Notes under the pieces: generated by a model
The model's database searches: none
The model's input: only the letters and a program-made list of their open reading frames with translations
Told to the model about the DNA's origin: nothing
Translations under genes and position numbers: made by a program
Shown: positions 1-64,000 of the stretch, piece by piece
Numbering within the stretch: position 1 is the first letter of the stretch
How the letters are laid out: the number at the start of each line of letters is the position of its first letter
Assembly: GCA_964291405.2 (NCBI GenBank)
Contig: OZ219926.1
Location: forward strand, 3,296,001 to 3,360,000
DNA: 64,000 bases
Origin: Thermodesulfobacteriota bacterium
Lineage (GTDB): Bacteria; Desulfobacterota; Binatia; Bin18
Reading direction: 5' to 3'

Positions 1-606
1 TCCGGGGAACGGGTGTCCGACACGGCCGGACCGTTTACGCTCAGGAACGCCCGTCTGGCCACCACGCCGATTCAGCCCCAGCTACCCATCTATCTTGCGG
101 CGATTGGAAAAAAAGGACTGCGTCTGGCTGGGACGATTGCTGACGGCGTTTTATTGAACGCCTATGTCCCTCCGTCCTATGTCTCCTACGCAGTCGGAGA
201 GATCCGCAGCGCGGCCCAGGAGGCTGGCCGCGATCCCCAATTGATCGATATCGCCTGCATGCTGGTCATCCGACTGACCGACGATCCGCAGCGCCTGCTG
301 CCAACCCTCAAAAAGCGTATCGTCCGCCTGCTCGATGAGGCTTATGTCGGTGAGATCCTGCTCGAAAAGGGGGGATTCGATCCGTCTATCCTCGGGCCGT
401 TACGAGAGTCGTATGCCAAAGATGGCGGTACGGAGGCGATCAAGCTCATTACTGACGAGATGGTGGCGTCTTTTTATCTCATCGGCTCGGAAGAGCACTG
501 CCGCCGGCGGATCGCCGAGTATCGAGCCGCCGGGGTGGACCTGCCGCTCATCCTGCCGCGGCTCGAAGACTATGCGCGTGTAGCGGAAGCCATGCGCGGT
601 GCTTGA
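1..606 (+). CDS. LLM-class flavin-dependent oxidoreductase (5' truncated by window edge)
   Basis: Frame is open from base 1; PIYLAAIGKKGLRLAGTIADG and C-terminal GSEEHCRRRIAEYRAAGVD are typical luciferase-like motifs. Confidence 0.85.
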   Translation, partial: SGERVSDTAGPFTLRNARLATTPIQPQLPIYLAAIGKKGLRLAGTIADGVLLNAYVPPSYVSYAVGEIRSAAQEAGRDPQLIDIACMLVIRLTDDPQRLLPTLKKRIVRLLDEAYVGEILLEKGGFDPSILGPLRESYAKDGGTEAIKLITDEMVASFYLIGSEEHCRRRIAEYRAAGVDLPLILPRLEDYARVAEAMRGA

Positions 607-660
607 AAGAGAAAACGTGTCCTCCGAGAGACATGCAGATGCTGGACACGTTGCCTCTTG
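606..660. repeat. Palindromic element family B, copy 1 (55 bp)
   Basis: AAAGAGAAAACGTGTCC-TCCGAGAGACATGCAGATGCT-GGACACGTTGCCTCTTG; arms and spacer match the copies at 25447, 25972, 47750 and 52268. Confidence 0.8.
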
Positions 661-722
661 AGGCTGAGTAGCCCTGGGTCCGGCCGTCCGATATAAACAG
701 TTCCCTGAAGAAAGGAGTTCCT

Positions 723-1757
723 ATGAAACTTGCAATAGGCATTGGGTATTCCGGTGGCCGGGTCGAGATCCCCCTGGATATGATCCTCAAAGCGGAAAAG
801 CTGGGCTATGACTCCGTCTGGAGTGCGGAGGCCTACGGCTCCGACGCGGTAACGCCGCTGGCCTATCTGGCGGCCAAGACCTCACGGATCAAACTCGGCA
901 CCGGTATTCTCCAGATTCCGGCCCGCACGCCGGCGATGTGCGCCATGACCATGTCAACCCTGGATGCCCTGTCGAACGGCCGGGTGATTGTCGGCTTGGG
1001 GATGTCCGGCCCGCAGGTTATCGAAGGCTGGCACGGCATGTCTTACAGCCGTCCGGCCGCCCGCATTCGCGAGTATGTTGAAATCCTGCACAAGATTTGG
1101 GACCGTCAGGAGCCGGTTTCATTAGACGGCAAGGTGTATCAACTACCCTATCAGGGCGAAGACGCCAGCGGGCTGGGCAAGCCCCTCAAGTCGATCCTGC
1201 ACTCGCGTCGCCTGCCGGTCTACCTGGCAACCATGAAGCCGCTCAGCATCCGTATTACAGCCGAACTGGCCGATGGCTGGCTGCCGATCTGGTTTTCACC
1301 CTATCGCATGGATATGTTTACGTCTGATCTGGAAAAAGGCTTTGCCCGGGCCGGGAACGGCAAGTCGCTGGAGAACTTCGATATCCTGGCCGGTTGTACT
1401 GTGGTGATCGGAGACGACGTCAAAGCCTGCCTGGCCCAACTCAAGCCGACCCTGGCTCTCTACGTCGGTGGTATGGGAGCCAAGGGCCGGAATTTCCATA
1501 ATGAGATGGTCTCGAAGTACGGCTATGCCGACGTGGCGGCCGAGATCCAGGATCTCTATCTGTCCGGCCGGAAAAAAGAGGCGACCGAGTTGGTCCCGGA
1601 TGAGCTGTGCGACGAAATCTCATTGTGCGGCCCGCCGGAGCGGATTCGCGAGCGTTTCAAGGTCTGGGAATCCGCCGGGATTTCAACCATGATGGTGCAG
1701 GCGGGTCAGCCCGAAGCCTTGGCCTTGATGGCGGATATTGCGGGAACAAATCAGTAG
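723..1757 (+). CDS. LLM-class (probably F420-dependent) oxidoreductase
   Basis: GYDSVWSAEAYGSDA, IKLGTGILQIPARTPAMCAMT, GLGMSGPQVIEGWHG; AAGGAG RBS upstream. Confidence 0.9.
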   Translation: MKLAIGIGYSGGRVEIPLDMILKAEKLGYDSVWSAEAYGSDAVTPLAYLAAKTSRIKLGTGILQIPARTPAMCAMTMSTLDALSNGRVIVGLGMSGPQVIEGWHGMSYSRPAARIREYVEILHKIWDRQEPVSLDGKVYQLPYQGEDASGLGKPLKSILHSRRLPVYLATMKPLSIRITAELADGWLPIWFSPYRMDMFTSDLEKGFARAGNGKSLENFDILAGCTVVIGDDVKACLAQLKPTLALYVGGMGAKGRNFHNEMVSKYGYADVAAEIQDLYLSGRKKEATELVPDELCDEISLCGPPERIRERFKVWESAGISTMMVQAGQPEALALMADIAGTNQ

Positions 1758-1786
1758 GTCGAGAAAGCATTTTTCAGGAGCGTAGC

Positions 1787-2674
1787 ATGAGTCAATCTAT
1801 TTCAGCCAATGATCCTTATGAACGGAAACGGGTGGCCGTACTCGACAGTGAGTTGGCCTATGTCGATACCGGTAGCGGCGACCCGGTTGTGTTTCTACAC
1901 GGTAACCCCACCTCTTCGTACTTATGGCGTAACATCATTGCTGAGGTCGAAGGCGGCGCGCGTTGCCTGGCACCCGACCTGATCGGCATGGGCGATTCGG
2001 GCAAGAATCCCGCGGGCTCCTACCGCTTTGTTGACCACGCTCGTTATCTGGACGCCTGGTTTGACGCCGTTGGACTCGATCAACACACGCAGAACGTGAC
2101 CCTGGTTGTCCACGACTGGGGCTCAGCCTTGGGTTTTCACTGGGCCTACCGTCATCAGGACAGCATCAAAGCCCTGGTCTATATGGAGGCCATTGTGTGT
2201 CCCCTGACGTGGGAGACCTTTCCCGAGGCCGCCCGCAAAGTCTTTCAGGGCTTTCGTTCGCCTGCCGGAGAGGAGATGGTGCTCCAGAATAACGTCTTTG
2301 TCGAGCGGGTTCTGCCCGGCAGTGTGGTGCGGAAACTGACCGAAGAAGAAATGGCCGTCTACCGGAAGCCATACACCGAGCCGGGCGAGTCGCGCCGGCC
2401 CACGCTAACTTGGCCGCGCCAGATTCCGATTGAGGGTGAACCGCCCGACGTGGTCGAGATCGTCGAACAATACGGGCAGTGGTTGTCAAGCAGCGACATG
2501 CCCAAACTCTTCGTGAATGCCGACCCTGGGGCGATCCTGACCGGCCCGCAACGCGAGTACTGCCGGACCTGGCCGAATCAAAAAGAAATTACCGTCACGG
2601 GCTCGCACTTTATTCAGGAAGACGCGCCGCAGGAGATCGGGCAGGCCATAGTCGATCTTCTACGAGGACTCTAG
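1787..2674 (+). CDS. Haloalkane dehalogenase (alpha/beta hydrolase, HLD-II/LinB-DhaA-like)
   Basis: HGNPTSSYLWRN, nucleophile motif VHDWG, MEA acid, RRPTLTWPRQIP, GSHFIQED catalytic His; start set to ATG 1787 after AGGAG. Confidence 0.9.
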   Translation: MSQSISANDPYERKRVAVLDSELAYVDTGSGDPVVFLHGNPTSSYLWRNIIAEVEGGARCLAPDLIGMGDSGKNPAGSYRFVDHARYLDAWFDAVGLDQHTQNVTLVVHDWGSALGFHWAYRHQDSIKALVYMEAIVCPLTWETFPEAARKVFQGFRSPAGEEMVLQNNVFVERVLPGSVVRKLTEEEMAVYRKPYTEPGESRRPTLTWPRQIPIEGEPPDVVEIVEQYGQWLSSSDMPKLFVNADPGAILTGPQREYCRTWPNQKEITVTGSHFIQEDAPQEIGQAIVDLLRGL

Positions 2675-2700
2675 CACCGCTTCGTCAGACGGAGGACCGC

Positions 2701-3489
2701 ATGACCTATACCGCCCTTCAATTTGAGAAAAAAGACCAGATCGCCATCATTACCCTGAACCGGCCGGATTCCGCGAACGCGCTCAATATCGATCTGGCGC
2801 GTGATTTGATGCAGGTGTCGCTCGAATGCGACGAAGATGCGGGTATCCGGGCCGCCGTCATGACCGGCAACGGTCGCATGTTCTGTGCTGGTGGAGACCT
2901 GAAAAGCTTTGCCGCCCAGGGCGATCAACTGCCCGCCCATATGAAGGAAGTAACGACCTATCTGCACGGCGCAGTGTCCCGTTTCGCTCGGATGGACGCT
3001 CCGTTGATCGGAGCGGTGAATGGCACGGCTGCAGGAGCGGGCATGAGCCTGGCATGTTCGTGTGACATTGTCTTTGCCGGTGAGTCGGCGAAATTCACCA
3101 TGGCCTATACGCGTGCCGGCCTGACCCCGGACGGATCTTCGACCTATTTCCTGCCGCGTATCGTCGGCATGAAGCGGGCCTTCGAGCTGGCGGTCACCAA
3201 CCGACTGCTGTCAGCCCAGGAAGCCGAAGCCTGGGGCATTGTGAACCGTGTTGTCCCAGACGCGGATTTGCTGGCCGAGGCGGAAAAACTGGCCACTGAG
3301 CTCGCTTCGGGGGCAACCGGCGCGTTCGGTGGCGCCAAACGGCTCCTCCACAGTGGCTGGACGGAAACGCTTGAAACCCAGATGGAAAATGAAACCCAGT
3401 CCATTGCCGCGCGCTCCAAGACCGACGACGGCAAAGAAGGTATTGCGGCCTTCCTGGAGAAACGCGCGCCCCGCTTTAACGGGAAATAG
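2701..3489 (+). CDS. Enoyl-CoA hydratase/isomerase (PaaG-like)
   Basis: ITLNRPDSANAL, FCAGGDLK, AVNGTAAGAGMSLA, EGIAAFLEKRAPRF; GGAGG RBS. Confidence 0.9.
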   Translation: MTYTALQFEKKDQIAIITLNRPDSANALNIDLARDLMQVSLECDEDAGIRAAVMTGNGRMFCAGGDLKSFAAQGDQLPAHMKEVTTYLHGAVSRFARMDAPLIGAVNGTAAGAGMSLACSCDIVFAGESAKFTMAYTRAGLTPDGSSTYFLPRIVGMKRAFELAVTNRLLSAQEAEAWGIVNRVVPDADLLAEAEKLATELASGATGAFGGAKRLLHSGWTETLETQMENETQSIAARSKTDDGKEGIAAFLEKRAPRFNGK

Positions 3490-3525
3490 CCGGGTCTCAA
3501 TCAGGTCCGTGTGAGGATGACGATT

Positions 3526-4518
3526 ATGTCCCAAGCCTACCGTCTCTTTGGTGTCGAGCTGTCGCCCTACTCCTTAAAAGTCCGGGCCTATTTTCGCTAC
3601 AAGAATATTCCGCACGAATGGGTCGCCCGCGATTCCACCAACCAGGAAGAATTCGCACGTTATGCCAAGCTGCCCCTGGTTCCGCTCGTTGTCACCCCGG
3701 ACGGGCAGGGCATGCAGGATTCCACGCCCATCATGGAGCATTTTGAGGAGCTCCAGCCCGAGCCGTCTATTCATCCGAGCGATCCGACCCTGGCCTTCCT
3801 GTCCGCTCTGATCGAAGAGTATGGCGACGAATGGGGTAATAAGCAGATGTTCCACTATCGCTGGACGTATGAGCCTGACCAGAAATCCACGGCTGAGCGC
3901 ATTGCGCGCCTGACCCGGCCTGGGCTGAGTGAGGAGGAATATGCGGCGGCGACCGAGCAAATTCGGACGCGTATGGTCCCGCGCTTGTCTTTCGTCGGCT
4001 CAAGCGAGCGGACCCGGGAGCATATCGAGTCTTCCTTTGATCGTCTGTTGGCACTGCTCGAACCGCACCTCGCGCAACGCATGTATCTGTTCGGTGGCCG
4101 GCCCACGTTTAGCGATTTTGGTCTAGCCGCTCAGCTTCACCAATGCGCCACCGATCCCTCGGCCGGCACGATCATGCGGGCGGTTGCCCCGAACGTACTC
4201 TCCTGGGCGATGCAGATGCTGGACCCCAAGGATGAGGGCGCGTTAGAGACCTGGGCCGACCTGGCCCCAACGCTGAAGCCCATCCTCAAAGAAATCGGTC
4301 AGACCTTTCTGCCCTGGACCGCGGCCAACGCTCAGGCCCTGGCTGCCGGTCAAGAGGCATATTCGGTCATGCTGCGTGGCAAGGAGTACTCCCAGGACAC
4401 GCAGAAATACCACGCTCGGTCGTTTCGCGTTCTCCGGGAACGGTACGCGAAAGTCGAAGAGAAAGCGGCTTTGGACCCCATTCTGGAAGAGGCCGGTTGT
4501 TTACCGTGGTTACAATAA
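3526..4518 (+). CDS. Glutathione S-transferase family protein
   Basis: SPYSLKVRAYFRYK, VPLV, QDSTPI in the N-domain; YLFGGRPTFSDF in the C-domain; start may be 3511, 3517 or 3526. Confidence 0.85.
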   Translation: MSQAYRLFGVELSPYSLKVRAYFRYKNIPHEWVARDSTNQEEFARYAKLPLVPLVVTPDGQGMQDSTPIMEHFEELQPEPSIHPSDPTLAFLSALIEEYGDEWGNKQMFHYRWTYEPDQKSTAERIARLTRPGLSEEEYAAATEQIRTRMVPRLSFVGSSERTREHIESSFDRLLALLEPHLAQRMYLFGGRPTFSDFGLAAQLHQCATDPSAGTIMRAVAPNVLSWAMQMLDPKDEGALETWADLAPTLKPILKEIGQTFLPWTAANAQALAAGQEAYSVMLRGKEYSQDTQKYHARSFRVLRERYAKVEEKAALDPILEEAGCLPWLQ

Positions 4519-4567
4519 TGCGTGCTATCGTACGTTGATTATTCAGAGAGAATAAGGAGAGTCCATC

Positions 4568-5713
4568 GTGTACGGCTTTGAACTGACCCCGGAACAACAA
4601 CAACTCAAAGACACGGTCCACAAGTTTGCCGTTGAGGAAATGATTCCCGTTGCGGCAAAATACGACAAAGAACAGGAGTTCCCGGACGATGTCTGCCGTA
4701 AAGCCTGGGAACTGGGCATCCTTAACCCGCTCGTGCCAACCGAGTACGGCGGCCTGGGGCTTGAGGTGTTTGATACCTGCCTGATCGATGAAGAGATTGT
4801 CTACGGCTGCGCGGGTATGGCGCTCAATATGGTGGCCAATAATCTGGCGACCACGCCACTCCTGGTAGCGGGGAGCGATGAGCAGAAAAAGACCTATCTT
4901 GGCCAACTCATCTCCGAGCCGGTCTACGCCGCCTTCGCCCTGACTGAGCCCGGTGCTGGCTCTGACGCCGCGGCGATCTCAACAACCTATCGTAAAGTCG
5001 GCGATGATTTTGTTCTTAACGGAACAAAACATTTTATCTCCAACGGCTCGGTCGCTCACTGGTATGTGACTTTTGCGACCGAGGATAAAAGCCAGGGCCA
5101 TAGTGCGGTTTCGTGCTTTGTGTTGCCGGCCGACTCCCCCGGCGTGATGGCCAACCGCATGCACGACAAGATGGGCCAGCGGGCGTCAGACACTGCGGAG
5201 ATCGTGTTTGAGGACGTCAAGGTGCCGCGCGCCGGCCTGGTCGGGTCGGAAAGCCAGGGCTTTAAGATCGCCATGCGGACGTTTGACCGTAGCCGACCCG
5301 AAGTGGGCGCCTTTGCAATCGGCATCTCCCAACGTGCGCTGGATGAATCGATCAAATACGCCCAGCAGCGTGAGGCCTTTGGTCAGGCCATCGCCAATTT
5401 CCAGGCCGTCCAGTTCATGCTGGCGGATATGGCGATCGAACTCGAAGCCATGCGCCTCTTGACCTATAAAGCCGCCTGGCTGCTCGACCAGGGAGCGCCC
5501 TCGTCTATTGTTTCCAGCTATGCCAAGGCGTTCGGCGCCGATCGGACCATGCAGATTACTACCAACGCGGTACAGATTTTCGGCGGCTATGGCTATTTCA
5601 GCGAGTATCCGGTGGAAAAGCTGATGCGCGACGCCAAGCTGCTTCAGATTTATGAGGGGACGTCTCAGATTCAGCGGGTGATCATTGCTAAACACTTACT
5701 CAAGGGTGTGTAA
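4568..5713 (+). CDS. Acyl-CoA dehydrogenase
   Basis: FALTEPGAGSDA, LNGTKHFISNG, QIFGGYGY, RDAKLLQIYEGTSQIQR. Confidence 0.95.
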   Translation: MYGFELTPEQQQLKDTVHKFAVEEMIPVAAKYDKEQEFPDDVCRKAWELGILNPLVPTEYGGLGLEVFDTCLIDEEIVYGCAGMALNMVANNLATTPLLVAGSDEQKKTYLGQLISEPVYAAFALTEPGAGSDAAAISTTYRKVGDDFVLNGTKHFISNGSVAHWYVTFATEDKSQGHSAVSCFVLPADSPGVMANRMHDKMGQRASDTAEIVFEDVKVPRAGLVGSESQGFKIAMRTFDRSRPEVGAFAIGISQRALDESIKYAQQREAFGQAIANFQAVQFMLADMAIELEAMRLLTYKAAWLLDQGAPSSIVSSYAKAFGADRTMQITTNAVQIFGGYGYFSEYPVEKLMRDAKLLQIYEGTSQIQRVIIAKHLLKGV

Positions 5714-5741
5714 CGGTCCTGAACCGAGAAGGAGGAATACG

Positions 5742-6398
5742 ATGGCCGAAGAAATGGGAGTCTTTGAAACCATACACTCAATGCGGGCAATGCGGCGGCT
5801 CAAACCCGACCCCGTCCCGACAGAGATGATGCGGAAAATTCTGGATGCCGGGATACGGGCACCCAGCGGGCAGAATCTTCAGGCCTGGGCGTTTGTGGTG
5901 CTCCAGGATCCGGACAACAAGAAGTTTTTCCAGGAACGCTATCATCAGTCTATGCTGGACCGTTTCGGCGACGCCATGAAGGTTGACCCGAGCGACAAAT
6001 CGTCCTGGGCCAAGACCGTCCGGGCCGCGATGCACCTGGCCGAACATATGCACGAAGCGCCCGTCCTGCTGCTGATCTGCGGTAAGCGGGACTGGCCGTT
6101 TTCCGTACCCAAGGAAAAACGCGAGGGCAAAGCCCCGCCGTCCTACGGCTCCATCTATCCCTGTGTGCAGAACATTCTGCTGGCCTGTCGCGCCCTGGGC
6201 CTGGGGGCGAGTCTGACCACCATGCACCAGATGTTTGAGGACGAGTTGCAGGAGCGCCTGGGCATTCCGTTCGAGTATGGGGTGGTGGCCACCATTCCGA
6301 TTGGCTTTCCCTCGGGAAAATTCGGACCGGTCACCCGCCGCCCCGCACCCGAAGTGACCCACTTTGACAAGTGGGGACAGCACGAACCGTCGGCGTAG
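5742..6398 (+). CDS. Nitroreductase family protein
   Basis: RAMRRLKPDPVP, APSGQNLQAWAF, QNILLACRALGLG; GGAGG RBS. Confidence 0.9.
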   Translation: MAEEMGVFETIHSMRAMRRLKPDPVPTEMMRKILDAGIRAPSGQNLQAWAFVVLQDPDNKKFFQERYHQSMLDRFGDAMKVDPSDKSSWAKTVRAAMHLAEHMHEAPVLLLICGKRDWPFSVPKEKREGKAPPSYGSIYPCVQNILLACRALGLGASLTTMHQMFEDELQERLGIPFEYGVVATIPIGFPSGKFGPVTRRPAPEVTHFDKWGQHEPSA

Positions 6399-6429
6399 TC
6401 ATCCACGGCTCTGGTGTTTGTTTTTATGA

Positions 6430-6461
6430 AGGGGCGCGGCGGGCTGCGCCCCTATCTTTTT
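6430..6461 (+). terminator. GC-rich hairpin plus T-run (terminator-like or REP-like)
   Basis: AGGGGCGCGGC-GG-GCTGCGCCCCT followed by ATCTTTTT. Confidence 0.5.
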
Positions 6462-6478
6462 GTAGAAGGAACTCGCGC

Positions 6479-7495
6479 ATGAAATACTCCATGTTTCTTA
6501 CTGCCGCCTCCCACGCCGAAATGGTCGGCTGGGTGAAAAAATATGAAGCTGCGGGATTTGATTCTCTGTGGCAGGCGGAACTGACCAACTCCGCGCTCAT
6601 TCCATTGGCCGGCATCGCGCCTAATGTTCAAACGATAAAAATCGGTGCTGGCGTCGTGCTGGCCTTTAATCACAGCCCGGTGATGCTCGCCTTTCAGGCC
6701 CTGGACCTCGACCTGTTGAGTCAGGGCCGGTTCACGCTCGGCCTGGGAGTCGCCCACCAGCATCGCAATAACAACTGGTACGCTGGACAGGACGCGGGCA
6801 AACCGGTCAGCCAGATGCGGGAGTATATTGAGGTCCTGCATCTCATCATGGACAAAGCCGAGCCCGGTGGTGAGGTGAACTACGAAGGCAAGTTTTACAA
6901 TATCCGTGCCCGTAATTTCTTTCCGCGCCCGACTCCCAAGCACCGGCCACGGGTGCCCATCTATGTTGCCGCGGTCAAACCGCGTATGGCCGCCCTGACG
7001 GGCGAGTTGGGCGACGGCCTCATTGGGAATCCCATGTTCTCGCCGCAGCATGTCCGCGAGAATATCCTGCCGCCGCTCAAAACCGGGCTTGACCGGGCCG
7101 GTCGCAGCCGTTCCGATGTTGAGGTTCTGGGCCAATGCTTTGTGGTCATCGACGATGATCTCGCAACCGCCCACCGGGTCGGCGCGGGAGCCATGCTGTT
7201 CAGCATCTGGGCTCGGATTTACGATGATATCTTTGTCGCGCACGGCTTTGCCGAAACGGTTGAGAAGGTCCGGGCGCTCCAGAAAACGCCAGACAAGGAC
7301 AAGGGCTTTGATCTTATTCCAAATGAAATGGTCGATACCTTTTGCGCGGTCGGCCCGATTGACCGCGTCCGCGCCAAGCTGAACGAGCGCGAAGGGCTGC
7401 TCGACACAACCATTCTCGCTGTCCCCAATACCGGTACAACCCAGGAACAGCGCGACCACTATCGGGATAAAATACTGGAGTCCTTTTCAAGATAA
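6479..7495 (+). CDS. LLM-class flavin-dependent oxidoreductase
   Basis: GFDSLWQAE, DLLSQGRFTLGLG, PIYVAAVKPRMAALTGELGDG. Confidence 0.88.
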   Translation: MKYSMFLTAASHAEMVGWVKKYEAAGFDSLWQAELTNSALIPLAGIAPNVQTIKIGAGVVLAFNHSPVMLAFQALDLDLLSQGRFTLGLGVAHQHRNNNWYAGQDAGKPVSQMREYIEVLHLIMDKAEPGGEVNYEGKFYNIRARNFFPRPTPKHRPRVPIYVAAVKPRMAALTGELGDGLIGNPMFSPQHVRENILPPLKTGLDRAGRSRSDVEVLGQCFVVIDDDLATAHRVGAGAMLFSIWARIYDDIFVAHGFAETVEKVRALQKTPDKDKGFDLIPNEMVDTFCAVGPIDRVRAKLNEREGLLDTTILAVPNTGTTQEQRDHYRDKILESFSR

Positions 7496-7510
7496 ATATC
7501 CTTCCTTAAA

Positions 7511-7550
7511 TCCCCTCCTCGGAGGGGTGGCCCGAAGGGCCGGGGTGGGT
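7511..7550 (+). repeat. 40-bp REP-like element family A, copy 1
   Basis: TCCCCTCCTCGGAGGGG-TG-GCCCGAAGGGC-CGGGGTGGGT; six copies in the window. Confidence 0.9.
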
Positions 7551-7584
7551 TTCCCCCTCCGCACACCCAAAGGAGAGCAAACAC

Positions 7585-8340
7585 ATGAGCACATATACCA
7601 AGGTCGCCCTCATTACCGGGGCAGGTACCGGAATTGGGAAAGCGAGTGCCCTGGCGCTTATTCGGGAAGGATATGCCGTTGTCCTGGCTGGGCGACGGAC
7701 CGAGCTGTTGGAAGCAACGACAGAAGAGGCAGGCAGTGAGGCAAAGACGCTTGTGGTACCAACCGATGTCAGTGACCCTGACGCTACTCGTGCCCTGTTT
7801 GCCACAACAAAAGCGACCTTTGGCCGACTTGACGTGTTATTCAACAACGCGGGCATTGGTGCCCCGCCCGTCCCCTTGGAAGAACTATCCTATGAACAGT
7901 GGAAAGCCGTTGTAGACCTGAATCTGACCGGCGCGTTTATCTGCACCCAGGAAGCCTTCAAGATCATGAAAGACCAGGACCCACGGGGAGGTCGCATCAT
8001 CAACAACGGCTCCATCTCGGCCCATGTGCCCCGACCCAATTCCGCGCCCTACACCTCGACCAAGCACGCCATGACCGGCCTGACCAGATCGACCTCACTC
8101 GACGGACGCAAATACGACATTGCCTGCGGCCAAATCGATATCGGTAACGCCGAAACCGACATGACCGCGGTCATGAAACGTGGTGTACCGCAACCGAACG
8201 GCTCCGTCGCAGCCGAACCGACCTTCGATGTCGAACACGTCGCCCAGGCGGTCGTATACATGGCCAACCTACCGCTCGACGCCAACGTGCAGTTCATGAC
8301 CGTCATGGCCACCAAAATGCCGTTTATCGGGCGGGGGTAG
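7585..8340 (+). CDS. Short-chain dehydrogenase/reductase
   Basis: [17 protein letters not shown] catalytic motif; AAGGAG RBS. Confidence 0.93.
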
Positions 8341-8372
8341 GCTGAATCGTCTGGTATCCGCACTGCAACAAT

Positions 8373-8412
8373 TCCCCTCCTTGGAGGGGTGCCGCGTAGC
8401 GGCGGGGTGGGT
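8373..8412 (+). repeat. Family A element, copy 2
   Basis: TCCCCTCCTTGGAGGGG-TG-CCGCGTAGCGG-CGGGGTGGGT. Confidence 0.9.
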
Positions 8413-8531
8413 TTCCCTACGTACCGCACCGGAGTGAAGCAATAAATGAGAAGACGATGAGCAGTAAGGGGAAAGGCGAAATCCCCATCTATTGAAACCA
8501 AGGAAGATCATTCCTAACGCACTCACCGCTC

Positions 8532-8810
8532 ATGATACGCTCCTTTGCCGATAAGGAAACCGAAAATCTGTTTCATTCGGAGAAAAGCCGCCGCTTTGCA
8601 ACGATCTCGCGGGTTGCCCTGAGAAAACTCATTCAAATGAATCAGGCCCGCACCCTCAGCGACCTAGCCGTTCCGCCCGGCAATCGCTTGGAAGGGCTCC
8701 GGGGAACACTCTCGGGCTTTCATTCTATTCGCATCAATGATCAGTGGCGCATTATCTTCCGCTGGAGGGATTCCGGGCCGGAACAGGTCCGCATCATCGA
8801 TTACCATTGA
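8532..8810 (+). CDS. higB: HigB/RelE-family toxin
   Basis: [36 protein letters not shown], terminal IDYH. Confidence 0.92.
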
Positions 8811-8841
8811 CAAAACCCCTATAACGTTACACGGTATAGAA

Positions 8842-9141
8842 ATGCAAAACTCTATCACACCCGGCGAGATTCTTCTGGAGGAATACCTCAAGCCCATGGG
8901 TATTTCGCAGAACGCTATGGCTCGTGCGATCGGGGTTGCCCCGCGAGCCATCAACGAAATTGTTCACAGCAAACGCTCCATTACGCCGGCAATGTCCATA
9001 CGCTTTGGTGCGTTCTTCGGTCAGTCCGACGAGTTCTGGCACGGCCTTCAGGTCGAATGCGATTTTCGCGCCCTGGCCAAGAAAAGAAAAAGGCTGATTG
9101 CCCGCATCCAGCCGGCGTCAACCGTGAGTCATGTATCCTGA
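8842..9141 (+). CDS. higA: HigA-family antitoxin (HTH)
   Basis: [45 protein letters not shown]; lies downstream of the toxin as expected for higBA. Confidence 0.92.
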
Positions 9142-9254
9142 CTCCCTCTGCTACGATCGCAGTCATCAATATCTCTGAGTATAGGCTTTGACTCCTAGCG
9201 GTCGCTCAGGGTCTGTTTCTGTCCTATTCCTTTAAAGGTAAGAGGGAGGCATAT

Positions 9255-10193
9255 ATGGCAGAACTCACCAACCCTGTAGTCAACTGTCCTTGCCAACACT
9301 GGGAATCTCCAGAACCTGACTTGGTCTATCAAAGTTTCGAACAAGTAAGACATCAGTTCGCAGCTTTGAGAGATATTCTCGTTCCCGACTCTATTTTGGA
9401 TCAGCACCGTTCATTTGATGAATCGGACAAAGATGAAGCACTCCATCGCTCTGTGCCTGTCCTTGCTGTTAAGAGAGGAACTCTTGGCTCTCTTACTCTC
9501 CCGCTTCATCGTCTGATGCTGGACGATCAGACTATTCATTCTGATGTTGTAAATCAGTACCGTAGCGACCTTGCTGAAAAATGGCTCTTTGCGAGCAACT
9601 ATCATAAACGCTATGAGCTTCATCGAATCTTTAGGAGGCGATGGATAGAGTTGTGTTTTGCGGCATGGCTCCTCGATAATGGTTGGAAGCTTGAAGGGCT
9701 TGAGGCCTATGGTGGGAGTTTTGATGTAGAAGCTTCCGAGTCAGAATCGTCTCGCGCAGCATTCGAGATTAAATACTTAGCTGAGCAGGAATTATCTTTT
9801 GAAATAGGAGTTGCGGCTGCTGTGTCGCCAGAGAGGGTGGCCGTGGACCCTCTGCCTGTCTACTCTCCCATTGATTATTTACTTTTTCGGCTTTTTGAAG
9901 CCGCTAAGCAACTTGAACGATCTCCCAGCCGAAGAATAGTAGTGGCAATAACTGAGGACTACGAGACCTCTTTTCGTATCCCTCTATCGGACTCTTGGGT
10001 TAATTGGACTCATCCAGCGCTTTTTCTCAGAGACAGCGTAATAGCCAAATTCATCGAAAGGAAGAAAAAAGAGATTCATGACCTTGAGCCTGAAATTACA
10101 CGAAAAATCCAAAGTCTGGACGAAATTTGGATTTTTCGTATCGGGAACAATTTTGACATTCATCTTATGCATCGGATCAAGCCGGGAGAATAA
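9255..10193 (+). CDS. Hypothetical protein, probable PD-(D/E)xK nuclease fold
   Basis: 312-aa ORF with GGAGG RBS, visibly more AT-rich than flanks; ELCFAAWL...GSFDVEA...AFEIK...EAAKQL pattern. Confidence 0.6.
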   Translation: MAELTNPVVNCPCQHWESPEPDLVYQSFEQVRHQFAALRDILVPDSILDQHRSFDESDKDEALHRSVPVLAVKRGTLGSLTLPLHRLMLDDQTIHSDVVNQYRSDLAEKWLFASNYHKRYELHRIFRRRWIELCFAAWLLDNGWKLEGLEAYGGSFDVEASESESSRAAFEIKYLAEQELSFEIGVAAAVSPERVAVDPLPVYSPIDYLLFRLFEAAKQLERSPSRRIVVAITEDYETSFRIPLSDSWVNWTHPALFLRDSVIAKFIERKKKEIHDLEPEITRKIQSLDEIWIFRIGNNFDIHLMHRIKPGE

Positions 10194-10274
10194 TTCCCCT
10201 TTGAAGGAGGACACACCGCTTCCTGCTTTAGTACTTGACTCTCCTTCGAGCTTTGGGCATCACAAAACATCCCC

Positions 10275-11594
10275 GTGACCTCCCGCCTGCGCCGGACGCT
10301 CAGCCTTGCCCTGCCCATTATGGGCGGCATGATCTCCCAGAACATCATGAATCTGGTGGACACGGCCATGCTGGGCGTACTCGGCGACGAGGCTCTGGCA
10401 TCGGTCGGGCTGGCCCAGTTCTCAACCTTTACCTGCGGCGCGTTCATCATTGGTTTGGCAACCGGCGTGCAGGCCACTTCGGCCCGCTGGCTGGGGGCCG
10501 GTCGCTTGGGTGAAATCGCAGTGCCACTGAACGGCGGGCTGCTGCTCGTCCTGTTGCTCGGGCTGCCCGCCTCGTTCCTGCTGATCCATCTTGCGCCGGC
10601 CTTGTTCTCCGTACTCAGCCAGGATGCTGCGGTTACCGACCACGGCACGGTCTATTTTCAGGCGCGTCTGGTCGGCCTGCTCGCCATGGGCGTCAACTTT
10701 GTCTTTCGCGGCTACTGGAACGCGGTCAACCTGTCCAAGTTCTATATGCGCACCATCATTCTGATGAACGTGACCAATATCTTCCTCAACTGGGTCTTGA
10801 TCTTCGGCAACCTTGGCGCGCCGCGGCTGGGTGTCGTCGGAGCGGGCATCGGCACGACCACGGCGTTGTATATCGGGTCGGCTATATATCTGCTCACTGC
10901 CCTGCGCCACGCCCGTGACGGTGGCTTTCTGGTCCGTTGGCCGGATCGGGCGACCCTGCTGGCTCTACTGCGGCTCTCGATTCCAGCTGGCATTCAGCAC
11001 GTCTTCTTTGCCGCTGGAATGCTGGCGTTCTTCTGGATTCTGGGCAATATCGGCACTGCGGAACTGGCCGCGGGACACGTCTTGTCCAACCTCCTGCTGC
11101 TGTGGCTGCTCTTGACGAACGGGTTCGGCCTAGCTGCGGCCTCCTTTGTCGGACAGTCCCTGGGTGCCGGCAAGGTGCCGGAGGCACGGGCGTGGGGCTG
11201 GTACGTGACCCGACTCTCCATGCTGGTGGTCGGCGGTCTGGCCCTGCCAGCCCTGCTCGCGCCCGACCTGTTTCTGCTGCTGTTCCTGCGCGACCCGACA
11301 ACGCTGGCGCTCGCCCGGCTGCCACTGCAACTCACCGCTGCCACCATGGCGCTTGAAGCCCTCGGTGCCGTGTTGATGAATGCCCACTACGGAGCCGGGC
11401 ACAGCCGACAGGTGATGGTGATCTCCCTGACTATGCAGTGGTGTCTGTTTCTGCCCATTGCCTTTGCCATGCAAGCCATATGGGGATTCGGCCTGCTGGC
11501 TATCTGGATAGCCAACCTCGTCTATCGTATCCTCCAGTCCGTTACCTTTGTCTGGAGTTGGCAGGCCGGTGGCTGGACCCGGATTCGGGTATAA
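10275..11594 (+). CDS. MATE family efflux transporter
   Basis: LALPIMGG, NLVDTAMLGVLG, NIFLNWVLIFG...LGVVGAGIGT; many hydrophobic segments. Confidence 0.9.
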   Translation: MTSRLRRTLSLALPIMGGMISQNIMNLVDTAMLGVLGDEALASVGLAQFSTFTCGAFIIGLATGVQATSARWLGAGRLGEIAVPLNGGLLLVLLLGLPASFLLIHLAPALFSVLSQDAAVTDHGTVYFQARLVGLLAMGVNFVFRGYWNAVNLSKFYMRTIILMNVTNIFLNWVLIFGNLGAPRLGVVGAGIGTTTALYIGSAIYLLTALRHARDGGFLVRWPDRATLLALLRLSIPAGIQHVFFAAGMLAFFWILGNIGTAELAAGHVLSNLLLLWLLLTNGFGLAAASFVGQSLGAGKVPEARAWGWYVTRLSMLVVGGLALPALLAPDLFLLLFLRDPTTLALARLPLQLTAATMALEALGAVLMNAHYGAGHSRQVMVISLTMQWCLFLPIAFAMQAIWGFGLLAIWIANLVYRILQSVTFVWSWQAGGWTRIRV

Positions 11595-11669
11595 CCGTGA
11601 GTGTGGATATACTGCCCGGACTCCAACCCCGTCTTGTTTTACCGTTCGGTTCATTCGTAGAATGGAGAC

Positions 11670-12074
11670 ATGGCACCAGCCCCCCAACGGGGGAGACGCG
11701 CCTCAACCGTGTCCCGGTCGCCTGCGGGACCTCCCCTGACATTCCAGCAGCAGTATGTGGCTGCAACGCGGTCTCTGAGCCTCCATTTTGCGCAAATTGA
11801 TGCCTGGCTTGCCGATAACGAACCGGCAGTCTGGCAGCATCTCCATCAGGCGGATGACGAACTCTTCCAGTTGAGTCAGCTCAACGTCTCAGAGAGCCGC
11901 TACCAGGCTGCGCTTGAGGCGTTTGTTGCTCGGTGCGAAGAAGTCGAACAGCTCTACTATGAAGTACACCCATCCGAGTTCCGCCTGCCGCCTCTGTCCG
12001 CCGGCGAGCGAATTGCCGTCTATTACGAACTAGGCGATGGCTCGATGCATAAGGTCAGCGGAGAGGAGACCTAG
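11670..12074 (+). CDS. Hypothetical protein
   Basis: 134-aa ORF with GGAG RBS filling the gap between co-oriented genes; no motif recognised. Confidence 0.6.
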   Translation: MAPAPQRGRRASTVSRSPAGPPLTFQQQYVAATRSLSLHFAQIDAWLADNEPAVWQHLHQADDELFQLSQLNVSESRYQAALEAFVARCEEVEQLYYEVHPSEFRLPPLSAGERIAVYYELGDGSMHKVSGEET

Positions 12075-12217
12075 GGACGTGCGCTCCTTCTTCTACCCAT
12101 CCCCCCAACTGCGTTCGCAAGAGCAAAGGAATCCGGTACAGTAGCCCAGCTCTTTTGCAGAGAGCGCTGGGTTCGCACCAGGCCGAGCTCTCGACACAAG
12201 AAGGGGAAGACCGACGC

Positions 12218-13507
12218 ATGACGGATTCTGTTTCCGGACTGACCGCCCTGCGCGACTACTGGCCGCGCCGCTTTACGCTGGTTGGTCTGTGCTTTTGCAG
12301 CACGTTTATTTGTTATATCGACCGGGTCAATATCTCGGTCGCCATTCTCCCCATGGCCCAGGAGTATGGCTGGAATCAAACGACCCAAGGCGTTGTCCTG
12401 TCCTCATTCTTTTACGGCTATCTGGCCACCCAGATTTTCGGTGGCTGGCTGGCAGACCGCTATGGCGGAAAAATGGTCCTCGGCTGGGGTGTGTTGCTGT
12501 GGTCCTTCTTTACCCTGGTCACGCCACCCGCAGCAGCGATTTCACTCACTGTGCTCTTTCTCGCCAGGGTTGGCATGGGCCTGGGGGAGGGTGTGGCCTT
12601 TCCGGCGATTTATAATCTCTTTGCGCGCTGGGTGCCGGGTCAGGAGCGAGCTCGTTCAGCCGCGCTCAACGTAAGCGGCGTCTCCCTTGGCACGGTTGCT
12701 GCTCTGCTCCTGACGCCGACCATTGTGGTGGTCTGGGGCTGGCCGATGGTGTTCTACCTGTTCGGCGGGCTGGGGTTTGTCTGGTATCTCTTCTGGCACT
12801 ACCGCGTCACCGACACACCGGAAACCCACCCTACCATCGCTCCCACAGAAGTCGCCTATATCCGAGAGCATACTTCCCCGATTCCAGCCAACCTCACAAT
12901 CCCGTGGCGACACCTGCTGTCCAAAACCGCGGTCTGGGCCATTGTGATTAACCACTTTTGTTCCAACTGGGGATTCTACGTTATCCTGACTTGGCTACCG
13001 ACCTATTTTAACCAGGCGCTCGGGGTCGATCTCCGTCAGGTCGGGCTGTACACCATCCTGCCCTGGTTGGCCATGTTTATCATGGCCAATGTCGCCGGCT
13101 GGATCGCGGACAGCCTGCTGCAACGCGGTCTGTCCGTTACCTTTGTCCGCAAGCTGATGCAGAGCATAGGCTTCTTCGGTCCGGCACTGTTCCTCTTTCT
13201 GATCGGCGAGGTCACCTCGGCCCTTCAGGCGGTCAGCTATATGTGCTGTGTGCTTGGGCTTGGCGCCTTTGCCCTGTCCGGCTTCGCGGTGAACCACCTC
13301 GATATCGGTCCACGTTACGCCGGTATTCTGCTAGGTCTCTCAAATACGGCCGGAACGATCCCGGGTATTATCGGCGTGACCCTGACCGGCTACATCCTGG
13401 ATGCCACCGGTTCGTGGAGCCTCGTCTTTCTGATCGCCTCAGGGCTGTATGTCTTCGGAGCAGTGGTCTGGCTGCTGTTTGCCACCGGCGAGCAGGTGTT
13501 TGAGTAG
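12218..13507 (+). CDS. MFS transporter, anion:cation symporter (ACS/SLC17-like) family
   Basis: YIDRVNISVAI, SSFFYGY...QIFGGWLADRYGG, WLPTYF, NHLDIGPRYAG...SNTAGTIPG. Confidence 0.9.
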   Translation: MTDSVSGLTALRDYWPRRFTLVGLCFCSTFICYIDRVNISVAILPMAQEYGWNQTTQGVVLSSFFYGYLATQIFGGWLADRYGGKMVLGWGVLLWSFFTLVTPPAAAISLTVLFLARVGMGLGEGVAFPAIYNLFARWVPGQERARSAALNVSGVSLGTVAALLLTPTIVVVWGWPMVFYLFGGLGFVWYLFWHYRVTDTPETHPTIAPTEVAYIREHTSPIPANLTIPWRHLLSKTAVWAIVINHFCSNWGFYVILTWLPTYFNQALGVDLRQVGLYTILPWLAMFIMANVAGWIADSLLQRGLSVTFVRKLMQSIGFFGPALFLFLIGEVTSALQAVSYMCCVLGLGAFALSGFAVNHLDIGPRYAGILLGLSNTAGTIPGIIGVTLTGYILDATGSWSLVFLIASGLYVFGAVVWLLFATGEQVFE

Positions 13508-13515
13508 CCCTGCAC

Positions 13516-13719
13516 CTATTCCGGCTTCTTCTTAATCTCGTAGCCCAGCTCTTCAACGGCCAGCAGGATGTCGGCAATGGCCGTGAAATCCTGAATATCC
13601 GCATGTCCCATACGGATGCTGACGGCGTAGTTGGAGCCGTATGGGTGCTTGGTCCGCCGGTGCTGAAACACCGCTTTGGCGAGCCTGAGGAGATCGAACT
13701 TCGGGTTATCGTTTTCCAT
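13516..13719 (-). CDS. Small hypothetical protein
   Basis: ATG begins 1 nt after the stop of the TusA-like gene; host-like composition. Confidence 0.55.
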   Translation of the reverse strand: MENDNPKFDLLRLAKAVFQHRRTKHPYGSNYAVSIRMGHADIQDFTAIADILLAVEELGYEIKKKPE

Positions 13720-13720
13720 G

Positions 13721-13963
13721 CTATTTCTCAATCACGATGCGCCACTGCTGAGGGGTATCCGATTCAGCCGCCTCTTCTATCTCAACAATGGCATAGCCTT
13801 CCGCTTCCGCGGCCCGGGGAATATCACGCCGGCCTTTGGGATCGTCAATGACGAGTTCGAGTTGGTCGCCCTGGTCGAGGTATTCCAGGCGCACCTTGGC
13901 CTTGGCCCAATTCAAGGGGCATTTGACGCCGCGCAGGTTCAGGTGTTCGATTTTGCCGCTCAT
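13721..13963 (-). CDS. TusA/SirA-family sulfur carrier
   Basis: LNLRGVKCPLN motif, GDQLELVIDD, 80 aa; AGGAGG RBS. Confidence 0.85.
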   Translation of the reverse strand: MSGKIEHLNLRGVKCPLNWAKAKVRLEYLDQGDQLELVIDDPKGRRDIPRAAEAEGYAIVEIEEAAESDTPQQWRIVIEK

Positions 13964-14115
13964 CGCCTCCTACATACCAGACAGACTCCGGGGTGTCAGC
14001 GCAGCCCATTATGACTCTTTGCCGCTCGCTATCTCTTGCTCTCGCCCCTCCCCGTTTCTCCCCGCCTTCCGATGCGCTAGGGTAGGCCAATCTTCAGAAA
14101 ACACCGGGGTGTGGT

Positions 14116-16164
14116 GTGGAACGCGACGAGAGCCGTCCTGAGAGATATACGCTGCGGTCGGATGCGGAGAGCCACCGGTCACGGCAATTTACCATTGACT
14201 ACAAGCACGAGCTGAACCCCAGCCAGTACGAGGCCGTAACCATGCGCAACGGTCCGGTACTGGTGCTGGCCGGAGCCGGCAGCGGTAAGACACGGACCCT
14301 GGTATTCCGGGTCGCGCGGATGATCGAAGAAGGCGTTGATCCGGCCTGCTTGCTCCTCCTGACCTTCACCCGTCGGGCCGCGGAAGAAATGATCCAGCGC
14401 GCCGAGGCCCTCATGGGCGGCCGCTGCGATAAGGTGACAGGCGGGACGTTTCATTCTTTTGCCAACACCGTCCTGCGGCGCTACGCCTCCCTGCTCGGAT
14501 TTGCCAATGCCTTCACGATTCTGGACCGGGGCGACTCCGAGGATGCAATTAATCTGATCCGGGCGCGCCTTGGTCTGGACAAAAAGGCGCGTCGCTTCCC
14601 ACGCAAACAGACGATTGCCGAGATCATCAGCCTGGCGGCCAATAAGACTACCAGTGTAGCGGAAGTGCTTGACTCGCAGTTTCCCCATCTGTTTTCCGAA
14701 CTCGACGACCTCAGCCGGATTGAAGAATATTACCGGCAGTATAAACGCGAACGCAGCCTGCTCGACTACGACGATCTGCTGACCCATTTGCGCGAACTGC
14801 TGCGCAGCCACCCAGAGGTCGCAGAACGCCTCTCCTATACCTATCGCTACATCATGGTTGATGAGTATCAGGACACGAACCGACTCCAGGCCGAAATCGT
14901 GCGTTTGCTGGCCCATGTGCACGACAACGTCATGGCGGTCGGTGATGATGCCCAGTCGATCTATAGTTTTCGCGGTGCCACTGTTCGCAATATTTTTGAG
15001 TTTCCAGACATGTTTCCCGACACGAAGGTGATCAAGCTCGAAGAAAACTACCGCAGTACCCAGCCGATCCTTGACCTGTCGAACGAAATTATTCTGCAAG
15101 CCAAGGAGCGCTACACCAAGAACCTGTTCACCAAAAAGGATAGCGGCTTTCAGCCCGCGTTGATCGAAGCTGACAGCGAGCGCTACCAGTCGCGCTTTGT
15201 GGCCCAAAAGATTTTGGAGCTGCGCGAGGAAGGCGTACCCCTGACCGAGATGGCGGTCCTCTTCCGCTCCAGCTTTCATTCCTTCGATCTTGAGATCGAA
15301 CTGAGTAAGTGTGACCTGCCGTTCGTGAAGCGGGGCGGATTCAAATTTATTGAGACCACTCACGTCAAGGATGTCCTGGCCCATCTGCGTGTGCTGGCCA
15401 ACCCCCAGGACGCGGTGTCGTGGCACCGGGTGCTCCTTCTGCTCGAAGGTGTCGGGCCCAAGAGTAGCGACAAGATTCTCAGCCATGTGCTAGGCGGGGC
15501 CGATCAGGTGCAGCGCCTGGCCGACTACCCAGGCCGCGGCGCGGTCAAGAACGAGGTGCAGAAACTGGCTGTCGCGCTCCAAACCGTTGCTGATCCCAAC
15601 CTCCAGCCGCGCGAGCAGATCGACCTGATCGTGCAGTACTATCTGCCGATTCTCAAACAGAATCATCGGGACGATTATCCCAAGCGCCAGAAAGACCTAG
15701 AGCATTTTTCGATTATTACCGAACGCTACCGCAGTCTGAACCGGCTGCTGTCGGACATGGCCCTGGAGCCACCCAACAGCAGCGTGGGCGATGTGCTGGC
15801 AACCGATAAGGATGAAGAAGGCGTGCTGACCCTGTCGACCATTCACTCGGCAAAAGGGCTGGAATGGCACTCGGTGTTTATCATCTGGGCAGTCGAGGGA
15901 CGTTTTCCTTCGCTGTATAACAAGGAGGATGACGAACTCGAAGAGGAGCGACGGTTGATGTATGTTGCCGCCACCCGGGCAAAAGAAAACCTGTTTATTT
16001 CGTATCCCATCAATATCTTTGATCGCGCGACCGGTATGGTGCTCAGTAAACCGTCGCGTTTTCTGGAAGACATTCCCCGCCGTATTCTGAAACCGGTTTT
16101 CCTCATTGAAGAAGAGGACGAAGACGAGGACGACTGGCGCCAGCGTCGCAGTCGGGCTTGGTGA
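14116..16164 (+). CDS. UvrD/PcrA-family ATP-dependent helicase
   Basis: AGAGSGKT, TFTRRAA, VDEYQD, VGDDAQSIYSFRGA, LEENYRS, STIHSAKGLEW, EERRLMYVAATRA. Confidence 0.95.
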   Translation: MERDESRPERYTLRSDAESHRSRQFTIDYKHELNPSQYEAVTMRNGPVLVLAGAGSGKTRTLVFRVARMIEEGVDPACLLLLTFTRRAAEEMIQRAEALMGGRCDKVTGGTFHSFANTVLRRYASLLGFANAFTILDRGDSEDAINLIRARLGLDKKARRFPRKQTIAEIISLAANKTTSVAEVLDSQFPHLFSELDDLSRIEEYYRQYKRERSLLDYDDLLTHLRELLRSHPEVAERLSYTYRYIMVDEYQDTNRLQAEIVRLLAHVHDNVMAVGDDAQSIYSFRGATVRNIFEFPDMFPDTKVIKLEENYRSTQPILDLSNEIILQAKERYTKNLFTKKDSGFQPALIEADSERYQSRFVAQKILELREEGVPLTEMAVLFRSSFHSFDLEIELSKCDLPFVKRGGFKFIETTHVKDVLAHLRVLANPQDAVSWHRVLLLLEGVGPKSSDKILSHVLGGADQVQRLADYPGRGAVKNEVQKLAVALQTVADPNLQPREQIDLIVQYYLPILKQNHRDDYPKRQKDLEHFSIITERYRSLNRLLSDMALEPPNSSVGDVLATDKDEEGVLTLSTIHSAKGLEWHSVFIIWAVEGRFPSLYNKEDDELEEERRLMYVAATRAKENLFISYPINIFDRATGMVLSKPSRFLEDIPRRILKPVFLIEEEDEDEDDWRQRRSRAW

Positions 16165-16183
16165 AGAAACCCGCCCGTTGCTC

Positions 16184-17008
16184 TTATCCGGTGACGGTCG
16201 AAGCCCGTCCGGCGTGTTCGTCCAGGAATGCTCCTAGGGCCGCATTAAACAGATCGGGCTTTTCGAGATTCGACAGATGCCCGCAGTCCGGAATGGTCAG
16301 CAGCGAGGCGCCGGGGGTCTGTTTCACCAGGAATTCCGAAGCCGAGGGTGGGGTGACTTGGTCTTCTTCCCCGACAATTACCAGGGTCGGTACCGCAATC
16401 TGCGGCAGGATCGCACGGAAATCGGTTGTTATAATGGCGTGCAGGGCCTGTTTATACGCCTCGGTGCGCAGCGCGGACATGGAGGCGATTAGCCGCTCAC
16501 GCACGGCTTGTCCCGCACTTTCGGCAACCAGGACCTTGACCACCTCAGGCGCAATGTCCGCCGGGGTGAGACCGTTTTCCAACGGATCGAGCCGGCGGGC
16601 GAGAAAGTCCTGCCGGACGGCTTCAGGAACCCCACCGAAACCGGACGAGGTATCAACCAGGGCGAGAGTAGCGACTCGGTCGGTATAGCGCCCATAGAAG
16701 TCCTGGATAATCATGCCGCCCATAGACAGCCCGACCAGGTGAGCCCGTTCGGCTTTGAGCCGGTCCAGGAGACGGCACAGGTCATCGGCAAAATCGCTGA
16801 ACCGGAGCGTCTGGGGAGAGTCGTCGCTGTCGAGATAGCCCCGCGCGTCCCAGGCCACCGTGCAAAACCGCCTCCCAAAATGGGCCAACTGATCCGTCCA
16901 GTTCCGTCGGTTACCGCCGATGCCGTGCAGGAAAACAACGACCGGGCCACTGCCTTCAATATCGTAAGCAATCGAGACCGGATCCTCCGTCTTTCGTGTT
17001 TCGGCCAT
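16184..17008 (-). CDS. Alpha/beta hydrolase (PcaD-like)
   Basis: FLHGIGG, GLSMGG nucleophile elbow, GEEDQVTP, GHLSNLE. Confidence 0.88.
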   Translation of the reverse strand: MAETRKTEDPVSIAYDIEGSGPVVVFLHGIGGNRRNWTDQLAHFGRRFCTVAWDARGYLDSDDSPQTLRFSDFADDLCRLLDRLKAERAHLVGLSMGGMIIQDFYGRYTDRVATLALVDTSSGFGGVPEAVRQDFLARRLDPLENGLTPADIAPEVVKVLVAESAGQAVRERLIASMSALRTEAYKQALHAIITTDFRAILPQIAVPTLVIVGEEDQVTPPSASEFLVKQTPGASLLTIPDCGHLSNLEKPDLFNAALGAFLDEHAGRASTVTG

Positions 17009-17035
17009 GGGACACTCCTTGAGCTGTTTTAGTTC

Positions 17036-18754
17036 CTACATTGCTTCCAGGGTTTCAATTCCGAGCAGGTCCAAGCCTGTCTTCAAATACCGGGCCGTGA
17101 GGTCGCATAATAACAGGCGCGTTGGCTGCCGGTCCTGCGGGGCCTTGAGCACGGAATATGCCTGGTAGAAAAGATTAAACTGTGTGGCCAATTCGTACAA
17201 GAAGTTGGCCAAGAGGTTTGGCTTGTATGAGCGCTCAACCTCAATCAGGACATCGCCAAAGCGGAGCATCTGTTTGGCCAGGGCCTGCTCTTCCGGTGCT
17301 AGCAGTCGGACCGGCATATCTGGAGTCGGCTGCCAGTCAGTAAAACCACCTTTGCGAAAAATCGAACGAATCCGCGCATAGGCATATTGCAGATACGGCG
17401 CGGTATTGCCGTCCAAGGCGAGCAACTTATCCCAACTGAAGCGGTAATCCGCGGTACGATTTTGCATCAGGTCGGCGTATTTGACCGCGCCAATCCCGAC
17501 GATGCGCGCCACAGTAGCCTGTTCTGCGGCTGATAGACTCGGATTTTTTTCCTGGACAATTGCCCGCGCGCGCTCCTCGGCTTCGTCCAGTAGGGCGGCG
17601 AGTTTGATGGGCTGGCCCTCACGGGTTTTGATTGGCTTACCGTCCACTCCCAGGATGGTGCCGAACCAGACATGTTCCAGGGCCATGCTATGTCCCCAGC
17701 TTTGGGCTGCGACAAAGAGTTGCCGAAAATGAAGCTGCTGGCGGCCGTCCGTTACATAGATGATACGGTTTGGTTGAAAGGTCTCGGCCCGGTATTGAAT
17801 CGTTGCCAGGTCAGTCGTGGCATACAGGAAGGCGCCGTCTTGTTTTTGAATCAGGAACGGAGTTTCCGCCAGCTCGGTGTCCTCGTCGTAGAAGATGCAG
17901 ATAGCGCCCTCGCTTGGCCGAGCTAGCTTCTTCTCGCGCAGTTCTTGGACGACATTGGCGAGCATCGGATTGTAAAAGCTCTCTCCGAGCCAGTGATCGA
18001 AGTGCACGTTCAGGCGCGCATAGATGCGCTCGAAGGCTTGGCGTGAGACCTGCATGAATTCGTTCCACAGCGCGGTATTGGCCTCGTCTCCCTGCTGAAG
18101 TTTAGCCAACTCTTCGCGTGCCTGGTCGGCTAGGGCTGCATCCGTTGTGGCTCTGGCCTGGACCTCTTTGTAGATGCGCTCCATTTCGGCCAGGGGGTCC
18201 CGCTCATACGCCGCTTGGTCAAGAAAAGAACGATAGCCGACAATCAACATGCCAAACTGTGTGCCCCAGTCGCCCAGATGATTGTCCGTCTCCACCGTGT
18301 GTCCGCGAAAACGCAACACACGGGTGAGCGCGTCGCCCAGGATGGTGGAACGAATATGACCAACGTGCATGGATTTGGCCACGTTGGGGGCGCTGAAGTC
18401 GATGACTATGGTTTCCGGGCTGGCAGCCGGGTCAACACCGAGCTGGTCGTCTTGGGCGATAGCCAGCAGGGTCTGCCCCAGCCAGTCTGGGTCAAGACGA
18501 AAATTGATAAAGCCCGGTCCGGCAATCTCCCAGCTTGCGGGGATCTCGTCGGGGTTAAGCTGGGCCACAACAGCCTCGGCTAATTGGCGTGGATTTTGTT
18601 TATGCGCTTTGGCAACCGCCATGATGCCGTTGGCCTGATAGTCGCCGAATTTTGGGTTGGCAGCAGGCTTGACAATCGCCGGAGCGGTCGTCCCACTGGC
18701 TGCCTCAATGGCTCGTGTCGTCTTTTCTTCCAAGAATTGTTGTACTGTTGGCAT
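17036..18754 (-). CDS. argS: Arginine--tRNA ligase
   Basis: FGDYQAN, IAGPGFIN, SAPNVAKSMHVGHIRS, NHLGDWGTQFG, GNTAPYLQYAYARI. Confidence 0.97.
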   Translation of the reverse strand: MPTVQQFLEEKTTRAIEAASGTTAPAIVKPAANPKFGDYQANGIMAVAKAHKQNPRQLAEAVVAQLNPDEIPASWEIAGPGFINFRLDPDWLGQTLLAIAQDDQLGVDPAASPETIVIDFSAPNVAKSMHVGHIRSTILGDALTRVLRFRGHTVETDNHLGDWGTQFGMLIVGYRSFLDQAAYERDPLAEMERIYKEVQARATTDAALADQAREELAKLQQGDEANTALWNEFMQVSRQAFERIYARLNVHFDHWLGESFYNPMLANVVQELREKKLARPSEGAICIFYDEDTELAETPFLIQKQDGAFLYATTDLATIQYRAETFQPNRIIYVTDGRQQLHFRQLFVAAQSWGHSMALEHVWFGTILGVDGKPIKTREGQPIKLAALLDEAEERARAIVQEKNPSLSAAEQATVARIVGIGAVKYADLMQNRTADYRFSWDKLLALDGNTAPYLQYAYARIRSIFRKGGFTDWQPTPDMPVRLLAPEEQALAKQMLRFGDVLIEVERSYKPNLLANFLYELATQFNLFYQAYSVLKAPQDRQPTRLLLCDLTARYLKTGLDLLGIETLEAM

Positions 18755-18901
18755 AATAGTAGGGGTTGGGGGTTAGGGACACTCGTTCCTTCCTTTGACT
18801 TGTGCCATGATTTTTGAAAATAACCTACCACCCGGCATACATAGCAGAAGATTGGAGCGAACGAAGCGCCGGACAGTGGCATGTGGTGAGGGCGAACAGG
18901 G

Positions 18902-20050
18902 ATGGAACACAGAGCGGACCAGGGGACGGCTCAGACCGACTGGGGAGACTGGATCGCCCTTCGTCTGGTACGGGGAGTCGGAAACGTGACCTACCGACAG
19001 TTGCTGGACCGTTTTGTGTCCCCGCGTGAGATCTTGCGGACATCGCCGGCCATACTTACTGAGGCGGGTATCAGCGCTCGTATTGCCCAGGAGATTACCG
19101 CGTTTGACCAATGGAAAGAGGTCGAAGCCGAATTGGAGCAACTGGCACGGCTGAATGCCTGTTTAGTCACTCAGACAGATGCCGAATATCCAGAACGCCT
19201 CAGACAGATTCACGACCCTCCACCCTTCCTCTACACCCGGGGGCGTTTTACGTCTCAAGATGACCTGGCCATTGCCATAGTCGGAGCGCGGACTGCGAGT
19301 CCGTACGGGCGTAAGATGGCCCAAGAACTAGCCCATGAATTGGCCGGGTGTGGGGTCTGCGTAGTGAGTGGTCTGGCGCGTGGGATCGATTCTGAGGCGC
19401 ATCAAGCCGTCCTCGAAGCCGGAGGGAGAACGATCGCGGTTTTGGGCTCGGGGCTTGACGTGGTGTATCCACGCGAGCATATAGCCTTGGCAGAGCAGAT
19501 TGCGGAAAGTGGGGCGGTGGTATCGGAGTTTTCCTTTGGCAGCCAACCTGAGGCCGGGAATTTTCCATACCGAAACCGGGTCATCAGCGGCATCAGTCTG
19601 GGGACGGTGGTGGTGGAAGCAACGGAAAAGAGCGGCTCGCTTATTACCGCCCAATGCGCGCTTGACCAGAACCGCGAGGTGTTTGCCGTGCCCGGTCCAG
19701 TTACGGCGAGTCGAAGCCGGGGACCGCATCGCCTGATTAAGGATGGCGCAAAGCTTGTCGAAAGTATTGATGATATACTGAGTGAGATTGCCCCGGCTCT
19801 GGCGCGGACGGACCGGGCTGAGAAAAACGAGACCAGCGTCCCGGTTGTTCCCTTGGAGCCGGATGAGGAGAGGTTGTTTCAATTGTTTCCAGAGGAGGCG
19901 GTGCATGTGGATACCCTCATCACTGGCAGTGGACTTGAGCCAGCGCGTGTGCTTGAAGTCCTACTTGGATTGGAATTAAAGGGCATCGTGACCCAACTGC
20001 CCGGCATGTATTTCACCGCCACCAGAGGAAACCAGAGAGGGGGGAGGTAG
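18902..20050 (+). CDS. dprA: DNA-processing protein DprA
   Basis: [40 protein letters not shown]. Confidence 0.96.
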
Positions 20051-20052
20051 GT

Positions 20053-22716
20053 ATGGCCAAAAACCTCGTCATAGTCGAATCGCCGGCCAAAGCCCGGACG
20101 ATCAACCGCTATTTGGGCCGTGACTATATTGTGAAGTCCAGTGTCGGCCATGTGCGCGACTTGCCGACCGGCGGCAAGTCCGAGCGTGGGACGGCCACTG
20201 CGCGCAAGCGCGCAAAGAAGACGCAAAAGGCCACCGGCCGGAAGAACGCACGCATCAAACTGATCTCGCGTATGGGTGTCGATCCCGACAATAACTGGAC
20301 GGCAAGCTACGAAGTGCTACCCGGCAAGGAGAAAGTCGTTGCCGATCTGAAGAAACTGGCGCACAACGCGGACGCCGTATATCTGGCAACCGACCGTGAC
20401 CGCGAGGGCGAGGCAATCGCCTGGCATTTGAAGCAACTCATCGGCGGGACGCCCGAGCGCTTTCGTCGGGTAGTCTTTAACGAAATTACCAAAAGTGCCA
20501 TTCAAGACGCGTTTGAGCGCCCCGGCGAAATTGACGAAAATCGAGTCAACGCGCAACAGGCGCGGCGCTTTCTCGACCGTGTCGTTGGCTTTGAGCTGTC
20601 GCCCCTGCTGTGGGCCAAGGTGGCGCGTGGTCTGTCGGCCGGTCGGGTGCAATCGGTCGCGGTACGGCTCATTGTGGAACGCGAACGGGAGATTCGCGCC
20701 TTTGTGCCCGAGGAATACTGGGAGGTCTTTGCCGAGTTGGCGAAAGGCGTCGACGAGCCGGGGTATCGCTTCCAGGTCATAAAGGAGAACGGCGAGGACT
20801 TTCGTCCGGGGACGAGTGAACAGGCCGAAGCTGCGGTCGCTCGCCTCGCTACCCAGGATTTTTGCATCATCAGTCGTGAGGACAAGCCAACCCAGGCCCG
20901 TCCCAATGCCCCCTTCATCACGTCTACGCTGCAGCAGTCGGCGGCCACTCGACTGAGCTTTGGGGTACGGAAGACTATGCGGCTGGCACAGCAACTGTAT
21001 GAGGCTGGCCATATTACGTATATGCGGACCGACTCGACCAACCTCTCGCGCGAATCCGTGACCAAGGCGCGGACCTATATTGAGCGCGAGTATGGGCCGC
21101 GCTACCTGCCGGACAAGCCGAACGTCTACGCCAGCAAGGCATCCGCCCAAGAGGCGCATGAGGCGATTCGGCCAACCGACCTGACAGTCGAACCGACTAC
21201 CCTCGGCAACCAGGACGTGGATGCCCGGCGGCTCTACGACCTCATCCGTCGCCAGTTCATTGCCTGTCAGATGACGCGAGCCGAATACCTCAGCACCACC
21301 ATCATCGCTGAGGCCGGACCGTTCGAGTTGCGTATCCGTGGCCGCATTCTCAAGTTTGACGGCTTCACCAAGGTGTTACCGCCTGCCTCGCGGAAGGAAG
21401 ACGAGGTGGAACTGCCCGACTTCGGCCAAGGCGACGGGCTGGTCTGCCTCGACACCGATACCGTGCAGCATTTTACCAAGCCCCCTGCCCGCTATAGCGA
21501 AGCGAGTCTGGTGCGTGAGCTTGAGAAGCGCGGCATCGGTCGGCCATCTACCTACGCCGCTATCATCTCCACCATCCAGGAACGTGGCTATGTCAGCCTC
21601 AACAAACGGCGCTTTCAGGCGGAGAAGATCGGCGAACTGGTGACCGACCGGCTGGTAGAGAACTTCAGCCACCTGCTCAATTATTCGTTTACCGCAGACA
21701 TGGAGCAGGAACTCGATCAGATCGCTCTGGGAGAGCGAGAGTGGCGCAGCGTGCTGGACGCCTTCTACGAGGATTTTTCTCAGCGGCTCCAAACCGCTGG
21801 GGCCGCGGAAGGTATGCGGCCGAATCAGCCCATCACGACAGCGGTCAGGTGCGATGCCTGCGAGCGTCCGATGCAGGTACGTACGGCCAGCACCGGGATG
21901 TTTCTGGGATGTTCGGGATACGCGCTGCCTCCGGCTGAGCGCTGTACGCGCACCATGAATCTCGTACCCGGAGAGGAAGCGGTTGACACTGACGCGGATG
22001 AAGAGGGGGAAAGTCGGCGACTGCGGGCCAAGCGGCGCTGCCCCTCCTGCGACTCCGCCATGGATTCCTATCTGATCGACGAAACGCGTAAGCTGCATCT
22101 GTGTGGCAACGGTCCGGACTGCGATGGGAACCAAATAGAGTCGGGCGAGTTTCGTCTCAAGGGTTACGACGGGCCAGTATTGGAGTGCGAGAAATGCGGC
22201 GCTGAAATGCAACTGCAAAGCGGCCGGTTTGGTAAATACTTCCGGTGCGCGAACAGTACGTGTGGCAACACGCGCAAGCTGCTACGCAACGGTCAGCCCG
22301 CTCCGTCGCGGGCCGACCCCGTACCCATGCCCGAACTCAGGTGTCGGACAGTGGACGATCACTACGTACTGCGCGATGGAGCGGCCGGCATTTTTCTGGC
22401 CGCCAGCCAGTTCCCTAGGAACCGCGAGACGCGGGCTCCTCTGGTTGCTGAGCTGAGGCCCCACGCCGACGAGTTAGACCCTAAGTTTCACTTTTTGTTA
22501 AGCGCCCCCGAGGCAGACCCGCAGGGGAATCCAGCCGTGATCAGATTTTCGCGCAAGAGTCGCGAGCAATATGTGGCGTCCGAGGTGAATGACAAGGCCA
22601 CCGGCTGGAGCGCACACTACCGGAATGGCAGCTGGGAAGTGCGGGAGCGCACGCGGACGAAACGCCCGCGTGCAACCAGGGCCCAGACGCCTGATACTTT
22701 ATCCCAGGTCGCGTGA
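20053..22716 (+). CDS. topA: DNA topoisomerase I (type IA) with Zn-ribbon C-terminus
   Basis: [50 protein letters not shown]4 repeats. Confidence 0.97.
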
Positions 22717-22737
22717 CCAGGGACCCTGACGAGCGAT

Positions 22738-24045
22738 ATGCAGACGGTTACGGTCATTGGCGGGGGGCTAGCCGGCAGTGAGGCGGCCTGGCAACTCGCC
22801 CACCAAGGCGTCGCTGTCCGTCTGTACGAAATGCGTCCGGTTCGTCCCACCGACGCCCACCACACGGACAAACTGGCCGAACTGGTCTGTTCTAATTCTT
22901 TTCGCAGTGCTGCCCTGGTGGCGGCGGTTGGCCTGCTGAAAGAAGAAATGCGCGGCCTGGGGTCATTAGTGATGGCTGCGGCCGATGTGGCGCGGGTTCC
23001 GGCCGGACAAGCCCTGGCAGTCGACCGCCACGTCTTTGCCCAGTACATCACCGACGCGTTAGCAGACCATCCGCTGGTTGAAGTAGTACGGGAAGAAGTC
23101 CAGGTCATTCCGTCTGGACCGACGGTGATTGCCAGTGGTCCGTTGACCTCACCGGCCCTATCCGAACAACTTCGGACGTTGTTTGGCCGTGAGTACCTGT
23201 ATTTCTACGATGCCATCTCTCCTGTTGTGACAGCCGACTCAATAGATGCGCGCGTGGCATTTCGGGCCTCGCGCTACAATCACGGCGGCGATGATTATCT
23301 CAACTGCCCTCTCTCGCAGACAGAGTATTATCAACTCGTTGACGACATTCTGACTGCTGAAAAGGTGCCGGAAAAGGCGTTTGAGCAATGCCGCTACTTC
23401 GAAGGCTGTCTGCCGATTGAGGAGATGGCCCGGCGCGGCAAAGACACCTTGGCCTACGGTCCGATGAAACCGGTCGGCCTGACCGACCCGCGCAGTGGCA
23501 CCCGTCCTCACGCGGTTGTCCAACTGCGGCAGGACGACCGGGCCGGGACGTTATGGGGGCTGGTCGGATTTCAGACTAAGATGACGTATCCCGAGCAGCG
23601 GCGTATTTTCCGCATGATTCCCGGCCTGGCCAACGCGGAGTTCGTTCGCCTCGGCAGCCTGCACCGCAACACCTTCATCGAGTCGCCCCGCCTGCTCAGA
23701 CCGACCTTGCAGTTTCGACAGCGCGACGACCTGTTTTTTGCCGGACAGATGATTGGCGTGGAAGGCTATCTGGAGTCAGCCGCGGCCGGCTGGCTGGCCG
23801 GAAGAAACGCGGGTCTTCAGGTCAAGGGGCAGCCTCTGTTGACGCCCCCCCTCACAACGGCGCTGGGCGCTATGATCGCATACGTCACCGACCCCGAGCG
23901 CAAAGATTTCCAACCCATGAACGTGAACTACGGGCTGTTCCCTGGGCTCTCACGTCGTCTGCGAGGCCGTGAAAAAAAACAGGCTATGGCGGACCGAGCA
24001 CTCTCAGACCTGGCGACTTGGCAGGCCGAGCACGGTCTGTGTTGA
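22738..24045 (+). CDS. trmFO: tRNA (uracil-5-)-methyltransferase TrmFO
   Basis: [55 protein letters not shown]. Confidence 0.97.
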
Positions 24046-24201
24046 GCATGTCACCAAAGGGAATACCCAATGTGCGGCACGATCCTTATGCCGTGAGAAT
24101 GCTGCTGCCCGTATGAGAGCGCTCCTTCCGACCGTCACCCCTGCATTTCCGTTTCTGATCCTGCTAGGCTGTCCGGCAGTCTGGTGCGGAAAGGACGCTG
24201 T

Positions 24202-25368
24202 ATGGATTTTGAACTGCCCGAAGAATACCGCATGTTGCAGGAGACGGTGCGCCGTTTCGTGCGTCAGGAACTGATACCGCTGGAGACAACGGTCCTGGAG
24301 CGCGATACGCAGGGCATGACCGGTGAAGACCTGGTGCCGCCCGAGGCTGAAGAACGTTTGCTGGCAGTTGCCCAGGAAGCCGGTCTGTGGGGGCTGGACG
24401 TACCCGAGGAATTTGGCGGGTTGAACCTGGGGGCGTTGCCGAAATGCCTGGCGACCGAGGAACTGTATAAGACCGTTACGCCGTTTACCTTTCCGCCCGA
24501 TGCGCCCAATCTGCACATGCTGATGCAAACCTGCACGCCCGAGCAGCGAGAGAAATACCTCCTCCCGTATGCGCAGGGCAAGGCGCATTCGGCTATTGCC
24601 ATTTCCGAACCTGGAGCTGGCTCAGACCCAGCCGGGATGCAGACCTCAGCCGTGAAAAAAGGGGACCAGTGGGTAATAAACGGTCGGAAGATTTGGATCT
24701 CACGCGCCCATGTCGCCGACTTCATCATTGTCATGGCAGTGACGGAGAAGGGCAAAGGTGCCCGTGGTGGGATTACGGCCTTCCTGGTGGATAAGGGTAC
24801 CCCCGGTCTGGTGCTGCAACGCCAGATTCCGGTCATTGGCGGACATGCGCCCTGGGAGTTGGTGTTTGAAGACCTGACCCTCCCGGATTCCCAGGTTCTG
24901 GGCGAAGTCGGACAGGGCTTTGCGCCCATGCAACTCCGCCTGACCGTCCGACGCCTGGAGATGGGAAGTTGGTGTGTGGGTCTGGCGCAGCGCTGCCTGG
25001 ATATGATGGTCGAGTATGCCAAACAGCGGGTGACCTTTGGCCAGAAGCTGGCCGACCGCCAGGCCATTCAGTGGTTCATCGCCGACTCGGCAACCGATAT
25101 TCATGCCTCACGGCTGATGGTGCATCACGGGGCCTGGAAATTTGACCAGGGAGACGATGTCCGCCAGGAAGCCTCCATGTTGAAAGTCTTTGCCACGGAA
25201 ATGGCCACCCGGGTGGCCGACCGGGCCATGCAGATGCACGGCGGTATGGGCATGTCCAAGGAAATGCCGCTTGAGTTTATCTATCGTCGCCTGCGACCCA
25301 TGCGAATTTTTGAAGGTCCAACAGAGATTCATCGTTGGGTGATTGCCCGGAAACTGCTCAGAGACTAG
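24202..25368 (+). CDS. Acyl-CoA dehydrogenase
   Basis: ISEPGAGSDP, INGRKIWIS, QMHGGMG, RIFEGPTEIHR. Confidence 0.94.
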   Translation: MDFELPEEYRMLQETVRRFVRQELIPLETTVLERDTQGMTGEDLVPPEAEERLLAVAQEAGLWGLDVPEEFGGLNLGALPKCLATEELYKTVTPFTFPPDAPNLHMLMQTCTPEQREKYLLPYAQGKAHSAIAISEPGAGSDPAGMQTSAVKKGDQWVINGRKIWISRAHVADFIIVMAVTEKGKGARGGITAFLVDKGTPGLVLQRQIPVIGGHAPWELVFEDLTLPDSQVLGEVGQGFAPMQLRLTVRRLEMGSWCVGLAQRCLDMMVEYAKQRVTFGQKLADRQAIQWFIADSATDIHASRLMVHHGAWKFDQGDDVRQEASMLKVFATEMATRVADRAMQMHGGMGMSKEMPLEFIYRRLRPMRIFEGPTEIHRWVIARKLLRD

Positions 25369-25446
25369 AACGGAGAACCAGTGCGAGGCTTGCGCCCGCA
25401 CTGGGAGCATTCTATGCTACTCGCCAGTCTGCGGGCGATACGACAA

Positions 25447-25500
25447 GATGAGTAAACGCGCCCTCCAACAGACACAACAATGTTGGCGCGTTTACCCATT
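25447..25500. repeat. Family B element, copy 2 (54 bp)
   Basis: GATGAGTAAACGCGCC-CTCCAACAGACACAACAATGTT-GGCGCGTTTACCCATT. Confidence 0.8.
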
Positions 25501-25514
25501 CAAGGGGGAGCAAC

Positions 25515-25967
25515 GTGCGTACACAATTTTGGTGGTTCGGTGTTGGGCTGATTTTTCTTACGGGCTGTTTTATGCGCCCGGCAAAACCTGTTGCCATTGA
25601 AGAACGCATTGCCCCCATCTACCCGGAAGCGCGTCCTATCGATTGCCCGGTGCGTATGCTGACCTCTCCCCCGGCCCAGCCGTATGACGTCTTCGCCCAT
25701 ATTGTTTCCTATGGGAACGAGATTGACGGGCTGGAAAGCATGAACGCCCTGATCCGCGATAAAGCCTGTGAGGTGGGAGCCGATGCCGTCGTGTTACTGC
25801 CCCCCCAGCAAGTCGCGCATATGAATATCGAAGACTCCTTCCCAGACTGGGTACAACAACAGAAACAAGGTCAGTTCGGGCGCTACGCCCAATCCGCGGA
25901 TCGGAAATTTTCATTGGCTCGACGCGGCTTTGCGGTGGTATTCAAAAGAGACGGGACCACGCACTGA
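25515..25967 (+). CDS. Hypothetical lipoprotein
   Basis: GGGGGAG RBS, signal peptide with lipobox LTGC, KACEVGADAVV (YbjQ/heavy-metal-binding-like). Confidence 0.7.
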   Translation: MRTQFWWFGVGLIFLTGCFMRPAKPVAIEERIAPIYPEARPIDCPVRMLTSPPAQPYDVFAHIVSYGNEIDGLESMNALIRDKACEVGADAVVLLPPQQVAHMNIEDSFPDWVQQQKQGQFGRYAQSADRKFSLARRGFAVVFKRDGTTH

Positions 25968-25971
25968 CCCG

Positions 25972-26025
25972 AAAGAGTAAATGTGTCCTCCAACAGCATG
26001 GAGATGCTGGATACGTTTACTCTTT
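25972..26025. repeat. Family B element, copy 3 (54 bp)
   Basis: AAAGAGTAAATGTGTCC-TCCAACAGCATGGAGATGCT-GGATACGTTTACTCTTT. Confidence 0.88.
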
Positions 26026-26042
26026 ATACCAGCCCGTTCTCT

Positions 26043-26954
26043 CTACGGGCTGTGCAGACGATAGGCATCAATATCAATCTCTTCTACCCCCGCGGGCGTA
26101 TCCAAGCGAAAGAGCGCCGCGGACGGGATAGGACCGACCGAGACTTCCTGATAGGTGAGTGAGACCTGTTGGGCTCCCTGCGCATCGGACAGGCTGATGA
26201 CAAACGGAAAAGACATGCCTTGCACCGGTCGATAGTCACCCAACTCGCCCTGAGCTTGGAGCGTACCGGTCGCGTCCCTGACTGCCCAGCCTGTGAGGCG
26301 CTTTGTTGCCGAGTCGAACCGCAGCGTTGTCAGGCTCCCATTCGAGCGCTGAAAATCGAGCCGGTAGGCACCGGTCGGCTCACGGCGCACCGGCGCGACC
26401 ATAGCTTCCACCGGAAAAGGTGGAAAGCCCATCAGCAGGCGCGTGATCTCGCGCGCCGAGAGTAGCACCTGGGTCAAACGGGCAATATTGAACGGGCTGG
26501 CAACTCCTCGGTAGAGGACCTTATCGCGCGGCAGATAGGCGGCTAGTTGTTGCCCATCACAGGTATGAATAGCGGCCACACCAAGGAGTGAGAATAGCTC
26601 AAGGCGAAAGCGGTCAGGAGTAGCAAGCGCAACGGCTTGCGTCGCAGAACCCTTTTCGTGGGCGTCCCGGTACGAGACCTTAGCCAGCCCGCGGAGGCCG
26701 GCGATGGTCTGCTGCCGGGCATGAAGCGGTGCCAGGAGTTCTTGGGCAGACGGGAGGGAGGCTGGAGGGAGAGGTGGGGAAGGGCGGCGAGCCGTACAGC
26801 CGCTTCCCCAGATGATGAGACCAGCAAGAACCACGAGCCAGGATAACGAGAGAGACGGGTGCCGCTGCCGTTGTCCTGCACGGGGGAGTGGAAAAGAAGG
26901 GAGAGTCGTGCGCCGGGGAGACCGGCCTGAAACGCTGCCGCTACTGGAGCTCAC
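26043..26954 (-). CDS. LolB/DUF4292-like lipoprotein
   Basis: Hydrophobic stretch ending in GSGC, PDRFRLE motif, directly downstream of the TPR gene; start uncertain. Confidence 0.65.
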   Translation of the reverse strand: MSSSSGSVSGRSPRRTTLPSFPLPRAGQRQRHPSLSLSWLVVLAGLIIWGSGCTARRPSPPLPPASLPSAQELLAPLHARQQTIAGLRGLAKVSYRDAHEKGSATQAVALATPDRFRLELFSLLGVAAIHTCDGQQLAAYLPRDKVLYRGVASPFNIARLTQVLLSAREITRLLMGFPPFPVEAMVAPVRREPTGAYRLDFQRSNGSLTTLRFDSATKRLTGWAVRDATGTLQAQGELGDYRPVQGMSFPFVISLSDAQGAQQVSLTYQEVSVGPIPSAALFRLDTPAGVEEIDIDAYRLHSP

Positions 26955-28737
26955 TGCCGCTCGTCTTGTGTATCCCTACCGGAGACAAGGCGTTTAGCTT
27001 TGTCCGTAAACGATTGAGCTGCGTTTCTTCGGATGTATTTTTCATGGCTTCCTGGTAGACGCGGGAGGCGTCTGCGGTGCGTCCGATTTTGGAATATGCA
27101 TCCCCCAGATGTTCAATCAAGGTGGGGTCGGCATCAACCAGTTCCACTGCCCGTTCAAGGTGCTGAATGGCTTCCATATACTCTCCGCGCTGATAATACA
27201 CCCAACCCAGACTATCAATATAAAAGCCGTCGTTGGGTTCGATGGCCAGCGCCCGGAGTATCAGTTGTTCCGCCTCATCCAAATGCACACCCTGCTCTGC
27301 CCAGGTATAGCCCAGGTAGTTCAGCGCCGCGGCATTCTCGGGATTGAGGGCGATGGCTTTCTGCATATGCCGGATGCAGCGCTCCTTTTGCTTGAGTTCG
27401 TCGTATACCGCTCCCAGCGTAAAATGGTACTGATCGTTGTCCGGGGCGATCTCGATGAGGTGCTCAAGGAGTTCGACGGCTTTGGCGTGATTATTGTTTT
27501 CGCGATAGAGGGAGGCGAGAAAACCAATGAGGTCCGCGTCGTCCTCTTTCACGCTGAGAGCCTGTTCTACGGCGGTGATGGCTTGCGCGATATTGCCCTG
27601 GCGTTGGTAGATATAACTCAGGTAGACGCGCGCATCGGCAAAATACTCGTCCTGTCGAGGAATATGTAACAGCTCGACCGTTGCCTTGACGTCCTGGTTG
27701 GCCTCCGTATACACGACACCGAGAAAGTAGCGGGCGCGATGATTCTCAGGCTGGGAGGCTAAGACGAGGTTGAGGGAGGTGGCGGCCTTTTCGTAATCGC
27801 CTTTCTCCCGATAGATCAGGCTGATCTTGAGCCGCGTCTCCTGTGGGTCGGCTTCTATTTTTTCAAGCGCCTGAAACTGGTCCAGCGCGTCGTCAAGCTT
27901 CTTCTGGCCAAGGTAGAAACGGCCGAGCCGCTCCCGCGCCTGCTCACTGCGCGGATTGAGGCTCAGGGCTTTCTCATACACCTCTATGGCTTGGGCGTTT
28001 TTCTTTTGCATTTCATACACGAGGGCAAGATCGAGCAGTACCAGTTCTGACTGCGGATTGATGCTGAGCGCCTCGTGATAATAGGTCTCCGCCTGATCCA
28101 ACTCTTGGGCTGCTGCGTGCGTTTGACCGAGATAATAATAGCCTAGGACCGATTGGGAGTGACGGCTCACCAGCCTTTTGAGCACACCGATCGCTTCTTG
28201 AAATCGCCCTTGCTTGGCATACAGCACGCTGAGGTAGAGATACGGCTCCTGGTCGTCCGAACCGTGGGTCAACAGGGATTCATAGACCTGAGCGGCTTCG
28301 TTTTCCTTGCCGGTCGAGGAGAGCAGGCCGGCGAGGAGGCGCTGGGCGGCAATATTGTCCGGCTCGGCAGCAACGACCTGCTGGCAATGCTCCAGGGCCT
28401 CGGCCAGCTTGCCTTGACGTAAGGCCAAGGTGGCAAGCCGCAGGCGCAGAAACGGGGTGTTCGGGTCGTGAGAGACGGCGTGTTCAAGCTCGGTGAGTGC
28501 GGTGTCATAGTCGCCCGCATTTAAGGCCACCTGGCTTTTGAGAAAGTGCCCGAGGGCCTTGTCTTCAGGGGCGAGGGCGACAGGCGATCCCAGGATGGGT
28601 GGTGTCTGAGTAGATGTGGGAGCGACCGGTGGGGCGACACGCACGGGGGCTGGGACGGGGCGAGCCGTGCTGCACGAGGTAAACGGGATGAGAGAGCAAA
28701 GAAGGAGAGCCCACACGACGAAGGAAGGGGAACGCAT
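26941..28737 (-). CDS. Tetratricopeptide-repeat lipoprotein
   Basis: Signal peptide ending FTSC; many TPR helices; ALNYLGYTWAE and YIDSLGWVYY motifs; start set to ATG 28737. Confidence 0.9.
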   Translation of the reverse strand: MRSPSFVVWALLLCSLIPFTSCSTARPVPAPVRVAPPVAPTSTQTPPILGSPVALAPEDKALGHFLKSQVALNAGDYDTALTELEHAVSHDPNTPFLRLRLATLALRQGKLAEALEHCQQVVAAEPDNIAAQRLLAGLLSSTGKENEAAQVYESLLTHGSDDQEPYLYLSVLYAKQGRFQEAIGVLKRLVSRHSQSVLGYYYLGQTHAAAQELDQAETYYHEALSINPQSELVLLDLALVYEMQKKNAQAIEVYEKALSLNPRSEQARERLGRFYLGQKKLDDALDQFQALEKIEADPQETRLKISLIYREKGDYEKAATSLNLVLASQPENHRARYFLGVVYTEANQDVKATVELLHIPRQDEYFADARVYLSYIYQRQGNIAQAITAVEQALSVKEDDADLIGFLASLYRENNNHAKAVELLEHLIEIAPDNDQYHFTLGAVYDELKQKERCIRHMQKAIALNPENAAALNYLGYTWAEQGVHLDEAEQLILRALAIEPNDGFYIDSLGWVYYQRGEYMEAIQHLERAVELVDADPTLIEHLGDAYSKIGRTADASRVYQEAMKNTSEETQLNRLRTKLNALSPVGIHKTSGSELQ

Positions 28738-28883
28738 TGACAGAGGGTAGCATGCGCTGAAATTGACCGTCAATCCTGGAATATCGAGTAGGCCGAGCAC
28801 TATCAGAAAAACAAGGCGATCAGGTACTTTCTCCGGCCCGTCCTGCGCGGTATGGCGAAGTCGTGTATGCTGCCGGGTGAGCC

Positions 28884-29837
28884 ATGTCATCTGAATTTTA
28901 TGACTTGTCCCGTTTGTTTGCGTTGCGGGATCGTCTTCAGTCTCTCGATAACGCCGCGCCTCCCGCGGCCTGTCTGCTATCCACACCGCCGCACCCGCCT
29001 CCGCAACGGCTGGGTGTCTTGTGCGGCTCGTTCAATCCTCTCACCCTGGCGCACGTCGTACTCGCGCACCACGCCTGCCGCGCATTCCACCTGGACCAAC
29101 TCTTATATACCGTGGCAAAGGTCACGGTGGATAAGGAACGGGTGACGGGGATGGGTCTGGAGGATCGCCTGTTATTGCTTCTCCTGCACGTCGAGCAGCA
29201 GCAACATCTGGGTGTGACCTTGGTCAACCGCGGGCTCTATTTTGAGCAGGCGCAGGCCTTTCAATCTCTCTTTGACAAGCGGGTCGAGCTGTTTTTTATT
29301 GTGGGCATGGACAAGCTGGTGCAGATTCTGGACGCGCGCTACTACCAGGATCGGGAGGCCGCTCTGGATCAGCTTTTTGCGCTCACCTCTCTTGTCGTTG
29401 CCAACCGAGGCGATATGGCCCGGCGTGCATTTGACGAGTTGTTGCAGCGCCCCGACAACCGGCCGTACCAGGACGCGATTCATTTCCTGCCCCTGCCGGA
29501 ATCCGTTGCCGATCTCTCCTCAACCGCAATACGGAAGACCGTGAGTGAGGCAACGAACCTCTCGGCTCACGTCCCGGCCGAGGTGGCGAGGTTTCTCACT
29601 GAAGCCCGGCCATATGCCGCACCGGGCAGCAACACCGAGGACGGGTCGGAGGATGGGGTCGACGCCTACGCCGTACGTCTGGCATTCTTTGACCGCCTTG
29701 CCGCAGTCCGGGACTGGGCCGAGCGGCACGTGGATTTCCAGCAGTTGCTGACCCAAGCGCTGGCGCCCGACCCACGAGGCCAGGCACTCCGTGGAGCAAC
29801 GACCGGTCAGGCGCTGCAAGCGCTCATAACAGGCTAA
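28884..29837 (+). CDS. Nucleotidyltransferase, NadD/Pof1-like
   Basis: GSFNPLTLAH (HxGH-type), VDK, IVGMDKLVQILDARYY, LSSTAIR. Confidence 0.75.
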   Translation: MSSEFYDLSRLFALRDRLQSLDNAAPPAACLLSTPPHPPPQRLGVLCGSFNPLTLAHVVLAHHACRAFHLDQLLYTVAKVTVDKERVTGMGLEDRLLLLLLHVEQQQHLGVTLVNRGLYFEQAQAFQSLFDKRVELFFIVGMDKLVQILDARYYQDREAALDQLFALTSLVVANRGDMARRAFDELLQRPDNRPYQDAIHFLPLPESVADLSSTAIRKTVSEATNLSAHVPAEVARFLTEARPYAAPGSNTEDGSEDGVDAYAVRLAFFDRLAAVRDWAERHVDFQQLLTQALAPDPRGQALRGATTGQALQALITG

Positions 29838-29858
29838 CCGGTACTGAAGGAGGAAGGG

Positions 29859-30836
29859 ATGAGCCGTCATCCGATTACCGACTTTTTGCACCACCACTTT
29901 CGGCATTTCAATGCCGCGACCGTTATCGAGGCGGCTACCGCTTATCGCCAGCACCTCGACCGGGGCGGCAAGATGCTGCTGGCTATGGCGGGCGCTATGA
30001 GTACGGCCGAACTCGGCATCTCCCTGGCTGAAATGATCCGCAATGACTGCATTCATGCCATCTCCTGCACGGGTGCGAATCTGGAAGAAGACATTTTTAA
30101 TCTGGTCGCACACGAGCACTATGAGCGGGTGCCGCACTATCGGGATCTGACCCCCCAGGATGAAGAGGGCCTGCTTGACCGGCATATGAATCGCGTCACG
30201 GATACCTGCATCCCCGAGTTCGAGGCCATGCGTCGGGTCGAAGGCGTTCTCCAGGAATTGTGGATGCAGGCCGATCACACCGGCCAAAGGGCTTTCCCGC
30301 ACGAGACGTTCTACGAAATCCTGCGTACCGGCATACTGAAACCCTACTATCAGATTGATCCCAAAGACTCCTGGGTCCATGCCGCCATGGAAAAAGACCT
30401 GCCTATTGTTGCGCCGGGCTGGGAGGATTCAACCTGTGGGAATGTGTACGCCAGCTATTGCATGACCGGCTTGATTAAGAATGTGCATACCGTACGCCAT
30501 GGTGTTGAATACATGACGTTGCTCGCCGACTGGTATAGTACGGTCTCGGACAATCACTCTATCGGATTTTTTCAGATTGGCGGGGGCATTGCCGGAGATT
30601 TTGCCATTTGTGCGGTTCCCATGCTGATCCAGGACATGAAACGCGTCCACACTCCGCTGTGGGGCTATTTTTGCCAGATCAGTGATTCAACGACCAGTTA
30701 TGGTTCCTATTCCGGCGCGGTTCCCAATGAAAAAATTACCTGGGGTAAACTCGGCGTGGATACGCCGCGTTACCTGATTGAGTCGGACGCCTCGATTGTG
30801 GTGCCGCTCATCTTTGCCCAAGTGCTGGAACAGTAA
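29859..30836 (+). CDS. Deoxyhypusine synthase family protein
   Basis: AGAMSTAELG, CTGANLEED, IGGGIAGDF, GSYSGAVPNEKITWGK. Confidence 0.92.
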   Translation: MSRHPITDFLHHHFRHFNAATVIEAATAYRQHLDRGGKMLLAMAGAMSTAELGISLAEMIRNDCIHAISCTGANLEEDIFNLVAHEHYERVPHYRDLTPQDEEGLLDRHMNRVTDTCIPEFEAMRRVEGVLQELWMQADHTGQRAFPHETFYEILRTGILKPYYQIDPKDSWVHAAMEKDLPIVAPGWEDSTCGNVYASYCMTGLIKNVHTVRHGVEYMTLLADWYSTVSDNHSIGFFQIGGGIAGDFAICAVPMLIQDMKRVHTPLWGYFCQISDSTTSYGSYSGAVPNEKITWGKLGVDTPRYLIESDASIVVPLIFAQVLEQ

Positions 30837-31646
30837 ATGGAAAAAGAGAGAGACCACGCCATTGCGGCCGCGCAGGCCGCGGGAGACATTATCCGTACCA
30901 TCTACGAGACCAACTACACGGTTGAGTACAAAAGGGTCGATAACAGCCCGGTCACGCTTGCCGACCAGGAGGCTAACCAGAAGATCCACGCCATGCTCCA
31001 GGCGGCTTTTCCTGACTATGGCTGGCTGTCTGAAGAGACGGTCGATTCGTCCGCACGGCTCTCCGCCCACCGCGTCTGGGTTGTCGATCCCATGGATGGA
31101 ACCAAGGAGTTCATTCAAAAAATCCCGGAATTTGCCGTCTCTATCGGGCTTATTGAAGCGGGCTGGCCAATTCTCGGCGTGGTCTATAATCCTATCATGG
31201 ACCAGCTCTTCTGGGCGGTCCGCGGACAAGGCGCGTGGTGTGGGACCCGCCCATTGCATGTGCTCGAAACGCCACACCTGGCTGAGGCCACTATTCTCTC
31301 AAGTCGCTCAGAGACGAAACGGGGGGAGTGGAAAGACTTCAGTTCTCTTTTTCGAGCCCGTCCCATGGGGAGCATTGCCTACAAACTGGCGTGCATTGCG
31401 AGTGGTGAGGCCGACGCCTCGTTTACGCTGACGCCCAAGAACGAGTGGGATATTTGTGCGGGAACACTTCTCGTTGAGGAAGCCGGGGGGCAAGTCACGA
31501 CCCTCGGCGGGAAGCCGGTCCGTTTCAATCAACCAACAACGCTCTTACAAGGCTTGGTTGCCAGTAATGGGAGGCTCCACACGCAGCTTTTGAGTCTGGT
31601 GACACCGCGCCTCACCGCTCGACACCATGCCGAGAATCACCAATAG
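30837..31646 (+). CDS. cysQ: 3'(2'),5'-bisphosphate nucleotidase CysQ / inositol monophosphatase family
   Basis: SPVTLAD, LSEE, WVVDPMDGTKEF, EWDICAG. Confidence 0.8.
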   Translation: MEKERDHAIAAAQAAGDIIRTIYETNYTVEYKRVDNSPVTLADQEANQKIHAMLQAAFPDYGWLSEETVDSSARLSAHRVWVVDPMDGTKEFIQKIPEFAVSIGLIEAGWPILGVVYNPIMDQLFWAVRGQGAWCGTRPLHVLETPHLAEATILSSRSETKRGEWKDFSSLFRARPMGSIAYKLACIASGEADASFTLTPKNEWDICAGTLLVEEAGGQVTTLGGKPVRFNQPTTLLQGLVASNGRLHTQLLSLVTPRLTARHHAENHQ

Positions 31647-31700
31647 GTTGACGTAGACTCCGTCCCCCCGTTAGGGTGAAAAAAAGAGGAAAGAAAAATC

Positions 31701-31922
31701 GTGTCTCAGTTTGCCACACTTCTTCGCGCCCGCCCCAATCCCCGTTGCCCCGCGTGTCATAAATGGAACCGTGTCTATGTGACTGGAGGCTCGTTTCTGT
31801 CCGAGTGTGTCCACTGCGGAGCCACCCTGGAGGTTCGTCGTCCGCCAACGTTCTGGGGTGTCATTGCCATTGGCATCAGCGTACTGCTCCTCGCCGCAGC
31901 CATTCCGCTCCTGGCGTGGTAA
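31701..31922 (+). CDS. Small Zn-ribbon membrane protein
   Basis: CPAC...CVHC followed by a C-terminal hydrophobic helix; GAGGA RBS. Confidence 0.6.
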   Translation: MSQFATLLRARPNPRCPACHKWNRVYVTGGSFLSECVHCGATLEVRRPPTFWGVIAIGISVLLLAAAIPLLAW

Positions 31923-31941
31923 GCAGGCGAGAGGAGACACC

Positions 31942-32166
31942 GTGCCTCAAGGGGTGCAATTGGCGCAGATCGAGCGTATTTTCGAAATCCTTGACCGGTT
32001 GGACATCTCCCGGGAGGCGGTTATTATCCCCCTGCGGCCGCAGGGCACCGGCAGCCTCAGGATGCTTGAGAATGGCACCCTCGAAATCGTTGTCCCGGAC
32101 GCTATTCCATTTGATGACTGGTACGCCTCGCTTGAAGACGGGATTCAGAAACTGAAGATGGGCTGA
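31942..32166 (+). CDS. Small hypothetical protein
   Basis: GAGGAG RBS before GTG 31942; 74 aa, protein-like composition. Confidence 0.65.
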   Translation: MPQGVQLAQIERIFEILDRLDISREAVIIPLRPQGTGSLRMLENGTLEIVVPDAIPFDDWYASLEDGIQKLKMG

Positions 32167-32185
32167 GCGACTCCACCTGCCTGAG

Positions 32186-33070
32186 CTATAGCGGCTGCGG
32201 TTCCGAATGGATGGGAGGCTGTGCCGCAGGCGGGTCGGCCGGGCCATCCAGGTGGACATCCTTTTCGACGGTTTTTTCATCCGGGAGTTCCGTGCGTTCC
32301 AGCACGAAGGGTTTCCCCCGTCCCGTCGGGTTGGCCACAAACACATCATAGCTGCCGGTCTCCAGGACAAAGCGATGTTCCTGGCCGGGCTCACTGCGGG
32401 CAATCTCTTTTTGCGTCCCGGCGGCGTAAATGATGACCTGAGTCAGCGAACTGACATCTTTTCCGGCCAGCCGGGGATGGACCAGGAGCTCGCCACGTAC
32501 ACGCTCGCGCAGCGTCAGTTCCCGCAGTCCGCCCCGGAGGAGCTCAATATCGCGCCACCACTGGCTCTGGGGTGGGACGGCGACCTTGACATCGACCAAG
32601 CCCGGTTGCGCCAGGATGATCTCTCCGCTCAGGAACTCTCCCAGCAGTTCGTTGGACACGCCGTCATAGACCTCAACGCCGAGGCCGATATCCTGGCCCC
32701 TTTTATCCAGGACGTTGACCTGGAGGGCCGCGACTTCGCTGAGGATGACCGTACTGGTCCGACCGGACCGAACCAGCACGCGCTCGCGCGAGACCGTTCC
32801 GCCCAGAATGTCGAGTTCAACGCGATAGGACCCGGGCGGCAGCGAGGCGGGTGTGTTCAGGGGTGTTTGGGTGATGAGCGTATCGGGTGTGAGGCTATAG
32901 ATTCTGGCCGAGAGCCCACCCGGCTGAGCCTGCTCTCCCGGAGTCTGGATGAGCAGGTTGCCATGGGGTTCGGGCTCGGCCGCAGGCTGCGCGATACAAA
33001 CGTGGCTAAAGAGAAAAAAGCAGCTCAGCAGAACGGCCAGGAGCCACAGCGCTTGTTTATATCCAACCAT
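32186..33070 (-). CDS. Secreted hypothetical protein with three tandem beta-sandwich-like repeats
   Basis: Signal peptide; repeated LPPGSYRVEL / AQPGLVDVKV / LETGSYDVFV modules. Confidence 0.65.
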   Translation of the reverse strand: MVGYKQALWLLAVLLSCFFLFSHVCIAQPAAEPEPHGNLLIQTPGEQAQPGGLSARIYSLTPDTLITQTPLNTPASLPPGSYRVELDILGGTVSRERVLVRSGRTSTVILSEVAALQVNVLDKRGQDIGLGVEVYDGVSNELLGEFLSGEIILAQPGLVDVKVAVPPQSQWWRDIELLRGGLRELTLRERVRGELLVHPRLAGKDVSSLTQVIIYAAGTQKEIARSEPGQEHRFVLETGSYDVFVANPTGRGKPFVLERTELPDEKTVEKDVHLDGPADPPAAQPPIHSEPQPL

Positions 33071-33092
33071 ACGAGAAGGACGTCACCAGGGT

Positions 33093-33914
33093 CTATTTTT
33101 CCAGCGGGAGGTCCTCGCGGTTGCCCCATTCGGCCCAGGAGGCATCGTAGTTGCGCACCTTGTCAAAACCGAGTAGCCGAAGGGTGAACAATCCGTGCGC
33201 CGCACGGATACCACCCTGTCAATAGGTGACGACTTCACACTCGGGGCTGACCCCGACCTGCTCAAACATGGGGCGGAGTTCGTCCGCGGATTTGAACTTT
33301 TTTGTCTTGGGATCAACATAGTTGAGCCATTCGAGATGGACCGCGCCAGGAATCCGCCCGCCCCGCTTGGTGCCCCGGTTGTTCTCGCCGGTCCACTCCG
33401 CATCCGAGCGCACATCGAGCAGCACGGTATCTGCGGTAATGGCCCCCTGGACCTGCTCCCAGCGGGCGATCATGTCTTCATTGGCCTGGGGCGTAAAGGT
33501 CGCTTTGGCCGGACGGGACGCGATGTTTGTCACCGGCCGCCCTTCGGCCAGCCAGGCGTCCCAGCCGCCGTTCAATACTCTGACATTGGTATGGCCGTAA
33601 TAGTGCAGCGCCCACCAGAACCGGGTCGCGTACAGTCCGCTGAAGCCATCATAGGCGACCACCGGCGTATCATCCCCAATGCCCATTTCCCCCATTGTCT
33701 GAGCAAACTGGTCCGGGCCCATGATATGCGGCGCGCCTTCTTTTTCCTTGAAATAATGGTGGCCGCGCACGGGAATCGCCCCCGGAATATGGGCGCGGCG
33801 GTAGGCTTCGCGATTATCACAATCGACGACTCGCAGGTTGTCGTCCTGGAGATGCGCCGCGAGCCATTGGGTCTCTGCCAGCATGTCCGGTCGGGTATAG
33901 CCGTGGTCTGTCAT
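33093..33914 (-). CDS. Selenocysteine-containing two-domain sulfurtransferase (rhodanese/SseA-like)
   Basis: The ORF-track stop is a TGA (33219-33221) at the catalytic Cys position: [47 protein letters not shown], ending at TAG 33093-33095. Confidence 0.9.
33181..33217 (-). promoter_or_regulatory. Bacterial SECIS element
   Basis: mRNA reads UGA-C-AGGGUG-GU-AUCCGUGC-GGC-GCACGGAU-UGUU-CACCCU: two stems, G-led apical loop 17 nt after the UGA. Confidence 0.8.
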
Positions 33915-33926
33915 TATTCGCCTCCT

Positions 33927-34769
33927 TTACTGTCCCGAGTAGCGGGGCGTCCGTTTTTCCATAAACGCCCGCACCGCTTCTTTGGCATCCTGGGATCGAA
34001 TGCAGACCGCTTGGCTCTTGGCTTCCAGCAGGAGTCCGTCACGGACGGAAAGATATTGGCTGGCGTCAATCGCCCGCTTGGCAGCGCGCACGGCTAGCGG
34101 CGGTTGGCTGGCCAACTGGTCTGCCAGGTCCATCACGGTCGCCTCTAATGCCTCCTCGTCAACGAGCCGTTCGGCCAGACCGATACGATAGGCTTCTTCG
34201 GCCTCAATCTGCTGTGCGGTGAAGATGAGTTCTTTGGCCTTGCCGGTGCCGACCAGACGGGGCAGGCGTTGGGTTCCGCCCAGGTCGGGGATGAGGCCGT
34301 AGCGGTGCTCCAGCAAGCCCAGCCGGCTCCCGCGGGCGACCACCCGGATATCGCAGGCCAGCGCCATCTGCAGGCCCGCGCCTAAAGCATAGCCCCGGAC
34401 CGCGGCAATGGTCGGGTAGGGGGCTTCTTCAAGCCAGGTGAAGGCTTCCTGAAAACCCTGGATAATGGACACCATGGGGTCATCGTCGGCCACCACCTTG
34501 GGTATGGGCTCATGTTCGTGTCCGTTAAAGACCACGCCGCCAAAGGCAGAGGTGTCGATGCCGGTTGAGAAGGCGCGGCCTTCACCAATCACGACAAGCG
34601 CCCGTAGCTGGTTCTCGCGCGCATGTTCTTCGGTGGAAAGCGTGTCGCCGAGTTCCCGTAACGCCTGCCACATCTGGGGCGTCATGGCGTTCAGCTTTTC
34701 CGCCCGGTTGAGCCGCAGCCAACCTATATGTCCGACCTGTTCATAACGTACCGCTTCATCTTGCGTCAT
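33927..34769 (-). CDS. Enoyl-CoA hydratase/isomerase
   Basis: LNRAEKLNAM, AFSTGID, GYALGAGLQMALACDIR, PDLGGTQRLPRLVG. Confidence 0.92.
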   Translation of the reverse strand: MTQDEAVRYEQVGHIGWLRLNRAEKLNAMTPQMWQALRELGDTLSTEEHARENQLRALVVIGEGRAFSTGIDTSAFGGVVFNGHEHEPIPKVVADDDPMVSIIQGFQEAFTWLEEAPYPTIAAVRGYALGAGLQMALACDIRVVARGSRLGLLEHRYGLIPDLGGTQRLPRLVGTGKAKELIFTAQQIEAEEAYRIGLAERLVDEEALEATVMDLADQLASQPPLAVRAAKRAIDASQYLSVRDGLLLEAKSQAVCIRSQDAKEAVRAFMEKRTPRYSGQ

Positions 34770-34865
34770 ATTTATATCTACATTCCTTCCGAGAAAGTCG
34801 CTTCCAACGTAGCGGTTTCATCCGCTGATTCCAAACCCCTCGACGGAATCAAGCGTCGCGCTCGG

Positions 34866-35930
34866 TTACTGGTTTCTATACGGTCCGATAATCTCTCGGG
34901 CGAACTCCACGATACTTTCTTCCACTAGACTCCACGGAGGGGAGACAACAATCTGGGTGAGTCCGGCGGCTTCAAGCTGATGGAGGCGTTCGAGAATATC
35001 ATCGCGCGAGCCGGTCAGACTCATGGTCTGAATGGCCTCGGGGGTAATGAATTTCTCTTCGCCCGGATGCAGAAAGCGCGAGTGCGTGGCATGAATGTCT
35101 TCCCAGCGGTCATCCAGATAGCGCTGGTACTCTGATGTCAGGAAAGGCTGTAAAAAAGGTGGCACCGTTTTGCCCTGTTTGGCGACTTCATAGGCATAGT
35201 GCAGGGCCACCGCAATGCGCGGGCCGACCCGCGACAGCACGCGCGGACTGTTCACCGCCTCGCCGGGTTGCAGCACACAGGAGACGCCGAGTGTGACCAC
35301 GCTGAAGTCGGAGGGTTTCCCACCGTTTCGGCCCTCCCAGCCCTGTGCGACTGCCGTCAGATTGCGGGTGAGCGACTCGGGCGAGAGCAGGCTCAGGGTC
35401 AACAGGCCGTCGCCTAGCTCACCGGCCAGGGCCTGGGCCTTGGGATGCGAGGCCGCCAGATAGATGGGGATGCGCTCGCGCGTATTAATATAGCCGTGCT
35501 CGACATCCATGAACCGAATTCGGCTCTGCCGTCCACGCTCGTGATAGGGGACAGTCTCACCTCGGAGCAGGCCCTGGCAGACCTCGACCGCGTGCCGGAA
35601 CTCCGCAAGCGAGACCGGCGGCATATCCATGGTCCGCCAAGCCGTATGGCCGGTGCCCAGACCGAGGATCACCCGGCCGGGCGCAAGCTGATTGATGGTG
35701 GCAATCGAGTGCGCAATGACAGGCGGAATGCGCGTCCCGACAATGGTGACGCCGGTCCCGAGGCGGATTGTTTTTGTATACGTGGCAGCCAGGGTCATGC
35801 AGGCATACACGTCCGAGGTGAGCATCTGCGAATCTACGAACCAGGCATGAGTAAACCCCATCTGCTCGGCCAGCAGGGCGTGTTTCCATCCGTTATGAAT
35901 ATGTGACTGAAAGCCAACTCCGAAGTCCAT
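34866..35930 (-). CDS. LLM-class flavin-dependent oxidoreductase
   Basis: GFTHAWFVDSQM, IRLGTGVT, APGRVILGLGTG, PIYLAA. Confidence 0.9.
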   Translation of the reverse strand: MDFGVGFQSHIHNGWKHALLAEQMGFTHAWFVDSQMLTSDVYACMTLAATYTKTIRLGTGVTIVGTRIPPVIAHSIATINQLAPGRVILGLGTGHTAWRTMDMPPVSLAEFRHAVEVCQGLLRGETVPYHERGRQSRIRFMDVEHGYINTRERIPIYLAASHPKAQALAGELGDGLLTLSLLSPESLTRNLTAVAQGWEGRNGGKPSDFSVVTLGVSCVLQPGEAVNSPRVLSRVGPRIAVALHYAYEVAKQGKTVPPFLQPFLTSEYQRYLDDRWEDIHATHSRFLHPGEEKFITPEAIQTMSLTGSRDDILERLHQLEAAGLTQIVVSPPWSLVEESIVEFAREIIGPYRNQ

Positions 35931-35986
35931 AGGTGCCCTCTAATTTTTCGATACGCTCTATCCAACACCCCTTCACCAAGTTGTCC

Positions 35987-36949
35987 CTACCGTGGCTCCA
36001 GCGGCATGCCTTCGCGTTTACGCACATCGCTCAAATAGGCCAGGATGCCGTCCTCAACCGTATACTTGGGTGTGAAGTCCAGCTCGGTCCGCAGGCGGTC
36101 GGTCTTGACCAGTGAGGTCATGGCTACGGGTTTATCACTGACCGAGATATTGGCGTCGGGCAGCAACTCGCGCAGATAGGCCGTGATCTCGCCCGTCTTG
36201 CGACTGGGGCCGGCCATGTTGAACACGCGGGATTGCGGGTTTTCAATATGATACGCCCGACGAAAGACCTCCGCGGCATCGGCAACGTACAGCCAGTCGG
36301 CAATCTGCTCGTCCTGTGGCATGACGACCGGCTTGCCGAGCAGGGCCAGCTCAGGGGCCACCATAAAATGATCCCCCGCCGCTCCCCGGCGTTGGCCGCG
36401 TCCCTCGCCAAACACCGAGGTCGGCCGGATCGCAATGAAGTCCATGCCATAAGCGTGATTATAGTAGTCTGCAGTATGCTCGTTGAATAATTTGCACGCG
36501 CCGTACAGGCCAGCCTGATTGCTGGTAGACGGAGCGGGCGGGTCGTCTTCGCTCAACTCCGGGGCGGTGCTGGCCGTGCGCTCGGGAAACACCGCGACCG
36601 AGCTCATATACACGACGCGCTTCAGGCCGCTCAGCCGGGCGGCCTCAAAGATGTTGGTGGTGCCGATACAATTCACGTTAATCGACGGCAGCGGATTGCG
36701 GATGCCGCCGGTTCCCAGATAGTAGGCGAGATGAATAATTCCCTCGATTTTGTTGCGCTGGATCACGTCTATGAGCGCGGTCACTTCCATGACATCGCCC
36801 TGCAAGACCTTCACCTGGTCGGCCACGTCCGCGACCGCCTGTCGGTTCGGGACGGTATCGAGAATGACGACGTTCTCTCCCGACTGAACCAGATGTCGTG
36901 TCAAATGTCGGCCCAAAAACCCGGTGCCCCCAGTAATCAGAATCGCCAT
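35987..36949 (-). CDS. NAD-dependent epimerase/dehydratase
   Basis: ITGGTGFLG, IIHLA, YGACK; AAGGAGG RBS before ATG 36949. Confidence 0.9.
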   Translation of the reverse strand: MAILITGGTGFLGRHLTRHLVQSGENVVILDTVPNRQAVADVADQVKVLQGDVMEVTALIDVIQRNKIEGIIHLAYYLGTGGIRNPLPSINVNCIGTTNIFEAARLSGLKRVVYMSSVAVFPERTASTAPELSEDDPPAPSTSNQAGLYGACKLFNEHTADYYNHAYGMDFIAIRPTSVFGEGRGQRRGAAGDHFMVAPELALLGKPVVMPQDEQIADWLYVADAAEVFRRAYHIENPQSRVFNMAGPSRKTGEITAYLRELLPDANISVSDKPVAMTSLVKTDRLRTELDFTPKYTVEDGILAYLSDVRKREGMPLEPR

Positions 36950-37128
36950 ATGTACAGCCTCCTTAGAGACTGCTGTACGGAATTTATGACAAGGCCGCAA
37001 CTCTCCCGACGCACACGGCGTACCATCCGCCCTTTCTTTCTGTCTCTTTTTGGGACAACCTGAGCGCAGCAATCTGAATGAGGCGAATTGAAAGGCCTCG
37101 TATCGCCAGTCACAAGGGAGGGAGTGCT

Positions 37129-37560
37129 ATGGCACATGCTGCAACCGTGCGCATGGTCGCGGAAGAAGAAGCTACCGGTAAAGTCGCGGAGATCTATGCT
37201 GACATCAAAGCTACAAAGGATATTCCGGCGGTGCCGAATTTCTGGCGAGTACTGGCCAGTCATCCGGACAATCTGGAGATGATTTGGACCCGGTTGAAAG
37301 CGCTCATGCATCCCGAGGCCAGTGGACGGGAGTCGCCCCTTGATCCTCGCACACGCGAGATTATTGCCCTGGCCGTTTCGGCCACCAACGGCTGTGCCTA
37401 CTGTATTAACTCCCACACTGCGGCCCTGCGGAAGCTGGGCTGCGACACCGAAACGCTGGGAGAGGTCATGGCCATTGTGGCGCTGTTCAACAGCACCAAT
37501 GCCCTGGCGGACGGCTACCAGATTACGCCGGACGTATTACCGCCTGTTGATGAGGCGTAG
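37129..37560 (+). CDS. AhpD/carboxymuconolactone decarboxylase family protein
   Basis: REIIALAVSATNGCAYCINSH (CxxC). Confidence 0.9.
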   Translation: MAHAATVRMVAEEEATGKVAEIYADIKATKDIPAVPNFWRVLASHPDNLEMIWTRLKALMHPEASGRESPLDPRTREIIALAVSATNGCAYCINSHTAALRKLGCDTETLGEVMAIVALFNSTNALADGYQITPDVLPPVDEA

Positions 37561-37572
37561 CCAAGACCGTGC

Positions 37573-40059
37573 ATGACAGGAGCGACTATGCCGACGGTTT
37601 CACAAACTGCGTCTTTGCTTGCTCTCTTCTTGTGTGTCGCCACCTGTCTCTCGCCGTCCCTAGGTCGTACCGCGGTCGTGCCTCAGACAAGTGTTCAGGA
37701 GGATGGAATGGAAACACTGCGCCTCTCCGGTCTCCACGAGCCGGTCGAAATCCTGACCGACCGCTGGGGTATTGCCCACATCTATGCCAAGAACCAGCAT
37801 GACCTGTTTTTTGCCCAAGGCTATAACGCGGCCCGCGACCGCCTGTTTCAGCTTGAGATCTGGCGCCGGCGCGTCACCGGCACGATGGCCGAGATTCAAG
37901 GTCCCAAAGCCCTGAACCGCGACATCGGTACCCGGCTGCTGCGTTTTCGTGGCGATCTGGATCAGGAGTGTCAGTACTATCACCCGGATGGGAAAGAGAT
38001 CATCACCGCCTTTGTCCAGGGTATTAACGCCTATATTCAGCAGACCCGGGAACGGCCGGACCTGTTGCCCCTTGAGTTCGGTCTGCTGGGCATTACCCCC
38101 CAAGCCTGGACCCTGGACATCGTGCTGGCACGTATCGGTGGAATCTTTCTGAACCTGGAAACCGAGGTTCTGATCGCCCAGGCGCTGCAAACCATGCAGC
38201 CCGAAGCGATCCGGGCGATGCTCCACTTGCACCCCGGAACGCCCGACCTGACCGCAGCCGAAGGACTGGATGTGGCGACCATTCCCGGCGATGTCCTCAA
38301 GTATTATCAAGCCGCGCGCGAAGCGGTCGTCTTTGCGCCCGAAGACGTTGTTGATCCGCGGAATCGTGCCACAGAAACCGCTGACGCAGTGACTCAGTCC
38401 GCTACCCCGGCCTTTACCGGGAAGAGCGTGTCACAAGACGAGGGCAGTAATAATTGGGTGGTGAACGGCACCAAAACGCTCTCTCGGCAGCCGCTCATGG
38501 TCAACGACCCGCACCGTGCGATTACCGCGCCATCGCTGCGTTACTGGGTACATCTGGTCGCGCCCGGCTGGAACGTGATCGGCGGTGGCGAGCCCCACCT
38601 GCCCGGTGTTTCTATCGGACATAACGAGCAGGGGGCCTGGGGGCTGACGATTTTCCCGACCGACTCCGAAGACCTGTATGTATATAAGACCAACCCGGAC
38701 AACCCACATCAGTATTGGTACCGGGGGGAATGGGAGGATATGCGGGTTCTCCACGAGACGATCCCGGTGAAAGGCCAGGACGCCGCCGCAGTCGAACTGA
38801 AATACACCCGACACGGTCCTATCCTGGCCGAAGACCCGGAGCGGCACCTGGCTTTTGGGCTGCGGGCCGCCTGGCTCGATATCGGTGGGGTGCCGTATTT
38901 GGCCAGCCTGCGGATGGACCAGGCCAAAACCTGGCAAGAGTTCCGTGAGGCGTGCGCATATTCCCGCGCCCCGTCAGAGAACATGGTCTGGGCGGACAGA
39001 CAGGGTAATATCGGCTGGCAGGCGGTCGGTGTCGTGCCGCTCCGGCCCAACTGGAACGGTCTGGTACCCGTGCCGGGGGACGGACGCTTTGAGTGGGATG
39101 GCTATCTGCCGATTCGCGAGCTGCCGCACGTCCTGAATCCCTCGGAGGGGTTTATCGCAACGGCAAACCAGGAGAACCTCCCGCCCAGCTACCCCTATCC
39201 GATCAGCTATTACTGGCTGGAGCCCTACCGGTTTGCCCGGATTGAGGAAGTCCTGGCCGCAGGTAGAAACCTGACGGCCCGAGAGATGATGCAACTCCAA
39301 AGCGATGAATACTCGATTCCCGCGCGTTTGCTGGTGCCGTTTCTGCAGGCCTTGGACAAGGATTGGGCGGCAGAAGACCCGCTCGTCCAGGCTGCGCTCA
39401 ACACGCTGCACGCCTGGGACTTCGTGCTGGACAAGGACTCCGTTGCCGCCGGGATCTATGCGGCCTGGCAGCGCCAGTTGTGGGAGCAATTCCGGAACAC
39501 GCACGTCCCAGCCGCTCTCCAGGAATCATTTGCGAGTATTGTTGTCACCCCGCTCATCAACAGCCTCCTTGCTCCTGATGGCAGCTACGGTCCTGATCCA
39601 CTCGCCGGACGAGACCAATTCATACGTGAGAGTTTTAAGGCCGCCGTCCGCTCCCTCGTCACCCGCTTCGGCCCGGATATAAACAATTGGACCTATGGCC
39701 AAACCGCCTATCACCACATCGTCATCAAACACATGCTGAGTGACGCGGTGAACGCCGAACTCCGAGCCCAACTCGACGTTGGTCCCATTCCGCGTGGCGG
39801 GGATAGCTTTACGGTCAATAATACCGGCAGCGAGGACATGCAGACCGTGGGGGCTTCTTTTCGGCTGATTGCCGACCCCAGTAACTGGGACCGGTCATTA
39901 GGTATCAATACGCCTGGACAGGCAGGCGATCCAGCCCAGGCGCATTATCGCGATCTGTCTGGGCTGTGGGCCGAGGGGCAGTATTTCCCCGTTTTGTATT
40001 CTCGAGACAAGATTTTGACGGTAACGGAACACAAGACGCTACTCCAACCGGAGCCATAA
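37573..40059 (+). CDS. Penicillin acylase family (Ntn hydrolase), exported
   Basis: DRWGIAHIYA, AQGYNAARDRLFQLE, autoprocessing site G/SNNW, NDPH; signal peptide; start 37573 or 37588. Confidence 0.93.
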   Translation: MTGATMPTVSQTASLLALFLCVATCLSPSLGRTAVVPQTSVQEDGMETLRLSGLHEPVEILTDRWGIAHIYAKNQHDLFFAQGYNAARDRLFQLEIWRRRVTGTMAEIQGPKALNRDIGTRLLRFRGDLDQECQYYHPDGKEIITAFVQGINAYIQQTRERPDLLPLEFGLLGITPQAWTLDIVLARIGGIFLNLETEVLIAQALQTMQPEAIRAMLHLHPGTPDLTAAEGLDVATIPGDVLKYYQAAREAVVFAPEDVVDPRNRATETADAVTQSATPAFTGKSVSQDEGSNNWVVNGTKTLSRQPLMVNDPHRAITAPSLRYWVHLVAPGWNVIGGGEPHLPGVSIGHNEQGAWGLTIFPTDSEDLYVYKTNPDNPHQYWYRGEWEDMRVLHETIPVKGQDAAAVELKYTRHGPILAEDPERHLAFGLRAAWLDIGGVPYLASLRMDQAKTWQEFREACAYSRAPSENMVWADRQGNIGWQAVGVVPLRPNWNGLVPVPGDGRFEWDGYLPIRELPHVLNPSEGFIATANQENLPPSYPYPISYYWLEPYRFARIEEVLAAGRNLTAREMMQLQSDEYSIPARLLVPFLQALDKDWAAEDPLVQAALNTLHAWDFVLDKDSVAAGIYAAWQRQLWEQFRNTHVPAALQESFASIVVTPLINSLLAPDGSYGPDPLAGRDQFIRESFKAAVRSLVTRFGPDINNWTYGQTAYHHIVIKHMLSDAVNAELRAQLDVGPIPRGGDSFTVNNTGSEDMQTVGASFRLIADPSNWDRSLGINTPGQAGDPAQAHYRDLSGLWAEGQYFPVLYSRDKILTVTEHKTLLQPEP

Positions 40060-40158
40060 ATCGGGCGACGGTATTCTCACCCGTCAACACAATGCCGTGC
40101 CGGCTTGTCGGGTTTATGTGTTCCTTGGTATGTTTGGCCCGTATTCAGGAGGGACACG

Positions 40159-41427
40159 ATGTCAGCACTAGATTCTCAAGCAGCATCTCCACGTAACGAA
40201 TGGCGCAAGCAGACCCCGGGTCATGCCGACTGGGCGCGGACCGCGCATGCTGGTGACCCGCATAAATACTATATGGTTTCGGTCGATACGCACGGGATCG
40301 AACCGAACGATTATCTGGAAAAGCGCATTGAGAAAAAATATCTCCATCGCATTCCGCGTATGAAGATTGACGAGGACGGCGCGCAGTGGACGATCTGCGA
40401 GGGCATGAAGCCCGTGCTGGTCAAACCGGGCCGCAATTATGAAAAACACCTCCCGGCGCTGGAGTCGTTTGAAGATATCGACATGTTTCAGCCCTACTCA
40501 AAACGCTTTGAGGCCGAAGATGTGCGCCGTAACCATGCCGGCATCGATATCACACAGCGTCTGGCCGACGCGGATGCGGATGGCATTGATGCCGAGATTA
40601 TTTTCCCGAATAAAGGCCTGCTGGCCTTTGGCACGCCTGACCCGGTTTTCCAGGGGGCGATGTTCCGCGCCTGGAACCGCTGGGCGCTTGAGACTTTTGG
40701 CGATCACTGGGCTCGTTTCATGCCCATGGCCATGATTGCAACCGGCGATCTTGAAGGAGCCATGGCCGAAGTGCGGTGGGCTACGGAGCATGGCTTCAAG
40801 GGACTCACCATGCCGAATAAGCCCATCTTTGGTCCGCTCAAAGAGGGCGAACTGCAATACAACGACAAATCGTTTGAGCCCCTCTGGTCGCTGATCGAAG
40901 AAGTGGACCTGCCCATGACCTTCCACGTCTCGACCGGACGCGACCCGCGCGCGGTCGGGGGCAATGGCGGGGCGCTGATTAACTATGTTTCGCACTCGAT
41001 GTCGACCGTCATGGACCCGCTCGTGCACCTGATCTCCTCAGGCGTGTTTGAGCGCCATCCTACCCTTAAAGCCGGCTCTATTGAAGGCGGCATCGGCTGG
41101 GTGCCCTGGATGGTCGAGACCCTCGACTACGCCCATCAAGTCCACCATATGTGGGTGCGTCCGGTCCTGCCCGAACCGCCCAGCTTTTATTATCGGCGTA
41201 ACTGTTTCTCGGCCTTCATGAATGACCGCTCCACACTGCTCCTGGCCGAAGAGTTGAACCTGGTCGAAAATTTCATGTGGTCGAATGACTATCCACACCA
41301 CGAAGGTAGTTGGCCGTACTCGGCCGCCAGCATTGAGCGCCAGATGGATACCTTGTCGGAAGCAAGCCGCGAGAAGATTCTCGGTCTGAACGCTGCCCGT
41401 GTCTTCAAACTGGAAGTGCCAGAGTAA
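40159..41427 (+). CDS. Amidohydrolase_2 family protein
   Basis: SVDTHGIEP, DGIDAEIIFP, FHVSTG, EGGIGWVP, MWSNDYPHHEG. Confidence 0.88.
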   Translation: MSALDSQAASPRNEWRKQTPGHADWARTAHAGDPHKYYMVSVDTHGIEPNDYLEKRIEKKYLHRIPRMKIDEDGAQWTICEGMKPVLVKPGRNYEKHLPALESFEDIDMFQPYSKRFEAEDVRRNHAGIDITQRLADADADGIDAEIIFPNKGLLAFGTPDPVFQGAMFRAWNRWALETFGDHWARFMPMAMIATGDLEGAMAEVRWATEHGFKGLTMPNKPIFGPLKEGELQYNDKSFEPLWSLIEEVDLPMTFHVSTGRDPRAVGGNGGALINYVSHSMSTVMDPLVHLISSGVFERHPTLKAGSIEGGIGWVPWMVETLDYAHQVHHMWVRPVLPEPPSFYYRRNCFSAFMNDRSTLLLAEELNLVENFMWSNDYPHHEGSWPYSAASIERQMDTLSEASREKILGLNAARVFKLEVPE

Positions 41428-41467
41428 GACTGTACCACTCGAGTTGCGGTACAAGAATTGGGCTAGG

Positions 41468-42352
41468 TTACGGGACCAAAAGCTCGGCCAGTAATTGAAA
41501 CTCGTGTGCCCGGGGTGAGGTGGTCCGCCAGACGAGGCCGATGGTCCGGCTTGGTTCGGGTTTCCGAAAGGGCAGAATAACAATATGTGAAAGCTGAGGT
41601 GTCTCCACCTCTAACGAGAGCCGAGGCAGGAGGGTAATCCCGATTCCGCCCGCAACCATTTGGACCAGGGTATTCAGGCTGCTGGCGCGAAAGTCTCCAA
41701 CCTCGCTGGCGCCACTGGTGTGACACACGGCCAGTGCCTGGTCCCGCAAACAATGTCCATCGTTTAATAACAGTACCTGTTCACCGGCGATATCGGCCTC
41801 TGTCACACGTTTCCGCTTGGCGAGTCTGTGTCGTGTCGGAACCGCAAGCACAAAAGGGTCGGTTGTCAGCGCCAGGGTCGATACGTTGCCGAGGTCGGCT
41901 TCGAGCGCCACCAAGAGAAGGTCGAGCTTGCCGTGTGACAGCAGCTCCAGCAACCGGTGGGTCAGGTCTTCGTGCAGCCGAACCTGGAGTTGCGGGTAGC
42001 GCTGGTGCAGGGTCGGTAGCATTTTTGGCAGAAGGTAAGGAGCCACGGTTGGGATCACTCCGAGCCGCAGGATTCCAGAAAGGGGCCGGGTCAGGCTGCG
42101 GGCCAAGTCAACGAATTCGTCGCTTGCCGTGAGAATGCCGCGCGCGAGCGGTAATAAGGTCTCTCCGGCCGGGGTGAGAAGCACCGTGCGCTGGCTGCGT
42201 TCGAACAACTGCACGCCCAACAGTCGTTCGAGATCCTTGAGCTGGGCGCTCAGGCCGGGCTGGGTGACAAAACAATCGTCGGCCGCCTCTCGGAAGCTTA
42301 GCCGTTCGGCTAAGGCCGCAAAATATTCCAGTTGCCGAAGGGACATACTCAT
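41468..42352 (-). CDS. oxyR: Hydrogen peroxide-sensing LysR regulator OxyR
   Basis: LysR HTH (CFVTQPGLSAQ), GVIPTVAPYLLP, redox Cys pair GHCLRDQALAVC, RASSLNTLVQMV. Confidence 0.92.
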   Translation of the reverse strand: MSMSLRQLEYFAALAERLSFREAADDCFVTQPGLSAQLKDLERLLGVQLFERSQRTVLLTPAGETLLPLARGILTASDEFVDLARSLTRPLSGILRLGVIPTVAPYLLPKMLPTLHQRYPQLQVRLHEDLTHRLLELLSHGKLDLLLVALEADLGNVSTLALTTDPFVLAVPTRHRLAKRKRVTEADIAGEQVLLLNDGHCLRDQALAVCHTSGASEVGDFRASSLNTLVQMVAGGIGITLLPRLSLEVETPQLSHIVILPFRKPEPSRTIGLVWRTTSPRAHEFQLLAELLVP

Positions 42353-42387
42353 AGACAAAATTTATCATATAAGTGAAAATTATCAAT
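42351..42387. promoter_or_regulatory. Putative OxyR binding site / divergent promoter
   Basis: AT-rich ATAG-N7-TTAT-N7-GTGA-N7-CAAT resembles ATAG-N7-CTAT-N7-ATAG-N7-CTAT and overlaps the oxyR start. Confidence 0.6.
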
Positions 42388-42407
42388 TTTATTATTAAGT
42401 TTTATAG

Positions 42408-42512
42408 GACATTATCGACAAGCAGCTTACGCATTTCGACAAGGCTGATCCTGCCTACGGGAACGGGATACGGAAAGCGCTTGAAGTCGATTGTCACAAG
42501 GTCGCCGCATAG
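42408..42512 (+). pseudogene. C-terminal remnant of a monofunctional (KatA-type) catalase
   Basis: Translates DIIDKQLTHFDKADPAYGNGIRKALEVDCHKVAA*, resembling the catalase C-terminal HF.KADP.YG..V..AL motif; no start codon; divergent from oxyR. Confidence 0.75.
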
Positions 42513-42523
42513 CGTTCGTCTGG

Positions 42524-42551
42524 TGTCCTCGCTCCGTAAAGAGCGAGGACA
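42524..42551 (+). terminator. Perfect 11-bp hairpin after the catalase remnant
   Basis: TGTCCTCGCTC-CGTAAA-GAGCGAGGACA; no clear U-tract. Confidence 0.5.
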
Positions 42552-42703
42552 GCCAGCGTTAAGGGCGCGGGAAACTCTTCTGCCCTGTCTGGTGTCCAAG
42601 TCAGGTTCACGTCAAATAGGGACAGGGCATGCATGACCGAGACGGATGATATAAGAATGGCCTTCGTCACTGTTCCGTGTGCGGGAAAGAGGAGGGCCAT
42701 ACT

Positions 42704-43723
42704 ATGGATCGAAAATACTGGTCGTTTGTGATTCCGGCGCTTGAACCGGATTTTGCCACTGCCGTCAAAAAGCTGGAAGACCGCGGCCTTGCCGGGGTGA
42801 CCGTTCCCCAGGTGTATGGCTCGCCGTTTGCACCGCTGGCGGCCGCGGCGGTCTCGACAACGCGGCTCGAACTCGCCACCGGCATCGCTATCGGCCTGAC
42901 GCGCAGCCCGTTTGAGACCGCAGTAACCTCGCTTGACCTCGACCACCTGTCCAAAGGCCGCTTCATTCTGGGTCTGGGCACCGGCCCTAAACACTGGACC
43001 AACGGTTATTTCGGAATGCCGTACGATAAGCCGGTGTCGCGGCTGCGCGAGGTTGTACAGATTCTGCGGCACGTTGAGGACGGCGCTCGCTCCGGGGAGA
43101 TGCAGCCCTGGGAGGGACAGTTCTATCAACTCAAGTTTGATGCCTATCAACCCACACTCCCGCCGTATCGCGACCGTATTCCCGTCTGGATTGCGGCCCT
43201 GCGCCAGCGCATGTGCGAATTGACGGGCGAAGTGGCTGACGGCTTGATCGGGCATCCGGTCTGGTCGGTCGAATGGGCCCTGGGCCAGGCTCAGGAGTCC
43301 GTGGCCGTCGGCGCGGCGCGCACCGGACGCGATCCCGCTGCGGTTCATTTTCAGCCCTGGGTGACAGTTTCTATTGATGAGGACGAAAAGGTGGCCCTAC
43401 AGGATGCCAAGCCCTGGCTGGCCTTCTACTCGGGCTTCAGCCAGTACTCCCCCTATTTCGAGGCGCACGGCTTCGGAGCCGAGGCACGTAAAATCAGTGA
43501 AGCCTCCAAGACAATGAACTGCGTGCAGGCCGCGCAATACGTGCCGGACGAAATGGTCCGGGCCTTTGGGGCGCACGGCACACCAGACCAGGTCCGGGAG
43601 CGGATTGAGCCCTTGTGGCAACGGGCCAACTCCATGTGTATCGTTCCGCCCAACTGGGGAATGACACCCGAAAAACTGGCGAAAAAGATCCGGATGATTG
43701 CCGATACCTTCTGGCCTCGGTAG
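42704..43723 (+). CDS. LLM-class flavin-dependent oxidoreductase
   Basis: LELATGIAIGLTRSP, DHLSKGRFILGLGTG, PVWIAAL...GEVADG. Confidence 0.9.
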   Translation: MDRKYWSFVIPALEPDFATAVKKLEDRGLAGVTVPQVYGSPFAPLAAAAVSTTRLELATGIAIGLTRSPFETAVTSLDLDHLSKGRFILGLGTGPKHWTNGYFGMPYDKPVSRLREVVQILRHVEDGARSGEMQPWEGQFYQLKFDAYQPTLPPYRDRIPVWIAALRQRMCELTGEVADGLIGHPVWSVEWALGQAQESVAVGAARTGRDPAAVHFQPWVTVSIDEDEKVALQDAKPWLAFYSGFSQYSPYFEAHGFGAEARKISEASKTMNCVQAAQYVPDEMVRAFGAHGTPDQVRERIEPLWQRANSMCIVPPNWGMTPEKLAKKIRMIADTFWPR

Positions 43724-43756
43724 GAAGGCGTACCGGTCGCTCTCAGGAGGAAGCCC

Positions 43757-44554
43757 ATGGATTTTCGTTATCTGCTGATTGAACACGACCACGGCATCTG
43801 CCGTATTACTCTGAATCGCCCCGAACGCCTGAACGCGATTAACATCCGAGTCGGCCTGGAACTGCTCCAGGCGTTTGAGGCGTGCGATTATGATGACTCG
43901 GTCCGGGCCGTTATCCTGACCGGGGCGGGGCGGGCCTTCTGTGCTGGTGACGATCTCAAGGGCATGGCCGAACCCGACCAACCGGAACGGAGATTCGCAG
44001 ATACGGTCAAGCACTACGTCCAGGGCGAAGGCCGCTGGCCTCTGGTGGTGGCCAAGATGCGTGCCCTGTCCAAGCCGGTCATCGGCATGATTAACGGGCA
44101 CGCGCACGGGGCCGGCTTTAACCTTGCTCTGGGCTGTGACCTGCGCGTCATGGCCGATTCAGCAACTTTGTGTATTCCGTTCGTGAAGCGCGGTATCGCG
44201 ACCGGCACCAGTCTGCTGCAACAGTTCGTGGGTATCGGCAAAGCCCTGGAGTGGGCGCTGCTCGGCACCCAGCTTTCGGCCCAGGAAGCGGAACGCTGGG
44301 GGCTAGCCAACCGTGTGGTGTCACTGGAAAAACTGGAAGAAGCCACCCTGGAACTCGCGAGCGAATTAGCCCAGGGACCGACGCAAACCTACGGCTTTAC
44401 CAAGTCGGCTGTTATTCACGGCTGGGATGCCCCACCCGAACGGGCGTATGAGTATCAGGGTCAGGCCTATCTGTTGTCACACCAAACAGAAGACTTTCAG
44501 GAAGGTCGTCAGGCCTTTCTCGAAAAACGTCCTCCGCGTTTTCAGGGACGGTAA
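43757..44554 (+). CDS. Enoyl-CoA hydratase/isomerase
   Basis: TLNRPERLNAI, AFCAGDDLK, GAGFNLALGCD, AFLEKRPPRF. Confidence 0.92.
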   Translation: MDFRYLLIEHDHGICRITLNRPERLNAINIRVGLELLQAFEACDYDDSVRAVILTGAGRAFCAGDDLKGMAEPDQPERRFADTVKHYVQGEGRWPLVVAKMRALSKPVIGMINGHAHGAGFNLALGCDLRVMADSATLCIPFVKRGIATGTSLLQQFVGIGKALEWALLGTQLSAQEAERWGLANRVVSLEKLEEATLELASELAQGPTQTYGFTKSAVIHGWDAPPERAYEYQGQAYLLSHQTEDFQEGRQAFLEKRPPRFQGR

Positions 44555-44589
44555 ACAAGCGGCCCGTATGAGGCTTATACACGCCGAGA

Positions 44590-44694
44590 CCATGAACCCA
44601 CCCCGGCGCTACGCGCCACCCCTCCAAGGAGGGGATAGAGGGACTCCATGACTCAAAGGACCCCACCGGCCTCATCGACTCAACAGACCCAAAT
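44590..44694 (-). repeat. Left arm of a ~100-bp inverted repeat: family A copy 3 (44596-44635) plus 9-mer tandem units
   Basis: ACCCACCCCG-GCGCTACGCGC-CA-CCCCTCCAAGGAGGGGA, then GACTCAAAG GACCCCACC GGCCTCATC GACTCAACA GACCCAAAT. Confidence 0.85.
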
Positions 44695-44718
44695 TCAGCC
44701 TCACGCCAGGAGCGTTAC

Positions 44719-45699
44719 ATGACGAAACAACACACCATCGTTTTTCTCCACTCCCACGGGTTAGTCCCGCCCGAAGTTATTCACATGGTCAATGAGCAAC
44801 TGCCGGCGGGTTTTCGCATGGATTTTTTGGAGCAAAGCTCTCCAGCCGATACGCGATTGGAAAAAATAGCACACGCAGACTTCATTCTGGCCTATCCGGG
44901 CAATCCCACCGCGGACGAACTGAATGCGGCAAAACAGCTCAAGCTGTTTCAGATGTTGAGTGCGGGCTATGAATGGATCGACCTGGGGCTCTTCCAAAAA
45001 CTCGGAGTGCCGGTTGCCAATAACGGCGGAGCTAACGCGCCAACCGTGGCCGAGCATGCCATCCTCTTAATCTTGGCGGTCTTCAAAAAACTTCCCCTCC
45101 ACCACAACACTCTGCACGAAGGGCAGTGGCTTGGGGCACGAGAAACGCTTCAGATGCGCGAGTTGCGCAACAAGACCGTGGGCATTATTGGCTTCGGCCG
45201 TATCGGCCGGGAGTTTGCGCGGATTGCAAAAGGGTTTCAGGCGAACATTCTCTATTACGACACGATCCGGGCACCAACTGCTATTGAGCAAGAGGTCGGT
45301 GCTGAGCGGCTGGCGCTGGACGATCTTCTGCAACGAGCGGACGTCGTTTCTGTTCATACGCCGCTGACTGCCGAGACCAAAGGACTCATCAACACTCGGA
45401 CGCTCAGCCTGATGAAACCCTCCGCCATTCTGGTCAACACGTCGCGCGGACCGGTAATAGACGAACCCGCACTCATAGAAGCGCTACAAAACAATCGCAT
45501 CGCCGGGGCCGGACTGGATGTTTTTACTGCCGAGCCCCTGGAAACCGATAGCCCGCTGTTAGCGCTGGACAATGTAGTGCTGACCTCACATATTGCCGGA
45601 GTCACGCTGGATACCTGGAGCCGCCGGATTACGTTCGGTTTTGCCAATATCGAACGGGTTGCTGCAGGGCAGTCGCCGGAGTCGGTGATTACGGGGTAG
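44719..45699 (+). CDS. D-isomer-specific 2-hydroxyacid dehydrogenase
   Basis: VAEHA, GIIGFGRIG, VNTSRGPVIDE, AGLDVF..EP, SHIAG. Confidence 0.93.
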   Translation: MTKQHTIVFLHSHGLVPPEVIHMVNEQLPAGFRMDFLEQSSPADTRLEKIAHADFILAYPGNPTADELNAAKQLKLFQMLSAGYEWIDLGLFQKLGVPVANNGGANAPTVAEHAILLILAVFKKLPLHHNTLHEGQWLGARETLQMRELRNKTVGIIGFGRIGREFARIAKGFQANILYYDTIRAPTAIEQEVGAERLALDDLLQRADVVSVHTPLTAETKGLINTRTLSLMKPSAILVNTSRGPVIDEPALIEALQNNRIAGAGLDVFTAEPLETDSPLLALDNVVLTSHIAGVTLDTWSRRITFGFANIERVAAGQSPESVITG

Positions 45700-45702
45700 G
45701 GG

Positions 45703-45818
45703 AGTCGTTGAGTCTGTTGGGTCGATTGAGTCGATTGGGTCGGGTGGGTCGGATGAGTCACGCAGTCTCCCTATCCCCTCCTTGGAGGGGTGGCCCGTAG
45801 GGCCGGGGTGGGTCATGG
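45703..45818 (+). repeat. Right arm of the inverted repeat: 9-mer tandem units plus family A copy 4 (45774-45813)
   Basis: AGTCTGTTG GGTCGATTG AGTCGATTG GGTCGGGTG GGTCGGATG, then TCCCCTCCTTGGAGGGG-TG-GCCCGTAGGGC-CGGGGTGGGT. Confidence 0.85.
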
Positions 45819-45826
45819 GATAGGGC

Positions 45827-46522
45827 GTGACAATGTCGTGGTTGTGTCACATATTCGCCATTCGCTTTATCGCTGTCCTCCTCTCAAGCTTCGGACTCAC
45901 CGCATCTACCCTCGTGACTTCTGCGCTCGCAGTCGACCTTGAACAACACGTCCACAGGCTGATCAACGAGCACCGGGTTTCGCAGGGGCTAAAGCCTTTA
46001 GCCTTCAATCCGGAAATTTCTGTCGTTGCTCGCCGTCATAGTCGGGATATGGCGACCGGGCGGGTTGGGTTTGGTCATGGAGGAATTGAAAGGCGCCGAC
46101 AAGAGATAGCCGGATTCATTGCGCGTGCTGGGGTCGGTGAGAATGTCGCCATGGTTCCAGCAGGATCATCCCATGTCGGAGCTGTCGCTGTCTCCAATTG
46201 GTTGGAGAGTCCCGGCCACCGGCGCAATATTGAAGGTTCCTATGATCTCACTGGGGTTGGAATTGCCCAGGGACCAGCCGGTGAGTACTACTTTACTCAA
46301 CTCTTTGTGAGGACGCCGTTCCACCGTCCGGGAACCCCTAGAGGTGACACACCGTACCCTATGCCCGCACCGCGCGATACAAAGAGCGAGTCCCGAGTCG
46401 TCGAAACCCGGCAGCCATCTGATTATAAGCGTCCGCTAAGAAAACCACGCCGCGAAAAAGACCCACGCAAGCGCCCAGGGCGAAAAAGAACGGCCGATGG
46501 ATGGGTTCAGACGCTGGATTAA
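45827..46522 (+). CDS. CAP/SCP-domain secreted protein
   Basis: INEHR...GLKPL, ARRHSRDMA, GENVA, WLESPGHRRNI, YFTQLF; basic C-terminal tail. Confidence 0.88.
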   Translation: MTMSWLCHIFAIRFIAVLLSSFGLTASTLVTSALAVDLEQHVHRLINEHRVSQGLKPLAFNPEISVVARRHSRDMATGRVGFGHGGIERRRQEIAGFIARAGVGENVAMVPAGSSHVGAVAVSNWLESPGHRRNIEGSYDLTGVGIAQGPAGEYYFTQLFVRTPFHRPGTPRGDTPYPMPAPRDTKSESRVVETRQPSDYKRPLRKPRREKDPRKRPGRKRTADGWVQTLD

Positions 46523-46575
46523 ACCTTGTCAGCGAATCGAAGGTTTGCCCGGTCCACTGACTAATTGCATGACGC

Positions 46576-47718
46576 TCAATAGCCCCGCAGCCGTGCCCAG
46601 CGATCCCGATGCCAGGCGGCATCGCCAAAGGTCATCTCCGCGGCGCGAGCGCGTTTCATATACAGGCCGGCATCGTGCTCGTCGGTCATACCAATACCGC
46701 CGTGCATTTGGACCCCCTCGTTGGTCGCCAGGATAAAGGCATCGGAGCAGCGGGCCTTAGCCAGGGAGACCAGCAGGGCCAGGTCACTCTCACCAGTATC
46801 CGCGGCGTTTGTCGCGGCCATCACGGCTGAGCGACACAGTTCAATCTCCATGAAAACTTTGGCCGCCCGATGTTTGAGGGCCTGAAAGGAGCCGATGACC
46901 ACTCCGAATTGTTCGCGTGTCTTGAGGTAGGCGAGCGTATCGTCAAAAATCTGACTCATCCCGCCCAGCATCTCGGCGCACAGGCCGACCGTGGCGAGAT
47001 CAACAGTATGTGAGAGCGCCTGAAAGCCGTGATCGACTGTCCCGACGACGGACTCGGCACCGATTTTCACTCCATCGAGATTGACCAGCGCCGCGGCACG
47101 ATTATCAACCCGGGTCTGGGGGATGATCGCCACACCGGGCGTATCCGGTACAATTAGAAAGAGGGTGATGCCGTCCTGATCGCTGTCTTCGCCGGCGGTG
47201 CGGACCGAGACAATCAGCGCATCCGCGTTCTGTCCGTCCAGGACCTGAATCTTTTCGCCCGACAGCCTCCAGGCGTCTCCTTCGGCTGTGGCCTGTGTGG
47301 AAACCCGATTCAGGTCATAGCGGCTACGCGCCTCCTGATAGGCAAGCGCAAGAATCTTTTCGCCCGTCGCGACGCCTGGGAGCCAAGTCTGTTTTTGTTC
47401 AGGGCTACCGGCGTGCGCAAGCAATTGACCGCCAAGCAAGACGGTTGAGAGAAAGGGCTCCGGAGCAAGATTACGGCCCACGGCTTCCTGTACAACCGCA
47501 AGATCGGCCAGGCCCATGCCAGCACCGCCATATTCCTCGGGAATCAGAATACCCGCCCATCCGAGCTGGGCCATCTCCTGCCACATATCCCGTGAGAAAC
47601 CCACACTGTCTTGGGCTTCACGCAGCGCGCGCAGCCGGCTGATCGGAGAGTTGGTACGGACGAAATCACGCGCAGTCTGCGCTAAAAGTTCCTGATCTTC
47701 AGTCAGCACAAGTGCCAC
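46576..47718 (-). CDS. Acyl-CoA dehydrogenase (beta-type partner subunit)
   Basis: REQFGVVIGSFQALKHR, QMHGGIGMTDEHD; lacks the canonical EG motif. Confidence 0.9.
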   Translation of the reverse strand: MALVLTEDQELLAQTARDFVRTNSPISRLRALREAQDSVGFSRDMWQEMAQLGWAGILIPEEYGGAGMGLADLAVVQEAVGRNLAPEPFLSTVLLGGQLLAHAGSPEQKQTWLPGVATGEKILALAYQEARSRYDLNRVSTQATAEGDAWRLSGEKIQVLDGQNADALIVSVRTAGEDSDQDGITLFLIVPDTPGVAIIPQTRVDNRAAALVNLDGVKIGAESVVGTVDHGFQALSHTVDLATVGLCAEMLGGMSQIFDDTLAYLKTREQFGVVIGSFQALKHRAAKVFMEIELCRSAVMAATNAADTGESDLALLVSLAKARCSDAFILATNEGVQMHGGIGMTDEHDAGLYMKRARAAEMTFGDAAWHRDRWARLRGY

Positions 47719-47733
47719 AATACCTCTCCTCTA

Positions 47734-47827
47734 TCCCCTCCTTGGAGGGAAAGAGGAAACATGTCTTCGACAGAATAGGCCGATGTTGACATGTTTCCTC
47801 TTTGTAGCCCGAAGGGCCGGGGTAGGT
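47734..47827 (+). repeat. Family A copy 5, interrupted by a family B element
   Basis: TCCCCTCCTTGGAGGG [54-bp insert] G-TA-GCCCGAAGGGC-CGGGGTAGGT; 16+24 = 40 bp once the insert is removed. Confidence 0.88.
47750..47803. mobile_element. Family B element, copy 4 (54 bp, inserted into family A)
   Basis: Perfect 16-bp inverted repeat AAAGAGGAAACATGTC / GACATGTTTCCTCTTT around a 22-bp spacer. Confidence 0.8.
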
Positions 47828-47846
47828 CTCTCCCCCATCCTTTCCC

Positions 47847-49037
47847 TTAATCAGGTAATCCCAGTACACGCTTGGCGATGATATTGAGTTGGATCTCACT
47901 CGTCCCGCCCTCAATCGTATTGCCTCGGGAGCGCAGCCAGTCGCGGGTGAGGGTGAGCTCAACGTCTTCGAAACCCGGTCCTTCCCAGCCCAGGGCGTGC
48001 GGGCCGGCAATCGACACCAACAGTTCAAGACGACGCTGGTTCAGCTCAGTACCGTAGATTTTAAACATCGAGCTTTCCGGCCCTGGGGGCCGACCGGCTT
48101 TGGCCGCATCGCGGGCACGTTCCGTAGTGAGGCGAAAGGCGCGACTGTCCATTTCGTACTGCACCATACGATCCCTGATTGCGGAGTCCGCCACCCGGTC
48201 GCCGTCCAGTCCAAGATGCTCCTTGGCCCAGTCCTGCATGCTTCGACCCTTACCCGCCGTCGTGCCGAAGGCCGAGGCAATCATATTGCGCTCATGATTC
48301 AGTAGAGACTTGGCCACCGTCCAGCCTTTGTCCACCTCAAAGATGACATTCTTGGCCGGGGCATGCACATCGGTCAAAAAGGTCTCGCAGAAAGGTGAGG
48401 CTCCACTAATGAGTTTAATGGGACGGGTTTCCACGCCCGGCGATTCCATGTCTACCAATAGGAAGGTGATGCCTTCCTGTTTTTTAGCCTCCGGGTTAGT
48501 CCGGACGAGCATGAACATCCAGTCCGCCAGATTGGCAAACGACGTCCATACCTTCTGGCCGTTAATCACGTAGTGGTCGCCCTCAAGGACGGCCCGGGTT
48601 TTGAGAGAAGCCAGGTCGCTGCCTGAACCCGGTTCGGAATAGCCCTGACACCAGCGAATCTCGCCCTTGATAATCCCCGGTAGATGTTCGTGTTTTTGTT
48701 CTTCGGTACCGTATTGTAAGAGGGTCGGACCAATCATGGTCAGGCCAAAGCCGATCAACGGTGCCGGCAGTTGCAGGGTATTCATCTCCTGCTGCAACAT
48801 CTTGGCTTCGTCCTTGGAGAGCCCGCCGCCGCCGTACTGGGTTGGCCACTCGGGTGCGGTCCAGCCGCGCTCGGCCATGACATCGAGCCAGACTTTCATA
48901 TCGGGATTCGGGTATCTGGCCTTCCGTCCGCCCCAATTCCCGTCAAGCATGGTATTCCCCACGCCGCGGATCGAAGCCGGGGCGTGGGCGTCCAGCCACT
49001 GATGTGTCTCAGTACGAAACGTTTCGAGATCGGCCAT
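47847..49037 (-). CDS. Acyl-CoA dehydrogenase
   Basis: WCQGYSEPGSGSDLASL, NGQKVWTS, TIEGGTSEIQLNII. Confidence 0.94.
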   Translation of the reverse strand: MADLETFRTETHQWLDAHAPASIRGVGNTMLDGNWGGRKARYPNPDMKVWLDVMAERGWTAPEWPTQYGGGGLSKDEAKMLQQEMNTLQLPAPLIGFGLTMIGPTLLQYGTEEQKHEHLPGIIKGEIRWCQGYSEPGSGSDLASLKTRAVLEGDHYVINGQKVWTSFANLADWMFMLVRTNPEAKKQEGITFLLVDMESPGVETRPIKLISGASPFCETFLTDVHAPAKNVIFEVDKGWTVAKSLLNHERNMIASAFGTTAGKGRSMQDWAKEHLGLDGDRVADSAIRDRMVQYEMDSRAFRLTTERARDAAKAGRPPGPESSMFKIYGTELNQRRLELLVSIAGPHALGWEGPGFEDVELTLTRDWLRSRGNTIEGGTSEIQLNIIAKRVLGLPD

Positions 49038-49057
49038 GTCCACTCCTCCTCAATAGA

Positions 49058-49081
49058 AAGGGCGACCGTTGGGTCGCCCTT
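49058..49081. repeat. Intergenic palindrome (REP-like)
   Basis: AAGGGCGACC-GTTG-GGTCGCCCTT, perfect 10-bp stem. Confidence 0.5.
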
Positions 49082-49128
49082 ATTCGAGCAAGATTCAGCG
49101 CTTTGGACAAGCGCGGGGTGATTGGTGC

Positions 49129-50253
49129 TTACGCTGCGGCCGCAGCGGGCGCCGGCATGTTCAGGGGTTCCGGGTCCTGGAGCGGCTGCGTATCCCACTT
49201 CTTGAGTTCCGGCAGGACATGCTTGGCAAAGCACTTCATGCTGCCCTCGGCCTCGTCGTAGGGCATCCCGGCGTAGCTGAAGTTGCACATAATGGCTTTC
49301 ATGTCGATCGTGTCACGGATGAATTCGAGTTTCCGCAGCACCTGATCGGGTGTCCCCCACGGCATGAGTTTGACAAAGTCTCTGGCGGCTCCGTCCATGC
49401 CATGCTGCTCAATATATTTTCCGACGTTGCTGTAGAACTCATAGCCCTTGTTCTGACCAAAGTGTTTGGCCGTCATCTGATAGTGATTCATGGCCGTGTG
49501 ATAATAGGCTCCGATCCACTTGGTGGCATGCTCTTCGGCCCGCTTGGCATCTTCATCAACATAGAAGAACCCGCCACAGAACGGCTGGGGTGGCTTGGTA
49601 CCGGGATTCTCTTCCTGCCAGACTTTATGGTAGACCTCGAAATCTCCTCTGACGACATCCCACGGTTTTTGCGGAATGACCAGCAGGCCGATACCGAGCC
49701 GGGCCATGATCGGCATGGACTCCGGTGAGACCGCCGCGGCATAGGTGCGGCCCTTAAACGAGTAGGCCGGGTAGGGGCGGATATCGCGGCGGGGCTGCTG
49801 GATCGTCGGGCCGCCCTCCATATAGCCTTTCTCCAGTCCATTGATGATAAGTTCGGCGTATTCAACAAAGCGTTCGCGACCTTCGTTCTGGTCGATTCGA
49901 AAGCCGTCATACTCGACCCGGGCCAGACCTCGACCGAAGCCCAGGATCATCCGCCCACCCGACACATGGTCAAGCAGGGAGATTTGCTCGGCAACCCGAA
50001 CCGGATCGTGCCAGGGAAGGACGATGACCATGGTGCCCAGCTTGGCCTTCTTGGTTCTGCCCGCCATATAGGACAGGAACTGAACCGCGTCAGGACACAT
50101 GGTGTAATCCGTAAAGTGGTGCTCGATAGACCAAATTGAGTCAAACCCAAGGGGTTCGGCCATCTCCGCGATCCGAAGCTCCTCGCGGTAGACTTCGGCA
50201 TCGGAGCGAGCGTTTCCAGGGTTCTGAAATACCGGGGCGTAACCAATATGCAT
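49129..50253 (-). CDS. LLM-class flavin-dependent oxidoreductase
   Basis: GFDSIWSIEHHF, LPWHDPVRVAEQ, SGGRMILGFGRG. Confidence 0.92.
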   Translation of the reverse strand: MHIGYAPVFQNPGNARSDAEVYREELRIAEMAEPLGFDSIWSIEHHFTDYTMCPDAVQFLSYMAGRTKKAKLGTMVIVLPWHDPVRVAEQISLLDHVSGGRMILGFGRGLARVEYDGFRIDQNEGRERFVEYAELIINGLEKGYMEGGPTIQQPRRDIRPYPAYSFKGRTYAAAVSPESMPIMARLGIGLLVIPQKPWDVVRGDFEVYHKVWQEENPGTKPPQPFCGGFFYVDEDAKRAEEHATKWIGAYYHTAMNHYQMTAKHFGQNKGYEFYSNVGKYIEQHGMDGAARDFVKLMPWGTPDQVLRKLEFIRDTIDMKAIMCNFSYAGMPYDEAEGSMKCFAKHVLPELKKWDTQPLQDPEPLNMPAPAAAAA

Positions 50254-50408
50254 AAGGCCTCCTTTATGATCTTTGCTCTGAAACGATGAAGTCCATACTA
50301 TATACAAGCCGGTTCAGTGCGCATAGTCCCTTGCGGCAGTCTCGTCAGGCTAACGGTACGTCATCTGACTCAGTGTCTATGCGAACAATGTAAAGAAAAT
50401 CGGGGCAA

Positions 50409-50446
50409 ACCCACCCCGGCCTGTGGTCACCCCTCCAAGGAGGGGA
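50409..50446 (-). repeat. Family A element, copy 6 (38 bp)
   Basis: ACCCACCCCG-GCCTGTGGT-CA-CCCCTCCAAGGAGGGGA. Confidence 0.85.
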
Positions 50447-50471
50447 TAGGAGAAACCCCTGTCGAGGAATC

Positions 50472-50939
50472 TTATCCTGCCTGCAACGCTTCGAGCACTT
50501 TGGCCGGATGGTCGGCGGCTTTGGCGACCCGCCTCCAGTGTTTTTTCACCTTGCCGTTGGGGCCAATCCAGACCGTCGAGCGAATGACGCCCACCGTCTT
50601 TTTGCCGTACATCATCTTCTCGCCCCAGGCGCCGTATTTTGCCATGACCTTTTTGTCCGGGTCGCATAAGAGCGTGAACGGCAGTTGGTATTGCGTGGCA
50701 AACTTCTGGTGTGAGGCGGCGCTGTCCGGGGAAACACCGAGGACAACTGCATCCTGTTTTTGGATGTCCCTCCAGAGATCCCGAAATCCGCAGGCCTCTT
50801 TGGTACAACCGGGCGTATTATCCCTGGGATAGAAATAGACAATCACGTTGTGGCCCCGCAGGTCCTTGAGCGCGACCTTGTTTCCGGCTGCATCTTGTAA
50901 GGTAAACGCGGGCGCTGCTTTTCCTTCTTCAATCGGCAT
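50472..50939 (-). CDS. bcp: Peroxiredoxin Bcp
   Basis: YFYPRDNTPGCTKEACGFRD, GVIRST; GGAGG RBS before ATG 50939. Confidence 0.93.
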   Translation of the reverse strand: MPIEEGKAAPAFTLQDAAGNKVALKDLRGHNVIVYFYPRDNTPGCTKEACGFRDLWRDIQKQDAVVLGVSPDSAASHQKFATQYQLPFTLLCDPDKKVMAKYGAWGEKMMYGKKTVGVIRSTVWIGPNGKVKKHWRRVAKAADHPAKVLEALQAG

Positions 50940-51061
50940 AGGCTCCTCCGTACTGCGAACGCGGGTTTCGTGGATTTGACTCGCTCGGCGGTATTTCCTA
51001 AGGTAGCTCGGCTCTTTCGTATCCAAGAATATTATGCGACTCAAGGGAAGGAGAGGCAGAC

Positions 51062-52276
51062 ATGGATTTTGATTTTTCCCCAAAAGTACAGGACCTGAGA
51101 AAAAAGGTTTCTCAATTTATGGAGGACCACGTCCATCCGAACGAACAGACGTTTGAGGACCAACTGAACTCCGGTCCGGATCGCTGGCAGATTCCGCCGA
51201 TTATCGAAGAGCTGAAAGAAAAGGCTAAGGGGGCCGGACTGTGGAACCTGTTTCTGCCGGAGAGCGAGTATGGCTATGGCCTGACCAACCTCGAATACGC
51301 CCCCCTGTCGGAAATCATGGGGCGGGTACATTGGGGTTCGGAAGTCTTTAATTGCTCGGCGCCGGATACCGGCAATATGGAAGTGATCTCTCGCTATGGC
51401 ACACCCGAGCAGCAAAAGGAGTGGCTGGAGCCGCTGCTTGAAGGCAGAATTCGTTCCTGCTTTGCCATGACGGAACCAGCGGTGGCCTCGTCCGATGCCA
51501 CGAATATCGAATCCCGCATCGTGCGCGATGGGGATGAATACGTCATCAACGGCCGTAAGTGGTGGTCGTCGGGCATGGGCGACCCGCGCTGCAAGATTCT
51601 CATCTTCATGGGCAAGACCGATCCTAATAATCCGAACCGCTATCTCCAGCAGTCCCAAATCCTGATCCCGCGCGATACGCCCGGCGTGAAGATCCTGCGG
51701 ATGCTATCCGTGTTCGGCTACGACGATGCCCCCCACGGTCACGCCGAGGTCGAGTTCAAGGACGTGCGGGTGCCGGCCTCGAATATGATTCTGGGTGAGG
51801 GTCGGGGGTTTGAGATCGCCCAAGGCCGTCTTGGTCCTGGTCGTATTCACCACTGCATGCGTTTGATCGGCCAGGCCGAACGCGCGCTGGAGAAAATGTG
51901 CACCCGCGCCAAGTCGCGAACCGCGTTCGGCAAGCTGGTCTCCGAACGGACGGTGACGCTGGAGCGGATCGCCGAGGCCCGGATTCGGATTGAGCAGGCC
52001 CGGCTGCTGACGCTCAAGGCGGCGCATATGATGGACACGGTCGGCAACAAAGCCGCTCGTGCGGAAATTGCCATGATTAAAGTGGCGGCTCCGAATATGG
52101 CGCTGCAAGTGATTGACTGGGCCATGCAGGCCCACGGCGGGGGTGGGGTGGCCGAAGACTTTGGTCTGGCGCGCGCCTATGCCTCGGCGCGGACGCTACG
52201 CTTTGCCGACGGGCCGGACGAAGTCCACCGGAATCAGATTGGCCGCTTGGAGCTGCGCAAATACGATAAAGAGTAA
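51062..52276 (+). CDS. Acyl-CoA dehydrogenase (ACAD10/11-like)
   Basis: [46 protein letters not shown]. Confidence 0.95.
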
Positions 52277-52321
52277 ACGTGTCCAGCATTTCATATCTAT
52301 TGGAGGACACGTTTACTCTTT
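52268..52321. repeat. Family B element, copy 5 (54 bp, opposite orientation)
   Basis: Perfect 17-bp inverted repeat AAAGAGTAAACGTGTCC / GGACACGTTTACTCTTT; spacer resembles the reverse complement of the copy-3 spacer. Confidence 0.9.
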
Positions 52322-52345
52322 TAAGCCGAGAGAACTCAGGGAACC

Positions 52346-53398
52346 ATGAAGTTTGGCCTGCACTACCAGCTCCCGTGCACGGGCTCCCAATCGCCTGTGC
52401 AGCGCTATCGGGATACGCTCGATCAGGCGATTCACGCCGAAGCGTTGGGGTTTGAATCGGTCTGGCCGGTTGAGCAGCACTTTAACCCCGAGCTGTCGAT
52501 TCTTCCGTCGCCGTTGCTGCTCCTGTCGGCCCTGGCCGAGCGAACGCAGACCCTCCGACTGGGGATCGCCATCATTCTCCTGCCCCTTTCACATCCCATT
52601 CGCATCGCTGAAGAGATTGCGACCCTGGACGTGCTGAGTAATGGGCGGGTGGAGTTCGGTATTGGGCGCGGTTCTTTGCCCAATCATTTTAGCGGATTCG
52701 GAGTGGATCAGGCCGAAAGCCGGGAGCGGATGCTGGAGGCCCTGGACATGATTCGCCAGGCCTGGACCCGCGAGCGGTTTTCGTTCCAGGGACAATTCTT
52801 TCAGGTTGAGGATATCTCGGTGGTGCCACGGCCAGTCCAGCAGCCTCATCCTCCCATTCGGGTCGCGGCTAATAGTACAGAAACCTTCGAGCTGATGGGC
52901 CGGTTGGGTTATCCCATTTTTGTAGCCTCGCAGGTCAATCCGTTCGCCAAAATGCGGGAATATATTCCGCTCTATCGCGAGACCCGGACCACGGCCGGGC
53001 ACCCGGCCGATGAGGGGGAGGACGTGACCCTGCTCGGTCCGCTGTACGTCGGTCCGAGCCAGGCTCAGATTCGCCGAGAGTTGGAACCGAGCGTCCGTCG
53101 TTTTCTGGAGTCGGTTGCCACCATTGCCGCGTCCCAAGGTTCGGACTTGGGGAAACAGTCGCGTCGCGTGCAGGAAGTATTCGAGCGGGTACGGCGTATG
53201 ACCTATGAGAAGGTGAGCGAGGTGATGGCTATCTTTGAGACGCCGGACGCCTGTGTCGAGCGCCTCAAACAGCTTGAGGAGGAATTCCGCATGGGACGCT
53301 TCGTGTGCTGGTTCAATCCTGGCGGCATGGTCCCCCATACCCAGGTCATGCGCAGCATGGAGTTGTTTGCCGCCAAGGTGATGCCGCATTTTGCGTAA
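52346..53398 (+). CDS. LLM-class flavin-dependent oxidoreductase
   Basis: GFESVWPVEQHF, HPIRIAEEIATLDVLSNGRVEFGIGRG, PRPVQQPHPP. Confidence 0.92.
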   Translation: MKFGLHYQLPCTGSQSPVQRYRDTLDQAIHAEALGFESVWPVEQHFNPELSILPSPLLLLSALAERTQTLRLGIAIILLPLSHPIRIAEEIATLDVLSNGRVEFGIGRGSLPNHFSGFGVDQAESRERMLEALDMIRQAWTRERFSFQGQFFQVEDISVVPRPVQQPHPPIRVAANSTETFELMGRLGYPIFVASQVNPFAKMREYIPLYRETRTTAGHPADEGEDVTLLGPLYVGPSQAQIRRELEPSVRRFLESVATIAASQGSDLGKQSRRVQEVFERVRRMTYEKVSEVMAIFETPDACVERLKQLEEEFRMGRFVCWFNPGGMVPHTQVMRSMELFAAKVMPHFA

Positions 53399-53432
53399 GG
53401 GATGGACGGCTTGAGCGAGAAGGAAAAGTGGC

Positions 53433-54158
53433 GTGGACTATAGACGTGAGTTTCTCGACCTCCTGCTTAAAAAAAACGCGCTCAAAATTGCCAGCGACTC
53501 TAGCGCCTTCTTTCAACTCAAAAGCGGGCGCGTCAGCCCGAGCTTTATCTCGCTCGGCTCGCTGACCGACGGCGAAAGCCTGATCACGCTCAAAAAATGC
53601 TATAGCCAAGCGGCCCTGGAAGGCGTAGAGCGGGGCGTTCTGCAGGACTTCGCCTATGTTTTCGGTCCGGCCTATAAAGGCATCACCCTGGGGGCTCTGT
53701 TGTGTGAGGGACTTCAGGAATACGCGAACAAGTCAACCTCTCTCCTCTACGACCGCAAAGAAGAGAAAGCCCACGGAGAGGTGAGCCAGGGCCGTTCGGC
53801 CGAGAAGACCATTGTCGGGGCTGAAAATTTCGTCCCGGCAAGCGGGATTCTGCTGGTTGACGATGTGGTCACCACCGGCAAGGCAAAATACGAAGCGCTC
53901 GAAAAGATGCGCCTGCTTGGTGAGCACCGGATCGCCGGGATGGTCGTTGCGGTTGATCGGCAGGAATTGCTGGGCGACGCTCAGCAGGTCGGTCGATACA
54001 GCGCCATTCAGGCGCTCGAACACAAACTCGGCATCCGCACCTTCGCCATTCTCACCATGCAGGAGATTTTCAGTCTGGTGAAAGACACCCTCTCAGCAGA
54101 AGTTCGACAGGCGTGGATTGACTACTATGAGCGCTATGGGGCCGTCCAACTCGGGTAG
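53433..54158 (+). CDS. pyrE: Orotate phosphoribosyltransferase
   Basis: FQLKSGRVSP, FGPAYKGI, RKEEKAHGE, PRPP-binding motif LVDDVVTTG. Confidence 0.88.
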   Translation: MDYRREFLDLLLKKNALKIASDSSAFFQLKSGRVSPSFISLGSLTDGESLITLKKCYSQAALEGVERGVLQDFAYVFGPAYKGITLGALLCEGLQEYANKSTSLLYDRKEEKAHGEVSQGRSAEKTIVGAENFVPASGILLVDDVVTTGKAKYEALEKMRLLGEHRIAGMVVAVDRQELLGDAQQVGRYSAIQALEHKLGIRTFAILTMQEIFSLVKDTLSAEVRQAWIDYYERYGAVQLG

Positions 54159-54200
54159 CGGCTGCGAAGGGCTCTATTCGCTCGCGCTCTTCTCATTTAA

Positions 54201-55994
54201 TCACCCGCCCTGTGCCGCCCGTTGACGTTGGGTGGCTGCGTGGTCAACAGCCATGGTTTGGGGGTCGATGACTACGCCGTAGTCTTTTTCCGCCATCTCA
54301 AGCGTAATGAAATCGTCCAGCACATCGTCCAAAACAAGCTGCGGGTCGCGTTCAAACGGGTCGCCATACGCGCCGCTGTTGGCGGTTTTAATCTGGAGCA
54401 GTTCGTTTTCCTGCATGGGATAGCCGGTGACCTTGCTATACAAGCGCTCCTCTCCCTCAACACCGGGGTTCTTAATCATGGACGCCCGGCTGCCGTTGCC
54501 GCCGTTAAAGATGCCCTTGGGCGCGTCAAAATGGCGTTCCGCCTCCGAGGACAGGAAGCCGGGCACGAGAAAACGATTTTCGCGCACAATCCCGACTCCA
54601 CCGCGCCACTTGCCCGGAGCGATGGGCTCCTCGCGTAATTCGTAGCGTTCGTTGCGCATGGGAAAACGCAGGTCCAGCTCTTCGACGGGATTGTTCCGGG
54701 TGTTTTCAATCAGACAGGCAATCGAGTCGAGCCCGTCTTTGCCGTGACGGCCACCCCAGTTGCCCTCGTTGACCTCCAGATACACCCAGTACTGGCCCTT
54801 TTCTTCCAGAAAGCCGCTATAGCTCAGGAAATGCACATGGGCCGCATTCCCGGCGCACACCTTGTCCGGGACGGCCTGGGCGAGGGCGAGGTTCACGCCG
54901 TCGGCCAGATATTGGACCTGATTGAAGCGGCTGAAGCAGGCGCGGGGAAAACGCGGATTGAAAATCGTTCCTTCCGGCGCAACGACCCGAATGGGCCGAA
55001 AAATTCCCTCGTTCTGTGGCACCGGGTCGGGGTAGGTGGCTTCATCGAGCAGGATGCTGCGCACGATCACGTAGGAGGCGACCAGGGTGCTGCCTTCAAA
55101 CGGCACGTTATAGCCAGTTGGCACCTCAGGGCTTGAGCCGGTCAGGTCGATGGTCAGCTCGCTGCCTTCTACCTTGACTTTGACACACACGGCCAGCGGT
55201 TGTTCTCGGTTGCGACCGTCGTCGTCCAGGTATTGGGTGGGCGCGACATATTCTCCGTCGGGGATTTTTTCGATTTCCTTGCGCAACATCCGCTCGGAGT
55301 AGTCCATTAAATCGTGGGCCGTATCGAGCACGGTAGTCACCCCGTATTTTTCGACCAGATGCAGAAAACGCTCCCGCCCCAGTTGACAGGCGGCGATCAT
55401 GGACTCGATATCGCCGGCGTTCATCTCCGGCGTCCGGACGTTATCCAGAAAGAACTGCCACAGGTCGTCGTTACGGACCCCCTTGTTGTACAGCTTAATG
55501 CCGTTAAACAGGCGGGACTCGGCCCAGACATCGACCACATCAACGTTGAGGCCCGGTGCGGCGCCGCCCATATCGAGCAGGTGGGCGGTGACCGCGGCAA
55601 AACCGATCAACTCGCCCTGCCAGAATACGGGCACGGCAATACCCAGGTCCGGGGTATGGCTGGCGCCCTGAAAGGGATGGTTATGCAGAATCACGTCCCC
55701 CTCGTGAATATTGCCCTGGAGTCGCTTCAGGAAACCCCGGATATAGGCCGGCAGGGAACCCACGTGCATGGGTGAGGTATCGCTCTCGCAGATCTCGTTG
55801 CCCTGGGCGTCGTACAGGCCGGCGCCCAGGTCTTCAGACTCACGGATAATGCTGGAATAGGACATACGGTAGAGGACGTGCGCCATTTCTTTGGCCGCCG
55901 CGGTAAACGCGCCACCCAGGACGCGCAGGGTAATCGGGTCGACCGACCGAGGTGTACCGTTTGGAGTGCCGTGTCCGTTTGGTGAGGTCATCAC
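54201..55994 (-). CDS. Hydantoinase B/oxoprolinase family subunit
   Basis: DPITLRV, SSIIRESED, HNHPFQGASHTPD, HLLDMGG, GKWRGG, YGDPFERDP. Confidence 0.92.
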   Translation of the reverse strand: MMTSPNGHGTPNGTPRSVDPITLRVLGGAFTAAAKEMAHVLYRMSYSSIIRESEDLGAGLYDAQGNEICESDTSPMHVGSLPAYIRGFLKRLQGNIHEGDVILHNHPFQGASHTPDLGIAVPVFWQGELIGFAAVTAHLLDMGGAAPGLNVDVVDVWAESRLFNGIKLYNKGVRNDDLWQFFLDNVRTPEMNAGDIESMIAACQLGRERFLHLVEKYGVTTVLDTAHDLMDYSERMLRKEIEKIPDGEYVAPTQYLDDDGRNREQPLAVCVKVKVEGSELTIDLTGSSPEVPTGYNVPFEGSTLVASYVIVRSILLDEATYPDPVPQNEGIFRPIRVVAPEGTIFNPRFPRACFSRFNQVQYLADGVNLALAQAVPDKVCAGNAAHVHFLSYSGFLEEKGQYWVYLEVNEGNWGGRHGKDGLDSIACLIENTRNNPVEELDLRFPMRNERYELREEPIAPGKWRGGVGIVRENRFLVPGFLSSEAERHFDAPKGIFNGGNGSRASMIKNPGVEGEERLYSKVTGYPMQENELLQIKTANSGAYGDPFERDPQLVLDDVLDDFITLEMAEKDYGVVIDPQTMAVDHAATQRQRAAQGG

Positions 55995-56014
55995 GTTCCC
56001 TCCTCTGCGTGTCC

Positions 56015-58090
56015 CTATTCACACGCGATAATCAAAATGCCGTGCCGATCAACCTCCGCGGATAAGCCTGGGTTGACCACCACCGTGCTATCGAGTTGCT
56101 CAATAATGGCCGGGCCGGTGATGATATTCCCGGCTTGTAAGCGCTCTCGATCGTAGAAGTCGGTCGCGAGTTTTTCCGGTGTCCCGTCCCTATTGAATAT
56201 CACATCGAGCGTCGCGATTCGGGCCGCGTCCGGGGACCTGTCCCCGGTCGGAATCTCTTTCAGCCGCAGTTCGGGAATCAGACCCACCCCCTGGACACGA
56301 ATATTGACCAACTGGATATCGCTGTCCGGAAAGCGTCGGACATACTCACGCTCGTGCGCCTGGTGGAACGCCTCTGTCGCCTGTTGCTGCCAATCGGCCG
56401 TGATCTCGCCGGCGGGTAACTCAACCCGCAGCTCATAGCCCTGGCCGATATAGCGGCAATCGGCAATACGGCGGATTAATGACTGGTCGGCCCCGAGATT
56501 GTCGGCCTGGAGCCGTTCGCTGGCCTGGCGTTCCAGGGCGGCAAAGTCCGCGGCCAGCTTGTCGCGATCAAGAGCCGAGAAAAGCTGCATCTCGGTCGTG
56601 ACAAACTCGTACACGATATCCGTTGCCAGCAGCCCGAGCGCCGACGTAATGCCGGGATAGCGGGGAACCAGGACGGTGGGGATGCGCAGCTCTCGGGCGA
56701 TATCACAGGCAAACACGGGTCCGGCTCCGCCGGCGGCAACCAGGACAAAGTCACGTGGATCATAGCCCTTCTGGACACTGCTGATTTCAATACCCTCAAC
56801 CATACTCTGGGTGAGAATCCGAACCGCGCCCAGGGCGGCTTCCTCCACACCCAGGCCCAAGGGCTGGCACAGCTCTCGTTGGACGGCCTCTGCGGCGAGG
56901 CCGGGTTGAATCTGGACTTGGCCGCCGAGAACATTCTCGGCTCGCAGCCTGCCGAGCACCACCAGCGCATCGGTCGCTGTCGGAAGGCTCCCGCCCCTGC
57001 CATAACACGCCGGACCGGGGTCTGCCCCCGCACTTTTGGGACCAACCCGGAACATGCCGCCCGCGTCAAGATAGGCCAGACTCCCCCCGCCCGCGCCAAT
57101 CGCGTCAATCTCGACCATGGGAATCATGGCGTGATAACCGGCCACTTTGGTGTCGAGGAGATGCTTCATCCGCATCTGCCCGTCCGGCGCAACGCCAATG
57201 TCCGCGGAGGTGCCGCCGACATCAAGGGTAATCACGCTGGGCGAGCCCGTGCTCTTGCCGGTCCAAATCCCGCCGATCAGGCCCGCCACCGGTCCGGACA
57301 TGAGCAGGTTGACCGGGCGTTGAGCCGCGCCTTCGGTGGTCGCGACCCCGCCGACCGAGGTCATCAGGTGGAGCCCGCCACGTATGCCTTTGTCCGTGAT
57401 CGTCCGGTCGAGGCGGCGGACGTACTGACTGACCTGAGGACCGACATAGGCATTCAGACAGACCGTGCTGAAGCCTTCGTACTCACGGTATTGGGGCAGG
57501 ACCTCGTGCCGGACGGATAAATAACACTCCGGGTATTCTTCAAGAATGATCTCCTTGGTGCGTTGCTCGTGCTCTGGGTTGAGAAAGGAGAACAGAAAGC
57601 ACACGGCAATGGCTTCCACGCCCTCACGCTTGAGTCGCCGGACGGCCTCCCGCACCTCGTCTTCGTCAAGTGGGGTCAACACCTCGCCCTGAGGGGCAAT
57701 GATGCGCTCGCTGATCGGGCGTCGATAGCGCCGGCGGACCAAGGGATGTTTTTGCCACGGCACATCCTGGTAGAGGCTGAACGATAAGGGTCGCTTGTGG
57801 CGGGCGATATGCAGAATGTCGCGATACCCCCTGGTCGTCAGCATACCGACCTGCGCTCCGGCGTGCTCCAGCACTATATTGGTGGCAATAGTCGTCCCGT
57901 GAAAGAAGTGGTCAATCTGAGCGACCGGAATGCCGACGTGCGCGCACAGCGCCTCCACCCCGTCGAGCGTGGCCTGAGAGGGGTCAGCCGGTGTACTGGG
58001 CAGCTTATAGACCACCACCTCACCCTTGTCCTCATCGACATAGATCAGATCGGTAAACGTTCCACCGACATCGACCCCGACACGTTTCAT
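56015..58090 (-). CDS. Hydantoinase A/oxoprolinase family subunit
   Basis: GVDVGGTFTD, HGTTIATN, SGPVAG, DVGGTSAD, GPKSAGADPGPACYG; start set to ATG 58090. Confidence 0.93.
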   Translation of the reverse strand: MKRVGVDVGGTFTDLIYVDEDKGEVVVYKLPSTPADPSQATLDGVEALCAHVGIPVAQIDHFFHGTTIATNIVLEHAGAQVGMLTTRGYRDILHIARHKRPLSFSLYQDVPWQKHPLVRRRYRRPISERIIAPQGEVLTPLDEDEVREAVRRLKREGVEAIAVCFLFSFLNPEHEQRTKEIILEEYPECYLSVRHEVLPQYREYEGFSTVCLNAYVGPQVSQYVRRLDRTITDKGIRGGLHLMTSVGGVATTEGAAQRPVNLLMSGPVAGLIGGIWTGKSTGSPSVITLDVGGTSADIGVAPDGQMRMKHLLDTKVAGYHAMIPMVEIDAIGAGGGSLAYLDAGGMFRVGPKSAGADPGPACYGRGGSLPTATDALVVLGRLRAENVLGGQVQIQPGLAAEAVQRELCQPLGLGVEEAALGAVRILTQSMVEGIEISSVQKGYDPRDFVLVAAGGAGPVFACDIARELRIPTVLVPRYPGITSALGLLATDIVYEFVTTEMQLFSALDRDKLAADFAALERQASERLQADNLGADQSLIRRIADCRYIGQGYELRVELPAGEITADWQQQATEAFHQAHEREYVRRFPDSDIQLVNIRVQGVGLIPELRLKEIPTGDRSPDAARIATLDVIFNRDGTPEKLATDFYDRERLQAGNIITGPAIIEQLDSTVVVNPGLSAEVDRHGILIIACE

Positions 58091-58201
58091 GGCTATGCTG
58101 TTTCCTCGAAGTATGGATTGCAGCCCTTGTACGGCATTCCGGCCTGACTGGTCAAATGCTTGGTCGCACTCACAGGCACGGGGTTGCGGAAACGAGGCAG
58201 T

Positions 58202-59545
58202 ATGCTGAGCACCGTCGAACACCTCAACAATCTCGTCAACGCGGTGGTCTGGGGCCCGCCCCTGATGATCCTCCTGATCGGAACCGGGGTGTATCTCAGC
58301 TTTCGTCTGGGATGGATCCAACTGACGCACTTCCTCTTGATCTGGCGTTCAACCCTGGGTCGCCTCCTCTCCGGGCGAACGGAAGCCGATGCCGGCGAGC
58401 TGAGTGCGTTTCAGGCCGTCAGTTCGGCCATGGCGGCAACGGTCGGAGTCGGGAATATCGTTGGGGTCAGTACGGCCATGTATTGGGGCGGGCCGGGGGC
58501 CTTGTTCTGGATGTGGATAACGGCCGGGGTGGGTATGGCGACCAAGTTCAGCGAGGTCGTGCTGGGCATGAAATACCGTCAGGTCAAGGCGGACAGTGGC
58601 GAGGTTGTCGGCGGTCCGATGTATTATATTGCCGACGGCCTGGGCCGGAAGTGGCTGGCCGGCGTGTATGCCTTTCTGACCGGTGCGGCCGCGCTGGGTA
58701 TCGGCAATATGGTCCAGGCGAATACGGTGGCGGCGAGTCTGTATGAAACCTTCAGCCTGCCCCGACCGATCGCCGGGGGATGCGTGGTTGCTCTGGTGGC
58801 GGTGGTCATCCTGGGCGGGGTACGGCGCATTGGCCGGACCACCTCATATCTGGTGCCCTTTATGGCCGTGCTCTATCTGGCCGGCGGTGTGGTGATTCTC
58901 CTGCGCTACGCCTCGGCCCTGCCGGACGCGTTCGCGACGATCATTACCTCCGCCTTCACGCCCGCCGCCCCGGTTGGAGCCTGGGGAGGAGCGACCGTGA
59001 TGCTGGCCATGCGCTACGGGCTGGCGCGCGGCATCTTTTCCAATGAGGCTGGACTGGGCTCGGCCTCCATTGTGCACGCCCAAGCCAAGAACACGCCGGT
59101 CGGACAGGGCTTTTGGGGTATGTGGGAGGTGTGCGTAGATACCCTGATTGTCGCCAGCGTCACCGGGCTGGTGATTATGGTGACGGGTGTCCTCGGCCAG
59201 GCGGACACCTCTCCGGGGCTCTTGGCCGCGGCAGCCTTTGCCCAGGGTCTGCCCGGTCTGGGAGACTATCTGGTCTTTATCTGTTTGATCCTGTTTGCCT
59301 ATAGCACCATGCTGACGTGGAGTTTTTATGGCGGGCAGGCCTGGGAGTACCTGTTCGGCAAGGTAGCGGTGATCCCGTATCGGATCTTGTTTCTGGCCTT
59401 TCTCTATATCGGCGCAACCGGTGGTTTACGGCTGGTCTGGGACGTCTCTGACACGCTGAACGGCATGATGGCTATCCCGAACCTGATTGCCCTCCTCGTC
59501 CTGGCCAAGGTGGTCGAGCGGGAGAAGCAGACCACCCTCACGTAA
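58202..59545 (+). CDS. Alanine/glycine:cation symporter (AGCS) family
   Basis: ATVGVGNIVGV, GGPGALFWMW, GGPMYYI, RGIFSNEAGLGS, MAIPNLIAL. Confidence 0.95.
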   Translation: MLSTVEHLNNLVNAVVWGPPLMILLIGTGVYLSFRLGWIQLTHFLLIWRSTLGRLLSGRTEADAGELSAFQAVSSAMAATVGVGNIVGVSTAMYWGGPGALFWMWITAGVGMATKFSEVVLGMKYRQVKADSGEVVGGPMYYIADGLGRKWLAGVYAFLTGAAALGIGNMVQANTVAASLYETFSLPRPIAGGCVVALVAVVILGGVRRIGRTTSYLVPFMAVLYLAGGVVILLRYASALPDAFATIITSAFTPAAPVGAWGGATVMLAMRYGLARGIFSNEAGLGSASIVHAQAKNTPVGQGFWGMWEVCVDTLIVASVTGLVIMVTGVLGQADTSPGLLAAAAFAQGLPGLGDYLVFICLILFAYSTMLTWSFYGGQAWEYLFGKVAVIPYRILFLAFLYIGATGGLRLVWDVSDTLNGMMAIPNLIALLVLAKVVEREKQTTLT

Positions 59546-59569
59546 TGGTGCGGCACTCGCTCAACCGGG

Positions 59570-60223
59570 CTAAATCTCGAAGCGCGCCTGCATCCGTTCC
59601 CACCAGCGGGCCAGGGACGGAGCCGCGTCAAACAGCGGCTCATCGCTCACCCGCATCGCGAAGGTGAACGAGCCGAACAGGCATACGTCGGCATAGGTAA
59701 ACACCTCAAACAGATACTCATGGCCCAAGGCGACGGCCTCCAGGTCGGCCAGGACGGATTTGAGACGGGGGCGAAAGTCGTCGCGTCTGGTGGCGAGGTC
59801 TTCCAGTGTTGCGCCGAACCGGGCTTCCCGGTTTTCCCGAAAATAGGTGCGGTCCACCGGCTCGATCTTTTCAAAGATGTCGTACACCACGACCGGAACG
59901 AGCGCCGGATGGAGCGTATTGTCGATATACAGATTAAAAAACCGACAGGCCTCTTTCATCCCCGGACCGGGGAAGAGCTTGGCCTCCGGATAGTGGTCTT
60001 CCAAATACTCGGCAATCTTCCACGAATCGGAGACAACCGTGCCGTTGTCCCTAATGACCGGCACCCGGTCCTGCTTGGAAAAAGCCAGTTTGTCTTTATC
60101 GCAGAAGCGAATCGGGAGCGTGGTATAGTCCAGGCCCTTATAGCGTAAGGCCACCTTGGTCCGCGAACAGAACGGACTAAAGCGCAAACTATCCGCGCCG
60201 GCCAGGTCGTAGACTTCGATCAT
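59570..60223 (-). CDS. Glutathione S-transferase, LigE/beta-etherase-like
   Basis: YDLAG...FSPFCSRTKVALRYKGL, RVPVIRD, DSWKIAEYLE, YADVCLFG. Confidence 0.8.
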   Translation of the reverse strand: MIEVYDLAGADSLRFSPFCSRTKVALRYKGLDYTTLPIRFCDKDKLAFSKQDRVPVIRDNGTVVSDSWKIAEYLEDHYPEAKLFPGPGMKEACRFFNLYIDNTLHPALVPVVVYDIFEKIEPVDRTYFRENREARFGATLEDLATRRDDFRPRLKSVLADLEAVALGHEYLFEVFTYADVCLFGSFTFAMRVSDEPLFDAAPSLARWWERMQARFEI

Positions 60224-60367
60224 GGGATTCTCCTCTCTGAGCGGGTCTTTCGTCATTTCCAATAAAGCGGACAGAAGTCAAGGCACCGGCCCGGTTGGCG
60301 GAAGGGCCTGCCTGGGATAGGCTGGCGTGAACGTCGGACGAGACCAGGAACAAAGGAGGCTATATTC

Positions 60368-61543
60368 ATGCGAGAAGCCGTTATTGTATCATCCGCCCGG
60401 ACCGGCATTGGCAAAGCCTTTCGGGGCAGCCTGAATAAAACCAGCGGTGCGACCCTGGGCGCGCATGTCATTAAAAACGCGGTCGAACGGGCCGGGGTGG
60501 AGCCGGCAGAGGTTGAAGACGTGGTGTTCGGCTGTGGACTGCCGGAAGGTTCAACCGGGCATAATGTGGCGCGAACCTCAGCCGTGAAAGCCGGTCTGCC
60601 CGTCACCACCTCCGGCATGACTATCAACCGCTACTGCTCCTCCGGTCTGCAGGCGATCAGCACCGCGGCCAACCGGATTATCGTCGATGGGGCCGACGTC
60701 ATGGTGGCTGGCGGAGTCGAGTCGATCAGCCTGGTCCAAAACAATCTGAACACCAAGAATTTTGTTGACGGCTGGCTCATGGACAACAAGCCCGAGATCT
60801 ATTTCCCCATGTTGAAGACGGCCGAGATTGTCGCCCAGCGCTATCAGGTCTCGCGCGAGTCGCAAGATGAGTACGCCCTGGCCAGCCAGCAGCGGACCGC
60901 AGCCGGCCAGGCGGACGGCAAATTCGACGACGAGATCGTGCCCATCACCACAGTCATGGATGTGACCAACAAGGAAACGGGCGAGGTCACACAAAAAGAG
61001 GTCACGCTCTCTCGGGATGAGGGCAACCGGCCCACGACCAATATGGAGGGCCTCACCGCGCTCCCGTCGGTGACTGACGGTTCGATTACCGCCGGCAATT
61101 CCAGCCAGTTGTCCGACGGGGCCGCTGCGGTGGTGTTGATGGAAGCCAAAGAGGCCGAGAAGCGCGGCCTGCAACCCCTGGGTCTCTACAAAGGGCTGAT
61201 CGCCACCGGCTGTGAGCCGGATGAAATGGGGATCGGTCCGGTCTTCGCCATTCCGAAGCTGCTTGAGCGCCACGGCCTGACGATGGACGATATTGATCTA
61301 TGGGAACTCAACGAAGCCTTTGCCGTACAAACGGTCTATTGCCGCGACCGACTCGGCATTTCCATGGAGAACTACAATGTGAACGGCGGCTCCATCTCGA
61401 TCGGTCATCCGTACGGCATGACCGGCGCCCGTCAGGTCGGGCACATCTTGCGTGAGGGCAAACGGCGGGGTGCCAAGAACGTGGTGGTGACCATGTGTGT
61501 CGGTGGCGGGATGGGCGTGGCCGGACTGTTTGAGGTGTTGTAG
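60368..61543 (+). CDS. Acetyl-CoA C-acyltransferase (thiolase)
   Basis: [39 protein letters not shown]. Confidence 0.96.
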
Positions 61544-61569
61544 CGCGTCGGGTCTCCGAAGACCCGATC

Positions 61570-61598
61570 AAAAAAGAGGGGCAGGCAGGCCTGCCCCT
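61570..61598 (-). terminator. Intrinsic terminator of tpx
   Basis: AGGGGCAGG-CAGG-CCTGCCCCT stem with an upstream A6 run (U-tract on the minus strand), between convergent genes. Confidence 0.65.
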
Positions 61599-61614
61599 AC
61601 GAAACATGCAGGGT

Positions 61615-62130
61615 CTACGCGGCGGCAGCCTTGGCTGCATTCAGGGCTGCGTCATAATCCGGCTCGTTGGCGATCTCCGATACGTATTCAACGTGCCTGA
61701 GCGTTCCGTCTTTTCCCACAACGAACACCGCGCGGGCGGTTATGCCGGCCAGCGGCCCATCCGCGATCAACACGCCGTAGCCTTCGGCAAAGGCCCGGTC
61801 ACGAAAGTCCGACAAGGTTTTTACTTGTTCCACGCCGGCCGCGCCGCACCAGCGCTTCTGAGCGAACGGTAAATCCATACTCACCGTCCAGATTTCGATC
61901 CCCTCGCCGAGCTTGGCGGCTTCTTCGTTAAAACGCCGCGTCTCCGTGTCGCACACCGGCGTGTCAACAGACGGGACCGCACTCAGAATAATTACCTTCC
62001 CCTGGGCCTCGCTCAGCTTGACCGGCTGCAGATCGTTATTGACCACGGTGAAGTCCGGGGCGGCCTGACCAACCGATACTTCCGACCCGCCCAGGCTTAG
62101 AGGATTGCCTTGTAAAGTGACTGATGCCAT
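61615..62130 (-). CDS. tpx: Thiol peroxidase Tpx
   Basis: VPSVDTPVCDTETRRFN, SMDLPFAQKRWCG, EPDYDAAL. Confidence 0.95.
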   Translation of the reverse strand: MASVTLQGNPLSLGGSEVSVGQAAPDFTVVNNDLQPVKLSEAQGKVIILSAVPSVDTPVCDTETRRFNEEAAKLGEGIEIWTVSMDLPFAQKRWCGAAGVEQVKTLSDFRDRAFAEGYGVLIADGPLAGITARAVFVVGKDGTLRHVEYVSEIANEPDYDAALNAAKAAAA

Positions 62131-62290
62131 TTCAACCTCCTTGTCTTGCTCTCACATATCGTTCCTGAATAATGGAGAGAGCATTCTACTTGGACGCATT
62201 TGAATTGCAACGTCCCTCGCGCATGGAGCATGATTGAGCCAAAGGGGCTGGCTATTCGAGGAGTATGCAGGGGCAAGGAGGAGGAGACGT

Positions 62291-62953
62291 ATGTGTGGTC
62301 GCTACAGTCTGACGACAGATGAGAAGCAGCTCCAGGCTCGGTTTGTGGCGCGAACCATGCCTCGTACGCAAACCGCGCGGTACAATATCGCGCCGACCCA
62401 GCCGGTGTGGGCGCTAGTCTATGCGCAGGAATCACAGATCGTAGCGTTACGTTGGGGGTTGATCCCGTCCTGGGCCAAGGACAAAGCCATCGGCAACCGG
62501 ATGATTAACGCCCGCGCCGAAGGGGTCGCAGAAAAGCCGAGCTTTCGCCGGGCGATTCGGAAGCGGCGCTGTCTGGTATTGGCCGACGGTTTTTATGAAT
62601 GGAAAAAGACCGGGCCATCCAAAGTGCCGTATTATATCCGGCTGAAATCCGGTGAGCCGTTTGGGTTTGCCGGTTTATGGGAACGCTGGGCTGGATCGTC
62701 CGGAGAAACGATTCATTCGTGCACCATTATCACCACCACACCGAACGAACTCATGGCAGACATCCATCACCGCATGCCGGTGATGGTCCCTCGTGAGGCT
62801 GAAGAGCACTGGCTCGACCCAACGGTCGAAGACCCGCAGAAAGTTCTGCCCCTCCTCCAACCATACCCTGCCGGCGAGATGGAAGCCTACGCGGTCTCAA
62901 CCCTGGTAAATTCTCCACGCAACGATGTGGCGGCCTGTGTTGAGCCAGCGTAG
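62291..62953 (+). CDS. SOS response-associated peptidase (SRAP/YedK/HMCES)
   Basis: N-terminal MCGRY, YNIAPTQ, RWGLIPSW, INARAE, GFYEW, IHHRMPV. Confidence 0.95.
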   Translation: MCGRYSLTTDEKQLQARFVARTMPRTQTARYNIAPTQPVWALVYAQESQIVALRWGLIPSWAKDKAIGNRMINARAEGVAEKPSFRRAIRKRRCLVLADGFYEWKKTGPSKVPYYIRLKSGEPFGFAGLWERWAGSSGETIHSCTIITTTPNELMADIHHRMPVMVPREAEEHWLDPTVEDPQKVLPLLQPYPAGEMEAYAVSTLVNSPRNDVAACVEPA

Positions 62954-62970
62954 CATACTCGAAACATGAA

Positions 62971-63516
62971 TTAGCCACCCGTTTCTTTGGCGTCTGGCTC
63001 AAGATCAACCTGGGTCGCCGTGAGGAAACGGACAACCATATTATAGAACGCGGTATTCAAGCTGAGTTCGACGATCTGTTCCTCATTGAGAAAGGCACGG
63101 AGCGCGTCAAAGGTCGTATCCGCAATCTGTACCTGCTCGGTCATCTCGGTTGCGTAGCGAATAACGGTGCGTTCGTGTTCGTTAAAAGCCGGGCTGGTCT
63201 CCCAGTCCGCAAGTTTTTCTACTTGTTCAGAACTCACCCCAACTCGTTGGGCCAAGGCTTTATGGTGGGTATATTCATATTCGCAGTCGGTTAGCCTGCC
63301 GACTGTCATGATAGCGAGTTCCCGCAACCGAGGGTCAAGCGTGGTCCGATTCCGCAGCCCATCGCTGAAGTACAGCATTCGACGTAGGAGCAACGGGCTG
63401 TGCGCCACGATCCGAAAGATATTGCCAATCGAGCCGCGTTGTTTGAGAAGATCATCAAAAATATCGCGCTCAAGTTCAGGCAGGTCATCTCGGTCCAGAT
63501 AGGCTAAACGGGCCAT
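62971..63516 (-). CDS. Carboxymuconolactone decarboxylase family protein
   Basis: LDPRLRELAI, CEYEYTHH, FYNMVVRF; GGAAAGGA upstream of ATG 63516. Confidence 0.85.
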   Translation of the reverse strand: MARLAYLDRDDLPELERDIFDDLLKQRGSIGNIFRIVAHSPLLLRRMLYFSDGLRNRTTLDPRLRELAIMTVGRLTDCEYEYTHHKALAQRVGVSSEQVEKLADWETSPAFNEHERTVIRYATEMTEQVQIADTTFDALRAFLNEEQIVELSLNTAFYNMVVRFLTATQVDLEPDAKETGG

Positions 63517-63538
63517 GCTGATTTCCTTTCCGGTGTGA

Positions 63539-64000
63539 TTACTCCGAATTCTTTCCGGATTTTTCTCCAAATTCGGGCGTGCGCTTATCCAGGAAGGCGC
63601 GCATGCCCTCGCGGGCGTCGTCGGACAAAAAGGCCGCTTTCTGGGCTCGGTACTCATAGGCCAGGGCTTGTTCGAGTGACGCGCTAGCGCCGAGGTAGAC
63701 GCCTTCTTTGATCCGAGCCAGGGTCTCGGCCGGACCTGTAGCCAGCGTCCGCACAAAATTGAGCGTGTCTTCCCAAAAACTCTCAAGCGGATAGACATGA
63801 TTCAGCAGGCCCAACCGCAAGGCTTCTTCGGCTCTGATCCGGTCGCCGGTCATCATGAGTTCCATAGCCTTGGCCGTTCCAACCAGGCGGGACAAAAAGA
63901 AGAATCCGCCCCAGTCGGGGACCAGGCCAATCTTCACAAAGCTCTCGGAGAAGAGGGCTTTGTCCGAACCGAGTCGAAAGTCGCAGCTTAATGCCAGATT
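63539..64000 (-). CDS. Enoyl-CoA hydratase (5' part outside the window)
   Basis: Frame is open to the window end: NLALSCDFRLGSDKALFSESFVKIGLVPDWGG...EGMRAFLDKRTPEF. Confidence 0.9.
   Translation of the reverse strand, partial: NLALSCDFRLGSDKALFSESFVKIGLVPDWGGFFFLSRLVGTAKAMELMMTGDRIRAEEALRLGLLNHVYPLESFWEDTLNFVRTLATGPAETLARIKEGVYLGASASLEQALAYEYRAQKAAFLSDDAREGMRAFLDKRTPEFGEKSGKNSE

Follow-up and report, generated by a model that had tools for sequence, protein, structure and literature searches.

The locus analyzed here raises the question of whether a gene that appears to stop just where its active-site loop begins encodes a truncated sulfurtransferase or a complete selenoprotein. The window (the whole 64,000-nucleotide stretch of DNA that was analyzed) comes from the genome of an uncultured Binatia bacterium, assembled as 4.95 Mb in 3 contigs and 97.5% complete. 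On its minus strand, the open reading frame 33219..33914 encodes 231 amino acids with the C-terminal sequence ...PECEVVTY, followed by a TGA. When this TGA is read as selenocysteine (Sec, U), the frame passes through U232 and a further 41 sense codons (QGGIRAAH...LPLEK) to a TAG at 33095..33093. A preliminary description of the locus had pointed to both the apparent end at EVVTY-TGA and the 41 open codons beyond it, and both were confirmed on the minus strand.

We conclude that the gene is very probably a real selenoprotein, a two-domain rhodanese with Sec as the catalytic residue whose UGA is read by way of a hairpin. The computed evidence consists of a TGA that has been conserved, selection to keep the sequence beyond it translated, a conserved hairpin, and the presence of the Sec machinery. 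The features of the gene are as follows.

33093..33914, minus strand: complete gene of the Sec rhodanese, translated with TGA as U; 273 residues, Sec being residue 232
33921..33926, minus strand: AGGAGG, read directly from the letters and presumed to act as a ribosome-binding site, 6 nt 5' of the ATG at 33914..33912
33219..33221, minus strand: in-frame TGA, the Sec codon, in the catalytic Cys column (loop U-Q-G-G-I-R-A)
33093..33095, minus strand: true stop TAG, with TAG or TAA in the same place in 26/26 orthologous loci

Conservation of the TGA and of the codons beyond it

Orthologs were searched for in 41 genomes, comprising the source genome plus 24 that share its genus, one that shares its order, and 15 that share its class. 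A Sec ortholog with 68–100% identity was found in 26 of the 41, each with exactly one in-frame TGA. This TGA occupies the same column in all 26 orthologous loci and is followed in each by 41 open codons and then a stop, which is TAG in 22 loci and TAA in four. The peptide encoded after the TGA is almost invariant across the 26 loci, and the variable DNA columns within the 41 codons (n = 46) fall mostly at third positions (32, against nine at first and five at second positions). Such an excess at third positions is the mark that purifying selection leaves on a translated frame.

Comparison with more distant proteins places the TGA at the catalytic residue. U232 aligns with the catalytic Cys of 1uar_A (CRIAERS loop) and of 3hzu_A (CRIGERS loop), and paralogs of ~40% identity, two of which (of the Cys type) are encoded in the source genome itself, have no stop at all. 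Among the best 120 protein clusters, 50 are full length and carry Cys in the U232 column (TY-C-QGGIRAA and variants); the other 70 are gene calls of ~231 residues that end with ...TY, just before the Sec column, which agrees with the earlier expectation that the gene is usually mis-annotated as truncated. The Cys/Sec pairing seen in these alignments, with its 50 Cys clusters, likewise supports the proposal that the TGA lies at the catalytic site of a family with the motif Y-C-x-x-G-x-R-A. Cys was found in the more distant full-length homologs; the close relatives, for which TGC or TGT without the hairpin had been considered, have TGA in 26/26 orthologs and have kept the hairpin.

The comparison was widened to active-site regions from 79 genome loci and 79 metagenome loci together with the window. 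Leaving aside loci that were too short or in which the active-site motif was not found by pattern, these collections hold 81 distinct TGA, 25 TGC, and two TGT active-site sequences. One TGA sequence, L111 from a Planctomycetota MAG, was considered as a false pattern match, a possibility rejected on translation, which puts its TGA in the catalytic column. This homolog is 36% identical and has the loop U-Q-S-G-G-R-S, and its hairpin is not significant (z −0.46). The 81 TGA sequences include it, while the Sec alignment and both trees described below leave it out.

A hairpin directly downstream of the UGA

The preliminary description had also proposed a two-stem hairpin starting 1 nt after the UGA with a G in its apical loop. 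On refolding, the same stems and the loop GGC were recovered, and two nested features can be delimited.

33181..33217, minus strand: two-stem bacterial SECIS element, with a lower stem pairing 33217–33211 with 33187–33181, plus the upper stem and loop; fold of −21.8 kcal/mol
33191..33209, minus strand: core SECIS hairpin, with an 8-bp upper stem (7 bp conserved) and the apical loop GGC at 33201–33199; presumed SelB binding site

In the minimum-energy fold of 76 nt around the TGA, a lower stem of 7 bp begins 1 nt after the UGA and is topped by the upper stem of 8 bp closed by the GGC loop. The energy of this fold is −28.8 kcal/mol, compared with −20.5 ± 2.9 kcal/mol for shuffled sequences (z −2.9); a fold this stable was reached by 3 of 200 shuffles, and the structure is more than would arise by chance. 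According to the Fig. 2 legend of PMC13188914, the bacterial SECIS consensus has an apical loop of 3–9 nt, an upper stem of 4–16 bp, a G in one or both of the first two loop positions, 16–37 nt from the UGA to the apical loop, and a free energy of ≤ −7.5 kcal/mol. The window's hairpin lies within all of these ranges, with a loop of 3 nt, a stem of 7–8 bp, G at both loop positions 1 and 2, a spacing of 17 nt, and an energy of −11.0 kcal/mol for the 19-nt hairpin alone. It shares with the consensus given there (the bSECISearch model of Zhang and Gladyshev; PMC13188914) an in-gene stem-loop just 3' of the UGA and a 3-nt loop starting with GG.

The core stem is strongly conserved among TGA forms. 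All 7 bp are paired in 74 of the 81 distinct TGA sequences, with six pairs in five sequences, five pairs in one, and three in L111; the apical loop is GGC in 77, GTC in two, and GGG and TGC in one each. Restricting the comparison to sequences that encode the same Q-x-G-x-R-A-A-H peptide, all seven pairs are present in 73 of 79 TGA forms, compared with only three to four of the seven in five TGC forms and six in the single TGT form, L149. Synonymous sites within the hairpin are also close to frozen among the 75 distinct Sec sequences that were aligned: CGT is used in 75/75, GCG in 74/75 at one codon and 75/75 at another, CAC in 74/75, ATC in 71/75, and GGA in 70/75, giving 93–100% fixation at third positions in the six hairpin codons. 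Four-fold sites flanking the hairpin codons use all four bases in the same 75 sequences.

Covariation does not contribute to this picture. Compensatory double changes in the upper stem number only two, at one pair each (C-G to A-U in L102 and C-G to G-C in L104), and the lower stem is 85.1% paired across the 75 distinct Sec sequences, with mismatches in 14–31 sequences at four of its pairs. A covariation test on the same sequences gave 87.4% paired against 87.0 ± 0.2 after shuffling, a level reached by 37 of 500 shuffles and hence not significant, and a covariation score of 0.088 compared with 0.092 in shuffles. An Rfam scan of 33050–33350 at E ≤ 10 returned no SECIS family and two chance-level matches on the plus strand (sR7, E 1.5; ALIL, E 5). 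Support for the hairpin comes from the frozen synonymous sites and from its loss in Cys forms, not from covariation; the structure is held by invariance, part of which the conserved peptide forces.

In its sequence the window's hairpin is unrelated to the SECIS elements of Escherichia coli. No bulged U like that of the SECIS prototype, E. coli fdhF, is evident in it. The SECIS type found in the window is unusually invariant across the Binatia and Chloroflexota forms.

The conservation of the hairpin and of the codons that it overlies bears on the alternative that survives best, namely that the UGA acts mostly as a stop, giving a main product of 231 residues that lacks the catalytic loop, with read-through being minor or dependent on selenium. 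Bacterial Sec insertion does compete with release factor 2. However, the 231-residue product would break off where the active-site loop begins and would lack both the catalytic residue and the last 41 residues, and the strong selection on the 41 codons and on the hairpin indicates that the full-length product is the one selected. We consider a mainly terminating UGA very unlikely, and the reading of the gene as a Sec rhodanese of 273 residues is preferred.

Selenocysteine machinery, genetic code, and accuracy of the sequence

Decoding of UGA as Sec calls for selA, selB, selC, and selD, and the preliminary description had suggested looking for all four. Each was found in the source genome with a score above its curated cut-off or gathering score: selA at 598 bits (cut-off 268), selB at 393 bits (cut-off 242), a fused selD at 308 bits (cut-off 125), and tRNA-Sec at 69 bits (gathering score 47). 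The last of these was also called by ARAGORN as tRNA-SeC with the anticodon TCA, and it adjoins selA. Across the 41 related genomes, selA was above the cut-off in 37; of the 26 genomes with a Sec ortholog, two, G003 (97% complete) and G009 (65% complete), yielded no selA. The earlier proposal that the organism decodes Sec is well supported by the full set of machinery, the conserved TGA, and the conserved hairpin.

The same data speak to a second alternative, in which the UGA is translated as another amino acid such as Cys, Trp, or Gly through suppression or a changed code. This alternative draws on the Cys found in the same column of homologs, since Cys would also give an active enzyme. Against it stand the complete Sec system of the genome, the SECIS-like hairpin that is conserved only in TGA forms, and the use of TGA elsewhere in the window, where 11 of 55 open frames with 250 or more codons end in TGA (a crude count, as not all such frames are genes). 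The closing of these long frames by TGA implies that it is an ordinary stop elsewhere and has not been reassigned, and translation of codon 232 as anything other than Sec appears highly improbable.

Sequencing error at 33219, which had been named as something to check, was addressed by comparison with other runs. Those that contain this stretch and carry a readable label are mostly sponge metagenome, several labels being coded. The TGA is bridged by a DNA contig of run X3 (33050–33452) and by a contig of the RNA library X15 (33099–33418, 0 differences), so that contigs from other runs cross the codon without a difference, and no other letter was seen at 33219–33221 in the four runs compared. 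The X15 contig is not proof of transcription because DNA can occur in such libraries, and nothing about expression follows from the stretches of the gene that X15 and X16, both RNA-library runs, leave uncovered.

A nonsense mutation, a sequencing or assembly error, or a pseudogene is scarcely credible. Gene callers do take the TGA as a stop and thereby produce the ~231-residue predictions of 70 of the best 120 clusters. Yet the same TGA recurs in 26/26 orthologs and in 81 distinct sequences of other collections, the frame beyond it stays open and is held by purifying selection, and independent contigs cross the codon with no change. One systematic error common to all assemblies is excluded by their 68–95% divergence. 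Even taken together, the three alternatives to a Sec rhodanese are quite unlikely.

Sec and Cys forms of the enzyme

Two trees were built to cover the Sec and Cys forms, a FastTree tree of 113 rows, from which one row was dropped by the program and L111 was left out, and a quick IQ-TREE tree of 106 rows, built without the dropped row and without seven Cys rows that had long branches. The FastTree tree places the window in a well-supported clade whose 69 rows comprise 68 Sec forms and one nested Cys form (L149, with TGT). The IQ-TREE tree has no starred set with L149, but every row closest to it by path is a Sec form. In the FastTree tree most of the Chloroflexota and Dehalococcoidia forms also carry Sec, with a nested clade of four Cys forms, and both trees need at least four Sec/Cys changes.

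One of the six pairs (of seven) left in the stem of L149 is a G-U pair. This sequence fits a recent reversion from Sec to Cys, with the directions of change in these quick trees, whose root was not tested, to be taken as suggestions. The clade, with 81 distinct TGA sequences, is large enough to serve as a case of long-term retention of Sec with occasional reversion to Cys.

Identity of the protein and proposed mechanism

The full-length product is a tandem rhodanese by several measures. Pfam PF00581 matches it in two rhodanese stretches (130.5 bits; cut-off 22.2), and PDB sequence matches extend over residues 5–273, with E values from 1.1e-48 for 1uar_A to 2.5e-39 and with 3hzu_A and 1E0C among them. 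The NCBIfam equivalog for the 3-mercaptopyruvate sulfurtransferase SseA (NF008557) scores 147.1 bits, below its cut-off of 250, and the protein is accordingly not filed as SseA/3-MST. NF041203, for rhodanese-related (seleno)protein form 3 with a CxU motif, likewise stays below its cut-off (28 bits; cut-off 115).

The Cys-containing tandem rhodaneses 1UAR (Thermus thermophilus), 3HZU (Mycobacterium tuberculosis SseA), and 1E0C (Azotobacter vinelandii RhdA) share with the window's protein the fold, the length, and the place of the catalytic residue in the loop. In contrast to 1UAR and 3HZU, the catalytic residue here would be Sec instead of Cys, and the loop continues as Q-G-G-I-R-A, compared with R-I-A-E-R-S in 1UAR and R-I-G-E-R-S in 3HZU. 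With a loop so unlike theirs, the substrate preference of these enzymes cannot be transferred.

From the sequence features we infer Sec insertion itself, the binding of SelB, and the kind of substrates used, and the following route would account for them. Translation would start at the ATG at 33914 and would not stop at the UGA at codon 232. The hairpin, 9–10 nt past the UGA with its stem of 7–8 bp and GGC loop, would be bound by SelB carrying GTP and Sec-tRNA(Sec), and this complex would deliver Sec to the ribosome at residue 232. The ribosome would then go on for 41 codons to the TAG, completing the active-site loop and adding the final strand and helix of the catalytic domain. The predicted product is a cytoplasmic tandem rhodanese of the thiosulfate/persulfide sulfurtransferase type, with Sec as the first residue of the loop U-Q-G-G-I-R-A. 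By analogy with the family, it presumably works by double displacement, in which a sulfane sulfur (or selenium) would be transferred onto the selenolate, forming an Se-S(Se) intermediate, and passed on to an acceptor.

Neighboring genes

The Sec rhodanese gene lies among three genes on the same strand, two upstream and one downstream.

34866..35930, minus strand: luciferase-like monooxygenase family, upstream; PF00296, 136.8 bits
33927..34769, minus strand: enoyl-CoA hydratase/isomerase family, upstream; PF00378, 163.4 bits; its stop lies 12 nt before the rhodanese start
32186..33070, minus strand: exported beta-sandwich protein of 294 aa, downstream, 22 nt past the rhodanese stop; no named family

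The preliminary description had called this operon context unusual for a selenoprotein. The luciferase-like monooxygenase, hydratase, and secreted-protein genes are indeed present as described; the hydratase, though, occurs only in close relatives (21 of the 40 loci from Binatia-type genomes), and nothing ties the neighbors to selenium. A luciferase-like neighbor is found in 29 of the same 40 loci, five of which have too little upstream sequence to judge their neighbors. The most constant neighbor is the lineage-restricted exported protein, whose gene comes next on the same strand in 31 of the 40 genome loci; it also occurs in 28 of the 41 metagenome loci that extend 300 nt or more downstream, the Cys form L149 included. 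It was not found in any Chloroflexota-type locus with at least 300 nt downstream.

The sequence of the exported protein begins with a signal-peptide-like N terminus, and its AlphaFold model (all-beta, mean pLDDT 83.2) shows three beta-sandwich domains. In the family alignment, from which the reference L069 was left out because of stop codons in it, the motifs PPQ-QWWR and EHRF are invariant and no Cys is. Searches of Pfam, NCBIfam, and PDB sequences gave no match (the profile search returned nothing below E 0.6), and Foldseek with the model gave only generic matches of the tandem Ig/CnaB type (TM 0.13–0.31) that offer no functional clue. The family is narrow, with nine cluster representatives out of 1.84 billion found at E ≤ 1e-30 and 30 at E ≤ 1e-10.

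The link of the exported protein to the rhodanese is one of position only. It is conceivable, and in our judgment doubtful, that in the Binatia-type clade the Sec rhodanese is paired with the exported protein in a conserved cassette of two genes, of which it would be the cytoplasmic half, serving an undescribed sulfur or selenium route. Such a cassette might act, for example, in supply or detoxification across the envelope, and the retention of Sec (68 of 69 rows) would then reflect a reaction that Cys performs poorly. The conserved downstream gene is the one unexplained item worth keeping from the neighborhood, a modest addition to the main result.

Relation to known Sec rhodaneses

The preliminary description stated that Sec forms of this family had been reported, and this is correct. 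Table 1 of the Sargasso Sea study lists the rhodanese-related sulfurtransferase COG2897 as one of 15 new selenoprotein families, with three unique sequences (Zhang, Fomenko and Gladyshev 2005, PMC1088965), and Figure 3 of the same paper presents its predicted SECIS. The COG2897 Sec rhodanese appears again in the GOS survey (PMC2398784), and a 2026 review names it "form 4", with the motif UxxG (PMC13188914); in a 2022 review, rhodanese "form 2" is the single-domain COG0607 type (PMC9312934). On the basis of its U-Q-G-G motif and two-domain architecture, by which it was assigned, the window's protein fits form 4.

As far as the family is presented in PMC1088965, its features in common with the window's protein are a two-domain SseA-type architecture, Sec in the catalytic Cys column, the U-x-x-G motif, a SECIS that follows immediately and has G in its small apical loop, and many Cys homologs. 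The present member differs in its origin, being from Candidatus Binatia and occurring in runs labeled as sponge metagenome; the likeness to the family is one of motif and architecture. The gene is not new in kind, family and mechanism alike having been known since 2005; it represents a further member. A literature search on Binatia and selenocysteine, which covered most papers by title or the opening of the abstract, found no printed description of this gene in Binatia; in the Binatota paper PMC9999580, the word "selenocysteine" occurs solely in the reference list.

The practical consequence concerns annotation. Public protein sets record the gene as a sulfurtransferase of 231 residues, so that its catalytic residue is missed, and the ending of 70 of the best 120 clusters at the UGA implies that Binatia and Chloroflexota genomes are under-annotated for selenoproteins. 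Judged from these genomes, Binatia, including strains in sponge-metagenome runs, appear to keep a working Sec system together with a Sec-dependent sulfurtransferase.

As a separate observation, a crude scan for in-frame TGA in L210 and L211 of the source genome, among many spurious frames, showed TGA in the contexts C-F-Y-U-T and C-M-H-U.

Downstream neighbor and variant forms of the Sec rhodanese

The gene of a putatively exported protein lies directly 3′ of the Sec rhodanese gene at 31 of the 40 loci from genomes and at 28 of the 41 from metagenomes.

Window 32186-33070 (−): signal-peptide protein of 294 aa, no named family

The PPQ-QWWR and EHRF motifs are invariant in this family, which is narrow, with only 9 cluster representatives at E ≤ 1e-30, and the structure model of the protein predicts three beta-sandwich domains.

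Two of the homologs that differ in the codon or the sequence context of the catalytic column are the following.

L149:2197-2244 (metagenome contig): TGT (Cys) form of the rhodanese
L111:3667-3669 (Planctomycetota MAG contig): TGA in the catalytic column

The Cys form is nested among Sec forms, shares the same downstream partner gene and still has six of the seven stem pairs; this form has apparently reverted from Sec to Cys not long ago, and its SECIS seems to be decaying. The Planctomycetota homolog is distant, 36% identical to the Sec rhodanese, and likewise has TGA at the catalytic column. Its loop, U-Q-S-G-G-R-S, differs from that of the window rhodanese, and the Binatia-type hairpin is absent. 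On the basis of these two sequence differences, it is possibly an independent Sec form using a different SECIS.

Summed contig depth climbed steeply across the hairpin (window 33187-33236) in all four sequencing runs compared, reaching up to 2433 versus about 97 in run X2, and numerous short contigs begin or finish within this stretch. The peak likely reflects invariant hairpin words that numerous sampled strains and species have in common.

Six MAG records harboring a Sec rhodanese gene (L071, L072, L075, L083, L084 and L087) are titled "uncultured Enterobacteriaceae bacterium." Their Sec rhodanese genes fall within the Binatia clade in the tree and have Binatia-type neighbors, and the label looks wrong.

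Selenocysteine machinery and other in-frame TGA codons

The machinery genes lie on contig C3 of the window's own genome (G000), with selB and selD at places other than that of the selA/tRNA-Sec pair.

G000:C3:2982582-2984246 (L001/L014), opposite strands: selA and the adjoining tRNA-Sec gene, gap about 240 nt
G000:C3 about 38325-40592 (L010:262-2529): fused SelD, 755 residues
G000:C3 about 1342628 (L210 position 129) (+): in-frame TGA, context C-F-Y-U-T, hairpin downstream
G000:C3 about 1347068 (L210 position 4569) (+): in-frame TGA, context C-M-H-U, hairpin downstream

The N-terminal part of SelD is a domain of the pyridine nucleotide-disulphide oxidoreductase type (PF07992, 95 bits), fused to the selenophosphate synthetase domains AIRS and AIRS_C, and the active-site stretch, C-G-G-C-G-S-K, carries Cys rather than Sec. 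The hairpin sequences at both L210 TGA codons are unlike the rhodanese hairpin.
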